Numbered from the stretch's first letter, positions 1-34,643 are shown. The stretch: 34,643 nt of DNA from Piedraia hortae CBS 480.64 (GCA_010093745.1 MU006049.1:1-34643), one strand, 5' to 3'. The notes: generated from the sequence alone by a model not told the origin. Numbers and translations: made by a program.

Positions 1-287
1 CGCTCGGCTCTCGACTTCACGCGTCAACTAGTTTTCCGTAGAGATTTGTATGCAGGTACACATCTGCTCACAATTATAATAGAACTCAATGTCCTGCCCT
101 CCAATCATATTCTTTCTATTTTCGAGACCCATGACACGGGTCGCGCCGAGCCCTGTGCCGACGTACGTTGAAAACACTGACGCCGGCACTCAGAACCTGC
201 TGAATTATTCTGCCAGCTGATCAGTTCTCAACTTGTCTTCAACGAGAGAATTAAAAACACACCAACGACGCCTCAAATGAGCTATCC

Positions 288-1340
288 ATGGACAAATTTG
301 CGGAGACCCGTCAGATTTCGTTCAAGATTCTGAATGAAATCTGGTCTTATTTTGAGAACCAACCCAAATACCTAAGGACGATCAGCAGGGTTTGCAAGGC
401 ATGGGCGGCGGCAACCATGGAAGTGCAACTGCGTACGGTTTATCTTAGCTCATTATTAGACGGGAACTTTGAACCCGAACGGAGAGACTATTACGAGAGG
501 AAAGTCCGAAAACTTACAATTGAAAGTTGCACATTACGTCGATACGATGGGCGTTTGCCATGCTTTACACAGCTGAAATATCTTTCCCTTAAAATAATAT
601 CAAACGAAAATGGTATCAATCCGGCGATTGATCTCTTCTTTCTGCCGACAGTGACTGATATTGATATTTCCATAGCTTTTAGACAGCGCAATCTCTTAGA
701 AAGGATATCAAAGGCCTGCGTGAACCTAAAAACGGTTAAAGTGAGACCCGTGAATCGCATATTTACTGCATCGCTTTTCTTGTTAACACCGCCCTGGTGG
801 ACTTTAACTGACTTGGCCCTCCAGGTTCATGCGATCTGAGAATGATCCCACAAGTATTGGCTCACCTATTTCACCTGCCGCACCTTCGGCGACTTGATGT
901 GCCCATCAGCATCCCATTATATTCACTATTCCACCTCGGCCGACAGGAACACATCCAAGGGCTCCGCTTAGAGGTAGTAGACCACAAAGATGCGATCGCA
1001 ATCCCTACCATTGCTCAAAATCTCCAACAGTTAGTCCTGTTCGTAACACTACACGCAGCTGTCTACCTAGTCTCTCCCGATAAAGTCCTCGCAGCGGTCA
1101 CCAAACTTACAAACCTAACAGTGTTTTCAATACGCTTTGGGCTCGGTTTTACGCCAAGCGGACCCATGGATGTGATCCACCTTCACAGCTTAACCACGCT
1201 ACAGAGTATTTCAATGCTCGTTAACAAACTGAGAAATGGGTCAGTAAACTATTGAAACGACACGCGCCAAAGCTTAGAGCTCTCTTTGTAACGAAAATGG
1301 ATTCATGTGACCGTTGCAAGCCCAGACCTGTTTTGAAAAG
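288..1340 (+). pseudogene. Frameshifted F-box/LRR-like gene (ORFs 288-839 and 842-1255, plus a short third piece)
   Basis: N-terminus ILNEIWSYF...LRTISRVCKAW fits an F-box-like motif and is followed by LxxLxL repeats (QLKYLSL, NLKTVKV, HLRRLDV, NLQQLVL, TLQSISM). At ~830-845 a one-base shift joins VHA to DLRMIPQVL. A second shift near 1240 gives KLLKRHAPKLRALFV before the sequence runs into the DPH1 fragment. No convincing intron explains either break. Confidence 0.55.
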
Positions 1341-1342
1341 GT

Positions 1343-1983
1343 TCGACGATCAAGTGAGCACAGCATCAGCCTCCACCTGCGTGCAGATGCAGCCTCTCGC
1401 ATAGTATCGTCGCGGTCATTCGCGAGCGCGGTGTGGTCGTAGACCTCACGTGTCAGTCGACGACTGTAGGAGTCATAGCGGTAGGCTGGCATCGTGAGGT
1501 TGTGGATCATGGCACTTTCGAAATGGAAAGCGGCCATAACTCTGGTACAAGATGCAGACTACCTGCTGATCCTTAGGCAAGTGAGGATATTTACAGCTGA
1601 GGATCTCGCCTTTGGACTGCTTTCGATATGATGATGCTGTACTCTGCTGCTCTTAGGCGGGATGCGATTCCCTTCAGCGTTGAGTTGAACTGGATCGTAC
1701 CAACCATGGCGATGGTATGACCTGGCTCAACATTATGCGCGAGGGTGGCCACAAAATGCTCAGTATCAATATGTATGCCCACGAAGACATACAGGGCCAT
1801 GGTAGCGGTGATGACGGGGATCAAGCAGCTGTGTGCGTAATGCATCAGCAGATTACAACCAAGATCCCGCGCAGTATCATTATCGACGCAACAAGCACCG
1901 TACGTAATATCGCCCACGATAATGGCCAAGGTGCCGGGACAAACCTCGGTCAACATGCTCAAGATGGTGGTGGCAAATATCAG
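1343..1983 (-). pseudogene. DPH1: Internal fragment of diphthamide biosynthesis protein 1, with two frameshifts and no N- or C-terminus
   Basis: Three consecutive frames give FATT...[11 protein letters not shown]...[10 protein letters not shown]...LYVFV...VGTIQFN, then SKGEILSC...ILYQSYGRF, then HFESAMIHN..PAYRYDSYSRRLTREVYDH...WRLMLCSLDR. These are Dph1 motifs in the canonical order. Frameshifts are at ~1620 and ~1527. Confidence 0.88.
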
Positions 1984-3012
1984 AGCTGGGCCCGCATTTA
2001 TTTTCGGGTTGTTTGCCGATACGGACACGCGCGGAATCATCTGACTCCGGTGTTGGTCATGTCCCGCCAAAGGTGCATCCTGGGCGGGCCTGCTCCGGTG
2101 AAACCGGTTGTGGTGGCAGTCAGGCCGATGGCGTAACACTTGCTGTATTAGTAGTGCCATCTTGATCGTGGCGATTCACGTATACCCCTGCGTTTTTAAT
2201 CCTAGAGAGCGTAGAACGTAATGACGCGGCTGTAGGAGCGGCATTGTAGCACCGGATCCAGCTTGGAACCAGATCGCTGGTACCGTGACCGGTTGGAAAG
2301 GACTTCCATGTTCTGAAGGTCGTTAGCGTAAAAATTGGCCTTGTTCACCCTAACAGGGGCGATAATGCGGCCGCCATATTGTTTTACACCCTGGCGTCTA
2401 TACTGCCATCCACTTGTGCCTGCAGAAGCTTGAAGTGATCCTCAGCAGGGAACCAGTTGATCAATCACCTTGATCCGGGCACCGCCGCCTCTGTCGATCA
2501 AGAAACTGTTCATCGAGCGGGTGGTCTGTTCTGCCTCCCAATGTGCTTGAGTATCAGGTCACCTCTGATCCTCTGCAAAAGTATTGCCGTCAAACAGTGT
2601 AAATGGAAGGTATATACCATGCTCCAAAAGCAAACAGCATTTAAACACACGAGGCGTGACGTTGCCCTCGGTGATACATGGCGACATCATCTCATCTCGC
2701 GAATGGATCCGGAATATGTTCTTATAAGCTTTCGTTGATTTATCGTCTTGACTGTGTTCTAAACAATGCTATGTGTGGTCGGATCATATTCTGCCCAAAC
2801 CATGCAGTCGGTCAAAGGGCAAGCATGAAGCTGCAGAATATGTAATACTATGTCCACGTCCTGTTTTCCTAGCTAACGAGGAAGCGAGAGGGAAATTGAC
2901 AAATGATGAAGCTAGACCGCTTGTTCAAACCGTTTTGGAGGGGCGGTAACTTTGCCTAAGTCTGTATAGTCTGACTAGGCCTTTTCCTTTGCCTTGATCC
3001 AGTGCGGTGAAG

Positions 3013-3854
3013 ACGAAATTACTGGCAGAAGCTGAGAAAATTTTCATGATGGACGTCAAAGGTTATCTGGCACTAGAAAGAGGCGAGTGGGCGTCATTTG
3101 GCGATATGATTCCCGCCAACTTTAGGAAAAAAAATTAATGGAGGGAATCCTTGCAAAGCTCAACATGACAGGAGATGAAATCCTCGTGGTTTATCATCTC
3201 GCTGCGAACTCAGACAGTCGCGATGAAATACTTAGGTGGTTAGACGAAACCACTTCTGAATTCAAAGACAAGCCTTGGTTCATCAAGGTTAAGAAGTTAT
3301 TCGTCGATGAGATCACCATGTCATTTGTTGTGACCCAGAAGCAAGGTAAGTTTCCTTTGAGCGACATTTCAGCGACTGAAACAGATATTAATATCTTTTG
3401 TTATCTTATGGGATCACCACTCGATCGATGGGCTATTCTTAGTCTGCTTGGGCGACCTGCGTGTTCTCAACTTGATCTGGACTAAACTTTGCAACATGGA
3501 GCAAAGGCTTAATACAGGATATTCCGCTGGGAGAAGATAGATGCTTCATTGTTCAGCCAAGACAACTACCAAAACATGGCAGAGGACTCCTACCAATTCT
3601 CATTTCCGAACAACTGGATAAAAGGGCCTAAAAAGACTTCCGGCTACAAGGAAAGTAAGGTGTTGGAATATTTTCTGATTCTGAGCAGAACTCTCAGACG
3701 AGACTATGTCCTGTCGGTTACAACGACTGGGCCAATCAAATCGGATATATATCGAAATGCCGAGAAAAAGCTGATAGACATGGGATATCGTTCAGATTGA
3801 GACCTGAAGAGGGACAACAATTAGGTGAACTAACCCAAAGCATGATTTAAGTAG
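3013..3854 (+). pseudogene. Inactivated paralog of the 4651-5484 orphan (viral nucleocapsid-like) gene
   Basis: Colinear with the intact copy over its full length (67/115 identical aa by manual count for 3138-3482). The start codon is ACG (3013), there is a frameshift in the A8 run at 3127-3134, and there are in-frame stops at 3483, 3510 and 3798 plus several more in the tail. Confidence 0.9.
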
Positions 3855-4585
3855 ACTGTAAGATCGACCAAAATTGGTCATGTGTCTACATGTAGCTAAG
3901 ATGAATCCTGCCAGCGAATGTAAGCCTTGTTTTGATCGTTATCAGCCCATTGAACATAAGGAGATCGCATGATTGCTCGTCGATCCTGGTAAAGACTTAT
4001 TTCTCTGTGCGAAAGATCGCGATGCTCAAATATGAGCATATAGTGGCTCGGGACGACGAGTTCCCTGGCCGGAAGACATGTACGAGTAGATAGCTAGCGT
4101 TAGGAGAGTCGTATGCCGGGGGCAAGGTCAACACCCCAAGAGACAAAGTTAATACACCTACAGAAGATGGGAAGGAGAGAAACTTGATACAAGAAGGGCA
4201 CAACCAGTGTGCAGGGGTCAAGCCTCATCAACTCGGGGCGGTCCCGGTCCGCCGGGCCGTAAGACTTAGACCAATAACTAGGTAGTCAATGGTTCACAAC
4301 AACGGCGGAAAACCAGAGTTTGTCCCAAGCCCAACTCTAAGGCCAAACATGAACGCCTACTGATTGTGCCAATAATGACCTGCTTTGTCGTTTCAGCTTC
4401 CTTACGAACCAAGCAGTAGGTGAAAGAACCTGCACGCAGTGCACAACAAGTCATGTTATTTGCATTCGTTTTCCTCTACAGCTGATGATAGAGTGAAAAG
4501 ATATTCTGACACATAGTTTAAGCCAGCGAGAGAGCAAGTAATCGATCTAGAGCATTTGTTGCAGCCATTTGCGAAAAGAAGCAAC

Positions 4586-4593
4586 TATATAAA
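4586..4593 (+). promoter_or_regulatory. Candidate TATA box for the 4651-5484 gene
   Basis: TATATAAA ending ~57 nt upstream of ATG 4651. Confidence 0.45.
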
Positions 4594-4650
4594 TGTCTTC
4601 AACATCTGATGAATTTCTTATCACCATCCTCCTCAATTGAGACGCTGGCG

Positions 4651-5484
4651 ATGGAGTCGTTGGCAGATGCTGAAAAACTCGTCGATGTGGAAATCAAAGA
4701 TGAGTTGACGCTTCATCGCGATGAGTGGGCGTCGTTTGGCGATATGGTCCCGGATAACTTTAGAGTGAAACTGAATAAGATTTTTGCAAGACTGAACATG
4801 ACCGCCGACGAAATTTTTACTGTTCATTACCTTGCCGCAAACTCAGATAATCGCGATGAGATACTCGGGTGGTTAGGGGGACCAAATTTCTCTGTGAAGA
4901 ATAATCCCTGGTTCAACAAGGTGAAGAAGTTCTTCGTGGATGAGATAACCATGTCATTTACGGTGGCACAGAGACAAGGAAAATTACCTCTGAGCAGCAT
5001 ATCTGTGACCAGGCCTAACCTTGATATTCTGTGCTTTCTAATGGGCTCACACCTCAAGCATTGGAAAATCCAATGTCTACTTCGGCGGCCTTCTTTTTCT
5101 CAAATTGCCCTTAGCTCAACTCTGCAGACGGAAGCGGAAGCTGGATACAGGAGATTTTATTGGGACAAGACAGATGCTGCGACATTTAGTCATGACAATT
5201 ACAAAAAGATGGTAGCAGAAAAACACCGGCTGTTGTTCCCGGACAAACGAGTCGAATTCTTTCCGGGGAAATATGGCTACGCGAACAATGATATCTTGGA
5301 ATATCTCGTGATCCTAGGCAAATTTCTCAAGCGAGACTATGTCTTGCCGGCTACTATGCCTGGGCCAATAAAATCGCAGGTTGTTCGAAATGCCGATGAA
5401 AAGCTGAAAGAGATGGGATATTATCCAAAGACAGAGGTCGAGATGGACGAAAGTCAAGACAACAACCTTGAATCATGGTTTTAG
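4651..5484 (+). CDS. Intronless 277-aa orphan protein; tentatively nucleocapsid-like (endogenous RNA-mycovirus-derived)
   Basis: Clean ORF with a tandem paralog showing conservative and synonymous divergence, which supports real coding status. ATG 4651 aligns with the paralog's ACG; ATG 4609 is an alternative start. The viral assignment rests only on recalled motif resemblance (about 0.5 confidence). Confidence 0.8.
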   Translation: MESLADAEKLVDVEIKDELTLHRDEWASFGDMVPDNFRVKLNKIFARLNMTADEIFTVHYLAANSDNRDEILGWLGGPNFSVKNNPWFNKVKKFFVDEITMSFTVAQRQGKLPLSSISVTRPNLDILCFLMGSHLKHWKIQCLLRRPSFSQIALSSTLQTEAEAGYRRFYWDKTDAATFSHDNYKKMVAEKHRLLFPDKRVEFFPGKYGYANNDILEYLVILGKFLKRDYVLPATMPGPIKSQVVRNADEKLKEMGYYPKTEVEMDESQDNNLESWF

Positions 5485-7131
5485 CTATTTAGTGGATCAT
5501 GATACAAGTAGTTGCAATCAACCATTTTAGCGAACTTACATCTTGCGTTTTTCACGGTCTAACCTTATTCACACCAAGCGATCGCGCGATCTTCCACATA
5601 TCCCGTCGACGACGCATAAGTCCGAACTCATCCAGGAAATAAGCCGAATCTTACCTTTCAGACTAAACATCATGAGGCCTTACGAACCGGAATTTCCAAA
5701 GTTCGTTCGATAGAAATCATTATTACTGCCGGAGGATCTAGCAAACAGATTGTTTTTGTTCATGGCATCATGGCATCTGTCTACTGGTCGTTCATAACGA
5801 CACGAATCGCACGCATAATTCCAAAAGCATCGCTGCATTGACTTTACTCTCACAAGCCCCATAAAATCTCCTCGCTCTCAACCGCCTAACCTCACACTTA
5901 GTCGGCCCCTCCCACCTCTGCTTCTGAAAATATACCCTATATCCAGACTCCTGAGCTTCCATGGCCCCCTCAAACCCCAACTCCTCAAGCAGCAACCCCA
6001 CCTTACTAGTCCTAACTTAATTTTTTCCCATAAGTTACGCAACTACATCCTACCCCCTCACCCCTGGAGCACCAAGCCCCAAGCCCCATTAACTTCTTTG
6101 ATCAAAACAGTTTGTGCGGGCAACTGAATCGTCACTAAGATTTCATCCCAGCTGCGCACAATTTGTAGCGAAGGTCTATCTACGTGCAGGTACTTCTTGA
6201 TTCTTTTTTCAGTATTTATCTCATAACGAGGGTGGAGGAGACGAGTATACACCTGCGGTAGTAGCTGGTGTGAAATTTTGCTCGTAGAGCTGTAAGGGGA
6301 CTAGATAGTACCAGTTGTCACGATTCCTGTTAAAATTTGGGGTCGATTTTCAGCTGAGGATATAAGAACTTTGTGGTTGGGTATAGTTCACACATGAGAC
6401 AAACATTTACTCGAGCCTAGATTCCACCATGATTTTACGCAACCACGATCGCATATCGTGCTGAGATGAGACTAACGTGGACTTCACCCAACTCGACCAA
6501 GCTGTTACCATGTGAAATGTACTACACCCAGCCATCGTCCCAAGAAAAGGCATCAGAGTGACTAGGGATAACACGATCTGGAAGTCGCTGTCTTCCCACC
6601 ATACTGTTCCCACATGTAAAACCTATTATCCACCAGGCGAACAACGTGGCTGAGCCAAACCTCATATCTGTAGAATCAACCAGCACGAATCAGTCCTCAG
6701 ACAATTCCTAACCTCCCACCGTTCCAGCCTCACCACTAACATTTAATCCTCTCTTTGCTTTCATACATCCACTTTTAGTCAACCCTCTTACCTCACTCTG
6801 TCCAGCCCACTATCTCATCAAACAATCGCAGCGGAACTACACCCCAAAAAATCCCATCAAGCCTCTCGAGCAGACTTCTTTGCGCAGATGTCTCAATTGA
6901 CACTTCACCCAAGCAAAAATCTATTTTTTCTAATCTAGTAGGCTACCAATCTAGTTACAACGTTCTCATCTTTTCACACAAGATGAAATCACGGCCGCTG
7001 AAAGAACAGTCAGATAGAGAGTAGAGCAATAGGAAAACTTCTATCAGGCCGTCACTACCTTAGCTCCTCTCCCCGCAAAACAACGCGTCACCACACGAAA
7101 CCTATAATCTATCATGCTCATCCCAACGCCT

Positions 7132-7150
7132 CCCCCCCCCCCCCCCCCCC
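7132..7150 (+). repeat. C19 homopolymer (G19 in the ERG8 3' UTR)
   Basis: Directly visible, 7 nt downstream of the ERG8 stop codon. Confidence 0.95.
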
Positions 7151-7157
7151 GATAAAA

Positions 7158-8486
7158 CTACCCACCCCCGAACCTCTGCACCACACCCTCATAAATCTCC
7201 CACTTTTCAACCCTAACACCCTCAAACCCCTCCCTCACATCCAGTATTCTCACCCCCCCGACTTCCTGAATAACCCCCTTCAACCTCCCAACCGCCTCCT
7301 GATCATCCCTCACAACCAACACAACAGCATCATACCCCCCTGCACCAGGCACGACCCCGCCCAAAACCCCCTCCACCGTAGAACACTTATCCAACAACGT
7401 TGTCTGTCCAGGCGGCTCTATTGGCACCCCACTCCTCCTTCCCATGTCCCTTACACACCCTCTCACCTCTCCAAAACAGCAGCGGAGCAGGTCCTCATCC
7501 CCAATTCTCAACGCGGCAACAAGCCGATCATTCCAGCGCTGCAGATTATTCCAGAGTTCGTCGGCAGCGGGGTCATTCTCTCTCCATTGTAAGACTTGTT
7601 TGACCATCCCGGGGGTAGAGCTCCCGGTGGAGATATCGCACATGACGATTCTTAAACCATGAGGGAGAGTTAATGGATGAATGGCACCGTCCCAGGGGCG
7701 TTCGGCGAGGGACTTGAGGGTAGCGGGGAAGGCAGCGGGGCATATACCCGCTGGGGGCGGGGGTGATGAATTTTCGGGAGCCAGCCCCGCTGGGGGTGTT
7801 GAGGTATCGGGAGCTTGCACCCCCGCTGGTGATGTTAAATTTTCAGAACCCCGCACTCCCGCTAGGGAGGAGAGAATGTTAGGTGAAAAGCGGCGGTAGA
7901 TCCCACTTCCGTAGACGGCCGCGGCAACGTCAAAGCCTGAACCGATCTTCCCCTGTGCGGCACTGTGCGCTGCTTGGGCGAGGTTGTGGGTTAACTGTTT
8001 CCCTGAGGGGGAAGTGATGGTGAAGGTTGATGGGGGGAGGTGGTGTGTTAGGAGGGCCGCAGTGAGGGATGTTACCAACGCCGCGGAGGAGCCGAGGCCG
8101 GTTTTAGGGGTTGATTCTAGAGGGGTGAAATAGCTTTGGAAAGGGTCCCTGGCGGGATTCGGAGAGGAAAAGTACGCGTTATCGGATAAGATGGTGATTT
8201 TGACTGGTGGGATGGGTTGGGCTACTGTGGAGAGGTAGGATAGTGTGTAGTATAGAGTTGATTCAAGAAAGGGGTTTGAGGGGGTGATGCTGCTTGGGTG
8301 GGTGTATGTCCATTTTGCGTGGGGGAATTGTGGGGATGTGATGATTGTGTTGGTGGTGTCCAGGGAGGGTTGGATGAGGATATGGATCCGTGCGTCGAGG
8401 GAGAGGACAAGGCCGGTGTGGGATCTAGAGAGGACGAGGTAGCCGCCTGTTAGGAGGACTTTGCCTGGTGCGGAGACGGCGGTCAT
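7158..8486 (-). CDS. ERG8: Phosphomevalonate kinase (442 aa)
   Basis: SAPGKVLLTGGYLVL, the GHMP ATP-binding motif KTGLGSSAAL, AQGKIGSGFDVAAAVYG and VPGAGGYDAV. Confidence 0.96.
   Translation of the reverse strand: MTAVSAPGKVLLTGGYLVLSRSHTGLVLSLDARIHILIQPSLDTTNTIITSPQFPHAKWTYTHPSSITPSNPFLESTLYYTLSYLSTVAQPIPPVKITILSDNAYFSSPNPARDPFQSYFTPLESTPKTGLGSSAALVTSLTAALLTHHLPPSTFTITSPSGKQLTHNLAQAAHSAAQGKIGSGFDVAAAVYGSGIYRRFSPNILSSLAGVRGSENLTSPAGVQAPDTSTPPAGLAPENSSPPPPAGICPAAFPATLKSLAERPWDGAIHPLTLPHGLRIVMCDISTGSSTPGMVKQVLQWRENDPAADELWNNLQRWNDRLVAALRIGDEDLLRCCFGEVRGCVRDMGRRSGVPIEPPGQTTLLDKCSTVEGVLGGVVPGAGGYDAVVLVVRDDQEAVGRLKGVIQEVGGVRILDVREGFEGVRVEKWEIYEGVVQRFGGG
7747..7866 (-). repeat. Imperfect in-frame tandem repeat (36/36/39 bp) within ERG8
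   Basis: CCCGCT recurs at 7747, 7786, 7822 and 7858. It encodes AGVRGSENLTSP / AGVQAPDTSTPP / AGLAPENSSPPPP / AG. Confidence 0.75.
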
Positions 8487-8502
8487 ATTGTGGTTGTGGG
8501 AT

Positions 8503-8617
8503 TGCCTGAGGCATTGACAGCTGTGTGGTGTGCCTGAGGCATGAAGCTAGAGTTGCCTGAGGCAGCAGATGAAGAGCCCGAGGCAGCGGGCCTGAGGCAT
8601 ACGAAATGCCTGACGTA
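8503..8617. promoter_or_regulatory. Cluster of TGCCTGAGGCA palindromic sites in the ERG8/PPR bidirectional promoter
   Basis: Exact copies at 8503, 8531 and 8554. Variants are AGCCCGAGGCA (8575), GGCCTGAGGCA (8589) and TGCCTGACGTA (8607). Confidence 0.7.
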
Positions 8618-8676
8618 ATCGGGACGGAACGGAATCGTCCAGGCCAGCCGTTTACACCAACACGGACACGAACTGA

Positions 8677-11600
8677 ATGCCGTACGTCAAGCCCACGGTC
8701 CACCTTTCGCGACTTGCTGGCTCAGCGCTCAAGTCGTTTACACACGGTTACGCCCAGACTCTCGTTGCAGCCAGCCAGAATTCGAATTTTCCGCAGAACA
8801 ACGGTCTCGCCGACACACTCTCTCATCGCATCCGAAGGGCGGAGCGCAACAGACTCCAGAATGGCAGTCTACTTGGTGAGGTCGCGCGACAGGACACTGG
8901 TGTCCCGGATCCGGCACTCGAAAAATATGTCGACGCTTTGCAAAAGTCGCTCAAGAGCGGCAAATTGCTGCCGCAGCTGCCGTTGGTGAAGAGGCAGCGG
9001 CCTGCTCTCCCCTCGGTAGAGGCTCAGACAGAGACGGAGGAAGTGTTGGATCATCTGGTCGAGGCAGAGAAGCAGCTGGAGCATCTGGCCAGGGCGGAAC
9101 CAGTCGCCAAGCTAGAGCTGCCCTCGCTCACACGGTCATACACTACTAGTGCCTTGGATGATTTTGACAAGGCCCTTGGAGATGGCCGAACTAAGGAAGC
9201 TGTCGTAAAGCAGGTCAGCGAGGCCATGGTGGAGGAGGTGGCAGCAGTGCAAGAAGCAGCAGCAGCTGGAGAGACGGCACCGGCAGAAACAGCAGAGGCT
9301 ACTTCCACAGCCGAGATATTCACTCGCGAACTGATCAACTTTGCCGAGCTGCAGCAGTATGAGCGGATCCCGCCGGCGTTCCAGGCGATGCTCTTGAGCG
9401 GGGTCAAGCAACCTCCAGCGGCCGCATATCGCGCTCTCCTACTGTCATCTATCCACACGACGCTTGGGAAACACGAAAAAGTACCAGCAGCATTGAAGAT
9501 CTATACAGACATGCTCCACCGCAATGTCGTACCGGACGAAGAGACGTTTGGAATGCTCATTCACCTCCTCTCTCGTCGTAGCCTCGACTGTATGGACATG
9601 CTGAAAGACGTGGAGCAGCGTCGTCTACGGTTTGGCGGCTTTGACCGGCCGGAATCGTTCATGTTTGCATCCACAGAGGCCGAGCATAAGATGCTGTCTG
9701 AAGACTCTTCCCTGAAAATGGCATTGAAGCTATTTGGACGGGCCACCAAACACGGCGTTGTTCCGGCTGTTGATTGTGCGGCTCTGATAATTACTTGTGC
9801 TAATCACGGCAGAATTGCCGACATGGAGACGGTATATGCCTATCTGAAAGCGCAAAATTCTGAACCGCTGACATACATTTACCCCTCCATGATTGCGGCC
9901 ATGGGTTGGCTGGGTGACTTGAAAACTGCAGTCGACCTTTACAACGAGTACAAAGAACTGGCCATTGCACACACGGCGGGCAAAAACAACATTATGCGCA
10001 TTGACGAACACGTTTATGGTGCTATGATGAGCGCATATGGTTTGGCTAAACACCCAGAAAAGGGCGAACGATTCATGTCTCGAATCAAAAATGACTATCC
10101 CAGTGAGTACTTTGCCAAGCTACGCGACTACTTGACAACGCGCGTGTTTATCCCTCGCGCGCTGTCACAAGGGCAATATCGTGAGGCAATGGGCTTGGCA
10201 GCTTCCATAAAGGGATCTGCTTCCACGAGGGCCATGGCTGATGTTGCCACGGCGGCGGCTGATAACAATGTTCACGACGTGGCAGTGGAGGCTTATGATG
10301 TCGCTGTGGCACCGTACAAGGAGGGCCAAACCAAACTCTCCAAAACTACAGACAACACTCTAGCTCAACCAGCAATGTCTCTGATGGCCATGCATGTTCG
10401 TGGAGCCAAGGTCGAAGCAGCCACTCCCTACTTTACCCACCTCAAGGCCTTCCCTCCCCAGCCTGCTAGCATTGAGTCGGCGGCGATGATGGCCATTGGC
10501 CTGATTGCTGAACACCAGGCCGAGTGTGGTGTGGCCGAGGCTCGAGAAGAGTTTGCTCGCAGCCGTGGTCACGCATCTGAGCTTGCCTTGTTTGATGTTG
10601 TCCGCCGCATCGACGAGGCACTCTACACCATCGGTGACTTTATGCTTTGCAGAGAGAAGCAACCGGCGGCTGCTTTTGTCGAACTGCTAGCTGCCATGAG
10701 CGAAAACGGCGGTGTCCACTCTCATATCAAGATGCATATCATGGCCCGCTTTGGCGAAGGGGAAATCGCCCAGCTGGGTCCGGAGGCGGTTGAATTGCTG
10801 CTTCGTCTGCAGTCGGACATGATCGTCCACGAATTTGCCATGGACGTGGCCGCGACGCACCGTCTGGCAAGCTTGATAAAGGCAGCTACCTCCATCTCAC
10901 TGACTTCCTCGCCTCAGACCATGGCCGCAATCGACAAAGCGCTGACTGTCGTGGGACATCCTGATTTGTACGTCTTGTGGGACCAATATCTCGCTCAGCG
11001 TCGTCCACTTGCACCCTCTCTACAGCCCGTCCCGGCTGCTACCCCGTACGGGGAACCTGAAGATGTCATTGGCTCTAACGCCATCATTGATATGCTGGGA
11101 CATCAACCGCGTCTAAACGACGCCATGGACCAGCTCAATGCCATGCGTCGTAGCGGCAAGGCGCCCAGCCTGCAAGCCTATCTGAGGCTTGTTGAGGTGG
11201 CTACCAAGAGCGACAGACTGGATCTGGCCCAAGATATCTATGCCATGGCCCGCAACGATATCCCGATTACCAGTACGCATGACGTCTCCCGCTTCAGGTG
11301 GCAGCAGTTGATGGACCATCTTGTTGCCGCCTCTCTCCTCTCCAACCGTCGTGATTTGGCAGCCATGTACCATCAGCAGATGTTCGCCATCGGCCTGGCG
11401 CCTTCTGCCAACACGTTTGGCCTCTACATCACCACTCTGAAAGCCGGCCCCAAGACCTTTGACGAGGCATCCGAGGCTGTTGACATCTTCATGACTGCCC
11501 AGGCCGAGGGCGTTGAACCCACTTCATTCCTCTACAACGCACTCATCGGCAAGCTAGGCAAGGCCCGTCGTATCGATGACTGTCTCATATATTTCGACGA

Positions 11601-12399
11601 CATGCGCAACCGCGGCATCCGTCCGACATCAGTCACATACGGCACCATCGTCAACGCTCTCTGCCGCGTTTCCGACCAAACCTATGCCGAGGAAATCTTT
11701 GACGAAATGGAGAACGCTAGGAACTATAAACCACGTCCCGCTCCCTATCACTCCATGATGCAATTCTTCATCACCATCAAAAGAGACCGCACCAAAGCCA
11801 TGGCCTACTACCGCCGTATGCTCCACCAAGGCATCAAACCCACAGCCCACACCTTCCGTCTCCTAATCGACATTCACGCGACCATGGAACCAATCAACAT
11901 GTCCGCCGCCGAGTCCGTCCTCGACGACATCAAAGCCGCAGGCCTTCAGCCGGGAGCAATCCACTACGCAGCCCTCATCCACGCCAAAGGCTGTGATTTG
12001 CATGATCTCCCCTCTGCCCGAGCCCTCTTTGACTCTGTCGTCACTTCCCAGCCGCATCCGGCGCTCTACCAAGCCCTCTTCGAAAGCATGAACGCCAACC
12101 ATTCCATCAAAGCCAGCGACGAAGTAGTCAAAGACATGGAAATCCGTAGCGTGGAATTCACACCCTACATCGCCAACGCGTTAATCACAGGATGGAGCCA
12201 GGAACAGAACATTACGAAAGCGAGGGAAGCGTATGAACGTGTGCCGGTGAGTAAGCGGGAGCCGAGCACCTACGAGGCGATGGTGCGTGCGTATTTGGCG
12301 GATGGGAATAATATTTCCGCTCGCAGGGTCGTACGTGAGGCGCTGAGTAGAGGATATCCCAAGGCTGTGGCGGGGAAGATTGCGGATTTGGTGAGGTAG
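8677..12399 (+). CDS. Large pentatricopeptide-repeat protein, probably mitochondrial RNA metabolism/translation (Ppr5-like, 1240 aa)
   Basis: Tandem ~35-aa PPR motifs: PSANTFGLYI, PTSFLYNALIGKLGKARRIDDCLIYFDDMRNRGIR, PTSVTYGTIVNALCR, PTAHTFRLLI, PYIANALITGW, PSTYEAMVRAY. The N-terminus is basic and lacks acidic residues, like a presequence. Confidence 0.92.
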   Translation: MPYVKPTVHLSRLAGSALKSFTHGYAQTLVAASQNSNFPQNNGLADTLSHRIRRAERNRLQNGSLLGEVARQDTGVPDPALEKYVDALQKSLKSGKLLPQLPLVKRQRPALPSVEAQTETEEVLDHLVEAEKQLEHLARAEPVAKLELPSLTRSYTTSALDDFDKALGDGRTKEAVVKQVSEAMVEEVAAVQEAAAAGETAPAETAEATSTAEIFTRELINFAELQQYERIPPAFQAMLLSGVKQPPAAAYRALLLSSIHTTLGKHEKVPAALKIYTDMLHRNVVPDEETFGMLIHLLSRRSLDCMDMLKDVEQRRLRFGGFDRPESFMFASTEAEHKMLSEDSSLKMALKLFGRATKHGVVPAVDCAALIITCANHGRIADMETVYAYLKAQNSEPLTYIYPSMIAAMGWLGDLKTAVDLYNEYKELAIAHTAGKNNIMRIDEHVYGAMMSAYGLAKHPEKGERFMSRIKNDYPSEYFAKLRDYLTTRVFIPRALSQGQYREAMGLAASIKGSASTRAMADVATAAADNNVHDVAVEAYDVAVAPYKEGQTKLSKTTDNTLAQPAMSLMAMHVRGAKVEAATPYFTHLKAFPPQPASIESAAMMAIGLIAEHQAECGVAEAREEFARSRGHASELALFDVVRRIDEALYTIGDFMLCREKQPAAAFVELLAAMSENGGVHSHIKMHIMARFGEGEIAQLGPEAVELLLRLQSDMIVHEFAMDVAATHRLASLIKAATSISLTSSPQTMAAIDKALTVVGHPDLYVLWDQYLAQRRPLAPSLQPVPAATPYGEPEDVIGSNAIIDMLGHQPRLNDAMDQLNAMRRSGKAPSLQAYLRLVEVATKSDRLDLAQDIYAMARNDIPITSTHDVSRFRWQQLMDHLVAASLLSNRRDLAAMYHQQMFAIGLAPSANTFGLYITTLKAGPKTFDEASEAVDIFMTAQAEGVEPTSFLYNALIGKLGKARRIDDCLIYFDDMRNRGIRPTSVTYGTIVNALCRVSDQTYAEEIFDEMENARNYKPRPAPYHSMMQFFITIKRDRTKAMAYYRRMLHQGIKPTAHTFRLLIDIHATMEPINMSAAESVLDDIKAAGLQPGAIHYAALIHAKGCDLHDLPSARALFDSVVTSQPHPALYQALFESMNANHSIKASDEVVKDMEIRSVEFTPYIANALITGWSQEQNITKAREAYERVPVSKREPSTYEAMVRAYLADGNNISARRVVREALSRGYPKAVAGKIADLVR

Positions 12400-12661
12400 G
12401 GATGGAATGTGCATGGCATGGCGTTGGGAGTTGTAGATACCCTACTCTGTACATGTACATTACAAACGATTGTCTCCGCTGTCAAAATGCGTGGCTGGTG
12501 GGATTGATGTAAGGAGATGGAGATGACCTGCTATATAATCATCCTTTAGCAGGAAAGGTCATTGAGATTGAGATTATCTCGGTAAATCCCCGGGTTATTC
12601 TCTCCACGAGGTATATATACCGCCCCTCCTAAAGTAAAGGTTATCGGGGCTTGTCTAAGAA

Positions 12662-12776
12662 ACACCCATGACGCAGTGGCTTAGCGTGTCGTTCTTATAT
12701 TGATTCTGCGGAATTACATATGATAATTTGCAAACTTGTAATGCGAAAGTCGCGAGTTCGAATCTCGCTGGGTGTA
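12662..12776 (+). tRNA. tRNA-Ile (anticodon TAT) with a 41-nt intron (12700-12740)
   Basis: Acceptor ACACCCA/TGGGTGT, D-stem ACGC/GCGT with AGTGG, anticodon loop CT-TAT-A (12696-12698), T-arm GCGAG-TTCGAAT-CTCGC, discriminator A. The intron sits at the canonical 37/38 position, with a G three bases from its end able to pair with C32. Confidence 0.85.
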
Positions 12777-12789
12777 ATGGAATCTCCAC

Positions 12790-12796
12790 TTTTTTT
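12790..12796 (+). terminator. RNA polymerase III oligo-T terminator of the tRNA gene
   Basis: T7 run 13 nt downstream of the tRNA 3' end. Confidence 0.7.
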
Positions 12797-12972
12797 CTTG
12801 CCATCAGCCTTGCCAGGCATTCCTCTCTATTCAACCAAACCATTCCTAATCATCATATCCTACTGTTCAAACGTCTTTTTTTTTTTCAAATTTCGTGGTG
12901 GTTGCTCAGTCACTATTATCTTCCCCATACGCTCTAAACACCTACAGGCATGTACACCCGCCATCCCTTCCC

Positions 12973-14667
12973 CTATAGAAAACCAATCAAAGTCCCAATC
13001 ATATCCCTCTCCTCCTCTAATCCTTCCGCCCTAATACCCAACGACTCCCTAATATCCTCTTTATCAACCCGTTGGAGAATAAAACCTCTCTCCTGCCCCT
13101 CCGCAACTAACCACGCCAGAATCAAATCTATCAATTGAACAGCATACTCCTCTGCTTCGCCGGGACCAGAGAGTTTTTCTTTGAGGGAGAGGAGGGATGT
13201 GATTTTCGCGGTATCGAATTTTGCGAGGAGGCGGATTCGTTCTTCTGAGGTACCGGGGAGGGTTGATAAGAGGGTGGCGAGGAGGGAGAGGAGGTGCGTG
13301 AGTTGGGATAAGGGCAAGGGTTTGCGAAGGAGGGGGAAGAGGATTTTGAGGCCGGAGAAAGTTATTAGACGGGTGGAGAGGAGGAGGGTAACTGGGGGTC
13401 GGGGATCGGGGGGAAGGATGGTGCCGTTGCTGCCGCCGCGACCGCCACTGGAGCTGCCATCGCCGCGGCTGGTACGCTCAGCAGCTTCAGCCCCGTCACT
13501 GGTAGGAGTAATGGTGGAATTGCTGAGAAGAGCATAATTCAACAATCTCAACACCGCCCCCCTCAGGGATGATTTCTTCTCTTTAAGAAAAAGTAAACAA
13601 AGCTCCACCCCCTCTGCGTCGAGAAAGAGTTTCTTCCCTTCATCCTCGCCAACGAGACAGGTCAAGGAATCGAAGAGGTTTTCTGCGAATTCCACTTCTA
13701 AAGAACCCTTCGGGAGGGTAGCATCCCTGAACACAGAGACTTGGCGGAGTAGCAGATCTACCCCGTCGGGAATATTCGTAAAAATCCGACGGGCAGCAGG
13801 GGATGTTTGCAGAATAATCTGCAAAACTTCGGCGGCGTACTGCTTATTCTGGGAGAGAATGGCCTCATCCTTCCCCATGCGGGTCGTTAACCAATTGATC
13901 AGATCCGCTCTTTCACCTAGCTGGGAAGCGGCTGCGTCAGCATCACCTCCCTCCCCAGCGCTCGCAGAAACCACCCCCTCCACCACCCCCAACAAATGAA
14001 AAACCCCCCCTCTATCGACCTCCTCCTTCTCATCCAATCTCTGTAGGTTCATCAAAATCAAATCAACAAGCCCACACCCCATCAGCGAAGCAATCACCCT
14101 CCCCCTCGCCCCACTGCCTCCCTCTTCAGGATCAAGAACCTCCCCCAGCACCTCCGCCACCGAAATCGCAATATCCGCATTCTCGTGCGCGAGCGAACCG
14201 ACCAGAACCTCGGGTCCTTTGCCACTTGCAAACTCATCCCAGAGCTCAGGGTGTTCGGATAGAATGCTGAATGTTTTGATTTCCGCGTCGAGGTCGGCTT
14301 CGGAGTCGATGAATTTTTGGGGTTCAGTAGGGTATTGGGCGCGGAGGGAGGTGTTGAGAGAGAGTTTCTTTGAGAGGGTTGCGATTGCGCGTTTGAGCCA
14401 GACTGGGTTGATGACCGTGGGAGGAGGAGAGTGGGTGTCGATGTAGTCTAATGCGGAGATAGTGGTGGTGTCTATGCCGCTGGAGAAGAAGCGGTCGCCT
14501 TCTTCGTCTTCGGAAATTGGCGATTGGGGGTCGAGGTCAGTATTGGTCGCGGGAGGAAGCTCGGGACCGGCTTCGTCGGAGTTATGGGGTGAGGACGTGG
14601 CGGAGATTTTGACGGATTTGAAGGCTTGCTGGGCGTCGGGGATCGGGAGTTTGCGTTTCGTGGACAT
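12973..14667 (-). CDS. CTNNBL1: Beta-catenin-like protein 1 (CTNNBL1; Prp19/CDC5L complex-associated), ~564 aa
   Basis: PQKFIDSEADLDAEIK..SILSEHPEL, LAHENADIAI, SQNKQYAAEVLQIILQ, EFAENLFDSL, FLDAEGVELCL. Start taken at MSTKRK (14667); the ORF is open back to 14838. Confidence 0.88.
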   Translation of the reverse strand: MSTKRKLPIPDAQQAFKSVKISATSSPHNSDEAGPELPPATNTDLDPQSPISEDEEGDRFFSSGIDTTTISALDYIDTHSPPPTVINPVWLKRAIATLSKKLSLNTSLRAQYPTEPQKFIDSEADLDAEIKTFSILSEHPELWDEFASGKGPEVLVGSLAHENADIAISVAEVLGEVLDPEEGGSGARGRVIASLMGCGLVDLILMNLQRLDEKEEVDRGGVFHLLGVVEGVVSASAGEGGDADAAASQLGERADLINWLTTRMGKDEAILSQNKQYAAEVLQIILQTSPAARRIFTNIPDGVDLLLRQVSVFRDATLPKGSLEVEFAENLFDSLTCLVGEDEGKKLFLDAEGVELCLLFLKEKKSSLRGAVLRLLNYALLSNSTITPTSDGAEAAERTSRGDGSSSGGRGGSNGTILPPDPRPPVTLLLSTRLITFSGLKILFPLLRKPLPLSQLTHLLSLLATLLSTLPGTSEERIRLLAKFDTAKITSLLSLKEKLSGPGEAEEYAVQLIDLILAWLVAEGQERGFILQRVDKEDIRESLGIRAEGLEEERDMIGTLIGFL

Positions 14668-15149
14668 GGTGTTCTTTCTTTCCGTAGCGGTGAGTAGGGT
14701 TGGGTGAGGTTGATGGTAGAATGCGCTAGGCTGTGTTGGGTTAGTGTATTTCAGGGAACTAAAGCTGTGTTTGGGGGTTGGTGGGGGTACAGTGACGTTG
14801 GGATGATGGGTGACTTCCAACGAGAGAGGGAGGGACATCTACACATCCCGCAGGACACCAGCAAGCGAAGCTTTTATTCTTATTCCATAAATATAACCTA
14901 GGTAGTCTGTAGCCCAACTATTCCCAGCTCCCTCACCACCCTTCCATTGGAGAAAATCCTCCATACCAACGTCCCAATCACTTCCATATTTTAGCCATCC
15001 AAATCAACTAAAATCAAAATACGATAGAACATCTTTCTCGCGTACACCATCACCTTGTCAGTTCCCCACCCACGGATGTAATATATCCCTTTTCCTTTTT
15101 TTCTTCCACTCTACCCCTCTTCCATCCCAGCCCACTCACTTGAATCAAA

Positions 15150-16004
15150 ATGGCAGCAACACAAAAAGACAAATCCCAACTCTCCCTCGCCCGGCAGTTA
15201 TCCAATATCCCCTGGTGCGAGCAATACGAGCGCATGATCTCCGGCATGTTGTACGATGCATTCACCCCCGAGCTGGAAGCGGCTCGCTTCAGAGCGCGGA
15301 AGATTTGTCATGAATATAACACTACTTTTCCCTCTTTTCCAACCGGTAGGGAGGGCGGGGAGCATGAGACAAACCCCGTGCCGAGTGAGGGATCCTCCCT
15401 GAAGGTGGGATCTTCTGCAGTGAAACCCGAGGCCCAGTCTCAAACCATGGAGCAAACCCCAAAAACTCTCACAGCCGAGGGAAATTCTTCTGAGCGTCAG
15501 AAGGAAAACAAATCAGAGGGAGTTAGTCAGGGGGAAGAATCCATGTCAGTCTTAGCTGCCAATCGATTCAAAATTCTATCTTCCTTGTTGGGTTTCTGCG
15601 GCAGCGGAACCTTCATCGAACCCCCCCTCCAAGTCGACTACGGCTCCAACATCTCCCTCGGCCTTTCCTTTTACAGTAACTTCAATTTAACCATCCTCGA
15701 CTGCGCGCTGGTCACAATCGGGGATCGTGTAATGTTCGGGCCGAATGTAAGCATCTACGCCGCGACGCATGAGACTGATGTTACGTCGAGGAGGGAGGGT
15801 GTTGAGTACGCTAAGTCGGTAAGCATTGGGGATGATTGTTGGATTGGTGGTAGCGTTACCATACTAGGGGGGGTAAAGGTAGGGAGGGGGAGTACGGTTG
15901 CGGCGGGGAGTTTGGTTAATAAGGATGTGCCAGAGTGGAGTGTTGTTATGGGTGTTCCTGCTAGGGTGGTTAGACGTGTTGAGCCTGTTCCGCCTGTGGA
16001 GTGA
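15150..16004 (+). CDS. Maltose/galactoside O-acetyltransferase family protein (hexapeptide repeat, 284 aa)
   Basis: YERMISGMLYDAF.PEL...RFRAR (Mac domain), FIEPPLQVDYGSNI, TIGDRVMFGPNVSIYAATH, IGDDCWIGGSVTIL, VVMGVPARVVR. Confidence 0.93.
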   Translation: MAATQKDKSQLSLARQLSNIPWCEQYERMISGMLYDAFTPELEAARFRARKICHEYNTTFPSFPTGREGGEHETNPVPSEGSSLKVGSSAVKPEAQSQTMEQTPKTLTAEGNSSERQKENKSEGVSQGEESMSVLAANRFKILSSLLGFCGSGTFIEPPLQVDYGSNISLGLSFYSNFNLTILDCALVTIGDRVMFGPNVSIYAATHETDVTSRREGVEYAKSVSIGDDCWIGGSVTILGGVKVGRGSTVAAGSLVNKDVPEWSVVMGVPARVVRRVEPVPPVE

Positions 16005-16157
16005 TTGGGGGTATTACTCGAATGGAGAGAGAGGATGATAAACCAACCTGTTGATTCGCTGAAGATACTAGAAGGGATGAAATGGATGATTGTCATTGAT
16101 AGATCAACTACCCACGCTGGACATAACTTCATGGATACTAGCATCCCAGCTTCATGT

Positions 16158-19100
16158 CTACCTCCCAACACTCCTCACTTTTCCCCTCTGCTCCTCCGTC
16201 AGAGCATTAAACAACTCCCCAAACCCCGGCTTTAGCGCCTGCTGCGTGAAAAAATCCCTTAGTAAACCCTGCGTCTGATCATCCCTCACCTTAACCTCTG
16301 CCTCTTCATTCCCATACGCCATCAACTCCGCCTTCGTCATGCCCGACGCAAGGTTCAAGAACGAATCACTCTCATCTTCCCAATCACTCGCATCATCGTC
16401 GTCATTCGTCTCAGCTAGTGCCCCCGCGGAGGTGGGATCCTTCTCTACCAAAACCTCATCCGCAAGGACTTTGAAAATCTTCAGCTGTGCTGATATGGTA
16501 GTATACTGCTCCGGCTGCTGTTTCGCCCTTGAGCGGGTAACAATCCTGTCACTCTTCGGAACGACCAAATCCCCCTTGACTTGGATATTCATCAGTCGCG
16601 CATCCTCTAGGCTGTAGATGCTCGCGAGGGCGGTTACGCTATTACCATTGTCAGCCTGATTTTTTTTTATAGAGATGTCAATACCTCTGGCGAATGTCAT
16701 TGTATCCGGCAAATGTGACGCAGTTTGCGAGCCATTTGCTCATTACGATGTGAAGGCCGTTCTGGCCGTTTATGTTAACATCGGCGAGGAAGTTGATGAC
16801 GTCTGGGGCGGAGATGAGGGATAGTCGTGCAAAGACCATGATGAGGCTTTGGATGAAATGGGCTTTTTCGGCGCTGGCGAGTCGGATGGCGACTGCGCGG
16901 AGGAGTTGGGGGAGATAAGGGCCCAGACGCTCCGCACCGGCTTTTTCGACTGCTTCGGCGGCTAGGCCGCCGACTTCTACTGCGCCATTTTCGTTGATGG
17001 CTGGGTTGAGTAGTCGGTCGATGATGATGAGTACGACTTGGAGTCCACCTTGGCCGGCTTGGTCTGTGTAGGCAAAGACCTGCTCGGGGTCGTTGCTGAG
17101 CATGTGTTTCAGTGCTGCTGTTGCTGATTTCAGCAGTTCGTCGTCTTCGGATTGAAGGAGGAGATTGCTCAGTCGGGGCATGACGCTTGCGACGAAGCCG
17201 GGTGGCATTGGCGTCCATGCTTTTTCGGCGAGGATGGATAGTAAGTCGGCGGCGAGACCGGCTAAGGAGTCGTTTGATTCCAAGGTTGCTACGTCGAATG
17301 CTTTCAAGAGTGATGGAATCATTTTGTCTGAAAGCCGGACGTATGAATCCCGTCCATTGGCTGAGACGGCACCGGCAATCTCTTCAAACGTCTCGCAGAC
17401 GAGCAGTACAATCTGGAAGTTTGACGTGCCGTGTCTTCCCAATGTCAAGAGCAAGTCGATACCGCCGTTGGTAAGACCAGCAGTTGCATCCAGAAGGATC
17501 ATGTCTTTCAACGACTCCACCAGCGTCATGAGCACATCATCGCTCTCTGCAAGTTCACTCACATCCTGCGAAGCGATGAAATTCGAAAAGGAAGAGATCA
17601 GCAGAGACTGATGCGGACTAGTCAGAGCACGCGGCAGCACGTTTACAAAGTTTTGCAACGCCCGGATGCAAGACACCCTGACGATATCTGAATCGTCATT
17701 GTTGAGGGCATGCAAAGATGCCTGCATAAGCTGTGCAGCAGCCTGCTGAAAGTCTTCCTCTGCGACTCGTGCAAGGTTCCCAGCCACCAAGAACCCTCTG
17801 GCTCTTAACAAAGCCTCGTCATTCTGAATAGCATGCTGGATGAACTGTCCACACGCATTTAGCGTCTCTCGACCGATACCCTTCGACGTCTCATACAGAT
17901 CACAAAGCAGCTGATTGAACAGATACAGAGCAGCTTCCTTTGCTTTCCAGTCCGTGTTTTCAGCGAAAATGGCTACAATGTATGCGAGCAGAGCCTCGAC
18001 CGTCTGGGTCTGGATCCACTCGCCGAGTTTGATCGCAAGATCGCCACACGCCGTTCTTGGTGTGTAATTCGCTGTTACATTGGCTTCTTCTGATAAGAAA
18101 ACATTGACGTCGATACTCCACATGCCCTCTTCTTCTTGCGTAACATGGGCATAGGCGACGGCCAGTTTCATCATCTCAGCCAGCCAGCTGTTTCCGCTTT
18201 TGAGCTGCTGGTCGAGTTCTTTTCGAATCGGAGGCGCACGAAGACAGGCTTGCAAAAAGTCCAGTTCTTCCAGGACCAAAAAGTCAAGGGTATATGGCAG
18301 TCCATCAGAGTCTTCTAGTCGGCCTTGCTTGTCGGCGACAATGTACTCTTGATAGTACTGCATCTGGTGAGTAGAGAGTTCCTTCCACGTAGCTGAGAAG
18401 AGAGCCTGGCTCTGAGGCGAGAGTGTCGATGGAAGAAGGGTTCTTATCCTCATCAAGACCTTGCCCACCTGGAGTTTGAGCGCTACACAACCGCGATAGA
18501 ATGAAGCTGCGTCTGAGTCTTCTTCTCCGGGGGCCGTCGGCAAGGGAGAGTCAAGAATACCGAGAAACAAGGGAATCCACATCTTCATCGCCTCATCCAC
18601 AAAGCTTTTGACCTCGGCTTTGTAGTTTTCCATTACAATTTCCAGCAGGTCAAAGCAAGAGCGGAAGACTGACAGCGTCAGAGCCCGTAGGATGGGCTTC
18701 CGGCTGGCATTGGAAGCAACGTCGTAAAGCGTCTTGACCAGGTTTTGTGCGATTACGAAGAAGTGAGTCTCGTTGAAGCACTCTTCTAGCAACTCTTGAA
18801 GAACTTTTAGCGCTCCGTGTAGCTGCGCGTCCGTGCCGGTTGCCAATATATTCAGAATTGGCTGCAGCAGATCGGGCCAGTCGTCTGGAAAGTCTGACAG
18901 AGCAATTTTACTGACAACCACACTTGCCGCGCTGGTGATTTTACTCGGACTCTGTCCGCCGAGGACGAGATTTAACAGAGACTGACGAATTTGATTCCTT
19001 TTTCCATCGTCTGGATAGATCCATCCGCCAAATGTGTCAAACTCTACCGACCAGCAAGCCTCAACCCATCTTTTGAGGTACATTATGGCTGCCTGACGGA

Positions 19101-19257
19101 TGGGAAGAGGGACATCCTCGCGCGCCCCGATGGATATCAAAGCCAGGGGAAAATCGGGGTTCGCACCCTGCTGCTTAAGCTGCGATTCGGCATTTCTTCT
19201 AGGCGCCTCTTGCGCCGACTGGGATTCTGCCAAGAGTTGGGCGAGCTGCTGCTCCAT
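16158..19257 (-). CDS. KAP114: Importin-9 / Kap114 family karyopherin-beta; intron 16639-16684; ~1017 aa
   Basis: IBN_N-like start (RRNAESQL...IRQAAIMYLK), DFPDDWPDLL, LEDSDGLPYTLDFLVLEELDF, ANYTPRTACGDL, and C-terminal VKGDL...IVTRSRAKQQPEQYT. Intron GTATTG...GCTGAC...TAG restores the frame (DIRQ-S-VTAL). Confidence 0.92.
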
Positions 19258-19459
19258 GGTGCATTTACGCTCTTTTTGAAGCTAGGTTGTTCCCATGTAC
19301 AATCCGTACTGATGCTTGCAAGTCTGTAGCTCTGTCCTCGCTGATGCTTGTAAGCTCTGTCTCCGCTGAACTGCTCTGCATAAATTCGCTCGCGTCGTTG
19401 ACGGGTGCGGAATCGATCCGCCCTAGACGCAAAACACTGCCGACGTGTGATTGACAGCT

Positions 19460-20113
19460 ATGGAGTCTTCCTACCGTGCTCTGGTCACCAGCTTTACAGA
19501 CTTCCTCACCGTTGCGATTCATACGATTCTGTACGAGCGAGACTTGTATCCGCGTACGTCTTTTTTGTCAGCCAGAAAATACAACTTCTCGGTGCGACAG
19601 AATCGACATCCCAAGGTGTGCGAGTGGATCAACGATGCCGTAGCCTCGGTCGAGACGGAGCTACTCAAGGGAACTGTCGACTACGTGGCCGTGGTCATTT
19701 GCACGAGGGAAAACAGCGTTGTTGAGCGATTCATGTTTGACGTCTCACGTTTCCCCACCGTTCCGTTTAAATCTATCGACTTGCCTCTTCGGCGGACTAA
19801 TGACGCCGGAGAAAAGGTTGCGATTCTGCCCACAGTTGACATGGAAGAGCAGTTTAAAGCCAACATGGCGAGACTAGCTAATTGCAGCTCACATTTGAAC
19901 CCGCTTCCAGAAGGCTGCACGTTTGCCATTGCCATTGAGCTTAAAAAAGAGGCAGACGCACCCATCAGCCACTCACAAGACTGGATGCCATTAAGTGCAC
20001 AGATACCAGGGAGCAAGATTAGCGCAGCGCAGCAAAAGCAAGCTCTACCGCTAGGAACCGTGTCTGCGGAGGAGATGGTGTTTGAGACATGGGTGGAAGC
20101 TGATTTAATGTAA
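19460..20113 (+). CDS. REV7: HORMA-domain DNA polymerase zeta accessory subunit Rev7/MAD2L2 (217 aa)
   Basis: FLTVAIHTILYERDLYP.TSF..ARKYN..V.QNRHPKVCEWI, VERFMFDV, PLPEGCTF. Confidence 0.9.
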   Translation: MESSYRALVTSFTDFLTVAIHTILYERDLYPRTSFLSARKYNFSVRQNRHPKVCEWINDAVASVETELLKGTVDYVAVVICTRENSVVERFMFDVSRFPTVPFKSIDLPLRRTNDAGEKVAILPTVDMEEQFKANMARLANCSSHLNPLPEGCTFAIAIELKKEADAPISHSQDWMPLSAQIPGSKISAAQQKQALPLGTVSAEEMVFETWVEADLM

Positions 20114-20393
20114 ATCATCTGCCAGGGACAAGCTGTCAAAGTGAACACGTGGGAGACCCTGACAGATGCTGACGTCATGATCATTACAGACCCCAGACCC
20201 GGCGTCGGAAGTGACAGGGATGTTTTAGCGGCGGTTGACGCCCCACAGATGCGTTTGGCCAATCACAGGCGAGCGCCGGTTCCTCGACGAACTCCAGCCC
20301 GCCTTTACCTTGTCCTGCCACTAGATGATCGTTGTGTGACGCTGAATCCATTTACCAACTGAAAAAACCGATGCTGGTCTTTGGTCTTTGTTG

Positions 20394-23290
20394 ATGGCAC
20401 GCAAGGCGCGACAAACGATTAGTTATGGTAAATTGGCCCGGGGAAATGCGGCGGCTGCGTGCTGACCTGGTGACGCAATTTAGTGCTACCTCTGGCCAAC
20501 TCGACGGGCGCGCACCGGCTGGGCGTGAACGGGCTTGCGATTGATTGCGATAACTCGGTGTTGTACTCGGGCGGCCGCGACGGTGTTATCTGCGCCTGGG
20601 ACCTTCAGCTCAACCTGCACCAAGGCTACGATGGCGCCTTGGATCCGCCGCAGCCAACTGTCATCAGGCAACATGTCCAGGCACATTCCCATTGGATCAA
20701 TGATATCGCTCTGGTGCAAAGCAATCAGGCCTTGGTGTCGGCCAGCTCTGATATTGCCGTCAAGATCTGGCGGCCGGCCGCGCAGGACCGAATCCCGCCA
20801 CAGACTGTCGGCCTCCACAATGATTACGTCAAGACTCTTGCCGCTCCCTCAAGCTCATCAGACTGGATAGCCAGTGGCGGGCTGGACCGCAAGATTTGCG
20901 TCTGGGATTTGAATGGCAGGGGTCAGAAGCTGACGATTGATGTTGATGATGAGGTTTGCTCTCAGAGTCAAAAGGAAAAGGGCAGTGTCTATGCTCTGGC
21001 TGCGAGAGATCATATTCTTGCAAGCGGTGGACCGGAAAGCACGTTGAGAGTCTGGGATGCGCGGACCGGCAAGCGTATAACGAAGCTGGTCGGCCATACA
21101 GACACCATTCGAGACATTCTGATCAGCGAGAACGGGCTTATAGTCCTCACCGCAAGCAGCGACTGCTCTGTCAAGATCTGGGACATGGTGGCCGGACGAT
21201 GCATGTACACGCTGACCATGCACGATGCCAGTGTCTGGAGTCTTTACTCAGACCACCCGCAATTGTCCGTCTTCTATTCAGCTGACAGAAATGGCCTCAT
21301 TGCAAAGACCGATACCAGAGCCGTGGCCCATCTCGACGAGGGAATTTCAGTTGCCGTTGCCTGCGAGCACCAAGGGGTGCAGAAGCTTGTGGCAGCTGGA
21401 GAGTACATATGGACCGCCACTAGTAAATCAAGCATCAATCGATGGCGAGACGTAGAGACTGAAAATGCCGAAATTGTAGTCCCAGACAACTGCCCGCGAG
21501 CGTCACAGAGTCCGTCCGGTCAGCGAAGACGGATGCTGCCTCTTAAACACATGCTGAAACTGAGCACCAATGGTCTCTTTCCCGCATCGCAAATTGTCCA
21601 AGGGGATCGACGCACCTCTATTATCGAAAACCCACGAGACGAGCAAGGCATGGAGATGGTCCCAGTGCAGCCAGTCAGAGATAAACCCGACTACACAATC
21701 GAAGGCCTAAACGGTCTGACCAAACACATAATGATGAGCGATCGACGACGAGTCCTCACCCTAAACACAGCCGGCGAGGTCATGATGTGGGATATCCTCA
21801 ACTGCCGCCCAATCCAATCCTACGGCAAGCGAGATATCGAAGAAGTGCACGTCGAGGTAGTAACCACAGACATCGTCACCAACTGGTGTTCGGTAGACAC
21901 CCGAACCGGGACCCTCACCGTCGCCCTAGACGAACGAACCTGTTTCGACGCAGAAGTCTACGCTGACGAACTCGGCTTAGAAAACGTCGATGAAGACGAG
22001 CGAATCAATCTGGGCAAGTGGATGTTACGCTCTCTCTTTGCAAAATTCATCGCGGAAGAAGAACGTCGAGATGAAGTCCTACGGGAACAACTCCTCACCG
22101 CAACGCGGAAACAGCAGGACCATACTCTCCCGCAGATCATCATGCCCGAAACTAATGGAGAGTACGTCACGCCAGTGACACCGGGCATAAATCTCGCTAC
22201 ACCCGGTCAACAAATTCCGACCCCAACGGGTCAAGACGACCCAGCATATTACACGCCCCAAACGTCCCGCGCATCAGCTGAGCTAGGTGACTATTTCTCC
22301 CCCTTCCGCACCCCAACACCAGCCGTAAAAACCCCCGTCCCTCTTGAAAAATCACCCACAACCCCCGGTGCAGTCGAAACAGACAAAGACCCCCCAAAAG
22401 AGAACCTCTTCTCGAAGAAATTCCGCATGAACATGTCTTTTAGCATGAAGAAGCTCAGTCGGACGCAGACAACCTCATCGTCTGTTGCCCTCGAACCCCC
22501 TACCGAACCAATCACTGAACCCCCCATCATGGACACATCCTCCCGCTCCAGCAACGGAAGCGACTCCCCTTTTCCCGACCGCCTCTCCTCACTCCTCAAA
22601 TCCCTCCGCTCAACCTACGAAGAATCCCTCCACTCCCAACTCCAATCCCAAGCCGCTTATTCAAACGGCTTGCCGGGTCCGTCCCCCGTCCCGCTAAACC
22701 TCCCCACGGAATTCAAATCCCCGGCCCCCCTCCTCTGCGCAGAAATCCCCGAGGGGACGACGGTCCTGATACAAGAACACCGCCCGGACGCCGGGTCAGT
22801 GGCTGATGTTTTTGAAGGCGCGGTCGGGAGGTTAGATTCCCTCTGTGGGGAGGTTGAACGCGCTGCGCCGAGGTGGTTGGGGGACCTCCTCCTGAGGGAT
22901 GCTGTGCCGATCAAGGAAACGGTAAAAGTGGCGTTCGTGGTTGAACCCTGTGAGGGAAGTGGTCTGCCGAGGTTGGAGGGGGAGAGGCTGAGTGCGCATA
23001 GGATGGTTAGGGCTAGGAGGGTGGTTAGGTATCTGGCGGAGAGGGTATTACCCCCAAGGGAGAGGGTGGGGGATGTACTGGAACTTTGGTGTAAAGGACA
23101 GAGGGTGGAGCCGAAGATGACGCTCGCGAGTATAAGGGCGCATGTTTGGAGGGACGGGGGGGATGTCGTTTTTGGGTATAGGAGGATTGGGGAGGAGGGG
23201 GAGGGGGGGAACAATGGGGAGGGGGATCAGAAGGGGGGTGACAAGAGAGATGACAAGAGAGACGAGCAAATGAGCAGGGAAATTGAATAG
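20394..23290 (+). CDS. WD40 deubiquitinase cofactor WDR48/UAF1 (Duf1/Bun107-like); intron 20428-20483; ~946 aa
   Basis: Exon 1 MARKARQTISY spliced (GTAAAT...GCTGAC...TAG) to VLPLANSTGAHRLGVNGL. Multiple WD repeats (LYSGGRDG, HSHWINDI, ASGGLDRKICVWD, GHTDTIRDI), NWCSVDTRTG, RINLGKW and C-terminal MTLASIRAHVWR. Confidence 0.92.
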
Positions 23291-23321
23291 ATGATGAAAG
23301 TAATGTCTTATGACAATATTC

Positions 23322-24848
23322 CTACACTGCCCGCCTTTGCAGAATCGCAACCCCCTCAACATGCCCCGTCTGCGGAAAAAAATCAAACCCCACTAGGCTC
23401 TCAATTTGATACCCACCCTCTCCAACCAACAAACCCACATCCCTAGCCTGCGTGTGCACGTTACACGAAACATAGCAGATCCTCTGCGGTGCAAACTTTA
23501 TCAGCTGTCTCATGAAACCCACATCGCACCCCTTCCTAGGCGGGTCAATCACCACCGCCGTTTTTTCCGGGTCGAACCCATCGACTTCGTCAAATAGTTT
23601 ATTCGCATCCGCGGAGATGAACCTCGCTGCGGTGCTGGGGAGGTTATTGAGGACCGCGTTCCGCTCCGCGGAGGTGATGGATTGGGGGGAGATGTCGATC
23701 CCCAGGGTTTTACTAAAGATTTGGGAGAGGGTGATGGTGAAGAAACCTGAGCCGCAGTATGCGTCGATTAGGAGGTCGACGCCCGGAGTGAGGATTCGGG
23801 AGCGGATGTACATTGTTACGAGCGGGAGGATGCTGTTGTTGTTTTGGAAGAAAGATCCGGCCGGGTTATCGAAGCGATAGCCGTCGATGTATTCGGTTGA
23901 GGTTGCGTTGGAGTCTGTGATGTAGGTTTTGACGAGGGTGGTGTCCTCGATTACGGTTTCACTGTGTGAGCTTTCAGCATTAGGGGGTGTTTCACCTTCC
24001 TGCCCACTGTCACGGAGAGAGGAACTCTCCCTAATCAGCAGCGTAGCGCCCCTCTTAAATTCTCCTAGGTGGGCCTGAACCCTCTCCCTTTCCTTTGTAA
24101 GACCTATTTGTACGGCTGCCGTCGCGATAGGACACTCCTCTATATCCATCGTTTTCCTTGTCCCTTTCTGCATGAACCCTATCGGGGGGGCTTTATCCCA
24201 CTTTACCTCCCTCCCTGCCTTCCTATCCCTCCGCGCGTTGGGAGGGGCATCGAAATGAGGGGTAAGCTTGGTGCGATATCCGTATTCCCTTGGACTGGCT
24301 ATTGTTTCACCCACTGGAGGTATCCGCTGGGGGTCCAACCCCGAGAAGTTTGTGTATGCTTTTTCTATAATGTGACGTTTGTGTTCTAGTTGGTAGGAGT
24401 AGGGTAGGTGTTGAAATTGACACCCCCCGCAGACGGAAAAGTATTTGCATTTTGGGACGATGCCTTCGCGGAGGGGGGAGGGGGTTGTGATGCTGACGAT
24501 GTCGGTGAGGGTGTGGGTTTCATGATGCTTGTAGGGCTTCGCGAGGACAACGTCACCGGGGGCAGTGAAGGGAATGGTGTAGACGCGGTTGTGGTGGAGG
24601 GCTAACCCATCGCCGGTGGAGGAGAGGGTGGAGATGGTCAGGGGGAGGGGAGTTTGGAGGTCTGGGAGGGGGGCTGGCGACGCTGGGGCTGTATCGAGGG
24701 ACGTGCTGGCGAGAAGAGCGGTGACGTCCGCAAGGAGGACGGCTTCGTTGGAGCCGTCGGCGACGGCCGTTTTGCGCTTTTTGGACGGACGTGCGCTTCC
24801 GGTAAAAGCGCGTTTCGGGGGCATGGTTCTGAGGAGACGGAGGAACAT
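23322..24848 (-). CDS. TRM2: tRNA (uracil-54-C5)-methyltransferase
   Basis: CKYFSVCGGCQFQH, YGYRTKLTPHF, GSFFQNN, DAYCGSGFF, IDPPRKGC, YVSCNVHTQARD, FDFFPQTGHVE. A second in-frame ATG is at 24824. Confidence 0.95.
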   Translation of the reverse strand: MFLRLLRTMPPKRAFTGSARPSKKRKTAVADGSNEAVLLADVTALLASTSLDTAPASPAPLPDLQTPLPLTISTLSSTGDGLALHHNRVYTIPFTAPGDVVLAKPYKHHETHTLTDIVSITTPSPLREGIVPKCKYFSVCGGCQFQHLPYSYQLEHKRHIIEKAYTNFSGLDPQRIPPVGETIASPREYGYRTKLTPHFDAPPNARRDRKAGREVKWDKAPPIGFMQKGTRKTMDIEECPIATAAVQIGLTKERERVQAHLGEFKRGATLLIRESSSLRDSGQEGETPPNAESSHSETVIEDTTLVKTYITDSNATSTEYIDGYRFDNPAGSFFQNNNSILPLVTMYIRSRILTPGVDLLIDAYCGSGFFTITLSQIFSKTLGIDISPQSITSAERNAVLNNLPSTAARFISADANKLFDEVDGFDPEKTAVVIDPPRKGCDVGFMRQLIKFAPQRICYVSCNVHTQARDVGLLVGEGGYQIESLVGFDFFPQTGHVEGVAILQRRAV

Positions 24849-25309
24849 TCGGCGTGTTCGCTGCAGTGGGAAAGTTGTCGTTAGGCGGGAGGGCCCGCTT
24901 TCCTATGTACAGGGGTGCTGGAATCGCGATGGACTGCCATTATTTGACACCTGGGGGCATATTAATACGGACAAAGCTATGTTCTGCTACTTCAGTCATC
25001 TTTCATTGCCAAGGACCACGTGTCTCTGATCAATTGATTCGTGTTCAATCAAAGCTGCTCACCTGCAGACCCTGCAGAAAACGGCGAGACAGACTCGCAC
25101 TGCCTAAGCCGAGCAGGAACAACCCTCAGCACATCTTGTTGTCACGCTACAAGCATGCTACAGACACGAGACAGACAGCATTAGATAGCTTGTAGAAACC
25201 GCTATCAAACGACACACTACATGCAGTTGTCTTGGACACGTTCTTTCAGTGACGTTATCCATGCACTGCTCCAAACCGGCTAGCTCCGCGTGGCTCGTGG
25301 TGGGGCGCG

Positions 25310-25324
25310 AAAAAAAAAAAAAAA
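25310..25324 (+). repeat. A15 tract upstream of the CPSase start, in the TRM2/CPSase divergent intergenic region
   Basis: Directly visible; preceded by GCGCG. Confidence 0.85.
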
Positions 25325-25370
25325 GTCGATTTCCTCCTCCTCCCACAACTGATGCCATTGGCGATTGAAA

Positions 25371-28300
25371 ATGGAGGCTAGACAGGAGCAACAGCGGACC
25401 GGAATGGCCTTGGCTCTTGCAGACGGCCGACGCCTCCAAGGGTTCTCCTTTGGCGCCGCCCGCAGCGTCTCCGGCGAACTCGTCTTCCAGACGGGCATGG
25501 TGGGTTACCCAGAATCCATCACTGATCCTTCGTATCGCGGTCAGATCCTGGTGCTCACCTACCCGCTCATTGGTAACTACGGCGTTCCGTCTCGTGAGAA
25601 GAAAGATGCCCTGCTGGGAGACCTGCCGGCCGACTACGAGTCTCGCGAGATCCACATTGCCGGGCTTGTCGTGGCGACGTACGCAGGCGAGGAGTATTCA
25701 CATCACCTAGCTGATTCGTCGCTCGGGAAGTGGCTGCAGGAGCAGAATGTTCCCGCCCTCGAAGGCGTAGACACGCGCATGCTGACCAAGCTCATCCGTG
25801 ACAAGGGAAGCATGCCGGGCCAGCTCCTGCTCCAGGTGGGAACCGAGACGGCCAAGGCCAACGGTGTAGCAAACGGTGTTCTAAATGGCATGACCAACGG
25901 CCACGCAAAGATAAAAGAGGTTGCAGTCTATGAAGAAATTCCTTGGAGCGATCCCAACACCTGCAATCTGGTGAAAGAGGGTAAGCGTTCTTCTCGTAGT
26001 AGATCAGAACTATATCTGATCGTATATCTTAGTTTCGATTACCAATGCCAAGACTTATTTCCCATCCGTGTCCATTGCGTTGAAGCATCCGTCTGGTCGT
26101 CCTGTGCGTGTTGTTGCCGTCGACGTTGGGCTGAAATATAACCAGCTGCGGTGTCTCGTCAATCGGGGCGTCGAGGTCAAGGTGGTGCCTTGGGATTGTG
26201 ACTTTGAAAACGGCGAGGAGTACGATGGGCTGTTCATCTCCAATGGTCCTGGCAATCCAGCCATCCTCGAAGACACCGTCAGGAATATTCAACAAGCAAT
26301 TGACAAGGCCAGCACGCCCATCTTCGGTATCTGTCTAGGCCACCAGCTTCTCGCTCGTGCGGCCGGTGCAAAGACTCTGAAGATGAAGTTTGGCAATCGT
26401 GGCCAGAACATCCCCTGCACCAGTCGCTTGTCTGGTCGCTGCTACATTACCTCGCAGAACCACGGATATGCTGTCGATGCCAGCACGCTGCCTGAAGACT
26501 GGCACGAGCTTTTTGTCAACGCAAACGACAACAGCAACGAGGGCATCTACCACTCCAAGCGTCCCTACTTTAGCGTGCAGTTTCATCCTGAGAGTGCTCC
26601 GGGTCCTCGTGATACCGAGTACCTGTTTGATGTTTTCATCCAGTCGATGCTTGACTGCATCCAGGATCCAAGTCGTCTGCAACAGCCAGTCACCTTTACC
26701 GACGGCGATGTTGCTGCTGCTGCTGCTGCTGCTGCTGCGGCAAAGCATCCCAGGTTGAACCCCAAAAAGGTGCTCATCCTTGGCAGTGGTGGCCTCAGCA
26801 TCGGTCAGGCTGGCGAATTTGACTACTCTGGCAGTCAAGCTATCAAGGCCTTGAAAGAAGAAGGCATCTACACGATCCTGATCAACCCCAACATTGCCAC
26901 TAATCAGACTTCCAAGGGTCTGGCTGATAAGGTCTACTATCGCGCCGTCACCGCCAACGATGTCCGTCAAGTCATCAAGCTGGAACGTCCAGATGCCATT
27001 TACGTCACGTTTGGCGGGCAGACGGCGCTGCAGGTAGGCATTGAGCTCAAGGATGAGTTTGAGTCTCTTGGCGTCAAGGTACTGGGCACGCCCATCGACA
27101 CTATCATCACAACGGAAGACAGGAAGCGGTTCGCCCACAGCATGGAAGCCATCGGAGCTCCGTGTGCCTTGTCCAAGTCAGCCCACTCGGTCGACGAAGC
27201 CCTTGCTGCTGTAGAAGGTATTGGCTACCCAGTCATTGTCCGCGCTGGATATGCTCTGGGAGGTCAAGGCAGTGGCTTTGCCGAGAACGAGAAGCAGCTC
27301 CGCAACCTGTGTCAGAAGGCATTTGCCGCCAGTCCTCAGGTGCTCATCGAACGCAGCTTGAAAGGCTGGAAGGAGATTGAGTACGAAGTCGTCCGCGATG
27401 CCCATGACAATTGCATCACCGTCTGCAACATGGAAAACTTTGATCCTCTTGGCATCCACACCGGAGACTCTGTAGTTGTGGCGCCTTCGCAAACGCTCTC
27501 TGATGAAGACTACCAGATGCTCCGCACCACGGCTGTCAAGGCAATTAGACATCTAGGAGTCATTGGCGAGTGTAACATCCAATACGCTCTTAACCCGGAC
27601 AGCAAGGAATTCTTCATCATTGAGGTAAATGCCCGTCTGTCTCGGTCTTCAGCTCTGGCGTCCAAAGCCACTGGGTACCCTCTAGCCTTTATCGCCGCCA
27701 AGCTCGGCCTCAACATTGCCCTCAATGAGATCAAGAATTCCATCACCAAGGAGACGTGTGCCTGCTTCGAGCCTTCGCTGGACTACGTCGTCGTCAAGAT
27801 TCCCCGCTGGGACTTGAAGAAGTTCACTCGAGTGTCCAATCTGCTTGGATCAGCCATGATGAGCGTCGGCGAGGTAATGGCCATTGGCAGGACGTTTGAA
27901 GAGGCCATCCAAAAGGCCATCCGCGGCGTTGACCCGAGCAATCTCGGCTTCAACGAGACTGAAGCACTCATGTCCATTGACATTGACACGGAACTCCAGA
28001 CGCCGTCTGACCAGCGCATGTTTGCCCTTGCCAATGCCATGCACAATGGCTATTCAGTCGAGAAGATCTTCCAGATGACAAAGATTGACCGCTGGTTCCT
28101 TTACCGTCTTAAACGGCTGAGTGATTTTGGCAAGCAGATGAAGGAGTTGATGAATAGCCATACTGTGGATACCGTCCCGCATCAGATCTTTTCGGAGGCG
28201 AAGAAGCTCGGCTTCTCAGACGGTCAGCTGGCTCTTTTCTGGGGCAGTGATGAGCTCGGTGTCCGCCATGCGAGGCTGGAGTTGGGCATCATGCCTGTTG

Positions 28301-29958
28301 TGAAGCAGATTGATACCGTGGCGGCTGAGTTCCCGGCGTATACCAACTATCTGTATATGACGTACAATGGGACGGAGCATGACGTTGAGTTTAACGACAA
28401 GGGACTCATGGTGCTTGGTTCTGGGACGTATCGTATCGGCTCGTCGGTCGAGTTTGATTGGTGCTCTGTTCAGGCGGTGCGCACGCTGCGCGGGAACGGG
28501 TACAAGACGGTCATGGTTAATGTCAACCCAGAGACGTGCAGTACAGACGCCGAAGAATCCGACCGTCTCTACTTTGAAAACATAACTCTAGAGTCTGTCC
28601 TGGATATCTACCAACTGGAGCGGTCTAATGGGGTCATCCTCTCCGTGGGCGGTCAACTTCCAAACAACATCTCCCTCCCCCTATACAAAGAGAACGTCAA
28701 CGTCCTCGGCACGTCTCCCGAGATGATCGACTCTGCAGAGAACCGCTACAAATTCTCCCGCATGCTCGACAACGTCGACGTCGACCAACCGGAATGGAAA
28801 GAAGCCACCAGCGAGCGCGAGGCAAAGGACTTTGCCGCCAAGGTCAGGTACCCCGTCCTGGTCCGTCCCTCATACGTCCTCTCCGGCGCAGCCATGAACA
28901 CAGCCTACTCCGAACCCGACCTGCAGACCTACCTAAGCCAAGCCAAGCAAGTCTCCAAAGACTACCCGGTAGTCGTAACAAAGTATATCGAAAACGCGAA
29001 GGAGATCGAAATGGACGCCGTAGCCCGCAACGGCGAAGTCATCGCGCACGTCATCTGCGAACACGTCGAAAACGCCGGCGTCCACTCCGGCGACGCAACC
29101 CTCATCCTACCTCCCCAAGACCTCGACAGCGAAACCGTCTCCAAAATCGAGCTCGCAACCCGCAAAATCGCCAACGCCCTTGACGTAACCGGACCATTCA
29201 ACATCCAATTCATCGCCAAAGACCAAGCCATAAAGGTCATCGAATGCAATGTGCGAGCCTCGCGTTCCTTCCCCTTCGTCTCCAAAGTCACGAGCCTGGA
29301 TCTAATCGAACTCGCAACAAAAGTCATGGCCGGCATCCCCGTCCCAGCCACGATCACACCAACCTACCGCCCCGGCATCATCGCCGTAAAGGTCCCGCAA
29401 TTCTCCTTCTCGCGCCTCTCGGGCGCGGACCCCGTCATGGGCGTCGAAATGGCCAGTACCGGCGAAGTAGCCTGCTTCGGCCATACCCAATACGAAGCCT
29501 ATCTCAAAGGGTTCATCGCTACCGGCCTCAAACTCCCCAAAAAGAACATCCTCCTGTCCATCGGATCGTATAACCACAAAATCGAAATGTTGCCGTCTGT
29601 ACAGAAGCTCGAGAAGTTGGGGTATAAGCTTTTTGCTACTGCTGGTACTGCGGATTTTCTGGAAGCGCATGGGGTGAAGGTGCAGTTTATGGAGGCGATG
29701 CAGGAACAGGGTCAGAGGGAGGAGTATTCTCTCACCGATGCGTTGAAGAATAATTTGATTGATCTCTATGTGAATTTGCCGTCGAGGAATCAGTTCCGCA
29801 GGCCGGCAAGTTACTTGTCCAAGGGATATAGGACGAGGAGGATGGCGGTGGATTTGCAGGTGCCGTTGGTGACGGATGTGAAGGTCGCGAGGATACTGGT
29901 GGAGGCGCTTTCGAGGGGGGTTGGGTTGGAGGTTGGGGAGGTAGATGCGTTGGGTTGA
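25371..29958 (+). CDS. URA2: Pyrimidine-specific glutamine amidotransferase-carbamoyl phosphate synthetase (GATase-CPSase part of URA2/pyr-3); intron 25981-26032; ~1511 aa
   Basis: [15 protein letters not shown], GATase FGICLGHQ and [71 protein letters not shown] and an MGS-like C-terminal domain. Intron GTAAGC...CTGAT...TAG restores the frame. Fused GATase+CPSase distinguishes it from arginine-specific CPA1/CPA2. Confidence 0.95.
26713..26736 (+). repeat. (GCT)8 coding microsatellite; poly-Ala10 in the GATase-CPSase linker
   Basis: Directly visible; encodes DGDV-A10-KHPR. Confidence 0.95.
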
Positions 29959-29982
29959 GACTATGGGGAGGGATTTGTTGGG

Positions 29983-30052
29983 NNNNNNNNNNNNNNNNNN
30001 NNNNNNNNNNNNNNNNNNNNNNNNNNNNNNNNNNNNNNNNNNNNNNNNNNNN
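29983..30052. other. Assembly gap (70 N)
   Basis: Run of n characters; the true length is unknown. Confidence 1.
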
Positions 30053-30314
30053 CGCAAATCTTTCCCGTGCATAGCTGTTCCTTTGTTGCATGGCGTTGTG
30101 TACATTGGCGTGTATAGAGAGGGATATTTAATTTGTAGTTTCGTCTATGTGTGTTATGTTCGCTATGTACGAAGACATGCACCATCCGAATTATTCAATC
30201 TATCCAAAATAAGTGCAACGATTCGAGTCTGTTGTGGCGTCGGGCTTGTGGGGCAACCAGCACACACCCAACACCTCGTCTTGGCACCCACCCACCCACC
30301 CACCAACAACAACA

Positions 30315-31312
30315 ATGCCCTCTCCCTGGAAAGGCAAATCCATCGTCTCCGTCTCGGACTTTAGTCCCTACGACCTTCGCAATCTCTGGACCACAACGCA
30401 AGAGATGCAATCCCGCGTCGAGCGGGACGAATGTCTCGACGTTCTAAAGAACAAAATCCTCTGTCTAATTTTCTTCGAACCGTCTACCAGGACCTCAAGC
30501 TCGTTTGATACTGCGATGAAAAGGCTAGGGGGACAATGTGTTATGATCAATGAGTCGCATTCTTCGACACGTAAGGGGGAATCATTGGAAGATACGATTC
30601 GGACATTGGATCAGTATGGTGATGCGATTATTTTGCGACATCCGGGTGATGAGAGTGCGGAGGTTGCGGCTACTGTGGCAGAACACCCGGTGATTAATGC
30701 TGGTTCCGGGTCGCGGGAACATCCTACCCAGGCGTTGCTGGATTGGTATACGATTGGGGTTGAGTTGGGGGGTTGGAATGGGTTGATGGTTACGTTTGTG
30801 GGGGATCTAAAGTATGGAAGGACGGTGCACTCGCTGTGTAAGTTGTTGAGGCATTATAATGTCAGGATTCAGCTGGTTGCGCCAAAGGGGTTGGCGCTTC
30901 CGGAGGAGCTACGGGCGGAGTTGAGGGAAAGGGGACAGTTGGTTGGGGAGGAGGAGGCTTTGACGAGGGAGATTGTGAAGAGTACGGATGTGCTTTATTG
31001 CACACGTGTGCAAAAGGAGCGATTCGAAGACCCTCACCTCTACGAAAAGGTCAAGGATAGCATCACAATCACGACAAAGACCCTTGCAGATGCCAAGGAG
31101 AAGATGATTGTGATGCATCCCCTACCCCGGAACAAGGAAATCGAACCAGACGTGGACGCTGACCCACGTGCTGCCTACTTTCGACAAGTAAGTTTCCCCC
31201 CCCCCTCCCCCCCTGCCTGCAGAACCAGCCAGTGCAATGCTAATCTCGGCTGCAGATGAAATATGGCATGTACGTCCGCATGGCGTTGCTGGCCATGGTG
31301 ATGCAAGACTAA
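30315..31312 (+). CDS. Aspartate carbamoyltransferase, apparently stand-alone (ATCase domain of URA2/pyr-3); intron 31188-31255; 309 aa
   Basis: [54 protein letters not shown]. Intron GTAAGT...GCTAAT...CAG joins AAYFRQ to [16 protein letters not shown]. The ATG has a strong ACAACAATG context, and there is an in-frame TAA upstream at 30210. Confidence 0.93.
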
Positions 31313-31569
31313 AAACGGGCGTGATAAGGGTGGTGGTATCATGGCGAGTGACAATGAACATGGCAATCATCGCTCGTGTGAGGGTGCTGCCTTGCTCGGA
31401 GGATTCTCGAGCCACGATGAATCCGTTGCAACGGTCGGCAGCTGATCGGATCTACCCGCGGAATCACGTTGGACGTGGTGGGGCGATTGTTTTTAGCGCC
31501 GGAAACCACGACAGTCACCACCGCGCGATTGTTACCCGGCAAAGCGTCTGCCCAAATGTCCCAATCCTC

Positions 31570-34500
31570 ATGTCTCCAGCTTCCAATGTGCCAGGTCGCT
31601 CCGCGAGCGGCCGCGAGGCATCTCGCCCCCGTGTTCAAGAGGTCCCGTCGTCCGCTGAGAAGGCCGGCGGGACCACATCGCTAACCCAACGTATCCATAA
31701 GGCCGTGTTGCCGCAGCTGTCGGAGAGGGACTCCATCTTTGCCACTCATTATGCCGACGACAGCGACGATTCTCGCGGTGTCACCCCGCCGAGCGCTGAG
31801 GGCTCCACCAAGCCTCTTCTTCATCCCGCCGTTCCCCAACCCCGGAAACCCGCAAGGCCTGCAGCCCAATCCCAGTGGCAGCATCGCTGGTCCATGAGCG
31901 AGGCCATGCCTGTGCAGACCTCGCTGCTGGGGGTCGATGGCGAGGCCGGGGAGGGTAGTACCACCCCCCGCGCCGACGATCACCAAAGAGAAACGTACCG
32001 GTCCTGGAGAGAGGGCAATGCAAAACCGGAGGGAATGACAATTGCAGAGTCTCAGCGGGAGCAGGCTCCCGAGGCCAACGTTGAAAGACTGATTGATGCA
32101 CGGATGCCGTCTGAGACCCGTACCCCCAACCTGCGTGGTCGCAAGGCCAGCCACTATCTCGGCGTTTTTCGTGAGAGAGAGGATGAAGTCAAGGGAAACT
32201 GGAAGAAAGACGTCCCGCTCGCTGTCGAAGAGGCTGTTGAAGAGGAGCCAGAAGACACTGTGACCCCCAAAGAACGACACTTGCCGCATGAGCTACTGGA
32301 GGAAATTCGTAAATCAACAAGGCGAAGACAGACTGTACAAGCAAAAGAGGCTGGCAAAGCAGAAGCCCCAGAATACATCAAGTCGGCTCAATATATCCCA
32401 CACAAGGGTCGTCGTGTGGATGACTCTCCCGATGACAAGCAAGTCTCGTTGAACCAGCGAGGAGAGGCGCCGGAGAAAAAGGATACTTCTGACCATGTAG
32501 ACATTGCTATACGACAAGGAGACACCAGCGATTGTCTGCAGGGAGATCTTTCGGAGCCGTCGTCTCTTCCAAAATTTGAGCCGCTGCCGTCACCTGCTCT
32601 TGTCGACAAGAATGTCAAATCTGACTCAGACTACGAATCAGACTACACGGGCTACGAATCACTGCCTGAGCCAGACGAGGCCAGAGCAACCGGCGGTCTC
32701 CGCCACCAACTGGACGTTGCCCGCGGCGTGCCTTCGGACTCGCGGCGGCCACCGGTGGGCGTTGTGGAGCTGAAGCCGTACAGACACCAGGTGGGAGGCC
32801 ACACGGCGCTCTACCGCTTTTCTAGGCGTGCCGTCTGCAAGCAGCTTAACAGCAAGGAGAACATGTTCTACGAAACGGTGGAGAAATATCATCCGGAGCT
32901 GTTGGGCTTCATGCCTCGTTATATTGGAGTGCTGAATGTCACTTATCGCAAAGACAAGCCAAAGGCTGTGCCTGAGGTCAAGGTGAGCAGTGCACCAGAT
33001 AAGTCTCCTGCAGATACGCCCAGAGTCTTCAGTCACTCGGCCCAGGCGTCCAATTCCATTCCTCATGTCGTTTTCGACAACAACAGGCACTTGATCCCGT
33101 TTGATCTCTTCCCTGCGCCCGCTAGACCGGCCACGTCGGGCGCCATGCAGCCCCGGACGGCCTCGTCTATGAGTGATGACGACTTTCTCACCCGCCGTAG
33201 GTCTTCGCTGCGAGAGCACTCCAGCTGGGGGTTCACGTCTGTCAATTCAAAGCTCCGTGACCATGTGCTTCGGGAAGTCTTTTCGCCGCCGCCTATCCAT
33301 CGTCATGATCGTAGGGAGCGCGCTCAGCACAGCAGGTTATTGCAGACGTTGCGTCCGCATGCTAACAGCAATCAGGCTGCTCCTCTTTCGCCAGCGGACC
33401 TGCTCAGCGGCCACGAGCGGTCTTCTTCGGATGGCCTCCACCAATCCGGTCTTAGCAGGAGCGCCGAGGCCCATCTGTCTGACCAACTTCCTCATGCCAT
33501 CCGCAGACGCCACTCTGGAGGCGGACTCCGAAAACCCGCCAACGCTGAAGGCGAACGGCAAGATCTCGAGTATCACGAAAACGACACCTTTGTCCCTGAA
33601 GCCACCAAAACTCCGACAACAGACATGCGCAAAAGCGTGCTCACCAGCCAACTAGCAGCCGCCAAGGCCGCCGAGCCTGACCTAGACACCGAGCCACGCA
33701 ACCCCGAAACCTCTCTCGTCCAACACGACGAACGGGTGGAACACTTTCTCCTCCTCGAAGATCTCACGGCTGGGATGCAAAAACCCTGCGTGCTAGACCT
33801 CAAAATGGGCACCCGCCAATACGGCGTCGACGCCGATTCCAAGAAACAAAAATCTCAAAAACGGAAATGCAAAATGACCACCTCCCTCGAGCTTGGCGTC
33901 CGCGTCTGTGGCATGCAAGTCTACAACGTCAAAGCGCAGCGGTACCATTTCGAAGATAAATACGTCGGCCGCGACATCAAAGCCGGCAAGGAATTCCGCG
34001 AGGCACTCCAACGTTTCTTCTTTGACGGAATCGGATACTCCCAGGCCGTGCAGCATATCCCCTCCCTTCTCGAGAAACTCACCGACCTGGATAAAATCAT
34101 TCGAAAACTACCGAGTTACCGCCTCTACGCGAGTAGTCTCCTGTTGATATACGACCGCGGCGACGCAGACGAGAAAGGGCGCTCTCGTCCCGTTAGCAGG
34201 TCTTTGGAGGATGGGAAAGGGGAAGAGAGTCATCATCACACGACGCAGTATAAAGGGATCAAGCTGAAAATCGTGGATTTTGCGAATTGTGTTACCTCGG
34301 AGAGGATCGAGGAGGTTCTGCTAAAGCCGTGTCCGCCCGCACATCCGTATGATGTTGATAGAGGGTATGTTCGTGGGTTGAGGACACTCAGGTTGTATTT
34401 TCGTAGGATTTGGGAGGAGCTGAATGATGTGAAACGGCATGTTGAGAGGGGGGAGGGGGAGGGTATGGGTGTTCCCTCTGCGAGGGTCGTGGGGGGAAAT

Positions 34501-34575
34501 GGATCCGCGAGTCTCAGTGCGAGGGGGTGGAGCGAGGTTGGAGTGGGGGATGAGGGAGGGGAGATGAGTACGTAG
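31570..34575 (+). CDS. KCS1: Inositol hexakisphosphate kinase (~1001 aa; start uncertain)
   Basis: [11 protein letters not shown]...[23 protein letters not shown], the IPK motif [22 protein letters not shown] and IVDFA. Confidence 0.92.
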
Positions 34576-34643
34576 ATGACATGGTTTACCCGTGGGGATT
34601 GAGGGGGGTGTATGAGTAGATGATAACTTCTTTAGAAGGGCGG

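Follow-up and report, generated by a model that had tools for sequence, protein, structure and literature searches.

Probable fission of a shortened CPSase-ATCase fusion into two adjacent genes in Piedraia hortae

The pyrimidine locus of Piedraia hortae, a black fungus that infects hair, most likely yields two polypeptides, where fungi usually encode the first two steps of pyrimidine synthesis in a single gene. The fission of CPSase and ATCase into adjacent genes is probably real. A pair of neighbouring genes has better support than a single fused one, as the stop codon between the two shows up in contigs of DNA and of RNA alike, an RNA contig passes without a break through positions 29941 and 29954, the intron that would bridge the stop has atypical signals, and relatives have no intron there.

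The window, by which we mean the whole 34,643-nt stretch of DNA that was analysed, holds the pyrABCN/URA2 locus of P. hortae, and one database protein, P0005, is 100% identical to it. P0005 is the public model for P. hortae CBS 480.64 and joins CPSase and ATCase in a single protein of 1853 aa. The features of the locus are as follows.

25371..25980, + strand: GATase-CPSase exon 1, from ATG 25371; CPSase small-chain domain; N-terminus agrees with P0005
25981..26032, + strand: GATase-CPSase intron 1, 52 nt, GTAAGC...CTGAT...TAG
26033..29958, + strand: GATase-CPSase exon 2, ending in TGA 29956-29958 directly past a complete MGS-like allosteric domain
29913..29982, + strand: G-rich end of the CPSase frame and first 24 nt past the stop; G fraction 0.58 in 29913-29972
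29954..30213, + strand: intron of the public fused model, GTTGAG...AAG, spanning the gap; deduced by aligning P0005 and unsupported here
29983..30052, no strand: assembly gap of 70 N, the sole N run of the window
30053..30213, + strand: AT-rich spacer with stops in the ATCase frame at 30072, 30129 and 30210
30214..30314, + strand: C/CA-rich stretch upstream of the ATCase ATG; C fraction 0.50-0.55, with a (CACC)n run
30315..31187, + strand: ATCase exon 1, 291 codons; Pfam OTCace_N and OTCace
31188..31255, + strand: ATCase intron, 68 nt, GTAAGT...CTAAT...CAG, spliced in RNA
31256..31312, + strand: ATCase exon 2, stop TAA 31310-31312

The GATase-CPSase frame is open in translation over 26020-29958. 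Its first intron lies outside the contig-covered part and is placed by homology, with a junction of KE to VSITNAK that is consistent with P0005. The protein has the makeup of a CAD-like enzyme, with a small-chain domain, two ATP-grasp units, an oligomerisation domain and an MGS-like regulatory domain (Pfam: CPSase_L_D2, 2.4e-114; CPSase_L_D1, 2.9e-84; GATase, 1.4e-54; CPSase_sm_chain, 9.6e-46; CPSase_L_D3, 1.8e-24; MGS, 2.7e-21). The MGS-like domain is whole (profile positions 1-94 of 94), and Pfam found no domain between it and the TGA. The original prediction had the frame stopping right past this domain, 24 nt before the gap, and translation and Pfam bear this out; its other statements about the sequence also hold, one coordinate detail aside.

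The TGA is real in DNA and RNA contigs. Two sequencing runs from different samples and studies, X1 and X2, have contigs that span 28900-29982 with 0 differing or inserted letters, TGA included; X2 possibly comes from the same strain as the assembly and so is not an independent genome. That X2 is RNA was a tool's guess, which one spliced joint confirms. The possibility that the TGA is a sequencing error at a contig end, raised with the original prediction, is ruled out because the two runs match letter for letter. A 1509-nt X2 contig is colinear and unspliced through 29941, 29954 and the TGA, into the G-rich tract. These two positions are the only frame-compatible donors before the stop, and no joint linking 29953 or 29940 with 30214 or 30261 was found in the contigs of X1 and X2, of which the RNA contigs leave 30053-30381 uncovered. 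The proposal that a donor at 29941 (GTAGAT) might skip the TGA finds no support in the same contig or in any joint from 29940. Because rare variants are lost from contigs, these data are compatible with a minor isoform that is spliced and fused.

In its last 90 nt the CPSase frame is strongly G-biased (G 0.51, C 0.09). It had been claimed that such 3' ends are typical of this window, which stands in part: several other long frames end similarly (G/C of 0.54/0.10, 0.50/0.03 and 0.48/0.08), but two deviate (G 0.27 and 0.23). Contigs of both runs break at the gap. The X2 RNA contig continues for 38 loose, purine/G-rich letters past 29982, and X1 has 9 loose letters ahead of 30053. At least the left part of the gap is a G-rich tract. 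Beyond it, the predicted in-frame stop at 30210 is present, and 30072 and 30129 are stops in the ATCase frame as well. The AT-rich spacer is a candidate 3' UTR or promoter region; no second copy of it was found within the window, nor any unusual fold (z -0.31). The C/CA-rich stretch that follows would be either a 5' leader, if the gene has split, or a linker exon, as in the public model, where it reads VQRFES...HPPTHPPTTT.

ATG 30315 sits in ...caacaacaacaATGcc, with an A at -3. Its placement at the ATCase domain boundary, behind the CA-rich stretch and 356 nt (29959-30314) from the CPSase stop, was anticipated correctly. A Met also stands just ahead of SPFKGK in 3 of 21 aligned relatives. An RNA contig covers 30382-31187 of the ATCase, and the ATCase intron was confirmed by a GT..AG joint, 31187>31256, in a 4193-nt X2 contig. 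Over ATCase exon 1, identity with the C-terminal ATCase part of Dothideomycete pyrABCN proteins is 70-72%. The encoded protein has both carbamoyltransferase halves (OTCace_N, 1.4e-45; OTCace, 2.8e-26, improving to 7.6e-32 with the last exon) and the conserved STRT, HPTQ and HPLPR stretches, which we take to be catalytic; the last reads MHPLPRN in Piedraia, and the conserved stretches are identical in relatives. In line with a split, the ATCase also shows the largest excess divergence, with 70.8% identity between Piedraia and Oleoguttula versus 89.3% between Oleoguttula and Baudoinia; in the N-terminal half of the CPSase synthetase the corresponding values are 84.5% and 90.1%. Downstream, the ATCase and the IPK gene are spaced ~257 nt apart if the latter starts at ATG 31570, a guess given that its frame has earlier Met codons.

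According to an excerpt of a review, fungi carry an inactive DHO-like domain that serves oligomerisation (PMC8442968). This domain of ~400 aa, characteristic of Ura2-pyrABCN, is absent from Piedraia. Measured from RRMAVD to EPSTRT, the CPSase end and the ATCase are 117-127 aa apart in 119 of the 120 closest longer homologues (119 scorable; all named ones Dothideomycetes) and 127 aa apart in P0005, compared with 503-537 aa in 119 of 120 DHO-containing Leotio-, Sordario- and Lecanoromycete proteins. By Pfam borders, MGS and ATCase are separated by 58-67 aa in P0005 and Zymoseptoria P0068 versus 463 aa in Pseudogymnoascus P0131. Proteins that are fused yet DHO-less occur in Teratosphaeriaceae-like taxa, Zymoseptoria, Cladosporium, Aureobasidium, Elsinoe, Myriangium and Cryomyces. 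Judged from these sequences, the DHO-like domain has indeed been lost, though not specifically in Piedraia and not in connection with the split. An in-situ deletion of ~1 kb had been proposed to account for both. The two-gene part of that claim survives, but the local deletion does not: all 119 scorable close homologues are fused and already DHO-less, so such a deletion did not create the split. With DHO-less fused homologues surrounding Piedraia, we rejected it as the origin.

Comparison of gene structure in sister taxa, proposed with the original prediction, found neither a break in the linker nor a DHO-like domain in ten loci of relatives (L002-L011), each of which reads from RRMAVD across the linker to ATCase in one uninterrupted frame, with no intron in the linker. 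Seven are demonstrably DNA: L004, L006, L008 and L009 retain the ATCase intron, and L003, L010 and L011 lie on contigs of 160, 23 and 84 kb. The relatives' linker of ~30 aa has two conserved elements, Q[TDE]F[AS]E following VDY and [ST]L.[ED][LM]L preceding SPFKGK; Piedraia has no such uninterrupted linker, and its QRFES, after the proposed acceptor, is a weak resemblance to the first element. The second, as [ST]L.[ED][LM]L..SPFKGK, stands just 5' of ATCase in 21 of 21 aligned named relatives, in the DHO-containing loci L012-L021 and in stand-alone fungal ATCase paralogues. No [ST]L.[ED][LM]L motif occurs in the Piedraia sequence ahead of the ATCase Met, a loss that is expected if this sequence is no longer translated. 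In Piedraia, the linker appears to be replaced by a stop and about 356 nt of non-coding-looking spacer. In an IQ-TREE phylogeny of 27 full-length proteins, Piedraia groups with Teratosphaeria, Oleoguttula, Meristemomyces, Baudoinia, Friedmanniomyces and Elasticomyces (support 99/97), nested deep within the DHO-less fused clade. Its branch is ~5 times the median length (0.69 vs 0.13), which leaves its exact sister unsure.

We give the explanation that follows, taken as a whole, a probability of roughly 0.6. The lineage already made a shortened fused protein that lacked the DHO-like domain and consisted of GATase-CPSase, a ~30-aa linker and ATCase. The linker would then have been broken in Piedraia by a stop and about 356 nt, made up of a G-rich tract holding the gap, the AT-rich spacer and the CA-rich leader. 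One product would be a GATase-CPSase of about 1510 aa ending in ...GEVDALG; the other, a free ATCase of 309 aa beginning at the Met of the domain boundary and made from its own transcript or by another route starting at ATG 30315. Both enzymes' domains are intact, and the dominant RNA contig is unspliced at the frame-compatible donors. If the gene is split, carbamoyl phosphate would have to pass between separate proteins, and any control of ATCase that UTP exerts through the fused CPSase regulatory domain would disappear or depend on a non-covalent complex. Against fission, no transcript start for the ATCase was seen in the contigs, and about 356 nt leaves little room for a terminator and a promoter.

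The locus might instead still be fused as in P0005, a newly gained long linker intron (29954-30213 plus the true gap length) being removed to give a single 1853-aa CPSase-ATCase, which we consider unlikely. Public annotation does join the two parts, the GT at 29954 and AG at 30212-13 are canonical and keep the frame, and the 127-aa spacing in P0005 is near the 117-125 aa of the relatives. QRFES faintly resembles the relatives' QTFAE, and if this homology is real, the insertion matches the annotated intron in extent, the pattern that an intron gain would leave; gains of introns through introner-like elements have been reported for this group of fungi. The 34 codons ahead of ATG 30315 hold no stop in the ATCase frame, which is weak evidence in a C-rich, stop-poor stretch. 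However, GT occurs in all three phases before the stop, and we estimate that a frame-compatible pair by chance is not unlikely. In all nine other introns checked (two at the Piedraia locus and seven distinct homologous ATCase introns in metagenome loci), the donor is GT[AGC]AG[TC], the branch motif CTRAY, the acceptor YAG and the length 52-73 nt. Beside these, the bridging intron would be an atypical outlier: its donor, GTTGAG, has neither the A at +4 nor the G at +5 shared by all nine, its acceptor is AAG, no CTRAY motif occurs in 30053-30213, and at least 260 nt makes it at least four times as long as the others. X2 is unspliced across this donor and the stop while splicing the 68-nt ATCase intron, and no contig of X1 or X2 holds a bridging joint. 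The seven DNA loci of relatives lack an intron at the linker, the visible part of the proposed intron has neither a second copy in the window nor an unusual fold, and the conserved pre-ATCase motif is lost.

Both forms might also coexist, most CPSase transcripts ending or staying unspliced past the TGA and a scarcer RNA, spliced or read-through, also providing ATCase, fused or bicistronic. Contigs display dominant forms only, and one RNA contig runs unbroken from ATCase into the next gene (30382 to beyond 31700), which suggests that neighbouring transcripts merge or overlap at this compact locus. We nevertheless find coexistence quite improbable, as no joint or bridging contig was seen among the contigs of the two runs and it needs extra assumptions that no observation demands. 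Least credible by far is an assembly artefact in which erroneous contig ends, or a gap hiding ~1 kb or more of coding sequence with the DHO-like domain, account for the break: the gap exists and X1 DNA contigs break at both its edges, but the stop precedes it in two runs, the letters known within it form a G-rich low-complexity run, the sequence after it has stops in the ATCase frame, and with 119 of 120 homologues at 117-127 aa the relatives sampled offer no DHO-like domain that a gap could conceal. AllPaths-LG estimates gap sizes from read pairs, which would count further against an artefact if it was used for the P. hortae genome. Illumina assemblies in the source paper were built with this assembler (PMC7082219).

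Piedraia shares domain order, content and pathway role with the fungal CAD-like protein (S. cerevisiae Ura2, Aspergillus pyrABCN), but it lacks the DHO-like domain, present in proteins of ~2240 aa such as P0131 from Pseudogymnoascus and P0391 from Podospora, and has a stop between CPSase and ATCase. Its closest relatives are the DHO-less fused CPSase-ATCase proteins of Dothideomycetes (for example Zymoseptoria P0068, 1870 aa; Baudoinia P0017, 1874 aa; Oleoguttula P0007, 1881 aa; Aureobasidium P0032, 1832 aa), which share the absence of this domain and are 64-72% identical over ATCase. Their linker of ~30 aa is uninterrupted, whereas Piedraia has the TGA and about 356 nt, has lost the motif and sits on a long branch. 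Stand-alone ATCase paralogues with both Pfam halves occur in Imshaugia aleurites (P0429, 322 aa) and Metarhizium rileyi (P0452, 320 aa), both on long contigs (399 kb and 1.98 Mb); their identity with the ATCase of Piedraia is only 56-57%, they retain TL.ELL.KS at the N-terminus, and they are presumably extra copies beside a full pyrABCN. Kinetoplastids and apicomplexans have a GATase-CPSase polypeptide and a separate homotrimeric ATCase, and if the fission is real, Piedraia has the same layout of fused GATase-CPSase and free, catalytic-chain-only ATCase. The T. cruzi ATCase is described in an excerpt of PMC13195161 as a non-allosteric homotrimer. Unlike in those lineages, the arrangement in Piedraia would be of independent origin, a secondary break of the ancestral opisthokont fusion that left the two genes head-to-tail, 356 nt apart.

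All the elements from which the original prediction of a split URA2 gene was built, namely the CPSase frame and its TGA, the gap, the ATCase-frame stops, the CA-rich stretch and the ATCase, are found in the window. Exon 1 and the CPSase frame together encode the GATase, the CPSase small chain, both ATP-grasp units, the oligomerisation domain and a complete MGS-like regulatory domain. The locus is laid out as follows.

Features of the Piedraia hortae locus
25310-25325: run of about 16 A, within 25308-25354, before the GATase-CPSase start codon at 25371
25352: upstream ATG, shortly 5' of the GATase-CPSase ATG at 25371
25371-25980, + strand: GATase-CPSase exon 1, from its ATG
25981-26032, + strand: GATase-CPSase intron 1, 52 nt, GTAAGC...CTGAT...TAG
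26020-29958, + strand: CPSase long frame, 1312 codons, TGA at 29956-29958
29983-30052: 70 N, the sole N run of the window
161 bases after the gap: AT-rich spacer with ATCase-frame stops at 30072, 30129 and 30210
Between the AT-rich spacer and the ATCase ATG: C/CA-rich stretch
30266-30304: (CACC)n run, just 5' of the ATCase ATG
30315-31312, + strand: ATCase, from its ATG to TAA 31310-31312, both Pfam halves, 309 aa
31188-31255, + strand: single ATCase intron, 68 nt, GTAAGT...CTAAT...CAG
Downstream of the ATCase: inositol-polyphosphate-kinase (IPK) gene, Pfam IPK 1.3e-58

A public protein of 1853 aa, P0005 (named carbamoyl-phosphate synthase, Piedraia hortae CBS 480.64), is 100% identical to our ATCase query. 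Aligned with the window, it proves to be a fused model that exits the CPSase frame one base past ...GEVDAL, at a donor G/GTTGAG at 29954, omits the TGA, the gap and the AT-rich spacer, and resumes at 30214 after the acceptor ...AAAATAAG, from where it reads VQRFESVVASGLWGNQHTPNTSSWHPPTHPPTTT and then MPSPWKGK. The predicted fission and the annotator's intron across the gap are therefore two readings of one 356-nt stretch. Database proteins of 160-510 aa include no stand-alone ATCase record 100% identical to the query; the collection thus holds neither a free-ATCase nor a transcript-derived call for Piedraia, which is uninformative either way. Weighing the two readings, we put the probability that the fission is real at the protein level, with adjacent genes encoding a GATase-CPSase (about 1510 aa) and a separate ATCase of 309 aa, at roughly 60%. 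In favour of the split are the stop, present in two sequencing runs, and the atypical character of the intron that would bridge it; against it is the fused P0005. The cause originally proposed for it, loss of the dihydroorotase-like (DHO-like) domain, does not hold.

A sequencing-run search yielded two runs assigned to one coded organism but drawn from separate samples and studies, whose contigs we compared with positions 28900-31700. X1 comprises DNA contigs, possibly the assembly's own source, and X2 is guessed to be RNA; a 4193-nt X2 contig omits exactly 31188-31255 (GT..AG), demonstrating that spliced RNA is present in X2. Neither run has a single differing, missing or extra letter relative to the window. 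This letter-for-letter agreement indicates that the TGA is no contig-end sequencing error, an escape the prediction had left itself. A second X2 contig, of 1509 nt, is colinear over 28900-29982, passing through the TGA, the annotated donor at 29954 and the donor at 29941 from which splicing past the stop had been envisaged, and no joint across the CPSase-ATCase region occurs in the X1 or X2 contigs, which argues against such splicing. As this contig is unspliced, the dominant RNA species has the in-frame stop codon. It extends 38 letters past 29982 as a purine/G-rich run, and the X1 DNA contigs halt at both gap edges, 5 letters past 29982 and with 9 loose letters before 30053. At least part of the gap is thus low-complexity, G-rich sequence, a type that interrupts short-read assemblies. 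X1 contigs also break beside the (CACC)n run (contig records finish at 30285 and begin at 30266), a hint that the repeat varies in length.

RNA contigs leave 30053-30381 uncovered, a stretch that takes in the opening 67 nt of the ATCase frame; the next contig ends at 30382 with no loose end. We considered and dropped a transcript 5' end at 30382, given that residues encoded by 30321-30404 are conserved in relatives and that the CPSase RNA contig also begins mid-gene, near 28512. Because those codons are conserved, and hence transcribed, the hole is technical. The X2 word share (0.82) is that expected from the aligned contigs alone, with a sampling error too large for use. The 4193-nt contig spans 30382-34643, running unbroken from the ATCase coding region across about 257 nt past its stop and through the IPK gene, so neighbouring transcripts overlap or read through.

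The chief alternative is that the annotation is right and the enzymes are fused through an atypical long intron, which we regard as unlikely. The fused model has a canonical, frame-keeping GT..AG pair; however, each of the three phases contains a GT in the final 15 nt of the CPSase frame, so a chance frame-compatible pair is not improbable. The homologous last ATCase intron measures 52-73 nt in seven distinct metagenome loci, each time with a GT[AGC]AG[TC] donor, a CTRAY branch motif and a YAG acceptor, whereas the annotated bridging intron has a GTTGAG donor and an AAG acceptor and is at least 260 nt long. CTRAY is absent from its 161 visible 3' bases, which contain one YTNAY, 85 nt from the acceptor. 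The last ATCase intron is itself missing from L002, L003, L005, L007 and L015, metagenome loci in which FRQ leads directly into M[KR]YG; L003 is a 160-kb contig, so there the absence is genuine, while short contigs may be transcripts.

The linker between the two enzymes offers a second comparison. In metagenome loci L002-L011 a single open frame runs from the RRMAVD motif at the CPSase end through the linker into the ATCase, with no intron there, and at least seven of these loci are genomic DNA (L004, L006, L008 and L009 retain the ATCase intron; L003, L010 and L011 are 160-, 23- and 84-kb contigs). The uninterrupted linker of relatives thus counts against the bridging intron, as does the dominant RNA contig, unspliced through the donor at 29954 and the TGA. 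On the other side, no start of an ATCase transcript was observed, and the 34 codons 5' of the ATCase ATG are open, although that stretch is C-rich and stop-poor. The linker of the relatives carries Q.F.E after VDY and, in all 21 aligned named ones, [ST]L.[ED][LM]L before SPFKGK; the QRFES that follows the proposed acceptor faintly resembles their QTFAE. If the two are homologous, the insertion occupies the same place as the annotated intron, as intron gain would produce. Introner-like elements, which would favour such a gain, are reportedly present in this fungal group; against this, the visible segment 30053-30314 is not repeated elsewhere in the window and has an unremarkable fold (z-score -0.31), a weak negative for an introner-like or mobile element. 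The [ST]L.[ED][LM]L motif, which DHO-containing loci and stand-alone fungal ATCase paralogues retain as well, is replaced in Piedraia by HPPTHPPTTT, derived from the (CACC)n run. Directly before SPWKGK stands a Met, found at the same position in three of the 21 relatives.

A mixture of forms we consider quite improbable; the contigs, which capture the dominant unspliced species, are compatible with a rarer spliced one. An assembly artefact hiding coding sequence is scarcely credible, the TGA being identical in X1 and X2 contigs.

The G-rich end of the CPSase frame had been read as typical of gene 3' ends. Its final 90 nt have G 0.51 and C 0.09, and many long frames of the window show a similar coding-strand composition at their ends (G 0.48-0.54, C 0.03-0.10), but two frames differ. 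Such ends may reflect a compositional trait of gene 3' ends across the genome. Examples are the following.

Long frames with G-rich ends
7158-8546, - strand
20474-23290, + strand
26020-29958, + strand, the CPSase frame
31192-34575, + strand

The proposed cause of the split, deletion of the DHO-like domain, was not borne out. We searched for longer homologues (proteins of 511-2000 aa only) with the ATCase query and scored the 120 closest matches by the distance from the RRMAVD-type motif to the ATCase motif EPSTRT. The named matches were all Dothideomycetes (Oleoguttula, Acrodontium, Meristemomyces, Friedmanniomyces, Baudoinia, Elasticomyces, Neophaeotheca, Aureobasidium, Cryomyces, Polychaeton, Zymoseptoria, Peltaster, Elsinoe, Delphinella, Hortaea, Pseudocercospora, Myriangium, Teratosphaeria and Cladosporium), with full-length forms of 1795-1907 aa. 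In 119 of the 120 the distance was 117-127 aa, most commonly 118, with the Piedraia model at the maximum of 127; the remaining one lacked a motif. These relatives are spaced as closely as Piedraia, yet fused. For DHO-containing proteins we took the best 120 matches to the inter-domain region of P0131, a 2239-aa Pseudogymnoascus protein that was 58% identical to the Piedraia ATCase query in a representative-sequence search whose top matches mixed fragments with full-length proteins. They came from Leotiomycetes, Sordariomycetes and Lecanoromycetes, were 60-70% identical over that region, and had a distance of 503-537 aa in 119 of 120. Pfam borders agree with the motif spacing: between MGS and ATCase lie 463 aa in P0131, 67 aa in P0005 and, for the Zymoseptoria protein, 58 aa.

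A maximum-likelihood tree built from 27 full-length proteins unites the six that contain the DHO-like domain in a single clade (100/100) and places Piedraia within a 99/97 group whose other members are Teratosphaeria, Oleoguttula, Meristemomyces, Baudoinia, Friedmanniomyces and Elasticomyces. The Piedraia branch is long, 0.69 against a median of 0.13 (about fivefold), which leaves its exact sister unsure. Spacing, Pfam borders and tree together place the loss of the DHO-like domain before Piedraia, in a protein that remained fused. We lean, slightly, towards a secondary un-fusing of CPSase and ATCase in Piedraia within a lineage, the sampled Dothideomycetes, that was already DHO-less. The apparently class-wide DHO-less fusion is a more robust by-product of this analysis than the split itself. 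Full-text literature, a body with most subscription journals outside its coverage, yielded no description of DHO-less fungal CAD-like proteins or of a split URA2.

Measured against a reference pair of relatives, the ATCase is the domain of greatest excess divergence in Piedraia, followed by the GATase and the CPSase C-half at similar levels and then the CPSase N-half. Stand-alone fungal-type ATCase genes also occur in Imshaugia aleurites (P0429, 322 aa, 399 kb contig) and Metarhizium rileyi (P0452, 320 aa, 1.98 Mb contig), possibly as extra paralogues beside pyrABCN; they share 56-57% identity with the Piedraia ATCase and, unlike it, keep the N-terminal TL.ELL.KS motif. Many metagenome ATCases (L022-L080; P0503), including one named as coming from a Chloroflexi MAG, are 53-59% identical to the Piedraia enzyme, similar to DHO-containing fungal homologues (56-61%).

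If the split is real, carbamoyl phosphate would be handed over by diffusion or within a non-covalent complex rather than intramolecularly, and the ATCase would be uncoupled from the UTP-binding regulatory domain of the CPSase. The Piedraia genome is described as the smallest of its class (16.95 Mb, 7572 genes; PMC7082219). The locus further draws attention to a public gene model, P0005, that crosses an assembly gap via an implausible intron.

CAD reviews describe the fungal CAD-like protein as keeping an inactive DHO-like domain that dimerises ATCase trimers into a hexameric particle (PMC8442968). A DHO-less fusion sits awkwardly with this scaffold model, and there are two misfits: a class apparently DHO-less, and one member probably without the covalent link. 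The CPSase-ATCase polypeptide is fused across fungi and animals. Bacteria, plants and some protists as a rule have separate enzymes, and gene fission is known, so the surprise is moderate. Confirmed, these proteins would be natural constructs for studying complex assembly, carbamoyl phosphate channelling and the route of UTP to the ATCase. They would form a natural series, from the full CAD-like protein through a DHO-less fusion to two free enzymes, that tests the need for covalent linkage and a DHO scaffold in channelling and UTP control.
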